The translations under genes were made by a program, and so were the position numbers. From Diplonema japonicum (taxonomy: Eukaryota > Protista > Euglenozoa: Diplonemea), in contig OZ025734.1 of assembly GCA_964019335.1 (NCBI GenBank), forward strand, positions 310,001-374,000: DNA of 64,000 nucleotides, in the 5' to 3' direction. Below are positions 1-64,000 of the stretch, one piece after another; position 1 is the stretch's first letter, and each line of letters opens with the position of its first letter. Below the pieces are notes generated by a model that made no database searches, was not told the origin of the DNA, and worked only from the letters and a program-made list of their open reading frames with translations.

Positions 1-65
1 TAATTAAACATGTATTTTGAACGATCATCATTTTTGCAAAAACCAAACACACAGCCAAGTAGATC

Positions 66-135
66 ACATCTCAGAGAGGACAAGTCACGGTGCACTCCGC
101 AAAGGGGGTCATCAGAGGCCGTGTGCAAAACTCTT
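66..135 (-). ncRNA. AGA1: single-hairpin AGA-box pseudouridylation guide, predicted target SSU rRNA GGACAAGUC-U-GGUGC (human Psi609 equivalent)
   Basis: Minus strand: AGAG ttttGCAC ACGG...CCGT GACTTGTC CTCT ctg AGA tgt. The pocket strands pair either side of UG in the conserved SSU helix 18 sequence, with 15 nt from pocket to AGA. Other copies start near 600, 1134, 9688, 17424, 17631, 33531, 33806, 34279, 44063, 44319 and 44581. Confidence 0.82.
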
Positions 136-315
136 TTATAATACATAACATATCGGTGAGAGGTGCTGCTCGGGACGCTCTGCACGGTACTTCACCGTCT
201 CTCCCCGTCAGCGGTAAGTTCACTCTGCCGCATGGGGAGGCAGCCAGAATCCAGAATGAGGGTGTGGCCATCGGAGGCCGTGTCCACAAAGTTCTTGCCT
301 TCCACAGGGGAGGGG

Positions 316-398
316 TCAGCAGGCAATAAGAACATTCGCATTGCAGGCTTGCTGCTCAGAAGTCTAACACGTGATTGAGGTTGCCGTGTGGTCATCAT
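316..398 (-). ncRNA. CD1: box C/D snoRNA, D' guide to LSU GAGUCUAACACGUG (yeast Cm663/snR58, human Cm1340/SNORD104 equivalent)
   Basis: C box ATGATGA (398-392), D' CTGA (359-356), D CTGA (319-316). The guide CACGTGTTAGACTT places D'+5 on the C of GAGUC. Identical copies at 850-932, 9404-9486, 17313-17395, 17881-17963, 33247-33329, 34051-34133. Confidence 0.9.
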
Positions 399-438
399 GC
401 AGAGGGGGTCACAGAAGATGGTCAAAGCTGGGGGAGAC

Positions 439-490
439 ACATGTCAGAAAGGACAAGTCACGGTGCACTCCGCAAAGTGTGCAAAAGTCC
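439..490 (-). ncRNA. AGA1b: internally deleted AGA1 variant with ACA box (possibly degenerate)
   Basis: Same 3' half as AGA1 but ends CTG-ACA-tgt and lacks the segment carrying CTGATGA. Copies near 973, 9527, 18004, 33370. Confidence 0.55.
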
Positions 491-506
491 TACCCTTCGA
501 AATGTC

Positions 507-582
507 ATATCTGACACAAGCGCGAAGACCTAACGCTGCACAGGTGTCTGTCGCAGCAACGAAAGGCGCTTAAGCTGTGTGG
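507..582 (-). ncRNA. AGA2: candidate single-hairpin AGA-box snoRNA, target unassigned
   Basis: Minus-strand stems ACACA/TGTGT, GCCT/AGGT and GCTGC/GCAGC, with 15 nt from the upper stem to AGAtat. Copies near 1041, 9595, 17538, 33438, 34186, 43970, 44488; deleted copy near 18072. Confidence 0.65.
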
Positions 583-1252
583 GCCGTCTCTTTTAGGATT
601 CATCTCAGAGAGGACAAGTCACGGTGCACTCCGCAAAGGGGGTCATCAGAGGCCGTGTGCAAAACTCTTTTATAATACATAACATATCGGTGAGAGGTGC
701 TGCTCGGGACGCTCTGCACGGTACTTCACCGTCTCTCCCCGTCAGCGGTAAGTTCACTCTGCCGCATGGGGAGGCAGCCAGAATCCAGAATGAGGGTGTG
801 GCCATCGGAGGCCGTGTCCACAAAGTTCTTGCCTTCCACAGGGGAGGGGTCAGCAGGCAATAAGAACATTCGCATTGCAGGCTTGCTGCTCAGAAGTCTA
901 ACACGTGATTGAGGTTGCCGTGTGGTCATCATGCAGAGGGGGTCACAGAAGATGGTCAAAGCTGGGGGAGACACATGTCAGAAAGGACAAGTCACGGTGC
1001 ACTCCGCAAAGTGTGCAAAAGTCCTACCCTTCGAAATGTCATATCTGACACAAGCGCGAAGACCTAACGCTGCACAGGTGTCTGTCGCAGCAACGAAAGG
1101 CGCTTAAGCTGTGTGGGCCGTCTCTTTTAGGATTCATCTCAGAGAGGACAAGTCACGGTGCACTCCGCAAAGGGGTCATCAGAGGCCGTGTGCAAAACTC
1201 TTATGGTTTTTAGATGCCGAATATCAAGGTTTTCCTTTGGTAGTTCTTTTGT

Positions 1253-1355
1253 TCAGAAGGAATCCAACTTTTTTCAAAAATATCGATCTCAGCTGGAAAA
1301 GGCGAACCCTTTCCATCGAGTGGTTAATTAAACATGTATTTTGAACGATCATCAT
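1253..1355 (-). ncRNA. CD2: structured box C/D snoRNA, D guide to LSU GGAAUCC(G/A)ACU
   Basis: C box ATGATGA (1355-1349) and D CTGA (1256-1253) preceded by AGTTGGATTCCTT. Internal stems include a TTCG-loop hairpin. Copies near 9815-9915, 33669-33771, 34417-34519, 44183-44284; partial copy at 1-30. Confidence 0.85.
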
Positions 1356-1758
1356 TTTTCTTTCCACCAAGGTTGTGTTGCACTCAAAACGCAAGAAAAA
1401 AAAAAAAAAAAAAAAAAAGAAAAAAAAATGACATTTAAAAAAAGAAGCCAAAATGAAGATTTAAAAAAGAAACAAGATAAAGTTCACAAAAATAGAAAAC
1501 TGAAAAACAAAAAGCTGAACGTTCCGAGTTTGCAGGTAAGGTAACACAAAGCGGAGTGATGTGTGCCAAAAGCCAACACCATCAAAAGTGCCACGAAGTG
1601 GGAACGAGAAGGGTTGGTGGACACACCACTGCAAAGCTTCAAGAAAAAAAAGGGGGGGGGGGAATGGAAAATGATTCAAAAACTCTTTTTGATTTTCTCT
1701 CAACTCAACTCAATAACTAAAAGTCCCCCCCACCACCACGACCACCACCACCACCTAT

Positions 1759-3351
1759 CTACTTCTTCTTAGCGATGACCTTCTCAGTGGTCTTGGTGAC
1801 CTTGCCAAGCATGACGACCCCGTTGCCCTCCATGATGGCGACACGGGAGAGACCCTCGCAGTTCTTGAAGGTGTCGACGACGAGGGGCTGCTGGGGGGCG
1901 AAGACGACCTCAGCCATCTCGTTGGCCTTCAGGCAGTGGGGCTCCTCCGCCTTCTTCCCGCCAGTCTCCTTCCCCATCTTCCACACCAGCTGGGTCATCC
2001 TCACGGCGGACCTCCCCGTCCTCACGAAGCACACGGGGGTGTACCCGACCTTCAGCTCACCGGGGTGGTCCAGGATCTGCACCTGCGCGTTGAAGGTCCC
2101 GGCCTCCTTCAGGGAGGCGTCCTTCTTGTAGATCATCACGTCACCGGTCCTCGGCATGTTGTCCTTGTTGAGACCCTTCACGTTCAGCCCCACGTTGTCA
2201 CCAGCCTTGGCGTCCTCGCACCTCTTGTGGTGCATCTCGCAGGTGAAGACCTTCCCCACGCAAGCGTTGGCGGCCGTGTGGGTGGGGAGGAAGAGCACTT
2301 CCTCACCTGGCTTCACGATACCTTGCTCCACACGGCCGGTAATAACATCACCGACACCCTTGATCTGTGTTTTTGTGTTGTGTTGGTGTTGGTGTTGTGT
2401 TGGTGTTGTGTTGTGTTGTGTTGTGTTGGTGTTGTGTGTTGGTGTTGTGTTGGTGTTGTGTTGTGTTGGTGTTGTGTTGTGTTGTGTTGTGTTGTGTTGT
2501 GTTGTGTTGAGTGTGTGTTTTCTTTCGTGTCTTCTCTCACATACCTTGTACACACCCGAAACAGGCATCCTCATAGGAGCATCGTTCTTCCTCTCAGGCA
2601 TCCTCACCATCTTGTCAAGGGCATCAACAAGGGTGTCGATGTGAAGCTTCTCGTCAGCCCCGACGAGGACATCCTGACCCTTCCACCAGTCCATCTTAGT
2701 CGACTTCTTCAGAAGGTTGTCACCGATCCAACCCGAGATGGGGAGGACGGGGACGTTCTTCTCAACGAAGTCCTTCTTCCAACCGGTCTTCACCAACATG
2801 CTCTTCATCTCCTCCTTGATCTCGTTGTACCTCTCCTCCTTGTACTGCGCGACGTCGCAGTCCATCTTGTTGATCCCGACGATGAGCTGCTTCACACCGA
2901 GCAGGTTGATGAGACGGGCGTGCTGCCTGGTCTGCCCCTGGATCTCACCAGCCTTGTGGTTCCCCCTCGCGATCGCCGACACGAAGTTCCCGTCAGCGGG
3001 GATCATCAGGAGCGCCACGTCCGCCTGCGAGGCCCCGGTGATCATGTTCTTGATGAAGTCCCTGTGCCCAGGGGCGTCGATCACCGTGTAGTGCCACTTC
3101 TCCGTGAAGAACTCCTTCGTCGTGCAGGCGATCGTCACACCACGCTCACGCTCCTCCTTCTGCCTGTCCATGTAGAAGGCGAAGGCGAAGGACTGCTTCC
3201 CGAGACGCTCCGCCTCAGCCTTCAACTTCTCCATCTCACGCTCGGGTATCCCACCCAGCTCGAAGAGGAGACGCCCCGTCGTCGTCGACTTCCCAGAGTC
3301 CACGTGACCGCAGATCACGATCGACAAGTGCTGCTTACCGTCCGTTGCCAT
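1759..3351 (-). CDS. EFL: Elongation factor-like GTPase (EFL), 2 exons; intron 2365-2544
   Basis: GHVDSGKS, DAPGH and NKMD GTPase motifs. EFL-type sequence (RLLFELGGIPERE, FYMDRQKEERERGVTIACTTKEFFT, GNHKAGEIQGQT). A GTATGT...CACAG intron removes the low-complexity insert. Confidence 0.95.
   Translation of the reverse strand: MATDGKQHLSIVICGHVDSGKSTTTGRLLFELGGIPEREMEKLKAEAERLGKQSFAFAFYMDRQKEERERGVTIACTTKEFFTEKWHYTVIDAPGHRDFIKNMITGASQADVALLMIPADGNFVSAIARGNHKAGEIQGQTRQHARLINLLGVKQLIVGINKMDCDVAQYKEERYNEIKEEMKSMLVKTGWKKDFVEKNVPVLPISGWIGDNLLKKSTKMDWWKGQDVLVGADEKLHIDTLVDALDKMVRMPERKNDAPMRMPVSGVYKVCERRHERKHTLNTTQHNTTQHNTTPTQHNTNTTPTHNTNTTQHNTTPTQHQHQHNTKTQIKGVGDVITGRVEQGIVKPGEEVLFLPTHTAANACVGKVFTCEMHHKRCEDAKAGDNVGLNVKGLNKDNMPRTGDVMIYKKDASLKEAGTFNAQVQILDHPGELKVGYTPVCFVRTGRSAVRMTQLVWKMGKETGGKKAEEPHCLKANEMAEVVFAPQQPLVVDTFKNCEGLSRVAIMEGNGVVMLGKVTKTTEKVIAKKK
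2367..2517. repeat. (GTGTT)n/(GGTGTT)-type microsatellite inside EFL intron
   Basis: Directly visible; a longer version lies at 35533-35716. Confidence 0.95.
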
Positions 3352-3769
3352 CTTTAGTTTTTCTCTTTTTAACTTGCTGCCCCTGTAGGTGCAGGTGTGT
3401 GGGTTTGTGGGGGGTGGGGAGAATAGTAGAAGGACAATATAAAAAAAAAAGGTCGTCTCGATTGTAGTGGTGCCATGCATGTAGTATGTGACAAGGAATG
3501 TAAAAGTGGAGAGGCAAAGAAAGCCTTTTGAAATAGGGAGAGGGGCCACAGAAGCAATTAAGCACCAACTGGAAAGTATGTTGTGGGAGGTATGCTTCAC
3601 TGGCACAAGTTCGCGGAGAGGCTACAACCTGGGTGGTTTCCTGATGAAGACGTGACTAGTAAGTAATTCTGTGTGCGGTGTGATTGTAGAAGGTGGCACT
3701 AGGAAGAATGAAAGAAACAGGTGTGAGAAAGAAGAGATAACAATAACAACACTAGCTCTTCACTGCCTT

Positions 3770-4030
3770 TCATCGTGGTCTTCGTACTTCCTTTTCACAC
3801 CCCTCTTCAGCGACCTGACCATTAAGTGCTGCCACATGAAGGTAGGAGGTTCCGTCATCATCCACAAGGCTGGGGTCAAGCTTGCACTCTTCGATGAAAT
3901 ACCTCATCACATCAAGGTACCTGACAACATGCAAGTGGTTGCTACACACAGCAAGGTCTATGGGTGCCATGCCTCTATTGTCTCCCAAATTGGGGTCCAG
4001 CTTAAAGTCACTCACGAGCCACTCCAGTGA
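3770..4030 (-). pseudogene. Rearranged ankyrin-repeat gene fragments
   Basis: Mosaic of short pieces matching 41287-43713; also at 36969-37229. Confidence 0.8.
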
Positions 4031-4158
4031 TAGGATTGTTTTGGTTGCTACCTGCAGCCTTCCAACTTTAGAACTTTTGTTTGTTGTCCGGTTTCGCTGG
4101 TGTGATTGGGAAGAAGGGCAGCATAGTCCCCCCCCCCCGTGTTTTTTTCTTTTCTTTA

Positions 4159-4227
4159 GGGACCGATTTTTGACTATTCTGAGGAATTTGTGTTTCCAAC
4201 GAAACAAGCAAGCGTGCCGACTTCTAC
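4159..4227 (+). mobile_element. piggyBac-like transposase remnant (probably extends about 4030-4640)
   Basis: Near-identical to 7116-7186 (DRFLTILRNLCF); also near 37367-37435. Confidence 0.7.
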
Positions 4228-4702
4228 GAAGATACACAAAGTATCGTGGCTGGTGTCCTAGGTAATTTCTGCATGGCGTTTGGCATGGCATCCCGAGCAG
4301 CACTTGAATGTGGACGAACGCATAATCCCACATACTGGGGACTTCTGCGACAGCCTCGGCGAACACATGTGATATTAGTTTCTTTAGAGGAAGGGTTTTT
4401 TCGGTGCGGTGCCATGCAGCATGCGTGACACAGCGGCCACCCTTTTGAAGCCGAGTCGAGTGATGCGGTCGCTTGTAGGCGGTTTTCAATTCCATCAGCT
4501 TGTCGTGCGTGGAGTGGGTGGCGAAAATGCGCCTCCTGGAGAAGCCAATAGCTGCCTTACCTCCAATGGCGATGAGACTTCACTCTTTTCTGCTCGTCTG
4601 CTAGGAAGGGTTGTCGCTTCTTCCGTGCTCTGCATGCTGCACAAGGAAGAATGAAAGAAACAGGTGGGAGAAAGAAGAGATAACAATAACAACACTAGCT
4701 CT

Positions 4703-6345
4703 TCACTGCCTTTCATCGTGGTCTTCGTACTTCCTCTTCACACCCCTCTTTTCGGGAGAAGCCTCCTTGCGCCTTGCCAGAAGAAGTGCCCGAATGGACT
4801 CAACGTTGCCCCCCTCAGCCGCGTAGAACAGTGGGGTGTGCCCCTCCCCGTCCCTCACACAAGGGTCCTGCTCGTACTCATCGATGAGGAGCTTCACCGC
4901 CTCCAAGCTGCCTCTTGCTGCATAGTGCAAGGGTGTCTCGCCATTGTTGTCCCTCATGCTGGGGTCCACTTTGCATTCATCGAAGAGGTACCTCATCACC
5001 TCCATGCACCCTCTACCTGCTGCTTCGTGATTGACGGTGCTTCCGTCTAACTCATCTGACACGGTGCAAGGGTCAAGCTTGCACTCTTCGACAAAGTACT
5101 TCACCACATCAACTTGGTTGTTCCTTGCCGCTCTTTGCAAGGTGGTGCCTGTCCCATCCTTCATCCCAGGGTAAAGCTTGCAGACTTCAGTGAGATACCT
5201 GACCACATGCAGCTGTCCCCACTCTACTGCGGTGTCCATGGGTGCGAAGCCATAGACAGTCCTTGAGCCAGGGTTTAGCTTGTGAACATCAACAAGGTGC
5301 CTCACCGCCTCCAGCTGACCAAATTGTACTGCAATCATCAACGGCGTGACCTTGTCCTGGGCCGTCAGTTCCTGCTTGTAAACATTGACGAGACAGTCAA
5401 TTGCCGCAAGCTTGCCACTCACAGCAGCGAAGTGGAGAGGTGTGATGCCCTCTTTGGCGTCCCTTGCCCCAGGGTCCAGCTTGTACTCGTCGATGAGGAG
5501 CCTCATGGCCTCCACGTGACCCTTAAGTGCTGCCACATGAAGGTAGGAGGTTCCGTCATCATCCACAAGGCTGGGGTCAAGCTTGCACTCTTCGATGAGA
5601 TACCTGACAACATGCAAGTGGTTGCTACACACAGCAAGGTCTATGGGTGCCATGCCTCTATTGTCTCTCAAATGGGGGTCCAACTTTAAGTCACTCACGA
5701 GCCACTCCAGTGATTGAAGCCTTCCCGCTTCCGCTGCGTGGTGGACGAGAGTTGCACCGCTGGGTTCCATAACCGCAGGGTCTTGCTTGCACTCCTCAAT
5801 GAGATACTTCATAGCCTCGAACTGGCCTTTTGTGAGAAGGACTGCAACAAGGCCATCGGCAGTCGGGGTCGCAGGGTCTATCTTGCACCTCAATGAGGTA
5901 CCTCAAGGCCTCCACATGACCCCCCAGTGCCGCCCTGTGAATGTGAGCATAGCCCTCATCGTCCTCACCGCTCGGGTCTTGCTTGCAAACTTCGACAAAA
6001 TACTTCACCACATCAACGTTGTTGTACATTGCCGCCAGGTGCAAGGGTGTGGTGCCTGTCCCATCCTCCATCCCAGGGTCAAGCTTGCAGACTTCAGTGA
6101 GATACCTGACCACATGCAGCTGTCCCTTCTCTGCTGCGATGTCCATGGGTGCGAAGCCGTCTGTGGTCCTTGAGCCAGGGTTTTGCTTGTGAACTTCGAC
6201 AAGGTGCCTCACTGCCTCCAGCTGACCGCCTTGTGCTGCATACATAATAGGCGTTACTTTACCGTCCTCGTCACCGACCGTCAGCTCCTGCTTGTAAACA
6301 TTGACGAGACAGTCTCGCATTGCCGCAAGCTTGCCACTAAGCGGC
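4703..6345 (-). pseudogene. 5'-truncated, frameshifted ankyrin-repeat gene copy
   Basis: Paralogue of 41287-43713 with a 2-nt loss near 5888 (ttgcacctc vs ttgcacacctc), internal repeat deletions and no N-terminus. Confidence 0.8.
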
Positions 6346-6436
6346 GCCACCTCTCAGACATGGCGTGTCGGGTCCCCTTTTCCTGGTATAATAATCCCAA
6401 TCCGGATATAAATGATTCATTTAAATCAGTATTTAA

Positions 6437-8242
6437 CCATCTACCAACGAGCGTCTATATATAGACGATTTGAAAAAAAATCTTTTACGCAAAGGGCTTT
6501 CAATGCAATACGGCCCGGCCCTTTCTTGCCGGCGGGGTCCTGCGCGGAAAATATGAAAAATATAAACTAAATGCTGCCCTAACTTAACAAGAAAATGAAA
6601 AAATGAAAAAAAACGCCAGCCCAAATTTACCCTTAAAAATCACTTCAAAAAAAGGCGCCCGGAAAGAGGCCGGAAGAGAACGTTATGAGTGATGGCAGCA
6701 CTGATGGCTCATCCCTATTATGCAATTTTGATACAAACAGTGATTCTGATACGAATTCGACCGATTCCGAGTCACAGCAGGGTGATTGGACGGCAAAGCC
6801 GGAGCAGTTGGAAGGCATCCGGTTTCGTGAAGATCGGAATCCTTGTGGACCCTGTTTTGACATCAAAGGCTCAACGCCATTCCATATATTCTCCAAATGC
6901 TCGTCCCAAACGTTATTCGGGTCATAACTTCGAACAATGTGGCAAATGCGGCTAAAAAAGGTGTCTCCCTGGATCTCGATGCTGCTTCTCTGCGTACCTT
7001 CCTAGGTGTCCTTCTGTCGATGGACTTGGATATCAAGCCAGATTATTCTGACTACTGGTGCACTGGCTCCACGCCTCTCAACCACACCCCTGGGTACGCC
7101 ACCGTCATGTCAAGAGACCGCTTTTTGACTATTCTGGGAAATCTGTGTTTCCACAGCGAAACAAACAAGCGTGCTGACTTCTACCTATCGCAAAGGCCTC
7201 CCGGAGATCATGGATGCCCCAAAGAAGCGAGGCCGCATGCCCAAGGACGCGCATCCCGTGGGGACACCCAGTTCCACCAGCACGCGAGCATCCTTTGCAA
7301 CACAACGTGGCATGACATCATGCCTGTGTGCTTTCTATCGACGTTGGATGTTCCGGTGAAGTCAAATTTGACGTGTCGGCCAAAAGAGAATGAAAGCCGG
7401 AAAGGACATCCCGCCCCCCACCAAGTGCATATTTACAACACCACAATGGGCGGAACCGACGCTGGGTGATGCTGTGACAAAACGCCATAAACGCACCCTT
7501 ATGACTTAAAAGTGGCCCCTAAAAGTATTTTTGTACTTGTTAGGTAAATCTCTGGCGAATGCTTGGCTTGTTTGGAAAGAAGCCTTGCCCCCCAACGCCC
7601 TGAGTACGAACGACAGTGGATTTACGCTTTTCAAAGAGGCAGTCATCGAAGGGCTACTAGGGAGGCAGTCTAAACAACAGATAAAGTCAACTACAGAGCA
7701 GGCTGCCCCAATACCATGCCCCGAAACACAGAACGAGTGCTCTAAGACCCCAATGCGCCGTGACAGTACCTTCTGGGACCATTTCCCCGAAAAAGTAGTG
7801 CAACGTGCGGTGCAAGCATTGCAAGTCGAAAAGACCCCTATTTCAGTGTTCAGCCTGCTTGGTACAACTTTGTGTGACTCCGTGCTTCAAAGACTACCAC
7901 CTTGCCGGGGATACCCCAGAAACCCCTCCCGGGGTCAAAAAAGAAGTCCCCCAGCCCTGGGGCACATACGAACCGCGTCAAGAAGGCCTTAAATAGTTTT
8001 TTATAGAATTTTACAGTCGATTTTTTTTGACTTGTTTTTTGTACCCCCTCTCGGGCACTTCAGGAACGATATTTTTGACAATGTTGTGGGGGTGGACCCT
8101 GCTGTGGGCACCCTCTCTCTAGAATTGGGACATCTGGAGGCATTTCCGGGGGCATATAGCCCCGGCGTTGCGCTAGAATAGCTTTTTTTGAAGTTTTGAA
8201 AATTTACCCCCTGGTGGGCAAAAATGGTCCGTTGGTAGATGG
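6437..8242 (+). mobile_element. piggyBac-family DNA transposon with degraded transposase
   Basis: 13-bp TIRs CCATCTACCAACG (6437-6449) and CGTTGGTAGATGG (8230-8242), both flanked by TTAA. Broken ORFs with MSRDRFLTIL, YNTTMGGTD and a C-terminal Cys-rich CxxC...CxxC...C...C...H domain. Confidence 0.92.
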
Positions 8243-8399
8243 TTAAAAAGAATAGTCACGCACCATCCCCATAAGGAAAGACGCGTTGCAGTTGTTATGA
8301 ACTCTTTCGAGAGAGAGAAAGGGGGGGGGGGGGTATATTTTATGAGAGATGGCCGTGTGCTGATGAGGGCACAGGGGGTGTGGGAGGAAGACAACGCAC

Positions 8400-9275
8400 T
8401 CACAGCAGTGCGATGACCTTGGTGGTGGCGACCTGCTGCTCCCTCACGCAGGAGGAAAGGTACATCCTCGAGACCTCTCTTGCTGTGTGCTGCGCGTGCT
8501 TCATCTGAGACATGAGCACAGGTTGCATTCCTTCTGCCGCCAGACATTCCTTCTCGAAGCCCCTCATGTTCTGCAGACACATTGCTGCAAGCTTTTCTAC
8601 TGCCTCCACTCGAGACCCCGCCAGAGCCAGCTGCTGTAGTTGGTGTTGGTGTTGGTGTTGGTGTTGCTGTTGCTGTTGCTGTCTGTTCCCCAAGTCATCC
8701 AGCCCTGTCCCCGCCGTTGTGGTGGTCCTCGGAGTGGCGCCTGTGTCTTGTGTTGGTGGTGGTGATGATGATGATGATGGTGGCGGTGGTGGGGGCCTTG
8801 GAGTGATACGCTCTTCAGCCAACGCCATCGCCTTTGGTTGTGGTGTCATCAAGGGCTCCTGCAGCAGCGGCCTTGCCTGCGGCTCCATCACAGTTCCTTG
8901 CTGAACACATCCTTCCTCTTCCTTTTCTTCTTCTGGCTGGTCTCTGCTGGTTCTCCTTCCCGGTGTTCTCTGATGCTGCACTTCTCGTGGCACGGGTGGT
9001 GCCGGTGGTGGGAGGAGCGGTGGCTGTGGTGTCGCGGCTTGCTGCCCAGCAGCAGCACCCACGTCGCCGACTGGTCCATCGTACTTCAACTTCTCCTCCA
9101 TCCCGAACATGAAGCCGTCCCCGTCCATCAGCACGTCGCCCTCTACTTCCACCCCCCACATCCCTTCCTCTACCTCCCCTCCCAGCAGCCCCTCCCCCAG
9201 GAACGTGTCACCTTCCATCTCAGACAAAAACGCCATTTCGTCTTGTGTATGTAACCTGTGCAAGAACCTTCCCAT
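8400..9275 (-). CDS. Hypothetical low-complexity protein with helical C-terminus (ORF-X)
   Basis: 291-aa ORF with Pro/Gln/His tracts; identical copy at 32240-33115; start codon uncertain. Confidence 0.6.
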   Translation of the reverse strand: MGRFLHRLHTQDEMAFLSEMEGDTFLGEGLLGGEVEEGMWGVEVEGDVLMDGDGFMFGMEEKLKYDGPVGDVGAAAGQQAATPQPPLLPPPAPPVPREVQHQRTPGRRTSRDQPEEEKEEEGCVQQGTVMEPQARPLLQEPLMTPQPKAMALAEERITPRPPPPPPSSSSSPPPTQDTGATPRTTTTAGTGLDDLGNRQQQQQQHQHQHQHQLQQLALAGSRVEAVEKLAAMCLQNMRGFEKECLAAEGMQPVLMSQMKHAQHTAREVSRMYLSSCVREQQVATTKVIALL

Positions 9276-9308
9276 CCCCTGATGTGCTTCCCTGCACGTT
9301 GGATGCGA

Positions 9309-9340
<32 letters not shown>

Positions 9341-9403
9341 GCAATTCTGGGTGGCACGACTGGGAATATTTTTTCCTCGTTCTTTTTTTTTTTTCTTTTT
9401 TAG

Positions 9404-9915
9404 TCAGCAGGCAATAAGAACATTCGCATTGCAGGCTTGCTGCTCAGAAGTCTAACACGTGATTGAGGTTGCCGTGTGGTCATCATGCAGAGGGGGTCAC
9501 AGAAGATGGTCAAAGCTGGGGGAGACACATGTCAGAAAGGACAAGTCACGGTGCACTCCGCAAAGTGTGCAAAAGTCCTACCCTTCGAAATGTCATATCT
9601 GACACAAGCGCGAAGACCTAACGCTGCACAGGTGTCTGTCGCAGCAACGAAAGGCGCTTAAGCTGTGTGGGCCGTCTCTTTTAGGATTCATCTCAGAGAG
9701 GACAAGTCACGGTGCACTCCGCAAAGGGGTCATCAGAGGCCGTGTGCAAAACTCTTATGGTTTTCAGATGCTGCGTATCAAGAAACATGCCCTTTCTCAT
9801 GGTTGCTCTTTTGTTCAGAAGGAATCCAACTCTTTCAAAAATATCGATCTCAGCTGGAAAAGGAGAACCCTTTCCATGAGTGGTTAATTAAACATGTATT
9901 TTGAACGATCATCAT
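9404..9915 (-). ncRNA. snoRNA array 2 (CD1, AGA1b, AGA2, AGA1, CD2)
   Basis: Same modules as array 1. Confidence 0.85.
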
Positions 9916-11113
9916 TCTTTGCAATACCAAAAAGAAAAAAAAAAAAAAAAAAAAAAGGAACCTAAAGATATAACCTTTTGTTTGTGCACAGTCGGGCTTA
10001 ACCTGTAGAAGGATAAGCCCAATGCTACCACTACTCTTTTTGTTTTTCTTGTTCATGCAAAAAGAAAAAAAAAAAAAGTTAGAGTGGTACATGAGGTGAG
10101 AAATGTTCCAGTGTACACCATAGACAACGCATCTCGGAGAGGACAAGGCAGTTGCTATAATAATAAATAATAATAATATAAAAAAAAAAAAGAATTGAAG
10201 TGGGATTGAAAATTGAGTAAGCCAGTCAAGAGATCCTTTCACGGGCCCATTTGTCCAAAGAACAAAAGACACGTTAAGAAACAAAGCAAGAGCCTCCACC
10301 GCTTCTTCTGAGGTCTGAGCAGGGGGAGAGAAAACCCCACTTAATTCCCGAAGCTGGAGAACTGAAATTTGAACTTGGGGTGGGGTGGGGTGGGGTGGGG
10401 GGGGGGGGGGAAGACGCCTGACATCTGATAAACTAGAATTCACAATATAAAAGAAAGAAAGGAGACAACCCGGCCTTGTTGTGTATGTTTGGTTTGCCCC
10501 CCCCCCCCCCCCCCTCCACCCCACCCCTTTTTTTTCTTCTTTCTGTTTTCTTTCTGTTGTAAAAAAAGAAAGTCGATAAGGTTTCAGTGTGCATAGAAAT
10601 TCAAGAATTAAAGAAAAAGAAAAAAAAAAAGAAAAATGGGGCCTTGATTGCAGCACTAAGTGGCGTTAAGTGTGCAACGAAGGATGAAGCTATCTACTTG
10701 ATTACAGGGGGCGCTCCTCGGCTGAGTTGTAGCTTCTTCTGCGTTCCGCGTCGTGTCCTTAATGCGTGCGGTGTGCAGCTCAACCCTAGCCGGGGCGTCA
10801 CGGGTAACCAAGATTCTGCGCTCGTGCGAAAAAAGAAGAGAAAACCAAAACTTGGAGGGGGTAGTGAAATAGCATTTTTTTTTGTTTAAAAGTTATTGAT
10901 CCCCTCCCTATCCCCTCCCCTCCCCCCCCCCCCGCCCTTTTCTTTTTGATCCCATACTGCTGGGCAACATACAGACTCAAGCGCTTTACTATCCGGGTCC
11001 ATCTTCCTCGGACTTCTGAGTCTTTTAAAAAAATAATAGTCTGTAATGAGGGGGGGGTTCTGAGCCCCCCCCCCCCCCCCCCCCCCCCTCGCTGAAGAAA
11101 AACACGGTTTTTT

Positions 11114-11313
11114 NNNNNNNNNNNNNNNNNNNNNNNNNNNNNNNNNNNNNNNNNNNNNNNNNNNNNNNNNNNNNNNNNNNNNNNNNNNNNNNNNNNNNNN
11201 NNNNNNNNNNNNNNNNNNNNNNNNNNNNNNNNNNNNNNNNNNNNNNNNNNNNNNNNNNNNNNNNNNNNNNNNNNNNNNNNNNNNNNNNNNNNNNNNNNNN
11301 NNNNNNNNNNNNN
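11114..11313. other. Assembly gap (200 N)
   Basis: Run of n. Confidence 1.
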
Positions 11314-11675
11314 ACTACTCCCCAAAAAAAAAGAAAAACGGATTAATTTACAATTTTTTTTTATTATGTTCCTTTTTTTTTTCTTTTTTGTCTTGACTAA
11401 TTCTCATGGGGAGGGGAGAGAGAGAGAGAGAGAATAACGAAAACGAAACAAAAAAAAAAAGACACCCCCTCAAAAAGGGAAAAAAAAAAAAAAAAAAAAA
11501 AAAAAACAGAGGCGAGGCAGGACCTGACCTCAGGGAGTGTGATGGGGTGGGGGGAGGGGAGACAATCTGCCACACGTGAAGGTGAGCAGACAAAAAAACT
11601 TTTTTCCCCCGGACTGTCGAGCCTCCGGTAGGACACCATGGAATAACTTGTTTCTGTAACAAGAGTTTAAAGGGG

Positions 11676-11752
11676 TCAGAGAGGGAGCATCATCAACCCA
11701 AGAAAAAGAAACGAAATACGAACTTTAGTCAGATATTACGACTAACCATCAT
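11676..11752 (-). ncRNA. CD4: candidate solitary box C/D snoRNA, D guide to SSU AGAGGGAGC
   Basis: ATGATGG (C), 13 nt, CTGA (D'), spacer, TGATGA (C'), TGCTCCCTCT, CTGA (D). The guide is complementary to conserved SSU CCGGAGAGGGAGC. Confidence 0.7.
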
Positions 11753-11758
11753 GCCAGG

Positions 11759-11789
<31 letters not shown>

Positions 11790-11989
11790 CTGCTGTTTCA
11801 TTTGAAAGCAAGCTGCTCCCAAGTCGATTCTATTCGACTTTAAATTTGTGATTCGTATACACCCGCTCTAAATCAGCAGGCACAAAGTAGCGAAAGAACA
11901 AAAGAAAACTCGATGATTTAAAGGAAGCCGGTGGGGGCACCCTGCACAAGCACCATTTACTTGATTACAGGGGGCGCACCTCGGCCTAG

Positions 11990-12024
<35 letters not shown>

Positions 12025-12272
12025 AATTCGATCCCTCAACACCAAGGTGACACACGCCAAGTCGGGTCCAAGTATACCACATAAAGTACGTGGATGGGGA
12101 CACATTGGAGAGAGCTTCTAGCCTGTTCGGTCCCCGTTTCCGGTGACACTTGTTCCGCTGCTTAGTTGTGCAATAGCTGATGACAGCACTGCATAGAGAC
12201 CCCTGGAATGACCAGCTTAAGGGGAGGTGTTACGCACTTCCGGTCAAAGGCTTTGCCGCCCTTTTTTTTTAA

Positions 12273-13011
12273 CCCATAAAGGACCGGAGCTGAATATTCA
12301 GCTAAAAAAAAAAAAATTAAAATTCTGCTAAGGCATTTTTAGTGCTCTGCATGCCCACTCTTTAAAGAGGGGCCTTATTGCACGACTTTTTTTATGCTGA
12401 ACGCTATAGCGCCCGTAAATTTTTGCATCCAAACTGCAAGGGGGGAAAAAAAAATAGTGGCACAGACATTGTTTTTTTTACACCCCATAAGGAGTAGTGC
12501 CGAAAGTACTTCTGAAGAAGGGGGCCAGTGTCACCGGATGATGGGGATATCCCGGATATGGAATGGGATGACAAAATCGAGAAGGTGGGGAGGAAAATAT
12601 TTCGCAAGGTACCAGGTCCAAGTGTTGAAACTTGAAAATAAAAATACGTTTAAATTGGACAAGTCGCATATCTGCGGCACCTCGGACCTTGTGTTCAAAG
12701 AACGGCCATAAGTGGTGGAAAAAAAATAACCAGCCCACCCTGCATGCTGAATAAGCGCTGCTTGCCGAAACCATGGAACCTCCGGATAGCATGTGCCCTT
12801 TGCAAAGAGTTGTTTCTCTCAAATGCTGCTCTACCACCAAAGTTTGGGCGCGTCTGGGGCTGAAATGCAGGCCGCTTCGCGCTCCAGAAATGGGGTAGTG
12901 AAAATAATATAGGTACACACCCTCTAACTCCACCCTCGCCATTTTATTTTGGTATTTGAACGAAAAGTTCAAAATCAACTTTTTAGACGAAAAATAGCGG
13001 TCCTTTATGGG
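12273..13011. mobile_element. Non-autonomous piggyBac-type element (MITE-like), 739 bp
   Basis: 14-bp perfect TIRs CCCATAAAGGACCG / CGGTCCTTTATGGG with TTAA on both sides. Subterminal palindrome GCTGAATATTCAGC. No recognisable transposase ORF. Confidence 0.88.
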
Positions 13012-13225
13012 TTAAAAAAAAAAAGGAAAAAAAAAACCCCTCCTCAGTGTGGACCAAATGTGACAAAGGGGCCAGTAGTCCTTTTCTCTCATTTTTTTTT
13101 TCACTCATCTTTTGTTGAACTTGAGGGGGGGTCAAAAAAAAAGGGGTTAAACAAAACAATTTTTTTTCCCCCGGTTTTTGCAAAAAAAAAAAAAAAAAAA
13201 AAAAAGGAAAATGTTACATGTATTC

Positions 13226-13258
13226 ACCGGATTTGTGCTTATTATGTACCAGGTATTT

Positions 13259-13297
<39 letters not shown>

Positions 13298-13544
13298 ATG
13301 AACAAGAAAAACAATATATTGATAATGAATTGTTATTGCTAAAAAAGAGTAGTGGTAGCATTGTTGGGCTTATCCTTCTACAGGTCCCGGCTGTGCACAA
13401 ACAAAACTCTTTTTTGGGCCCTTTTGGATTTTAGACCCAACTTGGGAATTTTTACAAAAAAGAAAAAAAAAAAAAAAAAAAAACCGCAACCTTTGTTTGG
13501 GGGCTTTTTTTTTTTTTACGGTACATAATAAGTACGAATCCGGT
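13226..13544. mobile_element. Foldback/MITE-like element
   Basis: 25-bp inverted repeats at 13226-13250 and 13520-13544 (2 mismatches). Interior 13243-13408 is an inverted copy of about 9977-10092. Confidence 0.55.
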
Positions 13545-13889
13545 AAACCCTTAGAATCTGCCTAATCCATGATGGATCTGGTTTTCAGAAATCCGATAAT
13601 GCCAGACATTCGTATCAGATGCCCTGTAAGCCTAGAGGGGGAAGGGGGGGGGGGGGTGTTGGCTTTATTTTTCTTCTTTTCTATCCCCCCTTTTTTTTCG
13701 TTCTTCCGTTTTCGTTTTTAAAAATAAAGGGGGGGGGGGCATCGGGCTTTTGAAATCTATTCTTTTTTTGTTTTATATAACCCCCCCCCCCCCCACACAC
13801 ACACCCCAAACTCACTTTTTTTCCACTCATTAAAACACCGATTTTAGAGGATTGAGAACAACGTGGGGGGGGAGGGGGGGAGGGTTCAC

Positions 13890-13935
<46 letters not shown>

Positions 13936-13941
13936 ACACAA

Positions 13942-16374
13942 CTACACGCAGGAATTGCTCAGTTCCGTTTCAGGTAGCTCCAAGCCATCGTCACATGACT
14001 CATGATCGGCCGCTGAGATCACTTGAGAAGCAGGGGACCCGTCCTCCCGAACACGCTTACGATACACGTAAAGACAAGCAATAACGACTATCAAAGCACA
14101 CACAGCCCCGGGAACAACACCATAAAGCACCCTAAAATCCCTCGAATTGCCATGCCCCGTCCTGCACACTGTGCGCAGACCTTCCGCGCTGTACTCAAGC
14201 GTGTGGTCGTACCTGCACTCCATCGCGACACACTTGTCCCCCATCCATGTCGACGAGATAGGAACACCAGGAACCTCGCACTCCACAGTGCTCACCTGGT
14301 CTATCCATCCTCTGAACATTTCACCCAATGCTTCTAACAATTCTGGTTCTTGCTGAATCGCGTGTCGAATTGTGTCTGTTATGTTTTCCGGTGCTACCGG
14401 GTCTTTTCGGATAGGTGCGGTTAGGACAACCCTCGACCTGTAGCACCCGACAGACGGGATTATTACAGTGTCAACAACAGCTAAAAGGATAATATTGTTG
14501 AAGTGCCGCACCAAACCGCTGTTTGAAAGGAACGCATCACATGTCGATTCTGGGAAGACCCCTCGTATGAAGTAACTGTTCGGCCACATGTTGACGTCCC
14601 GGTCCATATGCGACATCCCTACCACCCATAAGCCCACATCGGCTACGAAGGCGGTGTTTCCTGAAATGTGTACACCGTTGGCACTGCCCGATGTGGAACT
14701 GCCAACAATCTCCTTCGGAGCGTGCCGATCTGTTAGGTTCAGTAGAATAAGGCTTTTGTTCCCTGCCGCCACGTACGCCGTCTCGCCCACCACACGCACG
14801 TCGTGCACGGGAACCGTCACGTTGTACACGGCAAGGATGTTTCCATCCTCGGGGACGTTGATGTTTATTATCACCACCGTTGTGGAGGCTGCGATGTAAA
14901 CGGCTCCCCTCGCGACGCGGACGGCAACAGGCCGGGCTACCATCACGGTTTGAACAAGTTGGATGGCGGACAGAATACTGATATCCAACACCATCAGCCC
15001 TTTGAAGTTATCGGTGGCGAACACCTTCATCGTGCTTGTGTCGTAAAACACGCTTGTCACGTACATAGTGAGCTCCGAGTACACCGCAGCCAATACGACG
15101 GCAGACCGCTTGCTCACATCGAAGATGTACACGCCTTCGTTGCCGCTTGCAACGTACATGCGATCCCCCACAACATGCAGGTCTTCAACCAAGATGTTGT
15201 GGGTGCTGATGAACCTTATCGACGACGGGCTGGATGCGTCTATGACGTAGAGCTGCTCACCGCCCACGTACACAGTCGTTCCCGATGCATGTACTGCTCT
15301 GCCGTTTCTGACAGAGGCCGTCCCAAGTAAGATAGGGTTTTCCGGGTCGTGTACATCAAAAACCTGAAGGCCCTTGTCGAAGTCTATCACAAATGCACGG
15401 CCGCCAGACACATGTACTTTGCGTGCGTCGTGTCCTTGTTGATAGCGGCCGATACGGGTGGGTGCCGTTGGGGTGCTGACGTCGAGGATGTCCAGACCCT
15501 CGCGGTGCGACAGGTATGCCTTGCGCGACACCGTCACATGCACGGCCACCGCGTTGTTCATCAAGTAGTGCCCGACATTTGAAACACCGACCTCGGTTCC
15601 AACCAATCCCAGCCTTCCCTTCGTCCTGCTGTTTCCTACCAGATACCCGACACCATGTTTGATCTCAATACACACCACGTTCCCCGTCTCCCAGTCGGTT
15701 CCCAATGTGGTGTGTGGTTTGTACAGCCTCTTGGCGTGCATGCCCGGGATGCCCGATGTCCCGATGTATATCACATTGTTGTGCACGAATACAGCAGAGG
15801 CACGGACAACGTCGGAAGGGATCCTTTCGACCAGCGTGGGCATCTTTGGGTTCATGAAATCTATGACGTGTACCTCTGAGGCGACAGTGGCGTACACTGT
15901 GTGGCCTGACACGAAGAAGCTCGTAGTGGCATCTGACCCAGTGTTGTATCTCCTGATGAGAAAGGGCAGAGTGGGGTCCGTTATGTTGAGGACATCGATG
16001 GAGGGACCGGAGACGAGGTATGCCATGTCGTCGTGCACACGAACACGGTCGTTGCCGCCCGGGAACGTGGCGAGCAGTTCTGGTGTTGCGGTCGCCACGT
16101 TAAAGACGAACATCCCATCCCTCGTGTCCGCCAGGTACGCGGTCGTTCCTTTCACATCGATTGATTTGGCATGGGGTGTTTGGTACCAACCTAGAATTTT
16201 CGGGCTTGCTGGTAGAGACACGTTTATAACAACCAGTCCCGTCCTACCTGTGGCGAGGTACGCGGTGTCCCCCACCACGCTCACATCCCACACGGTGTCG
16301 ATGTTCCCCGACCGCCCGAGAACATCAAGGTGCACCGCCCCCACAATTGCGGATACGACCAGAACGGCATTCAT
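13942..16374 (-). CDS. LVIVD-repeat beta-propeller type I membrane protein
   Basis: Repeated V-x-V-x-G-x-x-AY-A...GL-x-I-x-D-V-S-x-P motifs, hydrophobic N-terminus, one TM helix near the C-terminus. Confidence 0.85.
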   Translation of the reverse strand: MNAVLVVSAIVGAVHLDVLGRSGNIDTVWDVSVVGDTAYLATGRTGLVVINVSLPASPKILGWYQTPHAKSIDVKGTTAYLADTRDGMFVFNVATATPELLATFPGGNDRVRVHDDMAYLVSGPSIDVLNITDPTLPFLIRRYNTGSDATTSFFVSGHTVYATVASEVHVIDFMNPKMPTLVERIPSDVVRASAVFVHNNVIYIGTSGIPGMHAKRLYKPHTTLGTDWETGNVVCIEIKHGVGYLVGNSRTKGRLGLVGTEVGVSNVGHYLMNNAVAVHVTVSRKAYLSHREGLDILDVSTPTAPTRIGRYQQGHDARKVHVSGGRAFVIDFDKGLQVFDVHDPENPILLGTASVRNGRAVHASGTTVYVGGEQLYVIDASSPSSIRFISTHNILVEDLHVVGDRMYVASGNEGVYIFDVSKRSAVVLAAVYSELTMYVTSVFYDTSTMKVFATDNFKGLMVLDISILSAIQLVQTVMVARPVAVRVARGAVYIAASTTVVIININVPEDGNILAVYNVTVPVHDVRVVGETAYVAAGNKSLILLNLTDRHAPKEIVGSSTSGSANGVHISGNTAFVADVGLWVVGMSHMDRDVNMWPNSYFIRGVFPESTCDAFLSNSGLVRHFNNIILLAVVDTVIIPSVGCYRSRVVLTAPIRKDPVAPENITDTIRHAIQQEPELLEALGEMFRGWIDQVSTVECEVPGVPISSTWMGDKCVAMECRYDHTLEYSAEGLRTVCRTGHGNSRDFRVLYGVVPGAVCALIVVIACLYVYRKRVREDGSPASQVISAADHESCDDGLELPETELSNSCV

Positions 16375-16470
16375 CTACAAAGGGTACCTGGGGGGGGAGG
16401 GGGAGGATATTTTTTTTTAAAAGATAAGAGAAGAAAAAAAGGGATTTGACAGGAATTTCTTTCTTCTTTT

Positions 16471-17181
16471 TCACAACCCTCGCCGCCGTGACTCGTCGTC
16501 AGGCATCTTCAAGCTAAGATCGTCTTGCTGTGTGTGTGTTTTTTTTTTTTTTTTCTGTCTAACACACACCATGTAGTTCCCAACCGTTGCCGTCCCCCAC
16601 TCCGACTTCCCTACAGGTCCGTGTGTGTAGATGTCCCGCAGCTCTGCGGTGGTCTCGCCGTCGATATTCGCATCTATGCTTTCCGAGGTAGAAACCTTCC
16701 CGCCATGCTTGGTCTGCTCATAGAAGGCAAAGTCTTCCCGTTTCATGCGTCGCTCCGCGGGGACTGTATTGTCTCCCCATTTGATGTATTTTGTAGGGGG
16801 CTGCGCTGCTTCACTAGCGGCCTCGTGAGGGGCGGGTGCAGTGGCTCTGTGTACTTCCTGGAGTTCCTCGCTGTGGAGAACTGCCCAGCGCTTCCCCGCG
16901 CGAGCTCCCTCACCAGAGTACACGCCGTATGCCTGCACCTTGAAGCCCCTCCGCGCACAGTAGTTGATCAGCTGGAAGAAAGACACTGAATACGTGCTCG
17001 CTTCTGGTATATACGTAAGGCCCTCCTCTCTTACGCAGTCGCCGTGGACCACATCGATGACCCACTCCGGGTCCGTTTTGTACCTGTAGTTGTTCCCCAC
17101 TTCCTTCAGCTCGAAGTAGGCCGGCAAATTCAGCGACGGCGCCCACTGCCCACACATCCTTCTTGTTGCCGTTCGTAACAT
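16471..17181 (-). CDS. Hypothetical protein, probably mitochondrial; intron 16528-16569
   Basis: Starts MLRTATRRM (euglenozoan-type presequence); 42-nt GTGTGT...CACAG intron. Confidence 0.7.
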   Translation of the reverse strand: MLRTATRRMCGQWAPSLNLPAYFELKEVGNNYRYKTDPEWVIDVVHGDCVREEGLTYIPEASTYSVSFFQLINYCARRGFKVQAYGVYSGEGARAGKRWAVLHSEELQEVHRATAPAPHEAASEAAQPPTKYIKWGDNTVPAERRMKREDFAFYEQTKHGGKVSTSESIDANIDGETTAELRDIYTHGPVGKSEWGTATVGNYMVCVRQKKKKKTHTQQDDLSLKMPDDESRRRGL

Positions 17182-17312
17182 TTCCCCCCTCCCCTCTCCT
17201 TCTGTTTGCTTTGTACAAAAAAAGAAAAAAGAAATGATCCAGAAAGGTCCCACCCTTCCCTGAAATAGTTGGATGCCCAGGACTCCACGGACGGTGGTGT
17301 GGGAGGTGGGTG

Positions 17313-18140
17313 TCAGCAGGCAATAAGAACATTCGCATTGCAGGCTTGCTGCTCAGAAGTCTAACACGTGATTGAGGTTGCCGTGTGGTCATCATGCAGA
17401 GGGGGTCACGTCCGGTGGGAAACACATCTCAGAGAGGACAAGTCACGGTGCACTCCGCAAAGGGGTCATCAGAGGCCGTGTGCAAAACTCTTTTAATACA
17501 AGATTTTCCTTTTTTCAAAAAAATGTAGAAGTCATTACAATCTGACACAAGCGCGAAGACCTAACGCTGCACAGGTGTCTGTCGCAGCAACGAAAGGCGC
17601 TTAAGCTGTGTGGGCCGTCTCTTTTAGGATTCATCTCAGAGAGGACAAGTCACGGTGCACTCCGCAAAGGGGGTCATCAGAGGCCGTGTGCAAAACTCTT
17701 TTATAATACATAACATATCGGTGAGAGGTGCTGCTCGGGACGCTCTGCACGGTACTTCACCGTCTCTCCCCGTCAGCGGTAAGTTCACTCTGCCGCATGG
17801 GGAGGCAGCCAGAATCCAGAATGAGGGTGTGGCCATCGGAGGCCGTGTCCACAAAGTTCTTGCCTTCCACAGGGGAGGGGTCAGCAGGCAATAAGAACAT
17901 TCGCATTGCAGGCTTGCTGCTCAGAAGTCTAACACGTGATTGAGGTTGCCGTGTGGTCATCATGCAGAGGGGGTCACAGAAGATGGTCAAAGCTGGGGGA
18001 GACACATGTCAGAAAGGACAAGTCACGGTGCACTCCGCAAAGTGTGCAAAAGTCCTACCCTTCGAAATGTCATATCTGACACAAGCGCGAAGACCTAACG
18101 CTGCACAGGCTTAAGCTGTGTGGGCCGTCTCTTTTAGGAT
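17313..18140 (-). ncRNA. snoRNA array 3 (CD1, AGA1, AGA2, AGA1, CD1, AGA1b, deleted AGA2)
   Basis: Same modules in a different combination and with different spacers. Confidence 0.85.
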
Positions 18141-18230
18141 TGGTGGGGTACACAATATTTTTTGCAGTGGTACGCAAGTTGGTGCCCAGTGAAAAGAAAA
18201 GCTTTGAGGATGCGTTATTTAAACATGGAA

Positions 18231-18271
<41 letters not shown>

Positions 18272-19084
18272 ATTCGAGAAATAAGTAAACCTTTTCGGAA
18301 GGAACAATATCACTGCCAGCCGTATCTAAGCCCGCGAGCTGGACTTGAATGGACAGAATGGGTTTCGCTTTTTGATTTTTTTTTTTTTTTTTTTTTTTTG
18401 TTGCTTTATAATGGGTAGTAAACGGTTAGAGCCCATCACTTTATTTCACGACACTTTGAAACCACTTCATCAAGAGACTAACCTTGTCGACCAATTTCTC
18501 TGCACTGTGGAAAGCGAGGCAATGAACCCGAGTGCGTGAAATGAGACCCATTAAAAACGTGGCATTGAAGGGAACCTACAAAGTATGTGTCGCCTGACGA
18601 CAATCCCGACGGCCACCAAGAAAGAATTACTCAAAAAAAAAAAGGAAAGCGGATATGATCGCGGTTTTTCCCATAAAAGCCTTAAAGAGAGGTTATGTTT
18701 GACGAAATGCAAAAAAGAAGAAAAAAAAAGGATTTTTTCTACCTCGCCAAAAAAAAAAAAACGGTTTAAGATTTTCTGGGGGGGGGAAGGCGATGTTTAA
18801 GGGCAAATCCCACTTGAGGACCACCTTTCAAAAGCACAAAAAAGAAAAGCGACCATATCTCTTTCTCCCCCCCCCCCCCCGTTTTTACTTACCGAAAATT
18901 TTACTTGCTGTTTTTTTCTTTTTTTTTTCTAAGTTAGGTATTGAGAAGAAGAAGAAGAAGGAGAGAGAGAAAAAAAAAAAAGTAAAATCAAAACTTTTTT
19001 TTTTGCGATAAACGTTAAAAGGCATGCGAATTGGTGGTAGGGGGGGGGGGGGGGGGGGGGGAACCAAGATTTTTTTTCCCCTTT

Positions 19085-20368
19085 TCAAAACGGCTTCGTG
19101 CAAGGCTCAAGAATCGCACCATCCAAAATGTCAATAAAATCCGAGAAAGGGCAGGATCCCTCCTCCCCGTGCGAACAGGCAGGGATCGAGACATACGAGC
19201 TGTCGGCAGGGTTGGAGGGGGAGAGCCTCTGCAGCTCCCGCATCTGGTCAGGACGCTGCGTCTCAAAAGCCGCCTTCACGAAATAACCACCCGTAGAAGG
19301 CGCCTTGTGGACAGTGAAGATAAGCATCGCCATAGGTGGGATCATAGTGGACCCCCAGCCAAGAGGTACCCACTCCAACCCAAGCAACTTATGGAGGAAG
19401 GCAATATTGGAATCATGTCCAAAGTACAACACAATCGAGTCCGATGGGCTCGACAGGAGCCCAGGGGTCTCCACTCCAAGCACTATCTGCTGAAGGGTCG
19501 CCTTCATGTGTGCCAGCATCTGGCTCCCCATCGACTTTGCCATGTACTGTGTGATCCATGTCTCGAACCAGAATGTGTGCAGCTCGCGGGTCTGCTCTAT
19601 CAAGTCGTATAGGGTGACCCCCTGTGCCACCGCGTTCCACGTCATGTTGTTAAGGTACATCAGCTCCACCCACTCCGTGAGGAAGCCACCCATCGTGATG
19701 CCGTTCATGTACATTTTTGACTGTGCGACGTACGCTTCTGGTATGTCCTGCAGCTGGCAAGGTGCGTCCGTCAGGTTGCACATCACGGGCTGGCAGCAGT
19801 CGATGGCGACGGAGAAATCAGTGAGGGGGTGTACCTTCTCCGATAGTTGCCTCCCTGAACCGCCTCTTGTCCCGTCCACCGACACCTTGTTCCCCCCCGA
19901 GCACTTTACGTCTGGTGAGATTGGTACCAGAGTGTTGAAGATCCACTGTGTTGCGTTGAGGCCGTCGTGTACTGTCTGGTTGCACTCGTTTTGTGGGAAG
20001 AAGCCGTCAATGAAGCCCTGTGCTGTGGCGAGGTCCCTTTGTGTGCTGTCTGCGCCGTCTGCGTACATTGTGACTCCGCCGCAGCCTCCTTTTGTGGTGA
20101 GGTTCCCGTACTGTTGCCTCCACCACTCCCCCCGCCTCTCTGCGATCTGCGATCCGTGTTCTGTGAGGTACAACGGGCCTTGCGCGCCCCAGTCCTTCAC
20201 CCAGTCTGTGTACCAGTACCTCCCGTCCTTGGAAAACATCGACATGTTCGTCCCTGGCACCGACGGCGCCCGTACAGAGTGCCGCGACATTGCGATCACC
20301 TTCACAAGCTCCAGACCCTGCCCACTGCAGCAGGCGAGCAGCGGGAGGACGGCGAGAAGCGTCTTCAT
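19085..20368 (-). CDS. Secreted histidine acid phosphatase / phytase (AppA/Agp-like)
   Basis: Signal peptide, SRHSVRAP (RHGxRxP-like) and GHDSNI catalytic motifs, C-terminal C...CP motif. Confidence 0.9.
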   Translation of the reverse strand: MKTLLAVLPLLACCSGQGLELVKVIAMSRHSVRAPSVPGTNMSMFSKDGRYWYTDWVKDWGAQGPLYLTEHGSQIAERRGEWWRQQYGNLTTKGGCGGVTMYADGADSTQRDLATAQGFIDGFFPQNECNQTVHDGLNATQWIFNTLVPISPDVKCSGGNKVSVDGTRGGSGRQLSEKVHPLTDFSVAIDCCQPVMCNLTDAPCQLQDIPEAYVAQSKMYMNGITMGGFLTEWVELMYLNNMTWNAVAQGVTLYDLIEQTRELHTFWFETWITQYMAKSMGSQMLAHMKATLQQIVLGVETPGLLSSPSDSIVLYFGHDSNIAFLHKLLGLEWVPLGWGSTMIPPMAMLIFTVHKAPSTGGYFVKAAFETQRPDQMRELQRLSPSNPADSSYVSIPACSHGEEGSCPFSDFIDILDGAILEPCTKPF

Positions 20369-20454
20369 TTCTTTTTTTTTTTTTTTTTAAATCCCTCCTT
20401 CCCACTGATGATGTCACGCCGCTTGGGCAGGATCTTCATAAAGCAATACCAAGG

Positions 20455-20910
20455 TCACGACTTCAGATCATCCACATAAGCCTCGTGGACCCAGTGTTCG
20501 GTGTCGAAGTAAGGTGTTTGCTGTGTCCACAGCGCAGGGGGGTCCGCGTCAGGATCACGCGCAGGGGGGTAAAGGAGTGCGAGGAGCTGTTCTGGGTCAA
20601 GCGGGACATCGAGAGAAGCAGACGCAGCTGAGAGCCTGCGCTGGAACCTTAGGTAGCCCGCGAAGTCCGGTGGGCACAGGTCGCCCTCTAATACGCGATC
20701 TTCAGCAGGATCCCCCCTCTCCTCAAGCACCAGCTCCTCTTCCCGTACCTCTTTCACCTCCATATTCTCCACATTAGCCTCAAACATACTTTCTAAGCTC
20801 TTTTCTACCACTACTCCCTTCGGCAACTCGCGGCCCTTCCCTGGGGCCACCAGCGACACCCCTTCCTTGTACCCAGCATCTGTCACCATCCGTGGGTCGA
20901 TGGCTGCCAT
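20455..20910 (-). CDS. Hypothetical acidic protein (~151 aa)
   Basis: GC-rich coding-like ORF from MAAIDPRM; the upstream part of the listed ORF is homopolymer spacer. Confidence 0.65.
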   Translation of the reverse strand: MAAIDPRMVTDAGYKEGVSLVAPGKGRELPKGVVVEKSLESMFEANVENMEVKEVREEELVLEERGDPAEDRVLEGDLCPPDFAGYLRFQRRLSAASASLDVPLDPEQLLALLYPPARDPDADPPALWTQQTPYFDTEHWVHEAYVDDLKS

Positions 20911-21640
20911 CTTGTAGGGCGTGCTGTGCTGTGCTGTGCTGTAGTGAACGGGAACAAAAAAAAAAAAAAAGAGTGGAGAAGAAAAAAAAAAAATACACAT
21001 ATGGGGAAAGAGAGTGGGGGGAGGTACAACGAAATCTTTCGAAACAGGAAAAGAAAGGTGAATAAGAGGAGAAAAAGAAGGATGTACTGTAAACAAAGGA
21101 AAGAAGAAGAAGAAGAAGAGAAGGGGTTGACTGTGGTGCCCTGCACAAGCATTGTCTACTTGATTACAGGGGCGCCACCGGTGATGACTGACAAGGAGCT
21201 CAAACAGAGAACAACACATCTGACGTACTTCTTTTGTATTTCTTTGTCTCTATGTTATCCCACCACCTGGAAAGAAAAAAACATCTGCCACCAAAGCGTC
21301 CGGTTCCTTTTTTCCCTTCTCAGTTGAGGGCTTTTTTCTTTTTTTTTTTTCTTGTTTGTTTTTTGTTCTCTATTTTTTGTTTCTTTTCCCTCGCTTTTCG
21401 GTAAAGATAAAAACAAAAAAAAGAGCTCTGTAAAACGGGAAAAAGATTCTTGCTGCCGGTCACTTTCTCGAATATTTCCCTTTTTTTCTTTTTTTTTTTC
21501 TACAGTAGACAATTAAAAAACTTCTGGATTTCTTCCCCCCCCCCCTTCTCTCATGCTCGAACGAAAATGGGGGGGGGGCAAAAAAACACCCCTTTTTTTC
21601 AAATAGGGAGAGAGATACAACAGGCAAGAAAAAAAAATGC

Positions 21641-21705
<65 letters not shown>

Positions 21706-21836
21706 TACAACAATGTATATGGTCAAATATACGGGCATCTTGTGAAAAACGAAACACACATTCCCTCCCCCCCCCCAAAAAAAAAGAAATTAAACCGAAT
21801 AATTGACCATAAAAAACACCCCCCCTTTTTTTTGTC

Positions 21837-22539
21837 TCACCGCAATTTAATATTATTTGAAGAAGCAGCATGCAACGGTGTATAAGCACCAGGCCCCGGG
21901 GAATATTCAAGCCTTGACCCCGCCCTACCAGTACGGGGCATGGAGCCACCCTTTACGGTATTTCCGAAGGAGGAGAAAGAGTTATAAGACCCACTTCCGG
22001 GGGTGGCGTTGTTGGGGTTGAACACGCCGGATCGTGACGCTTTTCCAAATGTACCACCAACAGGCTTAGAGGTTCTTGAAGCAGATGGGGAAGAAGTATA
22101 ATAACCAGGTCCCGGGAGAGGGTCAGCAATCTTGTTGGCAATTCTTCTGGCTTTTCCGAAGGTACCTCTAGCGGGTGAGCTAGACAGCAGGGAAGCATCA
22201 TGGTTGTACGTCCCGGGGCCTACATGAGAGCCGGTGGCTGTTTCATCACCCGTTCCTTTTCGGCGTGTTGCTCTTCCGAAACTGATGCCCTTGTTGTCAG
22301 TTGAGTCAGGGCAGTACGCGGCCGGTCCAGGTGTGCCGTGTTGTGCGGTGTTGGATTTGGTGCTTGAAAACCGTCCTGCCTTTGGGATGGTCGCTGCACC
22401 GTAAAGTCCGGATTTATTGCCCGCCTCGTACTGCCCGGGGCCTGGGCCACTGTCATAACCCCCTCGATCGAAGCGTCTGGCGCTCGGCATTTTCGGCGCT
22501 GAGCTGTCCTGTGGTGGGATTTAAAAAAAAAAAAAAAAA

Positions 22540-22586
<47 letters not shown>

Positions 22587-22663
22587 ATTGGCGCGAAGTA
22601 TCCTACCCTTTCCTCCGTTGGGCTGTGCGCTGCTGACATCATGCTTTTTGTCGGCGAGGCCAT
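21837..22663 (-). CDS. SHIPPO-1/ODF3-like PGP-repeat protein; intron 22509-22585
   Basis: Repeated PGPG-x-Y motifs; GT...CACAG splice joins MASPTK...FAPM to DSSAPKMPS in frame. Confidence 0.8.
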
Positions 22664-23012
22664 GTTGTGTTTGTTGCTCCTTCCCACCCTCTCCACCCCT
22701 CCTTCTTTTTTTTTTTTTTTTTGATTTCTTTTTTTTTATACCTCATATGTGCCCGGGTGCGTTAGGTTAAAAAAAAGGGGGGGGGGGGGCAAAAGGAAAC
22801 GGAAGAAACAAAAGGAAAGAGGAAAAAAATTTTTTTTGATGCATGCAGACCTTTCTAGGTGGTGCATGTTGCCGTCCGGCCCCTTCATCTTTTATGCAAT
22901 TCTGAATACGTGCCGTCTGGGGCCTAACTGTAGGGACAGCAGCATGCTGCTTCATCTAGAAAGGTTAAAATTACACAACCGCGGGAAGAAAAAAAAAAAG
23001 AAAAGTAAACAC

Positions 23013-23085
23013 GCGTCTCACTATGCGGACGGCCCTGTCTTTCAGCTTGGTGCCGATAACTCAGACAGGCTGGCATTGCAGTAGC
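23013..23085 (-). ncRNA. AGA3: candidate solitary AGA-box snoRNA
   Basis: Lower stem CTA(C)TGC/GCATAG, pocket AATGCCAG/GCCGTCC, upper stem CCTGTCT/AGACAGG, and 15 nt to AGAcgc. Confidence 0.6.
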
Positions 23086-23125
23086 CTCACGTTCTTGCAT
23101 AGGCTGCGCTGGGAAGGTGGTGCGC

Positions 23126-23170
<45 letters not shown>

Positions 23171-23457
23171 CTCCGTTTCAAGAATGATGCCCTCGGGCAC
23201 GTCTTTTAAGGCTTTTGGAAATTATGCACCAAAAAGAATCTTTTTTAAACATACAGGCAAAAAAAAAGGGGGGGGGATGACGAAAAGTGCGTATTTCAGC
23301 AACACGACTGCAGGGATAGAAGTACCCGCTTGGGGAGAAGAAGAAGGAAGAGGAAGAGAAAGAAAACAACAAAAAACTATTCTTTTTTAAGGTACCAGTA
23401 TGCGTTTTTTTTTTGTTTTTTTTTTTTTGTTGCGCTCACCGGCCGTGCTGCAAAGGG

Positions 23458-23488
<31 letters not shown>

Positions 23489-23675
23489 TCCCTATTGTTT
23501 GCTTCTTCCAACGCCGGACAGTTGTTGTGTGCAGGTATCGCAGGGGGGGGATTTTTTTGTGTCCCCCCCCCCCGGAATGACAAAACAGAAAACGGAGAAA
23601 GAAAAAAAAAAGTAAAGTAGCCCTGGCTTTCGGAAGAAATAAGGGCTATCTCCCCTCCCCCCCCCCTTTTTTATA

Positions 23676-23958
23676 TTACACCCCTGAAGACGGTCGTTTT
23701 TGAGGGGATTTGTTCTGCTCCGCCAGTAGGTCTCTCAGGCACGCAAGTGCGGATTCCTCTTGCTGATCCTGTGTGTGTGCGTGCTTTATTCTTCTAATCA
23801 CAAACCACAGGGTCGATTACTCCTTGGTGCGCGTTGGCCATTAACACTATATCCAAGGAAGAGGCTTGCCGGGAGGACCTCAATGCCGTTCTTAAGGACC
23901 CTTGCATAAGAACAGGGGCCCCATCGAGAGCCTTGGCTTCTGCTTCAGCGGAACTCAT
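23676..23958 (-). CDS. Small 81-aa two-exon protein absent from the ORF track; intron 23769-23805
   Basis: MSSAEAEAK...VIDPV joins DQQEES...SSGV* through a 37-nt GTTTGT...CACAG intron. Confidence 0.6.
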
Positions 23959-23973
23959 CTGTCGTTACAAAAC

Positions 23974-24004
<31 letters not shown>

Positions 24005-24227
24005 CTTTTTCTTTTAAAAAATTCTCACTGTGATGGAAGGGTATAAAAAAAATTTTTTTTTATAAAAAAAAAAAAAAAAAAAAAATAGATAAATGTATAA
24101 TTCAAAAAAAAAATTTTTTTTTTTCTCATCTCATTCTCTCTTTTCGACAAAGTGGGGGGAAGCTAGGAGGAAAGATGATAGAAAAAAAAATGCACGAACC
24201 ACGGGGGGGGGGGGGGGGGGGGGTATT

Positions 24228-24992
24228 TCAACTGGACAGCATCATGTCGTTGGACCGCCCGTTGGTGAGGATGTAGCACCGGTCCTTTTCATTTTGAATC
24301 TCGTACTCGATAAGCTTGAGAACAGAGCTTGCAAAGTGCTTGCAATTGTCGGTGGCGACGCTGTACGGGGTGTTCAAGAAAAGGTTCATCAGCCTGGTGA
24401 CAGTCACCATAGGTATCAACACAGGTATACATATCACCTCAGTCACAAGCGGATTCACTCGCAGACGGCCTTGCTGGGTGGTGCTAAACACTCTATCAAA
24501 GGAAACGTCTTCTCGGATAACGACCCCTTGCCGGACCTTTTCAGCGCAGATAAAAACGCACCCGTGGGTGTTCGCGTATCGTTGACATTCAAAAATGAGG
24601 AAATCGTGCTTGATAATACCCCCCGTTAGGGTTATGTTGGAGGAGCACCGTTTCACCCTCACGATTCTCAGCCCTTTGTTCGGTGGCTCTTCGGCCATCC
24701 ATTGCAGGTCCGCTTTGTACATTTCCTTGGCCCTGTCCATGTTCCACTCTGCCACGTCTAGGTAGTACTTCGCTTCTGGTTCGGCAAGGCCTTCCACAGT
24801 CAAGGCCTTAACAGCTTTTTCCCTTTGTAGAACAGCTTCTTTGCATGGGATGTCTAACACCTTCCTGTTCAAAAAATCCAGGTCCTCGTATAGTAGGTTG
24901 TTGGCCTTCATGATGTCCCCCGCCGCAACACCGTACCTCAGCGAGAGCATCATCATGTTGTCACCGGGGCGGAGTTTGTGGGTTTTGAACAT
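24228..24992 (-). CDS. LysM-domain protein with C-terminal permuted papain-like (PPPDE/LRAT-like) domain
   Basis: N-terminal HKLRPGDNMMMLSLRYGV...IMKANNL...LDIP (LysM); C-terminal HDFLIFE and YSVATDNCKHFA. Confidence 0.7.
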   Translation of the reverse strand: MFKTHKLRPGDNMMMLSLRYGVAAGDIMKANNLLYEDLDFLNRKVLDIPCKEAVLQREKAVKALTVEGLAEPEAKYYLDVAEWNMDRAKEMYKADLQWMAEEPPNKGLRIVRVKRCSSNITLTGGIIKHDFLIFECQRYANTHGCVFICAEKVRQGVVIREDVSFDRVFSTTQQGRLRVNPLVTEVICIPVLIPMVTVTRLMNLFLNTPYSVATDNCKHFASSVLKLIEYEIQNEKDRCYILTNGRSNDMMLSS

Positions 24993-25128
24993 AGTCGTTC
25001 CCCCCGCCGCCGCTGCCGCCTTTTTTTTTTTTTTTTTTTTTTAATTTGTTAGCCAACATATAGGTGAGGCGACGAACAAAAAAAAAAAAAAAAAAAGGTG
25101 GGAGAGGGGGGGGGGGGAAAGAACAAAG

Positions 25129-25160
<32 letters not shown>

Positions 25161-25178
25161 TTGTTTGTTTCGTGTTTG

Positions 25179-27008
25179 TCACGATACGACAGCCGCCTCT
25201 GCACGGAGGGATGGGTCGTCCTCTTCGTCGTCGTCCAGGATGTCCATCGCATCCTCTTCCTCGTTGCTGATCGTTGTTGCGGTTTGCTCTCGTGTTATGG
25301 TGGCGGTCAGTTCAGGAAGGGACCTGGTGGGGTGCCCCCAGTTCACGAGATATGATATTATAAAAACCTGCACTCTGTGTGGTTCCTTCACCGTGTCGAA
25401 GGTTGCAGCTGCCTTTGTGACGAGCGTTTGCAACTTCGACGCTGCCGACGACACAAGCGAGGCACCGAACGTGAACACCGTCTTCTTCTCAGTGAGGGGT
25501 ATGTTGTGCTCCACACCACTTTCATCAAACAGCACAACCAGCTTTTTCAAAATTTTTGTGGAGCTGTCGCCAAGAGGCAACGCTGCAAACTTATTCTCAC
25601 CGACATCAGGAAACCGCATTAAATGGCGTCTCGCTTCCCTTTGATACACAACGTGCCCCATCGGCGGCCGTGGATTTTCACCATCTACAAGATATTCTGC
25701 AAAACCATGACTCCGTGTTCTTATAGTAAGTTCCGCCCCAGAGACCATCTCGGTGAAGGTTACAGGAGGGGGCATTTGCGGGTTTATTTCCGAAGCAGCG
25801 TCGGGCCATAATTTCGTGATTTTTCTCGCAGGGGAGTAGAAGTCTGACGACGGGGCTGCGGTTCGGTATATCCCCAGGGCCTTTCCGTTTGAAAGCATCT
25901 CGTTCATGGTTGTTCCGTGGTGGTCTGTCTCTGAGAGGACCCGTGCAGGATCATCTCTAAGAATTTGAAAGTACGGGTTTTCAAAATCGCTCACGGCACT
26001 GTACGTTTTCAGAGATTGATGTTCGACTCCGCTGCCCATTCTCGAAAACGCCTTTAGATGCGGTGACACTGTGAAATTCACCAGCCCGTTCGGGGGGTTG
26101 CAAAATGCATTATGCGACACGAGTAGGACCCCCAACGCAGCGGTGATCAGCACCCCTTCATCATAATCACACGTGTGCGCAGTAATCTTCGTGGTTTTAA
26201 CAAACTGATGGTGCGCCCATGATCGGTTCACGGAACTACCCGTATAGTAATAATAACCTACCGGGTGGAACCCGAAGGATGTGAATGTGGAAGGGATTCG
26301 ATCACAAGGGTGGAAAAATGAGTGGAGGCTGGCTGCAATGCCTTCTTTCGAAAGGAAAGTGCTCAACCGTTTCCCTGCCCAGTACGGCGCACCGAACGTG
26401 ACTGCCATCGCGACATTTTTCCACTCCGGTCGAGCCAGCAAGGTTTGGGTTAGTTTAATGCTGGCGATGCAGCCCCCTAAAGAGTGCCCTGCAAAGACAA
26501 TCTTCTTTATCGTGTTTTCGCGTAATCTTCTTTCGATCGTTTCAGTCATTTCCTCACTATTGTACCTGAGGGATCTATTGTAGAACCCACAGTGTACATT
26601 GCTACCTTCCGGGGTTTTAGGAAAAGGCCGTTTTCTCATGTGAACGTCGGATAGGAAATCGTTCAAATGTTTTGTGCCGCAAAATGCGAAGTAAAGAGTG
26701 TCAGCGTCGCTCGCCATAACCATGGGGTGGACCTTTGTTCCGGGGCCTATACAATCTATTATTTCAACAGAACCTTGGAGCTGGAACAGATCCCAGCAGC
26801 TGGCGAGTTTTTGCAGCCTTCTGAAAGCGGATTTTCTGGTGTACAAAGGGTCGATTACTTTGTAAGCGTGCTCTGAGAGGACAGCGCTGGTAGTAATCCT
26901 TCTTCTCTGGTCGGGGTCGGTCAGAAGCGCGCATTTTTCATCCACAACATTGTAGCTCTCTTCTGTTGCAGAATCAATGCCTTCCCAAGTTTCTTCTTCG
27001 TCCGACAT
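25179..27008 (-). CDS. Class 3 lipase-domain protein
   Basis: FAFCGT, VHCGF, GHSLGG, TFGAP and DRIP motifs; start taken at MSDEEE. Confidence 0.85.
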   Translation of the reverse strand: MSDEEETWEGIDSATEESYNVVDEKCALLTDPDQRRRITTSAVLSEHAYKVIDPLYTRKSAFRRLQKLASCWDLFQLQGSVEIIDCIGPGTKVHPMVMASDADTLYFAFCGTKHLNDFLSDVHMRKRPFPKTPEGSNVHCGFYNRSLRYNSEEMTETIERRLRENTIKKIVFAGHSLGGCIASIKLTQTLLARPEWKNVAMAVTFGAPYWAGKRLSTFLSKEGIAASLHSFFHPCDRIPSTFTSFGFHPVGYYYYTGSSVNRSWAHHQFVKTTKITAHTCDYDEGVLITAALGVLLVSHNAFCNPPNGLVNFTVSPHLKAFSRMGSGVEHQSLKTYSAVSDFENPYFQILRDDPARVLSETDHHGTTMNEMLSNGKALGIYRTAAPSSDFYSPARKITKLWPDAASEINPQMPPPVTFTEMVSGAELTIRTRSHGFAEYLVDGENPRPPMGHVVYQREARRHLMRFPDVGENKFAALPLGDSSTKILKKLVVLFDESGVEHNIPLTEKKTVFTFGASLVSSAASKLQTLVTKAAATFDTVKEPHRVQVFIISYLVNWGHPTRSLPELTATITREQTATTISNEEEDAMDILDDDEEDDPSLRAEAAVVS

Positions 27009-27169
27009 TATATTATTATTATTTTTTTTCACCCCCCCTTTTTTTTTGGTGTATTTTTTTTTGTTTTGTTTTTTTTTTGCGAAATGAGAAAAAAGAAATG
27101 AGGAAAAAAAAAAAAAGATTTTTTTGCAATAACAAATTTCTCTGATTTTTTTTTTTCCCTTCTTTTTTT

Positions 27170-27611
27170 TCACTCTTCCCACGATTTCTTCAACAGCCCG
27201 CTGTCAAAGGATTTTGAAAGCAAGGACAGATTGGCGATTCTGGCGTAGGCCTCGAGGCAGTTCCACACCGCTCTCGTCTCGTCTTTGCACTCTGTCTCGG
27301 GGCGGTTTTTCCAACACATATTTGTGTCCCGTACTTGCAATGGGCAGTACGCTGTACTGATGTTATTGATGTAGCTTTCAAGCATCTGGGAGGTGCGTGG
27401 ATTTTTATTTATTTTTTTTTTTTTTTTTTTTTTTAAACAATACCGAAACGCATTTTTGTGGGTCAGTTTCTTCCTTCACACATTTGGTCCACAATTTTTC
27501 CGATGCCCGGGCCTTGGATACAAACACGTTCACCCGCCTTTCTTCTTGCGCGACAAATTCACTCGAAACTTCCGACCATGGCGTTCCTCCTTGCGTGGCG
27601 TCTTCGCTCAT
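27170..27611 (-). CDS. CX9C-motif (CHCH-like) small protein; intron 27386-27443
   Basis: The spliced product has three CX9C motifs: CVKEETDPQKC, CPLQVRDTNMC, CKDETRAVWNC. Confidence 0.72.
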
Positions 27612-28078
27612 TTGTGTTTAAGTTAAAATTATTATTGTTTGTTTTATTCCTTTTTCTCCTCCCCCTCCCCCACCGCACTCCTTCTTTTTTTTTTTTTTTG
27701 TTATTTTTATTTCAAACTCCAAGAAAGAACAAAATAACAAAAGAAGAAGGAAAAAAAAAAAAGAAATATCGCACAGGAAAAAAAAAAAGAAAGAAGACAA
27801 AAAGGACAGACTTAATAGGCATAGCAAATAAATAAAAAAGGCCAGGGAGGGGTAAAAAAAAGGGGGGGGGGGGGCGCAGCTATTTACTCTTTTTTTTCTT
27901 GAATTTAACTCCTAGGTAAAACACGTGGGTCCTGGGGCAAAAAAAAAAAAATACTAATTATTCGTTGTAAGCCTATCTCTCTCTCTTTTTTTTTAAAAAT
28001 CTTTTTCCTTCTTTTTGTTACAATGAGCTTATCAGACCGGAACTATTAAAAAAAAAAAAAAAAAAATAATAACTATTT

Positions 28079-28793
28079 ATTTAGTGAAAATAAGATCGTA
28101 TGATTTTCACGCGTGGTGGTTTAACGAGTGGGTATATGACTTCACGAGCGAAGCGAGTGAAGGAACATCAACGAGTTAAACATGCCATCACAAGTGAAAA
28201 TCGGATCTATTTTCACTAAATCCGTTGTTTTATTTAACGTCAGTCAGATTTGAAAGGGTGGGGCATTACAGGTTACAAGTTACAAGTTACAAATTTTATT
28301 GGGGGTGCTTATGGTTGATATTGATTGTCAAGGCATATCCTGTGTGGTGCGGGCTGTGCGTCCATGGGTGCTGACAGGACCTCGGTCTGGACCTGTGGGG
28401 CTGCTGCCTGGGTTGCTGAGGTTGCCCCACTAGCAGCTGTCACCGCCGCTGGCTTGCCAAGCCCACCTCTCTCCCCTTCTATTGAGAGAGGCGACCAGAT
28501 CCTTGAGTGACGTAAAAAGTGAGATTCCCAGATTCGAACCGGGGTTTCCAAACAAGGGGCCTGTGTGGTAACCACTTAGGTGATTCCTTTTCCGTGTTTG
28601 CCCCCGACCCCTTGCTGTGCAGTGAAAATAGGGCAAGCGTGAATATAAAGTACTTTATATTCACTCATAAAGTAATTTTCATTTCTGCCCCTGTTTTCTT
28701 CCTAAAACAAGCCTGAAATCTGCAATGAAAATAAAGTGAAGCGTGAAATAATGTGAAATATTATATTCACTCCCACCCTTGAAAATCTGACTG
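28079..28793. mobile_element. Non-autonomous element with long hairpin and internal inverted repeats (Crypton/Helentron-like, tentative)
   Basis: Hairpin 28079-28221 centred on CGAGCGAAGCGAG. Second inverted repeat at 28241-28262 / 28772-28793. GTGAATATAA/TTATATTCAC motifs. Confidence 0.5.
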
Positions 28794-28796
28794 GAG

Positions 28797-28830
<34 letters not shown>

Positions 28831-28841
28831 CCCTCCTCCCC

Positions 28842-29072
28842 TTAACTCGGACTGTTTGGTGCGAAAATCATTTGCGTCGGTGCCTCAAAATGGAAACCCT
28901 CACTTGAGCAGCCAGTTCTGTGGGTGTTTTTCCTTCTTCCCCCCCCCATTTTTTTTTTTGGTTGCATGCTGCAAAAAAAAAAAAAAAAAAAAAAAACCAT
29001 ACTGCACAATGGGACTTCGTAGGCCGTCAGTGGAACAAAACGAAAACCCCTCAAACCCTTGCGGATTCTGCA

Positions 29073-29103
<31 letters not shown>

Positions 29104-29798
29104 CCTTTCCCCCATACCCAACAGGGCCCGTCATGATACGGAGCAGGAGACTGCGGCGACGCCAAACGAGGTATCGAGTCGTCCATTGATTCAGATGAAA
29201 CCAACGAAGGTGAGGTGCCTGGGGGAAGCTGTCGCGGCCTTGTAAGGCGGGAGGTGGTCGAGGTGGTAGGTGAAGCAAGGTTGAACCCCTTGGTAACCTC
29301 ATCGGCAACGTCGGAGGGAAAATTAGACCCGTGAAGCAAATCACAGAAACGCTTCCCTTCCTCTCGCTCATGCTGGCGAACATCGTGGTAGAAGTTAGGG
29401 CCACGCTTGGCAGCCCTGCTGGAGTCCGGCTGGTGAGGGGTGAGAGGGGGTGAAGCTAAATCACTTCCCTCCTCTGTTTGGAACAAGACTACGCTTCGTG
29501 ATGTAGAAGAAAGCGAGCCCCCCTCCCCCTCCCCCTCAGGGTGCAGGCATGTCTGCACCTCCTGCAGGTTCATCTCATCAAACATCACGAAGTCGGATAA
29601 CACGGTGAATCTCACCCTGCTGCCGCTGTGTTTCTTCTTCAGAATGCTTTTGCTCCTTGTCATCCCAGGAGGGCTGTTGCACCCCCTTGACATGTCCCTC
29701 CCCCTCGACTCCGTCGCCGTCTCCGTCACATGAAGATACCCAAACTTCTCACAAACCGTGCTCAGCGCAGCTTCTCTTTTCCGTTTTGCATTCGTCAT
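28842..29798 (-). CDS. Ser/Pro-rich hypothetical protein, 3 exons; introns 29068-29117 and 28918-29002
   Basis: Two GTATGG...CAG introns give one continuous frame ending APNSPS*. Confidence 0.7.
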
Positions 29799-29985
29799 CA
29801 CGTGTATTAAAAATGTGGAAATATTCTTTTTTTTTTTTTGTTTTTGTTATTGTTTTGTTGAGCGGGGAGGGGAAAGAGAAAAAAAAAAAAAGAAAAGAAT
29901 GGGATTACACACTTTTTCTCCCCCCCCGTTCCCACACTTTTTTTTCTTGATGGGGGGGGGTGGTGGTTTTGTTTTTTTCCTCTCT

Positions 29986-31989
29986 TTATTTCTTTGGAGA
30001 AGAAACGTGTTTTCCGATCTTGGCGAAGGCACGCTTCCGCTTCTCGAGCTTTTGCCAAGCGGCGATGCGCTCCTTGAGGTACGGGTTGTTGTAAGGGTTG
30101 CGGTATTTGATCTCCGCGTCTTCGGCGGTCCTCCACCCCTCGCCCTTGAGCTCCCACGCGGTATCTTTTTGAACCTGCACACGGTCGAGCTGTGTGGCAT
30201 CATAAGGTGTCTCGGAGGTGTCTTGGGTGCTCTTGGATGCTTCGTTCTCAGAACGCTGTGATTATTATTATTATTATTATTATTATTATTTTTTTTTTTT
30301 TTTTCATCATTCCCATACCAAGTTTGAATTGAACCTATAGAACCTGCTGTCTCTGTAAGGGTACCCTGGGAAAACGACAACCTCTTCACCCTCAGGCGGC
30401 TCCCTCTTGCTCATATGACCTGGGCCCTGTTTGTGGAAATACGTGTACTCCCAGATGGAGAACGGGTCAGGCGTCAACTTTCCGATACGCGCCTCTGCAG
30501 TGTTTGCAATCCCACGAAGGTAGTCCTCCCAGTAGTCTTGTTTTTTCTGGAGAGAAACCTGGTTAGGCGATCGAAGGTTGGGCTGAGAAACAACAGGCTG
30601 TTTTTCAGGGGGGATCTCCCCGATTTCTTCGGGTGTTTTTTCAAGCATAGTCCATTCCCGGGGACTTTCCGGGTTTGCGAGAAGCTTCTCCTTGTAGAAT
30701 CCGCTGAGGTATCCCCGGCGGTCATCGTTAGCGTAGACATCTCTGATCAGCTCCTCGGGAGGAAGCTTGCCTCTTCCAATAACAGGGAACCTCCAAGGGG
30801 TTTTTTCCTTTGCGATGCTTTCTTCATCCCTCCATCTTGTTACCACAGTGCCCCCGTTTGCCTCTACGATTTTAACTGCTTCGGGGTCGGCGTTTTCCAG
30901 TTCGATATCAATCGTCGCACCAAACCAGGTACAATTATTTCCGACAAGCTTCAGGCCAGGCCAATGGTAGTCGTCCACGAGCCTTGCCTCGATGAGAGTG
31001 TTTGGTGTGATTCTCTCGTTGGTGTTGAGCAGCCCTGTGTCGATCCACCATTGTATCATGTCTAGCCCTATTCTAGTGTAGGAATCTTCCACCACGATTT
31101 CGCCTTTTTTGGTGCCCCACCCTGTGTGACCGAGGATGGGGAGGAATTTGTAGAAAGCCCAGTGCGGGGTCTGCTGCCGTTTCGATGAGTTCTTCCCGCC
31201 AGTTCTGCGATCGTCCAGAATGTTCATGACCCACCATGGGTTCGCTCCTGACCTTGCTACCAATCTGTTCTTACCGAAGATGTTGGGGTGTCGTTGGCCT
31301 TTTCTCCACCAAGCCGTCATTCTCATCCAAGGCGGCCCGCCCTGATGAAGAAGCTTCGACTTCGTGGCGCGCTGCACTGGGTTAATGTAGCTCCCAGGGT
31401 TCTTGTATTTTAAAAACGGGTTGCCATCCTTCCCCTCTGTCTCGATCTCCTCGGGCCGTGTTGCGTATGACAAGGACTCGTCATTGTACATTGCCTTGTG
31501 CCACCACCACAGCGTGGGAATCGGGTGCTTTTCAGGGTCGTTGGAAATTGGCTCCACAATCTCTGCAATATACGGCCTGGGTTTAATGTTCCCCGGCTCC
31601 ACCGAGCTGTTGGTTTTTTTTTTTTTTTTTTTGTTTTGTTTTTTTTTTTGAACCATACTCGAATACAATGCTCAGATCCAGGACTTTCTCTGGGATGCTT
31701 TTGTGAACCTGCCCGTTAATGATGCTCAGGGGCCGGGGTTTCACGTTGATTTTCTGCATTTTCCCCATCGGTCTGGGTTCGTAGACGGGTCCTTGTTCCA
31801 TGTGTTCGCTGGCCATTGGTGTCTCTTCCTGGACTACATTGTCCTTGTTCCTTCGATACAGGATCTGTGGGGTTTAAAAAAAAAAAAAGAAATATAAAAA
31901 AAAAAGAATAATCATACCGATGAGTATGTCCCACCTTTGCCGTGGGGACCCAGTTGTGCACATCGCGTGACTGTGTTGTGCCGCAGCAT
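29986..31989 (-). CDS. Extended mitochondrial ribosomal protein uL15m-like, 4 exons; introns 31865-31917, 31607-31658, 30256-30318
   Basis: MLR- start; L15-type domain (LDMIQWWIDTGLL...ITPNTL...GLKLVG...AVKIVEANGGTV). Three GTATG...CAG introns restore one frame. Confidence 0.8.
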
Positions 31990-32239
31990 TTTCCCTTTCC
32001 CCCCCCCTCTCTTGCGGGGTGCCCGCTTCGGCCCTCCCTCTCCCTGTATGTTGGTTATGTGGTGGTTTTGAAGGACAGCAAGATGAAAAAAGAATAGTCA
32101 CGCACCATCCCCATAAGGAAAGACGCGTTGCAGTTGTTATGAACTCTTTCGAGAGAGAGAAAGGGGGGGGGGGTATATTTTATGAGAGATGGCCGTGTGC
32201 TGATGAGGGCACAGGGGGTGTGGGAGGAAGACAACGCAC

Positions 32240-33115
32240 TCACAGCAGTGCGATGACCTTGGTGGTGGCGACCTGCTGCTCCCTCACGCAGGAGGAAAGG
32301 TACATCCTCGAGACCTCTCTTGCTGTGTGCTGCGCGTGCTTCATCTGAGACATGAGCACAGGTTGCATTCCTTCTGCCGCCAGACATTCCTTCTCGAAGC
32401 CCCTCATGTTCTGCAGACACATTGCTGCAAGCTTTTCTACTGCCTCCACTCGAGACCCCGCCAGAGCCAGCTGCTGTAGTTGGTGTTGGTGTTGGTGTTG
32501 GTGTTGCTGTTGCTGTTGCTGTCTGTTCCCCAAGTCATCCAGCCCTGTCCCCGCCGTTGTGGTGGTCCTCGGAGTGGCGCCTGTGTCTTGTGTTGGTGGT
32601 GGTGATGATGATGATGATGGTGGCGGTGGTGGGGGCCTTGGAGTGATACGCTCTTCAGCCAACGCCATCGCCTTTGGTTGTGGTGTCATCAAGGGCTCCT
32701 GCAGCAGCGGCCTTGCCTGCGGCTCCATCACAGTTCCTTGCTGAACACATCCTTCCTCTTCCTTTTCTTCTTCTGGCTGGTCTCTGCTGGTTCTCCTTCC
32801 CGGTGTTCTCTGATGCTGCACTTCTCGTGGCACGGGTGGTGCCGGTGGTGGGAGGAGCGGTGGCTGTGGTGTCGCGGCTTGCTGCCCAGCAGCAGCACCC
32901 ACGTCGCCGACTGGTCCATCGTACTTCAACTTCTCCTCCATCCCGAACATGAAGCCGTCCCCGTCCATCAGCACGTCGCCCTCTACTTCCACCCCCCACA
33001 TCCCTTCCTCTACCTCCCCTCCCAGCAGCCCCTCCCCCAGGAACGTGTCACCTTCCATCTCAGACAAAAACGCCATTTCGTCTTGTGTATGTAACCTGTG
33101 CAAGAACCTTCCCAT
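32240..33115 (-). CDS. ORF-X, second identical copy
   Basis: Identical translation to 8400-9275. Confidence 0.6.
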   Translation of the reverse strand: MGRFLHRLHTQDEMAFLSEMEGDTFLGEGLLGGEVEEGMWGVEVEGDVLMDGDGFMFGMEEKLKYDGPVGDVGAAAGQQAATPQPPLLPPPAPPVPREVQHQRTPGRRTSRDQPEEEKEEEGCVQQGTVMEPQARPLLQEPLMTPQPKAMALAEERITPRPPPPPPSSSSSPPPTQDTGATPRTTTTAGTGLDDLGNRQQQQQQHQHQHQHQLQQLALAGSRVEAVEKLAAMCLQNMRGFEKECLAAEGMQPVLMSQMKHAQHTAREVSRMYLSSCVREQQVATTKVIALL

Positions 33116-33148
33116 CCCCTGATGTGCTTCCCTGCACGTTGGATGCGA

Positions 33149-33185
<37 letters not shown>

Positions 33186-33246
33186 CAATTCTGGGTGGCA
33201 CGACTGGGAATATTTTTTCCTCGTTCTTTTTTTTTTTCTTTTTTAG

Positions 33247-34519
33247 TCAGCAGGCAATAAGAACATTCGCATTGCAGGCTTGCTGCTCAGAAGTCTAACA
33301 CGTGATTGAGGTTGCCGTGTGGTCATCATGCAGAGGGGGTCACAGAAGATGGTCAAAGCTGGGGGAGACACATGTCAGAAAGGACAAGTCACGGTGCACT
33401 CCGCAAAGTGTGCAAAAGTCCTACCCTTCGAAATGTCATATCTGACACAAGCGCGAAGACCTAACGCTGCACAGGTGTCTGTCGCAGCAACGAAAGGCGC
33501 TTAAGCTGTGTGGGCCGTCTCTTTTAGGATTCATCTCAGAGAGGACAAGTCACGGTGCACTCCGCAAAGGGGTCATCAGAGGCCGTGTGCAAAACTCTTA
33601 TGGTTTTCACCTTCCGCGTATCGGGAAACATTCCCTCTTCTCATGTTTTATTTTCTCTTGGCTTTTGTTCAGAAGGAATCCAACTTTTTTCAAAAATATC
33701 GATCTCAGCTGGAAAAGGCGAACCCTTTCCATCGAGTGGTTAATTAAACATGTATTTTGAACGATCATCATTTTTGCAAAAACCCAACACACAGCCAAGT
33801 AGATCACATCTCAGAGAGGACAAGTCACGGTGCACTCCGCAAAGGGGTCATCAGAGGCCGTGTGCAAAACTCTTTTATAATACATAACATATCGGTAGAG
33901 GTGCTGCTCGGGACGCTCTGCACGGTACTTCACCGTCTCTCCCCGTCAGCGGTAAGTTCACTCTGCCGCATGGGGAGGCAGCCAGAATCCAGAATGAGGG
34001 TGTGGCCATCGGCCGTGTCCACAAAGTTCTTGCCTTCCACAGGGGAGGGGTCAGCAGGCAATAAGAACATTCGCATTGCAGGCTTGCTGCTCAGAAGTCT
34101 AACACGTGATTGAGGTTGCCGTGTGGTCATCATGCAGAGGGGGTCACAGAAGATGGTCAAAGCTGGGGGACTTCATCGAAATGTCATATCTGACACAAGC
34201 GCGAAGACCTAACGCTGCACAGGTGTCTGTCGCAGCAACGAAAGGCGCTTAAGCTGTGTGGGCCGTCTCTTTTAGGATTCATCTCAGAGAGGACAAGTCA
34301 CGGTGCACTCCGCAAAGGGGTCATCAGAGGCCGTGTGCAAAACTCTTATGGTTTTCACCTTCCGCGTATCGGGAAACATTCCCTCTTCTCATGTTTTATT
34401 TTCTCTTGGCTTTTGTTCAGAAGGAATCCAACTTTTTTCAAAAATATCGATCTCAGCTGGAAAAGGCGAACCCTTTCCATCGAGTGGTTAATTAAACATG
34501 TATTTTGAACGATCATCAT
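33247..34519 (-). ncRNA. snoRNA array 4 (CD1, AGA1b, AGA2, AGA1, CD2, AGA1, CD1, AGA2, AGA1, CD2)
   Basis: Same modules, lying between ORF-X and EFL. Confidence 0.85.
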
Positions 34520-34924
34520 TTTTCTTTCCACCAAGGTTGTGTTGCACTCAAAACGCAAGAAAAAAAAAAAAAAAAAAAAAAAAGAAAAAAAAATGACATT
34601 TAAAAAAAGAAGCCAAAATGAAGATTTAAAAAAGAAACAAGATAAAGTTCACAAAAATAGAAAACTGAAAAACAAAAAGCTGAACGTTCCGAGTTTGCAG
34701 GTAAGGTAACACAAAGCGGAGTGATGTGTGCCAAAAGCCAACACCATCAAAAGTGCCACGAAGTGGGAACGAGAAGGGTTGGTGGACACACCACTGCAAA
34801 GCTTCAAGAAAAAAAAGGGGGGGGGGGGAATGGAAAATGATTCAAAAACTCTTTTTGATTTTCTCTCAACTCAACTCAATAACTAAAAGTCCCCCCCACC
34901 ACCACGACCACCACCACCACCTAT

Positions 34925-36550
34925 CTACTTCTTCTTAGCGATGACCTTCTCAGTGGTCTTGGTGACCTTGCCAAGCATGACGACCCCGTTGCCCTCCATG
35001 ATGGCGACACGGGAGAGACCCTCGCAGTTCTTGAAGGTGTCGACGACGAGGGGCTGCTGGGGGGCGAAGACGACCTCAGCCATCTCGTTGGCCTTCAGGC
35101 AGTGGGGCTCCTCCGCCTTCTTCCCGCCAGTCTCCTTCCCCATCTTCCACACCAGCTGGGTCATCCTCACGGCGGACCTCCCCGTCCTCACGAAGCACAC
35201 GGGGGTGTACCCGACCTTCAGCTCACCGGGGTGGTCCAGGATCTGCACCTGCGCGTTGAAGGTCCCGGCCTCCTTCAGGGAGGCGTCCTTCTTGTAGATC
35301 ATCACGTCACCGGTCCTCGGCATGTTGTCCTTGTTGAGACCCTTCACGTTCAGCCCCACGTTGTCACCAGCCTTGGCGTCCTCGCACCTCTTGTGGTGCA
35401 TCTCGCAGGTGAAGACCTTCCCCACGCAAGCGTTGGCGGCCGTGTGGGTGGGGAGGAAGAGCACTTCCTCACCTGGCTTCACGATACCTTGCTCCACACG
35501 GCCGGTAATAACATCACCGACACCCTTGATCTGTGTTTTTGTGTTGTGTTGGTGTTGGTGTTGTGTTGGTGTTGTGTTGGTGTTGTGTTGTGTTGTGTTG
35601 TGTTGTGTTGGTGTTGTGTTGTGTTGTGTTGTGTTGTGTTGTGTTGTGTTGGTGTTGTGTTGTGTTGTGTTGTGTTGGTGTTGTGTTGTGTTGTGTTGTG
35701 TTGTGTTGAGTGTGTGTTTTCTTTCGTGTCTTCTCTCACATACCTTGTACACACCCGAAACAGGCATCCTCATAGGAGCATCGTTCTTCCTCTCAGGCAT
35801 CCTCACCATCTTGTCAAGGGCATCAACAAGGGTGTCGATGTGAAGCTTCTCGTCAGCCCCGACGAGGACATCCTGACCCTTCCACCAGTCCATCTTAGTC
35901 GACTTCTTCAGAAGGTTGTCACCGATCCAACCCGAGATGGGGAGGACGGGGACGTTCTTCTCAACGAAGTCCTTCTTCCAACCGGTCTTCACCAACATGC
36001 TCTTCATCTCCTCCTTGATCTCGTTGTACCTCTCCTCCTTGTACTGCGCGACGTCGCAGTCCATCTTGTTGATCCCGACGATGAGCTGCTTCACACCGAG
36101 CAGGTTGATGAGACGGGCGTGCTGCCTGGTCTGCCCCTGGATCTCACCAGCCTTGTGGTTCCCCCTCGCGATCGCCGACACGAAGTTCCCGTCAGCGGGG
36201 ATCATCAGGAGCGCCACGTCCGCCTGCGAGGCCCCGGTGATCATGTTCTTGATGAAGTCCCTGTGCCCAGGGGCGTCGATCACCGTGTAGTGCCACTTCT
36301 CCGTGAAGAACTCCTTCGTCGTGCAGGCGATCGTCACACCACGCTCACGCTCCTCCTTCTGCCTGTCCATGTAGAAGGCGAAGGCGAAGGACTGCTTCCC
36401 GAGACGCTCCGCCTCAGCCTTCAACTTCTCCATCTCACGCTCGGGTATCCCACCCAGCTCGAAGAGGAGACGCCCCGTCGTCGTCGACTTCCCAGAGTCC
36501 ACGTGACCGCAGATCACGATCGACAAGTGCTGCTTACCGTCCGTTGCCAT
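34925..36550 (-). CDS. EFL: Elongation factor-like GTPase (EFL), copy 2; intron 35531-35743
   Basis: Same protein as copy 1; differs in intron microsatellite length. Confidence 0.95.
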   Translation of the reverse strand: MATDGKQHLSIVICGHVDSGKSTTTGRLLFELGGIPEREMEKLKAEAERLGKQSFAFAFYMDRQKEERERGVTIACTTKEFFTEKWHYTVIDAPGHRDFIKNMITGASQADVALLMIPADGNFVSAIARGNHKAGEIQGQTRQHARLINLLGVKQLIVGINKMDCDVAQYKEERYNEIKEEMKSMLVKTGWKKDFVEKNVPVLPISGWIGDNLLKKSTKMDWWKGQDVLVGADEKLHIDTLVDALDKMVRMPERKNDAPMRMPVSGVYKVCERRHERKHTLNTTQHNTTQHQHNTTQHNTNTTQHNTTQHNTTPTQHNTTQHNTNTTPTQHQHQHNTKTQIKGVGDVITGRVEQGIVKPGEEVLFLPTHTAANACVGKVFTCEMHHKRCEDAKAGDNVGLNVKGLNKDNMPRTGDVMIYKKDASLKEAGTFNAQVQILDHPGELKVGYTPVCFVRTGRSAVRMTQLVWKMGKETGGKKAEEPHCLKANEMAEVVFAPQQPLVVDTFKNCEGLSRVAIMEGNGVVMLGKVTKTTEKVIAKKK

Positions 36551-36968
36551 CTTTAGTTTTTCTCTTTTTAACTTGCTGCCCCTGTAGGTGCAGGTGTGTG
36601 GGTTTGTGGGGGGTGGGGAGAATAGTAGAAGGACAATATAAAAAAAAAAGGTCGTCTCGATTGTAGTGGTGCCATGCATGTAGTATGTGACAAGGAATGT
36701 AAAAGTGGAGAGGCAAAGAAAGCCTTTTGAAATAGGGAGAGGGGCCACAGAAGCAATTAAGCACCAACTGGAAAGTATGTTGTGGGAGGTATGCTTCACT
36801 GGCACAAGTTCGCGGAGAGGCTACAACCTGGGTGGTTTCCTGATGAAGACGTGACTAGTAAGTAATTCTGTGTGCGGTGTGATTGTAGAAGGTGGCACTA
36901 GGAAGAATGAAAGAAACAGGTGTGAGAAAGAAGAGATAACAATAACAACACTAGCTCTTCACTGCCTT

Positions 36969-37600
36969 TCATCGTGGTCTTCGTACTTCCTTTTCACACC
37001 CCTCTTCAGCGACCTGACCATTAAGTGCTGCCACATGAAGGTAGGAGGTTCCGTCATCATCCACAAGGCTGGGGTCAAGCTTGCACTCTTCGATGAAATA
37101 CCTCATCACATCAAGGTACCTGACAACATGCAAGTGGTTGCTACACACAGCAAGGTCTATGGGTGCCATGCCTCTATTGTCTCCCAAATTGGGGTCCAGC
37201 TTAAAGTCACTCACGAGCCACTCCAGTGATAGGATTGTTTTGGTTGCTACCTGCAGCCTTCCAACTTTAGAACTTTTGTTTGTTGTCCGGTTTCGCTGGT
37301 GTGATTGGGAAGAAGGGCAGCATAGTCCCCCCCCCCCCCCCCCGTGTTTTTTTCTTTTCTTTAGGGACCGATTTTTGACTATTCTGAGGAATTTGTGTTT
37401 CCAACGAAACAAGCAAGCGTGCCGACTTCTACGAAGATACACAAAGTATCGTGGCTGGTGTCCTAGGTAATTTCTGCATGGCGTTTGGCATGGCATCCCG
37501 AGCAGCACTTGAATGTGGACGAACGCATAATCCCACATACTGGGGACTTCTGCGACAGCCTCGGCGAACACATGTGATATTAGTTTCTTTAGAGGAAGGG
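36969..37600 (-). pseudogene. Ankyrin fragments plus piggyBac remnant (duplicate of 3770-4400)
   Basis: Near identity to 3770-4400. Confidence 0.75.
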
Positions 37601-39441
37601 TTTTTTTTTTTTTAAACCTGTCTTGAGAGTTGGGTGTTGTTGTAGATTAGTCAGCAAGAAAAGGGAGGTGAAAAGAACAAAATGTCAAAGCAGGGAGGGA
37701 GGGAGGGAGGAATAGAGTCGTTGCGGTTTCATTACCCCATCGCGATTATAGAAGAAAAAGAAAAATGGGGACGGAGACAATCGAGTTCTTTTTTTTATTC
37801 TCCCATTTTTCGCGATGATGGGGTGGGGAGGAGTGTAGTGATGAACCCCATCGGCAGTAGGGGAAGAAAAAGAAAAATGGGGCTTTGGTTGCAACACTAT
37901 TTGGCGTTAAGTGTGCAGCGAAAAAAAAAAGGGGGGGGGAAATAAATAAATAAAGAAAATGTGAGTTAAAGGAGTGAGAAGAGAAAAGAATAAAAAGAAT
38001 CTTTATTCGTGCTTTTTAATTATTATTTACACTCTTTTGAAATTACTCTCGGGGGGGGGTGCCAAATCTCATTACCTCATGGCGGAGAAATAGGGGTTTT
38101 CGGTAAATAATATGCCTTTGGGCAACTTTTTTCCTTTCAGTTTGCCAATTTCCCCCGGGTTCAGCTCAATTGGCCAACTTTTGCCTCGGCTTATTACCAA
38201 GTTTGCCCATTTTTGCCTAGGTTTCCCCCTCTTGTTGTACCCTTTGCCACCTCATGGTGAAGTAATTTCAGAGAGTTGTGAAATAAAACCACTTATTATT
38301 CGCCGAGGAATGACTTTACCGGCTCTCGGTTGCACTTTTAAAATGCGGAACCTCGAGATAACGGTAAAGTCATTAGCTCATGTTGGCAGTAAATAGCTAT
38401 TTTTTTTTTTTTTTTTTTTTTATTTTTGTGTGTGTCTTTCTTTTTTCTTTTTTTTCTTCTTCAATTGTTATTTCTTTCTTCGGATTCTGGGAAAAAAAGA
38501 AATTGTGAAAAAATAAAGGTGGGAAAAGAAACAAAAAAAAAAAAAAAAAAAAAAACAAAAAAAAAAACTAGTTGTTCTGTTGTTGTAGCCCCAAATGGTG
38601 TTTCTCTCACTAGATATATCTTTGTGTTTTGCGTGCAACTTTATACAGTTTTCTTCTTCTTGTTTCTTTTCTTGTAAAAAGAAAAAGAGGAAGAAACTTT
38701 AAAGGAAACATAAAGGATACCTTGTACCGTATACTTTGTTGCACAGCATTCTTTTTAGATAACTACAACAAACAACGAGTCCTTCTATTTTTGTCATAAA
38801 ATTGTTCAAAGAGCCTTTAAAAAAAAAAAAAATACAGTTCAGAGTACGAGTCAGCAAATCCTGAGATAGAATACTGCATGTTGCCACTTTTTTTTTTTTT
38901 TTTTTTTTTTTTTTGTTCATCAAGAAACTGGGCCGCCCTTTCTGAATACAAAAGAAATGATAGGTAATAGTGACAATGCGAAATTCGTGGATTTTTTTTT
39001 CTTGTATTTTTTTTTTTTTTTTTTTTTTGAATTTATTTGTGCAAGCTTCTTTTCCTTTAGTGCAATAGGGAGAGAGTATAGAAAAGCTTATAAGTGGTTC
39101 ACTCCTTTTCAAGAGTAACCAACCCTTCCAAAGAAACAAAAAACAAAAAAAAAAAAAAAGCAGCAAAAATGTTTTGCTTTAAAAACTTTTTTTCCTCTAT
39201 TTTTTTTTTCTTTCTTCTTCATTCCCCTACCTTTTTTTCATTCAAAGGTAGAAAAAAAAACAAACAAATGTTGAGTTTTCCTACCAAGTTTAAAAGCAAG
39301 AAGGGGACGGGAAAGGAAATATGAAGAAGAAAAGGAGAAGAAAAAGTGGGGAAAAAAAAAAAAAAAAAGCCAAGTGAAGAAAGAAAACAACACGTTAGTA
39401 GAAAAAGGGAGAAAAGGTAGTAGTTTTCAGCTTTTGCCTGA

Positions 39442-40923
39442 TCACGGGTTGGCCAAACACTCGCACTTGGAAGGCGGGCAAGGACCACCACACCCAACCC
39501 TCGTCGGCTTCGGGCACCACGGGTCAGCCAGCTCGCCAATCTTACTGAAGATCACGAAGGAGGTGGCCTCCTCGGTGGTCGGGGGAAGGAGCAGCGAACC
39601 CCCTGCCTCCACCTGAACCCTGTACGACACCATTCTCTGTGCCGTGGACCCCCACTTGGGAGCGCAGGAGGCCGACTCGAACCCAGACAGAGGGAGCAGG
39701 GCGGGGAAGCCACCGTTCACCTTCCCCGAGCACGGAGGGCAGTGGTAGTGCGACAGGATGAACTCGCAGACCTCCGTCCCGCAGCAGCTGAGCTTCATGG
39801 GGGTCCCCTTCGGCACGGGCCCAGCAGGGGTGTGCACCTGCATCTCCCTCATGTTCTCGGGGATCATCGTCAGCACCGCCTCGCTGTTGCTGAAGGACTC
39901 CATCCCGTTCACATTGGTTGCAGGGACGGTGGTCCCACCCACGATCACCCTTGTCTCAGGGGTGGTGCAGCTCACATCCTCCACATCCTCGTCAGCAAGG
40001 ATCTTGTCGACGGGACCGCACCCGGGCCTCGACACCAACACACGCACCTTGCGGGGAGCAGTCCCGCCACAGGTCGCCGACACGAGACCGCAGAAGTCGT
40101 GCTCCGCACAGGCAAGGCTCCCAGCAGCCTTCGTCACAACGGTGTCGGGGGTCTCGTCACCCCACTTGAAGGTGAAGGTCAGCATCTCGCCCAGGTTGTC
40201 CGACTCCACGAGGGTGCAGAAGGTCTCCTTCCCTGCTGTCTGGGGGTAGGGGGCGACACCGGTGTCCACAGAGGTCACCACAGGGCGCAGGTACACAGGC
40301 TCAGAGGTGTCCATGTCCTGTGCCGTCGACCCGTCGCCGAAGTGGAAGGACCAGGTGTTGATCCCGCGAATGAAGGTGGCATCCATCTTCAGCTCCCAGT
40401 TCAGGTTCGTGGGAAGCCCATCGATGGCACCGCCGTCGGTGTTCCCTCTGAACCTCCAACGGGCGCCGATGCTGTACGGGGCGCTGGCCCCCTTGTTGTG
40501 GTTGATGTTGCCGAGAGTAGTGCTGGTGGTCCAGTCCCACTCATTCGCATGGTCGTCCCTCTCCGCGATGCTGACCCCCTCTGGGATACCCGTCACAAGA
40601 GCGTCGATCGCAGCAGAGGGCTGACTCCCGTGGTCGATCCCGTGCGTCCAGAAGAAGGACAGGTGCGTGGGGTTGTTGAGGTCCCTGAAGAGGAACATGT
40701 TCGAGACACGCGCCTTCTCAAACCCAGTGTGGCTGCTGTCAGACCTGTAGTCGTAGAACTGCTTCGCTGTCATCGCCCTCTCCACGGCAGGGACCGTCCG
40801 GCGGTTCTTCCCGTTCTCCTGCTCCACCACGAACTGCTTCACGTTCCCCACGAAGGTGAGGGGGCATGTTTGAGCAACCGCCGTCCCAAGGGACAGCAGG
40901 ACACAGGCGAGGGCACGCGACAT
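39442..40923 (-). CDS. Secreted Cys-rich protein with a possible PKD-like domain
   Basis: Signal peptide MSRALACVLLSLGTAVA; FTFKWGDETPD and WSFHFGDGS motifs; strong GC3 bias. Confidence 0.75.
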   Translation of the reverse strand: MSRALACVLLSLGTAVAQTCPLTFVGNVKQFVVEQENGKNRRTVPAVERAMTAKQFYDYRSDSSHTGFEKARVSNMFLFRDLNNPTHLSFFWTHGIDHGSQPSAAIDALVTGIPEGVSIAERDDHANEWDWTTSTTLGNINHNKGASAPYSIGARWRFRGNTDGGAIDGLPTNLNWELKMDATFIRGINTWSFHFGDGSTAQDMDTSEPVYLRPVVTSVDTGVAPYPQTAGKETFCTLVESDNLGEMLTFTFKWGDETPDTVVTKAAGSLACAEHDFCGLVSATCGGTAPRKVRVLVSRPGCGPVDKILADEDVEDVSCTTPETRVIVGGTTVPATNVNGMESFSNSEAVLTMIPENMREMQVHTPAGPVPKGTPMKLSCCGTEVCEFILSHYHCPPCSGKVNGGFPALLPLSGFESASCAPKWGSTAQRMVSYRVQVEAGGSLLLPPTTEEATSFVIFSKIGELADPWCPKPTRVGCGGPCPPSKCECLANP

Positions 40924-41286
40924 TCTTTTAAGAAACAAATGTGAATTAAAAAAAACCCTGTTGTTTGGAGTGAGATATGTGATGAAAGAAAAAAAAAACC
41001 CTCCCCTGTGTCAAATATTTAAGGGGTGAAAAAGAATAAATACTGCATACGAAAACAGAGAGTCGGATAAAAAAGGATAAAGGTGACTGACATCCTCAAG
41101 AGGAGCCTCCCACGTACCAGGAGGTATGCTTCACTGGCACAAGTTCGCGGAGAGGCTACAACCTGGGTGGTTTCCTGCTGAAGACGTAAGTAATTCTGTG
41201 TGCGGTGTGATTGTAGAAGGTGGCACTAGGAAGAATGAAAGAAACAGGTGGGAGAAAGAAGAGATAACAATAACAACACTAGCTCT

Positions 41287-43713
41287 TCACTGCCTTTCAT
41301 CGTGGTCTTCGTACTTCCTTTTCACACCCCTCTTTTCGGGAGAAGCCTCCTTGCGCCTTGCCAGAAGAAGTGCCCGAATGGACTCAACGTTGCCCCCCTC
41401 AGCCGCGTAGAACAGTGGGGTGTGCCCCTCCCCGTCCCTCACACAAGGGTCCTGCTCGTAGGAATCCAGTAGCAGCTGCATCGTCTCAGTACAGCTTTCA
41501 GCAGCCATGTGCAAAGGAGTGAGCCCCCGATAGTCCCTCACACAAGGGTCCTGCTTGTACTCATCGATGAGGACCTTCACCACCTCCAAGCTGCCCCTTA
41601 CCGCCCTGTGTAAGGGTGTCTCGCCATCGTTATCCCTCATGTCAGGGTCCATTTTGCACTCATCAAGGAGGTACCTAATCACCTCCATGCACCCTCTAAT
41701 TGCTGCTTCGTGGATGACGGTGCTTCCATCTGACTCGGTGCAAGGGTCAAGCTTGCACTCTTCGACAAAGTACTTCACCACATCAACTTGGTTGGTCCTT
41801 GCCGCCCTGTGCAAGGGTGTGGTGCCTGTCCCATCCCCCATCCCAGGGTCAAGCTTGCAGACTTCAGTGAGATACCTGACAACATGCAGCTGTCCCTTCT
41901 CTGCTGCGATGTCCATGGGTGCGAAGCCGCCTGTGGTCCTTGAGCCAGGGTTTTGCTTGTGAACTTCGACAAGGTGCCTCACTGCCTCCAGCTGACCATA
42001 TCGTGCTGCATCCATAATCGGCGTGAATACCTTGTCCTGGACCGTCAGCTCCTGCTTGTAAACATTGACGAGACAGTCAATTGCCTCAAGCTTGCCATTC
42101 AGAGCAGCGAAGTGGAGAGGTGTGGTGCCCTTGGTGTTCCTTGCCCCAGGGTCCAGCTTGTACTTGTCGATGAGGAGCCTCATGGCCCCCACCTGACCAT
42201 TAAGTGCTGCCACATGAAGGTAGGAGGTTCCGTCATCATCCACAAGGCTGGGGTCAAGCTTGCACTCTTCGATGAAATACCTCATCACATCAACATGGTT
42301 GTGTTCTACCGCCCAGTACAAGCCACTCTTATTCTTCATCCCACCAGGGTCAACCTTGCAGACTTCAGTGAGATACCTGACAACATGCAAGCTGTTGCGA
42401 TAGACAGCAAGGTCTATGGGTGCAATGCCTCTATTGTTTCTCAAATGGGGGCGCAGCTTGTACTCGTCGATGAGGAGCCTCATGGCCTCCACATGACCAT
42501 TAATTGCTGCCACATGAAGGTAGGAGGTTCCGTCATCATCCACAAGGCTGGGGTCAAGCTTGCACTCTTCGATGAAATACCTCATCACATCAACATGGTT
42601 CTTTCTTGTCGCCCAATACAAGCCACTCTTATTCTTCATCCCACCAGGGTCAACCTTGCAGACTTCAGTGAGATACCTGACAACATGCAAGTGGTTGCTA
42701 CACACAGCAAGGTCTATGGGTGCCATGCCTCTATTGTCTCTCAAATGGGGGTCCAGCTTTAAGTCACTCACGAGCCACTCCAGTGATTGAAGCCTTCCCG
42801 CTTCCGCTGCGTGGTGGACGAGAGTTGCACCGCTGGGTTCCATAACCGCAGGGTCTTGCTTGCACTCCTCAATGAGATACTTCATAGCCTCGAACTGGCC
42901 TTTTGTGAGAAGGACTGCAACAAGGCCATCGGCAGTCGGGGTCGCAGGGTCTATCTTGCACACCTCAATGAGGTACCTCAAGGCCTCCACCTGACCCCCC
43001 AGTGCCGCCCTGTGAATGTGAGCATAGCCCTCATCGTCCTCACCGCTCGGGTCTTGCTTGCAAACTTCGACAAGATACTTCATCACATCAACGTTGTTGT
43101 ACATTGTTGCCATTTGCAAGGGTGTGGTGCCTGTCCCATCCTTCATCCCAGGGTCAAGCTTGCAGACTTCAGTGAGATACCTGACAACATGCAGCTGTCC
43201 CCACTCTGCTGCGATGTCCATGGGTGCGAAGCCACCTGTAGTCCTTGAGCCAGGGTTTTGCTTGTGAACTTCGACAAGGTGCCTCACTGCCTCCAGCTGA
43301 CCATATCGTGCTGCATACATAATAGGACTGAGGCCGAATACCTCGCCACCGACCGTCAGCTCCTGCTTGTAAACATTGACGAGACAGTCAATTGCCGCAA
43401 GCTTACCATTCCCCGCAGCGAAGTGGAGAGGTGTGGTGCCCTTGGTGTTCCTTGCCCCAGGGTCCAGCTTGTACTCGTCGATGAGGAGCCTCATGGCAGC
43501 GACCTGACCGTGCTTTGCTGCAGTGTGCAAAGCTGTCAAACCACGCGGACCAGTCACACTTCTGTGGACCCCGTACTTCTGAATGATTGCCTTCATGTGT
43601 TGGAGGTTGCCTGTCGCAGCAGCGGACTCCACCTCGCCAAACACTAAACTGTCACAACCGGCAGTACACATGTCAGGTACACTGCCCGCAGCATCGATGC
43701 CATGCAGCCCCAT
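41287..43713 (-). CDS. Ankyrin-repeat protein (808 aa), intact source of the nearby fragments
   Basis: About 20 G-x-TPLH-x-AA-x-x-G-type repeats with internal near-identical blocks (e.g. a 300-bp period at 42150-42750). Confidence 0.92.
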   Translation of the reverse strand: MGLHGIDAAGSVPDMCTAGCDSLVFGEVESAAATGNLQHMKAIIQKYGVHRSVTGPRGLTALHTAAKHGQVAAMRLLIDEYKLDPGARNTKGTTPLHFAAGNGKLAAIDCLVNVYKQELTVGGEVFGLSPIMYAARYGQLEAVRHLVEVHKQNPGSRTTGGFAPMDIAAEWGQLHVVRYLTEVCKLDPGMKDGTGTTPLQMATMYNNVDVMKYLVEVCKQDPSGEDDEGYAHIHRAALGGQVEALRYLIEVCKIDPATPTADGLVAVLLTKGQFEAMKYLIEECKQDPAVMEPSGATLVHHAAEAGRLQSLEWLVSDLKLDPHLRDNRGMAPIDLAVCSNHLHVVRYLTEVCKVDPGGMKNKSGLYWATRKNHVDVMRYFIEECKLDPSLVDDDGTSYLHVAAINGHVEAMRLLIDEYKLRPHLRNNRGIAPIDLAVYRNSLHVVRYLTEVCKVDPGGMKNKSGLYWAVEHNHVDVMRYFIEECKLDPSLVDDDGTSYLHVAALNGQVGAMRLLIDKYKLDPGARNTKGTTPLHFAALNGKLEAIDCLVNVYKQELTVQDKVFTPIMDAARYGQLEAVRHLVEVHKQNPGSRTTGGFAPMDIAAEKGQLHVVRYLTEVCKLDPGMGDGTGTTPLHRAARTNQVDVVKYFVEECKLDPCTESDGSTVIHEAAIRGCMEVIRYLLDECKMDPDMRDNDGETPLHRAVRGSLEVVKVLIDEYKQDPCVRDYRGLTPLHMAAESCTETMQLLLDSYEQDPCVRDGEGHTPLFYAAEGGNVESIRALLLARRKEASPEKRGVKRKYEDHDERQ

Positions 43714-43871
43714 TCCGTGCCAATGATGTCAAGAAATTTGCACAGCAGGTACAGTTTCAGAGGCCTTACTGATGTTTTCCAGGTTGTCAAAGGCGAGGTA
43801 GGGGGTTGGCAACAGCAGGGACCCAAATAAATATTACTTCGACAATTCTCTTTTTTTTTATTTCTATTTTG

Positions 43872-44650
43872 TCAGCAGGCAATAAGAACATTCGCATTGC
43901 AGGCTTGCTGCTCAGAAGCCCAACCCTCAACAGCGTGTTACAGAGGTTCTCATCGCCCTTCGAAATGTCATATCTGACACAAGCGCGAAGACCTAACGCT
44001 GCACAGGTGTCTGTCGCAGCAACGAAAGGCGCTTAAGCTGTGTGGGCCGTCTCTTTTAGGTTTCATCTCAGAGAGGACAAGTCACGGTGCACTCCGCAAA
44101 GGGGGTCATCAGAGGCCGTGTGCAAAACTCTTATGGTTTTTAGATGCCGAATATCAAGGTTTTCCTTTGGTAGTTCTTTTGTTCAGAAGGAATCCAACTT
44201 TTTCAAAAATATCGATCTCAGCTGGAAAAGGAGAACCCTTTCCATCGAGTGGTTAATTAAACATGTATTTTGAACGATCATCATTTTTGCAAAAACCCAA
44301 CACACAGCCAAGTAGATCACATCTCAGAGAGGACAAGTCACGGTGCACTCCGCAAAGGGGTCATCAGAGGCCGTGTGCAAAACTCTTTATTGCGAAATCA
44401 GCAACAAGATAAGGTATAATCGGATAAGCCCTACCCTCACAGCGTGTTGCAGAGGTTCTAAGAGTCCTCATCGCCCTTCGAAATGTCATATCTGACACAA
44501 GCGCGAAGACCTAACGCTGCACAGGTGTCTGTCGCAGCAACGAAAGGCGCTTAAGCTGTGTGGGCCGTCTCTTTTAGGTTTCATCTCAGAGAGGACAAGT
44601 CACGGTGCACTCCGCAAAGGGGGTCATCAGAGGCCGTGTGCAAAACTCTT
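43872..44650 (-). ncRNA. snoRNA array 5 (chimeric CD1/CD3, AGA2, AGA1, CD2, AGA1, CD3, AGA2, AGA1)
   Basis: Same modules plus CD3. Confidence 0.82.
44398..44474 (-). ncRNA. CD3: candidate box C/D snoRNA
   Basis: GCGATGA (variant C box) ... CTGA (D), 77 nt, inside the array. The tract ACTCTTAGAACC resembles the complement of LSU GG(C/U)UCUAAG. Confidence 0.55.
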
Positions 44651-44801
44651 TTATCGTCCAACATAGGTTAGTAGTTAAAAAGAAATCCATTTTTGAGCGC
44701 AAGAAGGGGGGGGGGGGGGGGGGGGGGAACGAATTACTAAATGTTAGAGGTCTCAACTTAAGTGGAGATAGAAGAAGAAAAAAAAGGGGGAAAAAAAAAA
44801 A

Positions 44802-47800
44802 CTACATCAGCCCCTTTGTGGAAACAGCGGGGCTCTGAGGAGGGGAAATACTAACTTCCGCACTGCCTTCCCTGTCTCTGGCCGATCTCGGCGTCCCTTC
44901 GGGGGTGCTCCGCTGACTGCCTCTCCGCATGAAGGACTGAATGCTTAGCGACTTCCGCAACCTGGACTTCGGAACGTTCTCAGGCCCCTCTAACATCCGG
45001 ATATAGTTGGCAGCTGGGTTGGGACGCGACCGTGAAAACGTGGGAGTAGGAGGCGGCTCTACAGAAAGGGGTGGAACAACTTCGTTGTCCTGTGGCACGT
45101 CATTTGTTTCCTCTGCCCCCTCTTCTTCTACATCGGGAAGGGTGACAACAGGTTGTGCCGCGGTTTGTTGCTTCATGTCAAGCCACTGCTCGGTAGTGAG
45201 CTCCATTTCAAGTGGATTGAGGATGTGGTCGCTGATGTCCTTTGTGCCCTGCATGGTGCGCTCCACAAAGTACTGTTGCCTGTATGGCAGCACGCTGGCG
45301 GCTGCTGCCAGGCTTGCCAAGCCAACTTTCTGTTGAGACTCAACACCCTTTAACCATTCGCGTGTTTTATTCTTTTTCTTACCCATAAGCGCGCACCATG
45401 TGTCGATTATGTTGTTCTTCATGACTGCGAAGATCTCCATGAAGGTGACGTCTCCGTCGCCGTCTTCGTCGAAGGCCCCCAGCAGGGCTGTTTGGAATCG
45501 ACGGTGTTTCCCTTGCAAGACGAACAACGTCTTCCAGATCCAGAAGTAGCACAGAACCAACGCAAGAACTGTGAGGAGGTTCACCGTTATCAGTGCGAGC
45601 TTCGCCATCAGGTTCACATGCTCTGCTAGCCCGTCTGTGAAGTATATCAACGCGATGTTCATGGTGATCACCTGTGACGTGAGGATCAGCGTTTCCGTGC
45701 TGTGGTTCGCCTCTGCGATGAAGGGGTGCAGCACGAGGTTCAGAAACAAGAAGAACCCGATGACCCACTGCACGATGTAGATCTTGTTCCACAGCGACGA
45801 CGTGAACGTACCGATAATCACCACCAACAGCTTTCTGGTCATCACCACAAATTCCCAGTACCAGTAGTCTGGCTTCAGCCCTCTGAACAAAAACCCCACC
45901 TTCGTCCTCACCGATGTGTGTTCCAAACACCAACTGTTCAGATACATGTAATAAATACACGCTCCCGGGATCGCGAGGCAGTACACGCAGAAGCACACGA
46001 TGTTCCCCACAACATAGCTCCACCAGCGTGTTGTGTAGCACTGCACCCTCGGATCGGCCTTCAAATAGTAATCGCCGTGGGGCCCGATCTGCGAGCAGGG
46101 GAAGAGCCCAGCCATGATAGAGAGCATCAAGGGGTACATGAAGAAGAAGAAGACGATGAGCGAGCAGCTGACCTTGTCGTGCAGGCCTGTCTTCCATTCG
46201 TCGAAGATTATTACGGTCGAGGGCTCAGGTGCTGGGTAATATCTCCTGTCAGTGCCTGTGACACGGAAGATGACGTCATGCTCGCCAAGGATGTGCCCTA
46301 CAACAGAGAAATGAACCTCAGAAGTTTCGGACGTGAATGCGAAAACAGGCGGCACAAATGTGAGGCCTGCACCGGTCGGGATCAGCGTCACGTCTGTCGG
46401 CGGGGCTTTCGTCACCAACGCTACGAGAAGCTGCGACTCCGTTCCTCTAAAAAGGTCTGGGAAGTTCGGCATCACGAAGCCTCTCGCCAAGTTCGCCATC
46501 TGGCTCTTCCGCTTGGACATCATTTCCGTCTTGCGCTCTTCCTCCTTTTTGCTCAGTGCAGTGTTAGGGATGAGATACCCCACAATATCAGTGATCAAAG
46601 CAGGCACATGACCCCCATCACTTTCCTTCTCGCTGTCTTCTAACAAGAAGGTGATGTCTGTATCGAACGTGAGGCTCGACTTCACATCGTCCTCTTCTTT
46701 CGTCTTCAGAGCTTGATACAACTGCACAGCCACGCCGCCTACCCACAGCAGGACCGTTACCACCACAGGGAGGAGCATCATGAAAAGCCATATGTCGTAG
46801 TAGTTGGAGTCGAAAAGGCAGCTGATGGGACCGATGCCAGTGTGCAGGCTGAACACCTTTTTGATCAGGGAGTAGAACCCAGACATTCCGGAGGGCCATT
46901 GTGTTTTCCCGTCGCTGGACGCCGCCACCATCTGCAGCCAAGACAGCACTTGCTTCATTTGGATGAAGCCCACACTCTTGACACCCTTCACGTTGTCGAT
47001 GTATGTGGTGTACATTACACCGCCGACCACCACCACCACCGCAAGGCATATGAGGAAGAATAGGATGATGTCAAGCCACAAAGGGTTGCACTTCTGGCAG
47101 ATGTCACCAGAAAACCCGTACCCAGACTGGCAGTCCATGCACAGAATGCTGGTGTTCAGGTGCCCCACTCGGCACTGTGGTGCTTCGGTTACGTCACTAG
47201 GTCCCGTGCAGGCAGAGGACGGCCAGCACTTGTAAAAAGTTGTGTAGTGGTCGTAAACGACTGCTCTTTGGTCCGCATTGGCGATATCAAGCAAGGCAGG
47301 GACGTCTGTTAACGGCCACCTCCAGTGTCCCTTCGAGACACGGATGGTCCATGTCCCATCGCACATACCCCCCACAGGACATGGCTTGCAGTCGGGTGTG
47401 AACAGCACTGCGTACTCACCAGGCAGGCAGTTTGCCCTCACAAGGGGGCTCGTGACCACCGGGGCAACCTCAGGTGAGCTTGGCATGCTGAACTCGATGC
47501 TGTACTCGACGCCATAGAGGGCATGGGCCATGGTGATCCTTTCACACGAGCACACGAACAGGTTCGTGAACGAGTCGGGTCTGAAGATCCATTTCTGGCC
47601 CACGTTGCTGTCGTTGAACTCTTTCTCCGCCTGGTTGCTGATGACCTCTGCCTGCAGTACCATCGTCACGCTCGGTGCTACGGGATTGTCCGCGTTGTCC
47701 AGCAACTCTACCACAGGCGCTGCCAGCTGCCGTGCTGGGTTCACAATCCTATCAGGCTCCTTGATGATCCTCAGCACCGAACCAGACCCCGCAGTCACTT

Positions 47801-50800
47801 CAAACTTGTATTTCTGCCTGATCCTAGGACCCTCGCTCCTTGCTAGCCCGGGCAGCGCGCTATACACTTCGAAGGTAAGCTCGCAGATGGCAGCCTTTGG
47901 TCGCTGCAGGTGTAGACCTCCTAGTACAGCTTGTCCCTTCCCGAGGCTCACATAAGGCATGCCACTGATGCCATGCAGCTTGACAGCACCATGGTAGTTC
48001 AGCGTTGTCACGATCGACTGTTGGTTGACCACGACGGAGGTTATGCAGTTCACTCTGTGGCTGACCGTGACATGCAGCTCCTCCTGCATGAGGGGGTAGA
48101 TGGCGTGCTTGCTAGCGTCGATGCTCTTGATATCCAACAGGGGGAACGTGGAGACCGACATCGACGGCAGCTTGATGTAAGTATCTTCCGTTCCATTCTT
48201 TGTCACGCGCAGCTCGGTAATGCTGCCGACCACCTCGTAGGGCACTTTCCTGACGGACTCGAGGCTCCCATCTTGGCTCAGCTTGAGAAAGGAGCTCCCC
48301 TTCGTGCTTGAACGGAACCAAGCAGGCTGCACGCAGGTCGCTAAGTTCGATGATAAATACACAGCAGGGACTGTGGTATGGTGCGTGTCGTCATAGAAGG
48401 AGCACATGAGGTACCCTCCGAAGTCGAAGCCATAGCCACTGACTGTAACTACAGCACCACCTGTGGTGAGGCCTTTGGCAGGCACAGCGGCTACAGGCGT
48501 GGCGCTGAACACTCGTCGCAGCTTTGCGTTGTTGTTGCTGGTGTACCTCTCGGGCCCTGCGAACGACACATCGACGGGGCTCCCAGAACACCCCGCATTG
48601 CTGTGGTTCACTGTCATGCACACGACGCTGGTCGCGTTGTAACGCAGCACTTCCATCTGTTGGGTTCCCACACGGCACAGGGGCAGCTCTCCACCAGACA
48701 GCGTCGGGAAGCCTTTCCCCAGAACGGTCACCGGCGTGCCACCCCTTGCATCTGCCACATTAGGCACGACAGCCTCCACGTAGTACGTGTTCAGCGTCAC
48801 AAGGCGCACGTTGCTCAATGAGCTGGACAATGCGTACAAAGCATGAGAACTGTTCGAGATGGTGAAGTCGTGTACCGCCTCTGCCTGCCCTGCGTAGTAC
48901 GTGAACTGCAGTGAGCCTGTAACACGCAAAGGAGACGTGCTAAACCTGTACATCCAAGCAGGCTCTTCCTTCCCATCAACAATGGGGACAACGCTGACGT
49001 ACCCGGACCCTGAACCGAGCTCTACCTGAAGCTTGGTCACCTTCCATGTTCCTGTGGTCTGCATCACGTCGGTGCAGTTGTTAGACATCGCGCAGTCCAC
49101 CATTGTTACAGGAGGCACCTTGAAGAGCTCCAGTTTGTTCACTCTAACTAATTTCAGGTAGTCCCTGTCCCGAACGGCCACGTACCACCAGTCCCCTGTC
49201 GCGAAGAAGCTTTCGTACGAGATGTCGCCGTGCAGCTGGCTGAGGCCCGGGGTGTCCTTCCAATCCACAACTGAAACAATGGCACCTGTAGTGCTATCGG
49301 TGAGCATGGCAGTCAAGCCATGCTGGCCATCGAGAGCCCCTGCCACTGCTATGTAAGCTCCGTCGCTGTACGCGAAGACGAACGTGTTGTAGGCCTGTAG
49401 GCTCTGCGTGTGCAGTATGGTGTTTTTTGCAAAACGCAGCTCCAACGAATCAACCGTCTCGTAGATGAAGCACCACAAGTCACCCACAGCAAGGGTCTCT
49501 TTGAGGACAGGCACACTCTGCAGCTGGGCGTACCTAGAAAGCACAGCATGCTCCCTACTTGCAGCGAACAGCTGCAGCGTGGATTTTATTGTGAGGTTCG
49601 CCCGCCACAGAACCAAAAGCTCCACACCCCCAAAGCCTCCTTCGGCTATGAGATCGACAGTGGAGGACTTTAGCTCACTGCCGATTATCTTTTTGTTAAA
49701 GTCCACAGATGCCGAGTAAGTCTTAGAATACTGCAGAGCACCGCCGGACAGCACGAAGACAGCAATCGGGGTGCTTGTGACCATTACCCAGTTCACCAGG
49801 GGATCGTAGATTGTGATTGCCGTGCCAGTGTCCTTGTAGCTGATGCTTGCAGGTGCTGACAGCGCAGACCCACTCCGTGTGATACCCACGTCCACAGACT
49901 GGCAGCTGATACCAATGTAGCCTGCTTTGCAGCGATCGCAGCTCGTCCCAGCAAAGTACCCATTAACAGGATCTGCGTAGCAGCTGCACGCTCCAGTCAA
50001 CTGGTTGCACATGTACATATTACCGCTGCAGCTGCAATGCTGAAGACACTTACTGCCCCAGAACCCTGCCTCACACCTCTCACAAAGGTCTCCACCCCAA
50101 TAGCCATGTGTGGAATTTCGTATGCATTCGCACCTGTTGGCACCGCAGTTCACCGCGTCCCTTCTGTACTGCTGACAGTGTATTTCCACCTTGCAGTACG
50201 TCTGGCAGGCCTCCCCGAAGTAGTCTGGGTCGCATGTGCACTGCCCCGTGCCTGTGTTCCCATCTGAGCAAACTCCGTTGGCGTTGCAGTGTCTTATCCT
50301 CCTCGCGTACACGGTGTAGCCAAGGCATTCCGCATCGCACATCGGGCCATAATACCCCTGATGACATATGCATTCCTTTCCCTTAGTGGCACCATTGATG
50401 CATGGCTGGGTGCAGTTCTCACCAACCCATCCTGAAGCGCACACGGTGCACGAACCTGTTGCATCGTTTGCCCAGTAGCCAGGAAGACCTTGCGAACATG
50501 CGCACAGCGGATCATACTGCAGGCAGATGCCGTTTCCGTTGCACGGGATACCGTTAGGAAGTATGCCGTCGCACCTCGTGTTACAGTCGCTACCGCGCCA
50601 TCCTGTGTCACATGTGCATTTCCCGTCCCCTGTTGCGCCGTCGTTGCATACACCGTGCAGTTCGTACTTTAGCAGAGTGCTGTTGTAAGCACCGCAGGGA
50701 CTTCTGAAGGACCCAGGGCACTCGACGTCACACAACGCAGATGCAAAGCCAGGGAGGCACGTACACGTCCCTTGGTTGTTGCAGGACCCCTGACCCAGCA

Positions 50801-53800
50801 CGCAGTCGGGACACTTCAGCTCACACATTGTGCCCACATAGCCTGTGTCGCAAATGCATTTGCCCGAGCCTGCCTTTCCTTGGTCACATAAACCATGGTT
50901 GCTGCAGGGTACCAAATGACCCGCCGATGCTCCAGGGCACCAGTTTTGGCACTGCTGACCCCATCGAGGCCCGCTGCACATGTACTGCTGACAGTTGCTC
51001 CGGCCAACCAAGTCACACGCAGTGCCGCAGCGTACCTCAGCAGAACTACTGCATGTAATACAGACAGCAACAGCAGAGCCATTCAGTGCAGGGACACACT
51101 GCCCGAACCCGGAACAGGTTTGAGGCCCGCAACCCACGCAGGTTGCAGCCTCGGGACATTTGTATGAGCAGCCCGTTTCCACAGATGTATACTGCGGCAG
51201 GCACGTCGAGCAGTCAACACCAGTCCAGTAGCCTTGCTCGCGTGACGCGTGGCATTGACACCTCCCTGTGACCTGGTCACACGTGCCGTGCAGGGAACAC
51301 GGGGCAACAGCACCCCCTGAACACTCAATGTCGCACCCCGCTCCAGCCCAGCCACTCTGGCAGGTGCACGTTCCTGTAACTACGTCGCAAGTACTCACAA
51401 CACCTCTACCAGAGCACGGTACGCCATTGCCGCTCCCCGGGCAGGGGCTGGTGCAGCCTGGGCCCCAGTAGCCAACCATGCATGTCTGACATGATGTAAC
51501 AGAGTCCCAGTGGCCATTCATGCTGTCGCTGTGGCAGACACACACGGGTGCCTGAGTGGCGATATCCCATTCACACATGCCGTGTGTGTTGCAAATCCCT
51601 TCTGCGGTGTTCAGCCCAGGGCAGGGTGAGCCGCATGTGGCGCCCACCCAACCTTCGCTGCACGTGCAGTTGCCAAAGCCTATTTTCCCGTCGCTGCATA
51701 TGCCGTTCCCGGAGCAGGCGTATTCGTTCGTAGAAGGGCATGACTTGTCGCACAGGCTACCATAAAAGCCTACTTGGCACTCATTGCAGTCAGCCCCCAT
51801 CCATGCCTGCCCGGGGACAAGGCATACACATTGCCCATCACCTGTACGGCCTTCCTTGCAGATACCCCTTCCGTGGCAGATGCCCTCCGGAGTATTAAGC
51901 CCAGAGCAAGGCAAGATGCAATCCCTCTCGTAATAGTTCGGGGCGCACTCGTCACACCTAGCCCCCACCCAGTACCCGAATATGTTGTCGAACAGGCATG
52001 AACATGTTCCCGTTCCGTGTATCCCGTCCGAGCATGTCCCGTGCCCGCTGCAAGGGTTGCAGGCACCGCCAGGACACTCTTGGTCGCAGTTAAGTCCGAA
52101 ATATCCAACAGTGCATTCCTCACACGCTGTGCCACCCCAAGATCCCGTCGCACCGCCATTGTCGCATAAGCAGCTCCCCGTACTTGCTTCGCAGAATCCA
52201 TGCCCACTGCAGGTGTAACTAAAGCCGGGTGCGTGTCCCGGGCATGTCTCGTTGCACAACGGCAGGAAGAACGGTGTCTGGCATCTGTCGCAGACCACAC
52301 CGTCCCAGTAGCCACCGAGCCTTGATGCTTCGCATGTGCACGACCCGTCGGTCGGTGAACAGGTGCCGTGACCTGAACAGGGGTTCGCAGCGCCTCCGAA
52401 GCATTCGATAGTGCACCCGTCACCTGCGTAGCCAGGTAAACAGCTGCACAGTCCCGTTCCTGTATGCCCATCGCTGCAGATGCCTCTGTTGATTCCGCCG
52501 CACGGGTTGCCGATGTTGGCACCTGGGCAAGATTGTTCGCAGTACTGACTGCTGTACCCTACCTTGCACACGCAGACACCATCAACGTTGCAAACACCAC
52601 CGTCTGCCGCGTAGCAAGTGCTGCAGTCATGTTCACATGCCACGCCAGCTCTGCCTGGGTTGCAGATGCACCTCCCGCTGCCATACTCGCCTGAATCACA
52701 CGAGCCGTGTCCTGAACACACGAGGTCCAAGTTGGTAGGGCAAAAACACCCACAGACCCCCGCGCTGCATGTTGCGGGGTTGCCCCAGTTCTCAGCAGAT
52801 GGGCAGACCGCAAGCGCGCATTCCATAGTAGTTCTTCGGCAATCCGAACCACAATACCCGCCGATGCAACTGCAACCAGAGTCCCCGCACGAGCCATGAC
52901 CGAAGCACTCCCTGCCGTCGGAGTCCACTGCGCATACAGACAGGCAGCTGCCCCCTGACCAACCCAGCCCACAACTAGAGCAGTCTGTGCCGGCCCAGTA
53001 GCCTGAATCAGGTCCGCTATAACACGTGCATCTACCGTTGGTACCGCACTCACCATGCCCGTCGCACACCGTGTCTGGCATTCCCGGGCACATGATTTCA
53101 CATGCTGTTCCACCCCATCCGACGTCACAGCTGCACTTGCCAGTCCCCAAGAAGCCTGCATCGCACCTACCGTTACCAGAACATGCGGCACCACCAGGGC
53201 ACCTGTGTTCGCACTGCAGTCCGTAGTAGTCAGCACTGCACACATCACAGTCCCTCATGGCATCCCATCCCTCAGACACGCATGTGCATGTGCCATCGCC
53301 GAACACCGTGTCGTTGCAGATGCCGTGGCCATAACAAGGCTCACCTACTACTAGCAAACCGGGGCATGGTGTGCACAGCGAACCAGTGAAGTTGGTGGCA
53401 CAGGACGTGCAATGACCTGTTCCGTTCATGCCATAATCGCAAATCCCTTCTGAGGGACACAAACAAGGCTGTACACAGTCGAGTCCGAAGTATCCTTCTT
53501 TGCACCTCTCGCAATCCACACCGTCCCAGTGTCCTGTTATCTGTGAGCTCATGCATATGCATTCTGCAGCGTGAGTGCAAACGCCGTGGCCTGAGCATCC
53601 CTTTTCACCAGGCTTCCCACACATCGGACGGAAGAACAGCAGCACCCTTTCCGTGCTCCATTCACCGTTCATCTCGATTGTAACTGGTGACTGCATGGTC
53701 GTGGATCTCGGGTAGTCCCCGCACAGCAGCCGTCCTTCATCCAGGTACGTCTGTGTCCCGCAGCGCTCACCGTTGATATGCACGTGAATAGTGTCAGTGG

Positions 53801-56030
53801 AGGAGAAATTCCCCCCGATTACGGTGAGAAGCTGCTCACCACGTACACGGCAGCCTTCAGCAGGGCAGCCCTCCACTGCTGTGACGTACGGGACGCGCCT
53901 GAAGGTCACGTAGGTGTTGATACGGCTTACCTCTTCGCCGATGATGAGGGACAGCTGGAGCTCAGGGTTCGAGGTATGGTACAGCTCTGGCACACGTTCT
54001 TTGAGATCATACAAATCGCAGAAGGCGTGCGACGTATTGACCACGAGAAACCTGTCGCACTCAATGCCAGAGATGAGCAGGCGGCGTCGTGTGTAGGGCG
54101 TCACTAAGGTGTCGAACCCACGCCCTGTGATCGTGATGGGTCCGTCTTGCGAAGGGCAGAGGCCACCGGGTAAGGAACAAAACGCATCGTGCAGCACGGG
54201 CCGTTCGAGGAACGACACAGTAACTAACGGTGGCGAGGTGAAGACGGCGGCGTTGATGGCAACAACGATGCGCGACGAGATGCCCGACATGTCGTAGCCG
54301 GTGAGGTTGCAGTACATTCTGGAGAAGCTGGTCATCTGTAAGTCTCTGGTGGTGTTTAGGTCGCAGGGAAGGCCGGCCACGTTGGCATGCGTCACAGTGT
54401 GCAGGTTGTACCCGTGGATGGTGAGGAGCGTCTCGCCGTTTGTAGGGCATCGCGTCGTAGCCCTTCCAAAGTCGTAGCATCCCGTGACGGCGTTGATCTC
54501 AGGCTTCAGGATCCAAGTCAGTTTCGCCTCGACTGGGAACGTCACACCGCCCACTGCGAGAGTTACCCCGTACTTCCCGCTCTGCCACAATCCGAGTGGT
54601 TCGCACTTGATTGTCTGTGCCCCATCCCGGTACCCTATGTCTCGCACAGCACACGTCCAGTTCCCCAAGGAGCTGTTCTCGGTTACGGGGAACCCTGTTT
54701 CGTCTATTGCGAACAGCCGGATGTCGTAGTCTTCAGGTGTCTCAGCGTACCAAGTGCCCTGCACGTGCATGTAGGTCTCAAACACGCACGACCCTTCGTT
54801 GGTGCACGCGTTTTCGTTGCTCACCCACACCCTCCTCCCTGTGTAGTCATTGCACGCTGTGTATGTCTGTGACCCGAAGCCCTTCTCGATCTCCCCTTTC
54901 GTGCAAAGCTTGTACCCCCTTGTGTTGCACATTGTGTTCGCAGCCTCCCACGTCATGTAGTTGTTGCAACCCCCTGCCGTGTCCCCGTTCACCGCCCCGC
55001 CGCCTATCGTGCAGCAAGCGTGGCGCATTCTAACATCTGCCGTGGTGCACTGCACAGGTGTGTCTGTTATCTGCGAGGCGTCCGCTGCCATCGTCAGCCT
55101 GTGCGGGCCGGGTAGGGTCGAGTACGGCCCAGGGTACTGCGGCCAAGTGTAGTCGCCGCACGAGATGCTCAAGAATTCCCCGTAGTAAGGCGGTATGGTC
55201 AGCGTCACGTTACCCGCCCCTACGAGGGACCCCCACATGATGGTGGGTGTATAGACACCGGGCACGGACCCCAGACGAGGGGACCCCGGCGGGGGGAAAT
55301 AAAGATCGCATTTGAGGTAGTTCTTGTAGTCAGAACCACGGAACGCCAGGATGTTGGTGCAAGGGGCACCAATACGCTCGGACGTGCCCCACTGCACGGC
55401 GTAGTCGTCTGCGGCAAGGAAGCTGGACGGGTAGTCGTATCCTTGCGTTGGGAAGTGACGCCCCGTGAAGGTGATGGCAACAGGCGTCGTGGTGCATGTG
55501 ATGTGCTCGCCCGTATCGTCATCATAAGTACATGCAGAGGTGTCATTGAAAGACACACCAGTGACGATGGGAGGCCCGAAGTGAACGGCACTGGGACCCG
55601 TCACGTTCACACCGTTACTATCAATGACTGTAACAAGGGCAGAAAAGCCACTAGGCATAACGTAGCCAGAACATATGAGGCGGTAGTAGAAAGTGTCGTC
55701 CCAAATGGCATAGGTGTTGGCGGACACTGCCTCGCACTGTGACTCACCGATGAGTACGGTGTGTCCTGAAGGGCCGAAGCCTCTTCCGAAGATGGTTAGT
55801 GGTGGAGGCGGGGTGACCCTCGCGTCGCAGAATGTTGCGGTGCCCGCCTCTCCACCCTCGCACCCCGTTACAACGTCCACTCTCATCTCTTTGTCACTGC
55901 ACACTGCCATTCCTTCCTGGTTTCTGCACCGCCTCAGCAGCTCCCTTTCCAATGATGTTAGCTCTTCCATAACATCATCCCCGCACACGTACAGTCCCAC
56001 CAAGGCTACAGCCGTGGTTACCTTTAGCAT
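44802..56030 (-). CDS. Giant (~3740 aa) receptor-like membrane protein: signal peptide, IPT/TIG-like domains, long EGF/laminin-EGF array, multi-pass TM region, EF-hand-like loop
   Basis: Repeated CSGHGxC...CxCxxG(Y/W)xGxxC; P-x-(I/V)-x-x-V...G-x-x-F TIG-like motifs; YWYWEFVVMTRKL TM motif; DEDGDGDVTFME. Confidence 0.9.
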   Translation of the reverse strand: MLKVTTAVALVGLYVCGDDVMEELTSLERELLRRCRNQEGMAVCSDKEMRVDVVTGCEGGEAGTATFCDARVTPPPPLTIFGRGFGPSGHTVLIGESQCEAVSANTYAIWDDTFYYRLICSGYVMPSGFSALVTVIDSNGVNVTGPSAVHFGPPIVTGVSFNDTSACTYDDDTGEHITCTTTPVAITFTGRHFPTQGYDYPSSFLAADDYAVQWGTSERIGAPCTNILAFRGSDYKNYLKCDLYFPPPGSPRLGSVPGVYTPTIMWGSLVGAGNVTLTIPPYYGEFLSISCGDYTWPQYPGPYSTLPGPHRLTMAADASQITDTPVQCTTADVRMRHACCTIGGGAVNGDTAGGCNNYMTWEAANTMCNTRGYKLCTKGEIEKGFGSQTYTACNDYTGRRVWVSNENACTNEGSCVFETYMHVQGTWYAETPEDYDIRLFAIDETGFPVTENSSLGNWTCAVRDIGYRDGAQTIKCEPLGLWQSGKYGVTLAVGGVTFPVEAKLTWILKPEINAVTGCYDFGRATTRCPTNGETLLTIHGYNLHTVTHANVAGLPCDLNTTRDLQMTSFSRMYCNLTGYDMSGISSRIVVAINAAVFTSPPLVTVSFLERPVLHDAFCSLPGGLCPSQDGPITITGRGFDTLVTPYTRRRLLISGIECDRFLVVNTSHAFCDLYDLKERVPELYHTSNPELQLSLIIGEEVSRINTYVTFRRVPYVTAVEGCPAEGCRVRGEQLLTVIGGNFSSTDTIHVHINGERCGTQTYLDEGRLLCGDYPRSTTMQSPVTIEMNGEWSTERVLLFFRPMCGKPGEKGCSGHGVCTHAAECICMSSQITGHWDGVDCERCKEGYFGLDCVQPCLCPSEGICDYGMNGTGHCTSCATNFTGSLCTPCPGLLVVGEPCYGHGICNDTVFGDGTCTCVSEGWDAMRDCDVCSADYYGLQCEHRCPGGAACSGNGRCDAGFLGTGKCSCDVGWGGTACEIMCPGMPDTVCDGHGECGTNGRCTCYSGPDSGYWAGTDCSSCGLGWSGGSCLSVCAVDSDGRECFGHGSCGDSGCSCIGGYCGSDCRRTTMECALAVCPSAENWGNPATCSAGVCGCFCPTNLDLVCSGHGSCDSGEYGSGRCICNPGRAGVACEHDCSTCYAADGGVCNVDGVCVCKVGYSSQYCEQSCPGANIGNPCGGINRGICSDGHTGTGLCSCLPGYAGDGCTIECFGGAANPCSGHGTCSPTDGSCTCEASRLGGYWDGVVCDRCQTPFFLPLCNETCPGHAPGFSYTCSGHGFCEASTGSCLCDNGGATGSWGGTACEECTVGYFGLNCDQECPGGACNPCSGHGTCSDGIHGTGTCSCLFDNIFGYWVGARCDECAPNYYERDCILPCSGLNTPEGICHGRGICKEGRTGDGQCVCLVPGQAWMGADCNECQVGFYGSLCDKSCPSTNEYACSGNGICSDGKIGFGNCTCSEGWVGATCGSPCPGLNTAEGICNTHGMCEWDIATQAPVCVCHSDSMNGHWDSVTSCQTCMVGYWGPGCTSPCPGSGNGVPCSGRGVVSTCDVVTGTCTCQSGWAGAGCDIECSGGAVAPCSLHGTCDQVTGRCQCHASREQGYWTGVDCSTCLPQYTSVETGCSYKCPEAATCVGCGPQTCSGFGQCVPALNGSAVAVCITCSSSAEVRCGTACDLVGRSNCQQYMCSGPRWGQQCQNWCPGASAGHLVPCSNHGLCDQGKAGSGKCICDTGYVGTMCELKCPDCVLGQGSCNNQGTCTCLPGFASALCDVECPGSFRSPCGAYNSTLLKYELHGVCNDGATGDGKCTCDTGWRGSDCNTRCDGILPNGIPCNGNGICLQYDPLCACSQGLPGYWANDATGSCTVCASGWVGENCTQPCINGATKGKECICHQGYYGPMCDAECLGYTVYARRIRHCNANGVCSDGNTGTGQCTCDPDYFGEACQTYCKVEIHCQQYRRDAVNCGANRCECIRNSTHGYWGGDLCERCEAGFWGSKCLQHCSCSGNMYMCNQLTGACSCYADPVNGYFAGTSCDRCKAGYIGISCQSVDVGITRSGSALSAPASISYKDTGTAITIYDPLVNWVMVTSTPIAVFVLSGGALQYSKTYSASVDFNKKIIGSELKSSTVDLIAEGGFGGVELLVLWRANLTIKSTLQLFAASREHAVLSRYAQLQSVPVLKETLAVGDLWCFIYETVDSLELRFAKNTILHTQSLQAYNTFVFAYSDGAYIAVAGALDGQHGLTAMLTDSTTGAIVSVVDWKDTPGLSQLHGDISYESFFATGDWWYVAVRDRDYLKLVRVNKLELFKVPPVTMVDCAMSNNCTDVMQTTGTWKVTKLQVELGSGSGYVSVVPIVDGKEEPAWMYRFSTSPLRVTGSLQFTYYAGQAEAVHDFTISNSSHALYALSSSLSNVRLVTLNTYYVEAVVPNVADARGGTPVTVLGKGFPTLSGGELPLCRVGTQQMEVLRYNATSVVCMTVNHSNAGCSGSPVDVSFAGPERYTSNNNAKLRRVFSATPVAAVPAKGLTTGGAVVTVSGYGFDFGGYLMCSFYDDTHHTTVPAVYLSSNLATCVQPAWFRSSTKGSSFLKLSQDGSLESVRKVPYEVVGSITELRVTKNGTEDTYIKLPSMSVSTFPLLDIKSIDASKHAIYPLMQEELHVTVSHRVNCITSVVVNQQSIVTTLNYHGAVKLHGISGMPYVSLGKGQAVLGGLHLQRPKAAICELTFEVYSALPGLARSEGPRIRQKYKFEVTAGSGSVLRIIKEPDRIVNPARQLAAPVVELLDNADNPVAPSVTMVLQAEVISNQAEKEFNDSNVGQKWIFRPDSFTNLFVCSCERITMAHALYGVEYSIEFSMPSSPEVAPVVTSPLVRANCLPGEYAVLFTPDCKPCPVGGMCDGTWTIRVSKGHWRWPLTDVPALLDIANADQRAVVYDHYTTFYKCWPSSACTGPSDVTEAPQCRVGHLNTSILCMDCQSGYGFSGDICQKCNPLWLDIILFFLICLAVVVVVGGVMYTTYIDNVKGVKSVGFIQMKQVLSWLQMVAASSDGKTQWPSGMSGFYSLIKKVFSLHTGIGPISCLFDSNYYDIWLFMMLLPVVVTVLLWVGGVAVQLYQALKTKEEDDVKSSLTFDTDITFLLEDSEKESDGGHVPALITDIVGYLIPNTALSKKEEERKTEMMSKRKSQMANLARGFVMPNFPDLFRGTESQLLVALVTKAPPTDVTLIPTGAGLTFVPPVFAFTSETSEVHFSVVGHILGEHDVIFRVTGTDRRYYPAPEPSTVIIFDEWKTGLHDKVSCSLIVFFFFMYPLMLSIMAGLFPCSQIGPHGDYYLKADPRVQCYTTRWWSYVVGNIVCFCVYCLAIPGACIYYMYLNSWCLEHTSVRTKVGFLFRGLKPDYWYWEFVVMTRKLLVVIIGTFTSSLWNKIYIVQWVIGFFLFLNLVLHPFIAEANHSTETLILTSQVITMNIALIYFTDGLAEHVNLMAKLALITVNLLTVLALVLCYFWIWKTLFVLQGKHRRFQTALLGAFDEDGDGDVTFMEIFAVMKNNIIDTWCALMGKKKNKTREWLKGVESQQKVGLASLAAAASVLPYRQQYFVERTMQGTKDISDHILNPLEMELTTEQWLDMKQQTAAQPVVTLPDVEEEGAEETNDVPQDNEVVPPLSVEPPPTPTFSRSRPNPAANYIRMLEGPENVPKSRLRKSLSIQSFMRRGSQRSTPEGTPRSARDREGSAEVSISPPQSPAVSTKGLM

Positions 56031-56752
56031 TACCACGCATAGGGCGGGGGTGCTCCTTTTTTTTTTTTTTTTTTTTTTTTGTAAGCGTTTTAGATAGAAT
56101 AAATCAATATGAACTAGTGGTTAAGAACCCCAAGTAATTCTAAGCTGAAGAAAAAGAGGGGGGGGGGGGACGGGGGATGGGGGATAATTCACAAAAAAAG
56201 AAAGAAGAAAAAAAAGGGGTAAAAATAGGGTTGTAAAGTAGAAGTTCCTATCAAATCTTCTTTTATTTTTTATTTTATTTTTTTTATTATTTTTTTTTTT
56301 TTCAATTCACTCGTTTCTTTTTTTTTTTCTCTTTTTTTTTTTTTTCTCTTTGTGTTCTGGTTCGACGGACAGGGCGTTAATTTTGACAGCCTTCCTCCGT
56401 CTTCCCTTCGGCAATGGTTTTATCGGTGCCTGCACACCCCCTACCAATCCTTGCTACGCTCTCAGGTCTTCGAGTGGTAGAAGTGGTACATGCCTTGTAA
56501 GATGCTTCTCATTAGGCCACATTGTTACTTTGGCACTCTTGAACTAGGCCAGCGCAACAAAGAAAGAATTGGTGATTTCTTTTTTCTTCTTCTTTTTTTT
56601 TTTTTTTTTTTGAAAAAAAGTTCACAAAAGGTTTCCCAAAAGCAAAACAAAAAAAAAAAAAAAAAGGATAAAAAGAGGCAACTGGTAGCCCCTGCACAAG
56701 CACGTGTCTACTTGATACACAAAAATGAAAAAAAAGAAATTCTATTCCACGC

Positions 56753-57886
56753 CTATGTACCGGCAAGGCTTTTAGGTGCTGGCTGAATATTTCTGAGCGG
56801 GTTGAGGGCCTCAGCTACACCGAAGAGAGAGTTGATGGCCGCGGGCGAGTCGTCCGTGGGGTCTGTGGTGGCAATGTACCGCGAGATGACGGTTTCTATG
56901 GGTGAAGTAGGCTCAATGTTTTGCTTCAACTCGTCACGCAGACAGGAGGCTAGCTGCGCTTTGGTTAGATAAGGGTGCTTTGCCTCGTATGTGGAGTACA
57001 TCCTTCGCAGATCTTCCTTCACGGTTTCCTCGATGGCGGGACCCGGTGCTCTCGGTGCATATTCACTTTCTCTGTCTTGCCTGTTCATTGTAGGCGCACC
57101 TAACCCCACAGCTGTGAAGCTGCCTGGTGGTGCACCATGCGGCACGGCGGCAGCTGCACGAACATCGAAAACCAAGTGAAGCCAATCAGTAACATAACGT
57201 AAGTATGCAAACCAAGGTGCTAGAAGTGCGCAGGCAACGGTCATGAAAAGCGACGTGCCTTGGAAGAAGTTCTGCAGCCCCACATCGACAAAAGCGTTGA
57301 ACTCAACAACAAAGATCGGGAGGTCGTGCGTTGCCCACATGAAGAGAACTGCCAAGTACCGCTTCCCCTTCGCTTGCCGTTCAGTAAGCCCGCCTCGTAT
57401 AGTCAGGAACAACATGTGGGAGACAATCCCAGCAAACACAATACACCCCAACGTGAGGATGGCGGCGAAGGCGTTGATCGATGACCGCGACAGCTCGTCG
57501 TCCCTGTGCCGGAACCACTCTGTGTAGCACATGGCGCCCGTCAGTAGCTGTGCTAGGAAAAAGCAGAGTAGATAGAAAGAAAGCATCGACCCTTGTGGTG
57601 TCTCTGTATTCACACCGATGTCTACAGGCAGCCCGAAGTACCCTCGCGAGCCATGCGTCCTCACTGGCCGTGATCTCCCGCTGACGACGGACGTCAGTGC
57701 ACGCGACGCACGCCAACCTGACGATACCAACGATGTGCCGCCATTGTCTTGTATGACAGGTTGTTGCTGTGGGGTTGGTAGTGGAGTGGGTATCGGTGTT
57801 GGGGCGGTGATCTCCTTTATCTCGTTGTTCTCGATTTCTATGAGTTCTGTGGACGACTGTGCGAGAAGGCCGCCTCCGGCTTCCAT
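56753..57886 (-). CDS. Multi-pass membrane protein (about 4 TM); possible upstream exon at about 57970-58138
   Basis: Hydrophobic helices and a HDLPIF motif; CACACAG acceptor at 57904, donor not resolved. Confidence 0.7.
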   Translation of the reverse strand: MEAGGGLLAQSSTELIEIENNEIKEITAPTPIPTPLPTPQQQPVIQDNGGTSLVSSGWRASRALTSVVSGRSRPVRTHGSRGYFGLPVDIGVNTETPQGSMLSFYLLCFFLAQLLTGAMCYTEWFRHRDDELSRSSINAFAAILTLGCIVFAGIVSHMLFLTIRGGLTERQAKGKRYLAVLFMWATHDLPIFVVEFNAFVDVGLQNFFQGTSLFMTVACALLAPWFAYLRYVTDWLHLVFDVRAAAAVPHGAPPGSFTAVGLGAPTMNRQDRESEYAPRAPGPAIEETVKEDLRRMYSTYEAKHPYLTKAQLASCLRDELKQNIEPTSPIETVISRYIATTDPTDDSPAAINSLFGVAEALNPLRNIQPAPKSLAGT

Positions 57887-58389
57887 TTGGCACCCCCCCC
57901 CACCTGTGTGCGTTGGTGTCGTGAGAAAGGACGGGAAGAAGAGAGGAAGAAAGAAACTAATGTTTCTCTACTCTGAAGGCTCGCCAGCACAGTAGCCTAC
58001 AACCTGCGTGTGCACTTCTTGCACATCGCCAGCCCATTCTGGCACGCGCACCAACTCGGCTTTCCTCACCCCTATCACTTGTGGGGTCTCTTCCGGTATC
58101 GCCCCATCCCACTCTGCGACTCTTGCCAGCTGCGGCATCTTTGTGCCGGACAGAAAGAGACTGTTGGTGACTTTATTTAAAAATGGAACTGTGGGCCTGT
58201 GTAACCCCAAGGACCTCTGAGGAAAGGGCGGGGACACTTAGCGGATCTGAAGGGTTAAAAAGAAAGAAAAGGAATAATAATACGAGAAAAGTAACTTACT
58301 GGTGAGGCAAAAGGGAGCGACCATTTTCAGGTCAAGGAGGGGAGGGGGGTATAGGATACTTATGACTTGTGTAAATGAATAGAAAGATG

Positions 58390-61300
58390 TTATAAAAGGT
58401 TATTGGTCACCCAGGTGACTTCTTCGAGGGGGTTGGGGCGGGCGGCGGGGGGGGTGGGGTGGTGCTTTGTGGTGACTTGTCCATGGTGGAGGCGGGAGAC
58501 GGTACTTTGCCACTCCAGTCGGGAGCGGGCAGTGTGACGGCGCTGTGTTCTAAAGAGGTACTTTTTGCCCAGCTGAAGCATCTTTTTTTCGACTTTCTCA
58601 ACGTCCTTGTAGTACAGCCTGTCTGTAAGACGGCTTTCCTGCTCTGTGGTCAGTTTCTTCTGCTGCCCTTCGCCTTGGTAAGCTATCAGCTGCATGATGC
58701 CCTGTCTTTCTCCTGCACAATAGTACAGCCTCTCGATACTTGCTTGCATCGTCTGCGGGTCCATCCCCACACCCTCTTCTCTCTCATCTTTTACGCTCGT
58801 TTCCTTCTGGCTCTTAAACAATGGCCTGTAGTACAGCCTCTCTGTCACGCCTCTCTGCTGGTTCCCAGTCAGCCTTATCCCCTCTTGGCTTTCTGTTGCT
58901 ACACTGGGCTTGTGAAGTTTCGTCCGCCCCCTCGTCAGGCGATCTGTGATCGACAGGATCTCAACGTCAGACTGTTGTAGTTTTGAATTTTTTTTTTCTT
59001 TTTCTTTGCGTGGTTGGGTACTGTACCTTCACTACTTTCTTCCTCTGCACTGCGCTTCGTGAAGTTGTATCAGCGTTGTGTCGTCGTTGCCTACCAAGCC
59101 TGTTTTTTTGTTTTTTGTTTTTGTTTTCCTCTTTTTTCTTTGCAAGGTTTAAAGTAACACTACCTTGCAACTTTAGTGGGTACTGCCACTTGCTCACCTT
59201 CGTATTGCAACACCAGTGTGATCGGTCGATGCCGTGAGCCCACAGCAGGGGGTGCGCATTGCACGCCAGTGCCCAGCAGCGTGGCATTCGAGCCTCCGAA
59301 AATCGCCAGCTTCAAGTCTACAGCAGGGGTTCTGCTTGAGGTCGGTGACTGTGCCCGCTTTGTCCTTTCCGCCGTCATGCACAGCATGATGTGACCTGTG
59401 CGGGGAGACGGGGCCACGCAGCCCTCGTAGGCAACCTTCCTCCAGAAACCCGAGTGGGCGACACCTTCATCGAACACAAATCTGTGGCAGCTGCACAATG
59501 GACCAACCGAGGATTCCCCCCCAAAGATGAACATGGAGACGCCCTGCCCTGTGACAGACACAACAGAGGCCGAGTGGCCTTCGCGAGCCCGCGGTATGTC
59601 CCCACGTGATGACACAGGATGCCAGGTCTTCGTGTCCAGGTCAAACACATGGAAGCAAGACAGGTATTCCACACCGTTTGCCACATTCGACCGCTGCACT
59701 CTCTGCCGCCTGAAACTTGTCTGCTCGAGTCTCTGCACCTTTGAGCTCCTGCACATCAAATCGTCGCTATCGCTGCTGTTATCTTCCTTTTCCTGTGGCG
59801 GGGCTGGTACTGGTTCGCTGATGCATCCTGCCTCGCTGGCATCTCTCACCCCACCAAAGACCCACATCTTACCGTCATGGCGCAGAGCGCTGTGCCCACA
59901 CCTGCCGCTAGGAATCGCACCGTTCTGCACAATCTTTCTCCACTTGTTGTCCAGGAGGTCCAAGCACACCATGTCATCCCGCCTCACTTCTAATATGTTG
60001 GTGATGTCACCTCTGCCAGGCAGCGTCACAGCGCGCACTAGCAGCTGCCATCCTCCCCATACCAGCATCTTGTGACCGCATAATACAGCTGTATGCCCTG
60101 CCCTGTAGTCTTCCGCACCTGTGGCGGCCATCTCACACCATTCACCGCTGTTGAGTTCATAGCACATAGTCGACTTGTGGTACCCAAGGGGAGGACCTCG
60201 CCGTTTGGTTTTATCTCCAGGAGGACGCGGGCTGTAGTGGGAAGGCGAGGGGTTGTATCCCCCCGGTCCGTGACCCCCGTACACGACGATTCTGTTTTTG
60301 AACAGCACGCAGCTGTGCCCATGCCTCTCAAGCCCTAGCCCTGTGGACGACCATTTTCTGCTCGACAAATTGAGCTCATGAAGTTTGTTGTTGAAAAGTC
60401 CATTGCCGCAGACACCACCAACTGTGACCACCTTGTTGGCCTTTTTCAAGTACACGCCTTTGCCTCCAGTGGTCATCGGGTCTGAGCTCTCCATCTGTGG
60501 CTGCAAGACGTACCCCACGGTGAGCATAGGCATGTTGTGTTCAGCAAAAACGGATGCTGTCGCAGCGCGCACCGGCTCTGCGCTTAGGGTGTGTCGCCAA
60601 TTGATGAGGATGGAAGCTGTATTGCGTGTCTCGGTGCACTGAAACAGACGGAGCCACACGGAGCCATTGCCAGCAAGTTCTAATTGCGCTTCACCAACGA
60701 GTGCGAGGGGTGACTCACTCCACACTTCGACTTTCAGGATATCAGTCATGCGGTGAATGGGGAACTGGAACCGTTGGTTCCACACAGGATCGGGGGTGCT
60801 CGCGGGCTGTGTCTGAAACTTCAAACCCTGTTTCGAAGCACCGATACTTCCAACAACAAAGTGCTTGCTGGTGGTCTGCACGGCAAGTCCCTTCCCCTCC
60901 ACTATGCTTACGTGGAATGTCCTCTCGCGGTAGTCCCTGAAGGTCGCCTCCAGCTTCTCCGGCTGTAACCACAGCGCCGCCTTGTCGATGACAACGTTCT
61001 CCGCAGCAACGAAGAGTTTCACGATATCGTCGCGTCTCACCTCCTGCAGCTTACTGCCTTCCAAGTGGCACTGTAGCAGCTGTGTCCGTGTCGATGCTCG
61101 TTCCAAGCTATGTTTAAGTACGATTTGCCCACTCTGTCGTTCGATGCTCACCCATGCGTCCACCTCGGCATTCGACCGCCACGAGCACACAGCATACATA
61201 GACACCAACGGAGCTGTAAGAGACTTGGATTCCATGACGAGCGGCTCCTGTAAGTGATGCCGCTGCACCACGTATTGGTCTATCGAGTCGTTGGTGAGCC

Positions 61301-64000
61301 TGCTCGGTGCAATTGGCCACTTCCATCCGATCGTTATGGCCGCGCCAGGGAACTTCACAGAGGACGAGCCTTCTTGGCTGTGGACGGGAACCGAGGCGGA
61401 ACCCTTGACCGTATGGCCATCCCACAACGCGACGTACAGGACAGGGTTCTTGAAATGAGGTGCGAACAACTCAAAGGACGAGCTGCTATTGGGGGGCGCC
61501 ATGTGCGAGGTGTCGCAGTTGCACCCCCATACGTTTGGGCTGTGCAGCAGCCACGGTGGTGAGGCATCGGCCTCGTCCAGAACGTACTTCACGAGAGGCC
61601 TGCTGTGCGCCATGCCCGTCGTCCACTGCGAAGGGGTAACTTGGAGACAGGTCTCCTGCTGCGTGATGAGCTCCCATGACAGAACTATCCTTCCGAAGTC
61701 TTCGTCTGTGTCTACGCTTGACACCACAAGGGGGGCTTCTTCTGCTGCGGAGGTTCTCTCGCCGTGATCAAGGACGAATGTCCCGGTACCTAAGAAAGAG
61801 TCGCTTTTGTCGTAAACGGACACCTCGAGGGTAGTAGTGCTTGATGTGACGGGGATCTCTGTCCACTCATTCCACATGAAGGTGTCCACGTAGCTCACAG
61901 ACACGTAGTCAGTGTACACTGTCGTGAGGGGGGCCGCTTCGAGTGCAGTACGGCACTCCGTGAGCCTCGCTCGCACCTTCGCATTGACAATGTTGGCAGG
62001 GGTCAGCCCTTCGCCTTTAACTAAGCAAACACGAAGCATCGACAGCTGCTTGCTCACCTGCCTGTTCTCGCACGTCTCAGAAACAACACTGTACTTGTAA
62101 GCGACACTGCCAAGACCATTGTAAGTATTAAGGAGCTGCAAGTCTTCGGAGTTCCAATGCCCGTCACTCAGTTTTCGTGGTTCGAGCTGAGCTTCTACAG
62201 TAATCTCTTCGCAGGGCAACGTGGTGGTGTGCAAGGCACACGTACCTAGGAACGTATTCGTTCTCGCAGACAGCCCCCCGTTGACCACCTCGATGTGGAA
62301 AGTGTTCTTAGGCGCAGTAAGTGGTAGGTCGAGTGTCTCGTTCCAAACAGGTGTTAGCGTCTCGTTCTGATCTTGCGACCGGTAAAGAAGCTCCGAGCAA
62401 CCCTCTTCAACACGCAGGACCTGTATCACTGGGTTAGATGTTCTGTCTCCAAAGTTCTTAGGAAGGAGCCCCTTGGCCGACATTAAATGAAGCTTCAGTA
62501 TGCTTCTCTTCGGTAAATTTGCAACAGGCGTCTCCGCTGCTTTGATTTCGTTGATCCCCACTGTCACGGTCCCAGCAGGTTTCTCATCGGACGACATGGG
62601 CCACCAGCTGAGTTCCTGCAGTGGGTCCCACACCTCCCTCCATCCTCGTCCTTCGCCGTCTACAAGGAGCTTCAGCACGATACCGCCAGAAGCCTCGACA
62701 CTGCGGAGGAAGATAGGTGTGTTGGTGTCCTTGACGCTGGCAGTTGAAGCTATAGGGGCGTCGCTGAGCTTTCCCGTTACATGTGACCTGCTGAAGACTT
62801 CGACGCAGCAGGTGCTTGTGGAGGGGATGTCGAGAGTGCACCTCTCGATGAATATTTCCTTCGGTGCTGCCTGCAAGCCGAGGGGGCTGCACACGAACAG
62901 CGCACGACACGTGTCATGGACCGCCCACTGGGGACGGGTGTTCTGCATGATGCCTTCAAATGAAGCGACAACCTCGCCGTCCTGACGGAAGATCTCAAAA
63001 CGTGGGTTGACCCCGCCCTCTGACACACCACTGAAGAGGATGGCGTGGTTTGCGCTGAAGGCTTGACTGGCCACGACACCGTTCTTGGTAGTCAGCCTCA
63101 CAGTGTGTGGACCTTCGGGCAGGCCCTCAGCATCAAGGAAGTGATATGAGAATGGCCCCACGTGGCACGTAACGGGCGCAGGCATACTTCGCAACGGGGG
63201 CGAAGGGATAGACACAGAAGGCACGGAGACAAGTGAAGGGGACTCGGCAACCGACCGCAAAGGGGACACGGCGGTGACGCCTTCGGAACGTTCTTCTAAA
63301 TCGCCTTGTTGCGAATACCACCACTTAACTATGACATGGCCTACGTGGCTGCTGCTGTTGTCTTTGTAGAGACCCACATCTTCTAAGGACGGGGGGTCGA
63401 GGAGCACTTTAATCGGCTGCTTCATGTCATCCTCGTTGCCTATCGCCAACTCTGCGACACCCTTGCAATCGCCTGCAGAGTACAAGGCAAGGTGAATGGT
63501 GTTGTGCTGCCTTGTTATTTGAACTGGTTTGGAACGGCTGGAAGCAGAAAGGTCGGCGGTGAGCACATCTGAGGATAAAGACAGAATTGCGGCGGAAGAG
63601 AGGTGAGATGAGCAGTGCTCGAAATAAAGGTACGTTTGGGGTGACTGGGGCATGGGGTCAGGCCGTGCAAGACGTGCTCGCCGTGCGGAAAGGGTCTCGG
63701 TGGAGTAGGAGAGGTGCAGTCTACCAACAGGAGAGAGGGGAAGTACGATGTGAGCAAGTGGAAGGTCAGGTGCAATGTCCAGCGTGGCCGTGCACGGTCC
63801 TCTTGCGTCCTCAGTCACTGTCACGTGCAGCTCCGTGGGAAGCCTTGCATGCAGCTCGAGACTCTCCAACCACATATTACTGAAGGTTTCTGCCGTGGTT
63901 GCTGTCTGACCATCGGCCTCCAGCTTCACAACGGACCCCTCAACATCCACCACCCTGGCCACCCTCACCGTCACCACGCTCGCTTCTTTGGCTTCTCTTG
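58390..64000 (-). CDS. Multi-C2-domain plus Kelch-repeat protein with C-terminal RLY repeats, 5'-partial; introns 59100-59163 and 58972-59026
   Basis: C2 motifs (SAKGLL...SNP...TLTPVWNE; PDPVWNQRF) and Kelch motifs (RHGHS...YGG, RAGHT...WGG, REGHS...FGG). Two GT-AG introns join ORF 59160-63977 to 58390-58848 in frame. The frame is open to the window end. Confidence 0.85.

Follow-up and report, generated by a model that had tools for sequence, protein, structure and literature searches.

Can one antisense tract in one small RNA guide both the pseudouridylation and the 2'-O-methylation of rRNA? The question is raised by AGA1, a short module on the minus strand of the window (the whole stretch of 64,000 nt analysed here, G000:C87:310001-374000, from a genome of 62.5 Mb), in which an earlier note had seen an AGA-box hairpin overlapping the boxes of a box C/D RNA. 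If such a dual code were true, two ancient RNA-guided modification systems would be able to share one guide, a surprise in snoRNP biology, and AGA1 would be the first guide RNA serving both modification machineries with overlapping sequence.

The analysis presented here leads to the view that AGA1 is very probably a multi-copy euglenozoan single-hairpin AGA-box (H/ACA-like) snoRNA, predicted to guide pseudouridylation of U609 in the organism's own SSU rRNA. This reading gives a target to a module that ranks among the most reiterated and abundant snoRNA units of the diplonemid, and would extend the AGA-box single-hairpin design, together with the conserved helix-18 pseudouridine, from kinetoplastids and Euglena to diplonemids, on whose snoRNAs a literature search found no paper.

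The AGA1 module and its copies

Re-reading of the minus strand of 66-136 bore out the spelling of AGA1 given in the earlier note. From minus 136 to 66, the module is composed of AGAG, UUUUGCAC, a 36-nt arm, GACUUGUCC, UCUCUG, the AGA box and UGU. The 22-mer that runs from CCGT to AGA matches exactly 12 times in the window, the number counted before, where chance and shuffled sequences give an expectation of 0; five further copies in the window carry it as a TTTCTGACA variant (ending ...UUUCUGACA). Pattern searches of the whole genome identified 29 full copies of AGA1, distributed over three contigs (22 on C87, which contains the window, 4 on C32 and 3 on C111), and one additional copy with a 5' truncation. 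The full copies in the window are the following.

66..136, minus strand: focal AGA1 copy, ~70-71 nt, predicted single-hairpin AGA-box (H/ACA-like) guide
600..670, minus strand: AGA1 copy 2
1134-1203, 9688-9757, 17424-17493, 17631-17701 and 33531-33600, minus strand: full AGA1 copies, approximate limits
33806-33875, 34279-34348, 44063-44133, 44319-44388 and 44581-44651, minus strand: full AGA1 copies, approximate limits

The block that is conserved across the 29 copies extends from (A)AGAG to 2-3 nt beyond AGA, that is, over 70-71 nt, and contigs from public runs that derive from other AGA1 copies part from the focal sequence at 64/65 and 135/139, the edges of this block. Stem I, both guide arms and the AGA box are invariant in 29/29 copies; what varies, namely C4/C5, U2/U3 and U/C at 114, is confined to stem II and its loop. 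The AGA1 arrays are mosaics of small modules and lie on the strand common to all neighbouring protein genes, an arrangement known in Euglenozoa as the polycistronic layout.

Hairpin architecture

In the constrained fold, AGA1 forms a 4-bp stem I, an open pocket, a stem II of ~10 bp and a 13-nt loop, and its elements are arranged as follows.

131..134, minus strand: stem I, 5' strand AGAG, paired with CUCU (73-76) in the free and constrained folds
123..126, minus strand: 5' guide arm GCAC, within the 5' pocket strand (123-130), predicted to pair with SSU G611-C614
87..122, minus strand: stem II (~10 bp, two bulges) and 13-nt apical loop, constrained fold
109..115, minus strand: C-like box CUGAUGA, with CUG paired in stem II and U114 replaced by C in 8/29 copies
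78..86, minus strand: 3' guide arm GACUUGUCC, predicted to pair with SSU G600-C608, leaving U609 and G610 unpaired
73..76, minus strand: stem I, 3' strand CUCU, free and constrained folds
71..74, minus strand: CUGA, putative D box, invariant in all copies, as are its H/ACA-like roles
69..71, minus strand: AGA box, at a distance of 15 nt from the pocket top, with 2-3 nt of the conserved block after it

A set of rules is available from 100 trypanosomatid H/ACA-like RNAs (PMC2613932). These RNAs are single hairpins of 57-91 nt with the AGA box 3 nt from the 3' end, the pseudouridine lies 13-16 nt from AGA, and the guide forms 3-9 bp on each side, leaving the target uridine and the next nucleotide unpaired; a perfect stem of 3-7 bp stands directly above the pocket, stem I consists of 5-8 perfect bp, with an A or C one nucleotide upstream, and 1-3 unpaired nucleotides precede AGA (PMC2613932). 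AGA1 agrees with them in size (70-71 nt), in the pocket duplex (9 + 4 bp), in the distance of 15 nt and in stem II, whose base directly above the pocket consists of A15-U50, C16-G49 and G17-C48 (and also C14-G51 when the target is not bound). One unpaired G separates stem I from the AGA box, and an A or C precedes stem I in all copies. The sole departure is stem I itself, which has 4 bp (AGAG/CUCU) compared with the 5-8 bp of trypanosomatids. In its free fold, AGA1 does not exceed shuffled sequences in stability (z ~0).

A search against Rfam, covering the whole window at gathering thresholds and 40-160 at E<=10, gave nothing but noise (SNORD105, 12 bits; HgcE, 11.7 bits), and AGA1 matched no trypanosomatid family in it. 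A metagenome scan with an 18-mer spanning the 3' strand of stem II and the guide gave seven matches, all of them in unrelated sequence.

The target in the SSU rRNA

The rDNA unit of this organism is found on G000:C119 and contains an SSU of 2070 nt, the 5.8S and an LSU of ~3480 nt. Positions 597-614 of the SSU read GGUGGACAAGUC-U-G-GUGC and, because the SSU contains GGACAAGUC-U609-G-GUGC, the pocket of AGA1 (GCAC / GACUUGUC(C)) brackets U609, confirming that it surrounds a conserved uridine. Pairing of GACUUGUCC with G600-C608 (9 bp) and of GCAC with G611-C614 (4 bp) gives 13 Watson-Crick pairs and leaves U609 and G610 free, and the distance of 15 nt between the top of the pocket and AGA that had been reported before was found again. 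From the conserved helix-18 sequence, U609 and G601 of this SSU are presumably the equivalents of U609 and G601 of human 18S rRNA. In humans, SNORA24 is listed for 18S Psi609 and Psi863, and SNORD103 for 18S Gm601.

The same stretch of rRNA has been mapped in Trypanosoma brucei, where SSU 653-672, read residue by residue, is GGACAAGUCUGGUGCCAGCA (PMC10662448, supplementary tables). This is identical to positions 600-619 of the SSU studied here. T. brucei U662 is a pseudouridine with an occupancy of ~0.94, detected by four methods and lowered by CBF5 knock-down, and it has been assigned to an AGA-box RNA, TB6Cs1H3 (PMC10662448).

By analogy with other H/ACA guides, AGA1 RNA would be cut from a polycistronic transcript, would fold into stem I, pocket, stem II and loop, and would bind Cbf5, Nop10, Gar1 and Nhp2. 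The pocket would then pair with G600-C608 and G611-C614 of the SSU rRNA, so that U609, a helix-18 residue next to the 530 loop, would be exposed and isomerised to pseudouridine. AGA1 would thereby do the job that TB6Cs1H3 does in T. brucei and SNORA24 in humans. Within this scheme we infer Cbf5 binding, the actual pseudouridine at U609 and the exact ends of the AGA1 RNA. The motifs CUGAUGA and CUGA would not constitute a working box C/D pair: CUGA may simply be the CUG that precedes the AGA box, partly within stem I, and CUGAUGA may be a part of stem II and the loop that is one transition away from the CCGAUGA of other copies.

Expression and constraint

Public runs were examined as assembled contigs with word depth. 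In run X2, which comprises 707 million letters, the summed word depth reaches ~92,000-249,000 over 59-134, with ~4,700 at 40-58 and ~7,000 at 135-153 in the flanks. A DNA run of this size would represent ~11-fold coverage of the 62.5-Mb genome, and ~30 copies would reach a few hundred at most; the depth over AGA1 is far above any possible DNA coverage, and run X2 must therefore hold RNA, in which, as we infer, AGA1 is very abundant.

The relatives available for comparison (B, C and D) are very close, and AGA1 is identical in them, apart, in C and D, from the length of the C-run. The neighbouring region 315-600 shows, in organisms C and D, 8-9 substitutions and ~28 gap letters, mostly inside AGA1b, a shortened variant of AGA1 described below. 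An unchanged AGA1 in an altered neighbourhood therefore suggests that AGA1 is constrained as a whole and that AGA1b is decaying. The pseudouridine-guide half of the earlier proposal is in this way well supported by the geometry of the hairpin, the pairing with the target, the conservation among copies, the depth at the RNA level and the T. brucei pseudouridine.

Origin of the box-like motifs

With the base composition of the array, the chance of finding UGAUGA in the 36-nt upper arm is ~0.6%, and that of a CUGA placing D+5 in the antisense arm is ~3.3%. Jointly, the two motifs have a probability of ~2e-4 per guide RNA, or ~2% for ~100 families per genome, and if one mismatch is allowed in the C box the expectation rises to ~0.4 per genome. 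For a scan of such size, a coincidence of this kind is uncommon, not remarkable. The box-like motifs of AGA1 look coincidental, and the case illustrates that chance can produce such motifs in mosaic snoRNA arrays.

A different origin, which is conceivable although we consider it rather unlikely, is that the C-like box is left over from the shuffling of snoRNA modules, the 5' half of AGA1 having been copied from or shared with another module and the motif being functionless today. The candidate partner is module X, present in three copies.

222-300, also ~756-834 and ~17787-17865, minus strand: module X

The first ~35 nt of module X recur in the 5' half of AGA1, and within them an 18-mer differs at just one or two positions (the 3' halves are unrelated). 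The arrays are, in addition, mosaics of modules. The likeness between the two modules looks like recombination or shuffling between snoRNA modules. At the place where AGA1 has C[U/C]GAUGA, module X has CCGAUGG, and the motif therefore appears to be part of a segment that has been shuffled, and a single transition separates it from a C box. Against this, module X gave no convincing target in rRNA when it was read either as a C/D guide or as an H/ACA-like one, and it cannot therefore be called a C/D gene. A relic would in any case be a statement on the origin of the motif, compatible with the role of AGA1 as a predicted pseudouridine guide and not opposed to it.

A possible role other than guiding modification

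It could also be asked whether AGA1 guides any modification. It might be a Cbf5-independent "AGA-like" RNA, or a chaperone for the folding or processing of helix 18 that acts by pairing with the rRNA and leaves it unmodified. Trypanosomatid AGA-like RNAs share the shape of the H/ACA-like guides and yet are not destabilised by CBF5 knock-down (PMC2613932), the copy number and the abundance of AGA1 are very high, and pockets that match rRNA are easily found by chance, a generic H/ACA pocket census of the window being too noisy for statistics (~20-55 matches in the reversed controls). However, the pairing of AGA1 meets, with canonical spacing, exactly the uridine that is pseudouridylated in T. 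brucei and humans, and both guide arms are invariant in 29/29 copies, so that this explanation appears improbable and AGA1 is better described as a predicted guide for U609.

The box C/D reading

The earlier note proposed, in addition, an alternative fold of AGA1 that could recruit fibrillarin. In such a fold, AGA1 would form a C/D kink-turn (UGAUGA/CUGA) bound by Snu13, Nop56/58 and fibrillarin, with the same antisense arm guiding 2'-O-methylation of G601. Several of the observations behind this proposal were recovered. The AGA box overlaps CUGA in all copies, a C-like CUGAUGA does lie in the upper arm (109..115), and D+5 does fall on a conserved G, which in this SSU is G601. The CUGA motif is exact in 29/29 copies and UGAUGA in 21/29, the joint probability calculated above is low, the human equivalent of the G that pairs at D+5 is methylated (SNORD103), and no other guide for G601 was found in the genome.

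The rRNA sequence itself differs from the one assumed. The antisense tract had been described as 12 contiguous nt complementary to GGAGGACAAGUC, but SSU 597-608 of this organism is GGUGGACAAGUC, position 599 being U rather than A. Because the rRNA reads GGUGGACAAGUC and not GGAGGACAAGUC, the methyl-guide duplex is not of 12 bp: it has 9 contiguous bp (G600-C608) and then, at D+3, a U:U mismatch that lies two positions from the nucleotide to be methylated, beyond which come C-G and U.G. A C/D guide would be expected to pair over 10 bp or more up to the D box, with its target opposite the 5th nucleotide; D+5 is G601 in AGA1, but its 9 bp occupy positions 4-12 from CUGA. Genuine guides of these arrays pair over 11-14 bp. 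The yardstick used here is a canonical box C/D snoRNA that lies in the same 534-bp unit as AGA1.

314..400, minus strand, 7-8 copies: canonical box C/D snoRNA (C 392-398, D' 356-359, D 316-319)

In this RNA, read from 400 to 314, the C, D' and D boxes are accompanied by a weak C', and there are two guides, one of 14 bp at D' (predicted Cm at LSU C733) and one of 11 bp at D (predicted Cm at LSU C2778). A D+5 scan of the window with a threshold of 10 bp, below which the 9-bp tract of AGA1 falls, gave as multi-copy guides those for LSU C733 (14 bp), LSU C2778 (11 bp) and LSU A2198 (13 bp). A second box C/D snoRNA (AUGAUGA...CUGA...CUGA), present at ~1256, 9818, 33672, 34420 and 44186 on the minus strand, carries the 13-bp guide for a predicted Am at LSU A2198, with LSU A730 as a weaker alternative.

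Box C/D RNAs also differ from AGA1 in layout. The snoRNA at 400-314 has 72 nt from C to D, whereas the C-like and putative D boxes of AGA1 stand just 33-34 nt apart; a C'/D' pair is missing, nothing like UGAUGA or CUGA occurring in those 33-34 nt, and the spacing falls short of that for a two-fold RNP. In all copies CUGA, the putative D box (74-71), is near the 3' end as in a C/D RNA, with 5 nt between it and the block's end. A C box (RUGAUGA) should be near the 5' end, but the C-like box begins 22 nt inside the block, with its CUG in stem II. The invariant 5' part thus left outside, composed of stem I and the 5' pocket strand, is required by the hairpin and useless to a C/D RNA. For the stem flanking the kink-turn, of whose weakness the earlier note had itself warned, a 3-nt kink-turn bulge leaves one Watson-Crick pair (C20-G67) and one wobble in the flanks. 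The lack of a terminal stem, which genuine C/D RNAs here share, was given no weight, because the snoRNA at 400-314 is also without one.

Polymorphism among the copies bears on the C-like box. In 8/29 copies it is CCGAUGA, a stem-strengthening change in which U-to-C at 114 converts U23.G39 into C-G and takes the pocket-open hairpin from -10.6 to -12.5 kcal/mol. In the modelled fold, this is the behaviour of a stem position and not that of an essential box C residue. The C variant was not seen in the contigs of run X2, and the CCGAUGA copies may therefore be weakly expressed, which weakens the argument.

The match of D+5 to G601 is not an independent feature of the RNA, since any CUG placed directly in front of an AGA box with 15-nt spacing puts D+5 on Psi-8. 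In T. brucei, moreover, the G itself has been surveyed: G654 is entered as unmodified, and the combined table has no Nm between SSU 131 and 680 (PMC10662448). G654 is the counterpart of G601, and it is unmodified while Psi662 is present.

A genome-wide search for a separate C/D guide to G601 found, apart from AGA1, no antisense to G597-C608 adjoining a D box. In the whole genome, ACTTGTCCNNNCTGA occurs only in AGA1 and in 4 singletons; the 15 exact matches to TTGTCCACNCTGA are singletons, with neither a canonical C box nor further antisense extension; and the repeated ACTTGTCCAC matches that were inspected have no D box after them and look like repeated coding sequence. If G601 were methylated, AGA1 would therefore be the only visible candidate guide. 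By analogy with T. brucei, it is more economical to suppose that G601 bears no modification.

Taken with the rRNA sequence, the polymorphism, the spacing, the guide length and the T. brucei G, a second box C/D fold that recruits fibrillarin to methylate G601 is not supported, and the dual code is very improbable. The particular form in which a 70-nt RNA would switch between the H/ACA-like hairpin and a minimal "half-mer" C/D fold, with one arm for Psi609 and Gm601, is likewise most unlikely.

The ACA variant

A shortened form of the module, AGA1b, had been cited as changing AGA to ACA while keeping CUGA, and this was verified.

438..492, ~972-1026, 9526-9580, 18003-18057 and 33369-33423, minus strand: AGA1b, shortened ACA variant

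AGA1b is without 16-17 nt of AGA1, the whole C-like box included, and the pocket of its best hairpin lies 19 nt from ACA. A whole-genome pattern search found only these 5 copies, all in the window; depth over them is low, and they are heavily indel-laden in the related organisms in which AGA1 is unchanged. A functional second isoform was considered and rejected on the distance of the pocket from ACA, the missing C-like box and the decay in relatives, and AGA1b is probably a pseudogene carried along in the repeat unit.

Other features of the arrays and of the rDNA

A further AGA-box-type module of ~87 nt (506-592, minus strand), ending in GUGUC-AGA-UAU, is present in each array unit and has a high depth in run X2; a pocket scan of it gave no rRNA target. 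Two paralogous EF-1alpha-like (EFL-type) GTPase genes (1759-3606 and 34925-36805, both on the minus strand) are each located directly upstream of a snoRNA array and contain, on the plus strand, a (GTTGT)n microsatellite. The best named relatives of the first (1759-3606) are in Diplonema papillatum, with 79% identity, as would be expected in a diplonemid.

The rDNA unit on G000:C119 measures just 6825 bp, compact in comparison with the rDNA of Euglena or trypanosomatids, and its LSU match is unfragmented (RF02543, positions 1-3401). Fragments of SSU rDNA, of 270-590 bp, are scattered on contigs away from the rDNA array.

G000:C37:500460-501050, C78:225662-226071 and C80:201742-202018: SSU rDNA fragments
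G000:C18:611890-612361 and C34:455893-456158: SSU rDNA fragments

Comparison with known systems

Archaeal H/ACA sRNAs that contain a K-turn or K-loop (the L7Ae site) resemble AGA1 in being single hairpins whose upper stem contains a GA-rich motif. For AGA1, a K-turn or K-loop was considered and rejected: none can form in the hairpin fold, because the strand opposite UGAUGA offers G37-C38 at the place of the necessary G-A.

Composite C/D-H/ACA scaRNAs such as U85 carry both kinds of box on one transcript, as AGA1 would. In U85, however, the C/D and H/ACA domains are separate and complete, each with its own guide, whereas in AGA1 a single antisense arm would serve boxes that overlap the hairpin, and several of the tests above go against the C/D features.

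In humans, the two modifications are attended to by two separate molecules, SNORA24, a two-hairpin RNA with H and ACA boxes, and SNORD103, a canonical C/D RNA, unlike AGA1, which is one 70-nt hairpin with an AGA box.

The closest parallel is TB6Cs1H3 of T. brucei, which is directed to the uridine predicted as the target of AGA1, in an identical 20-nt rRNA context (GGACAAGUC-U-GGUGCCAGCAC). Both are single hairpins with an AGA box encoded in mixed, reiterated snoRNA clusters, and the likeness between them is one of target and class.
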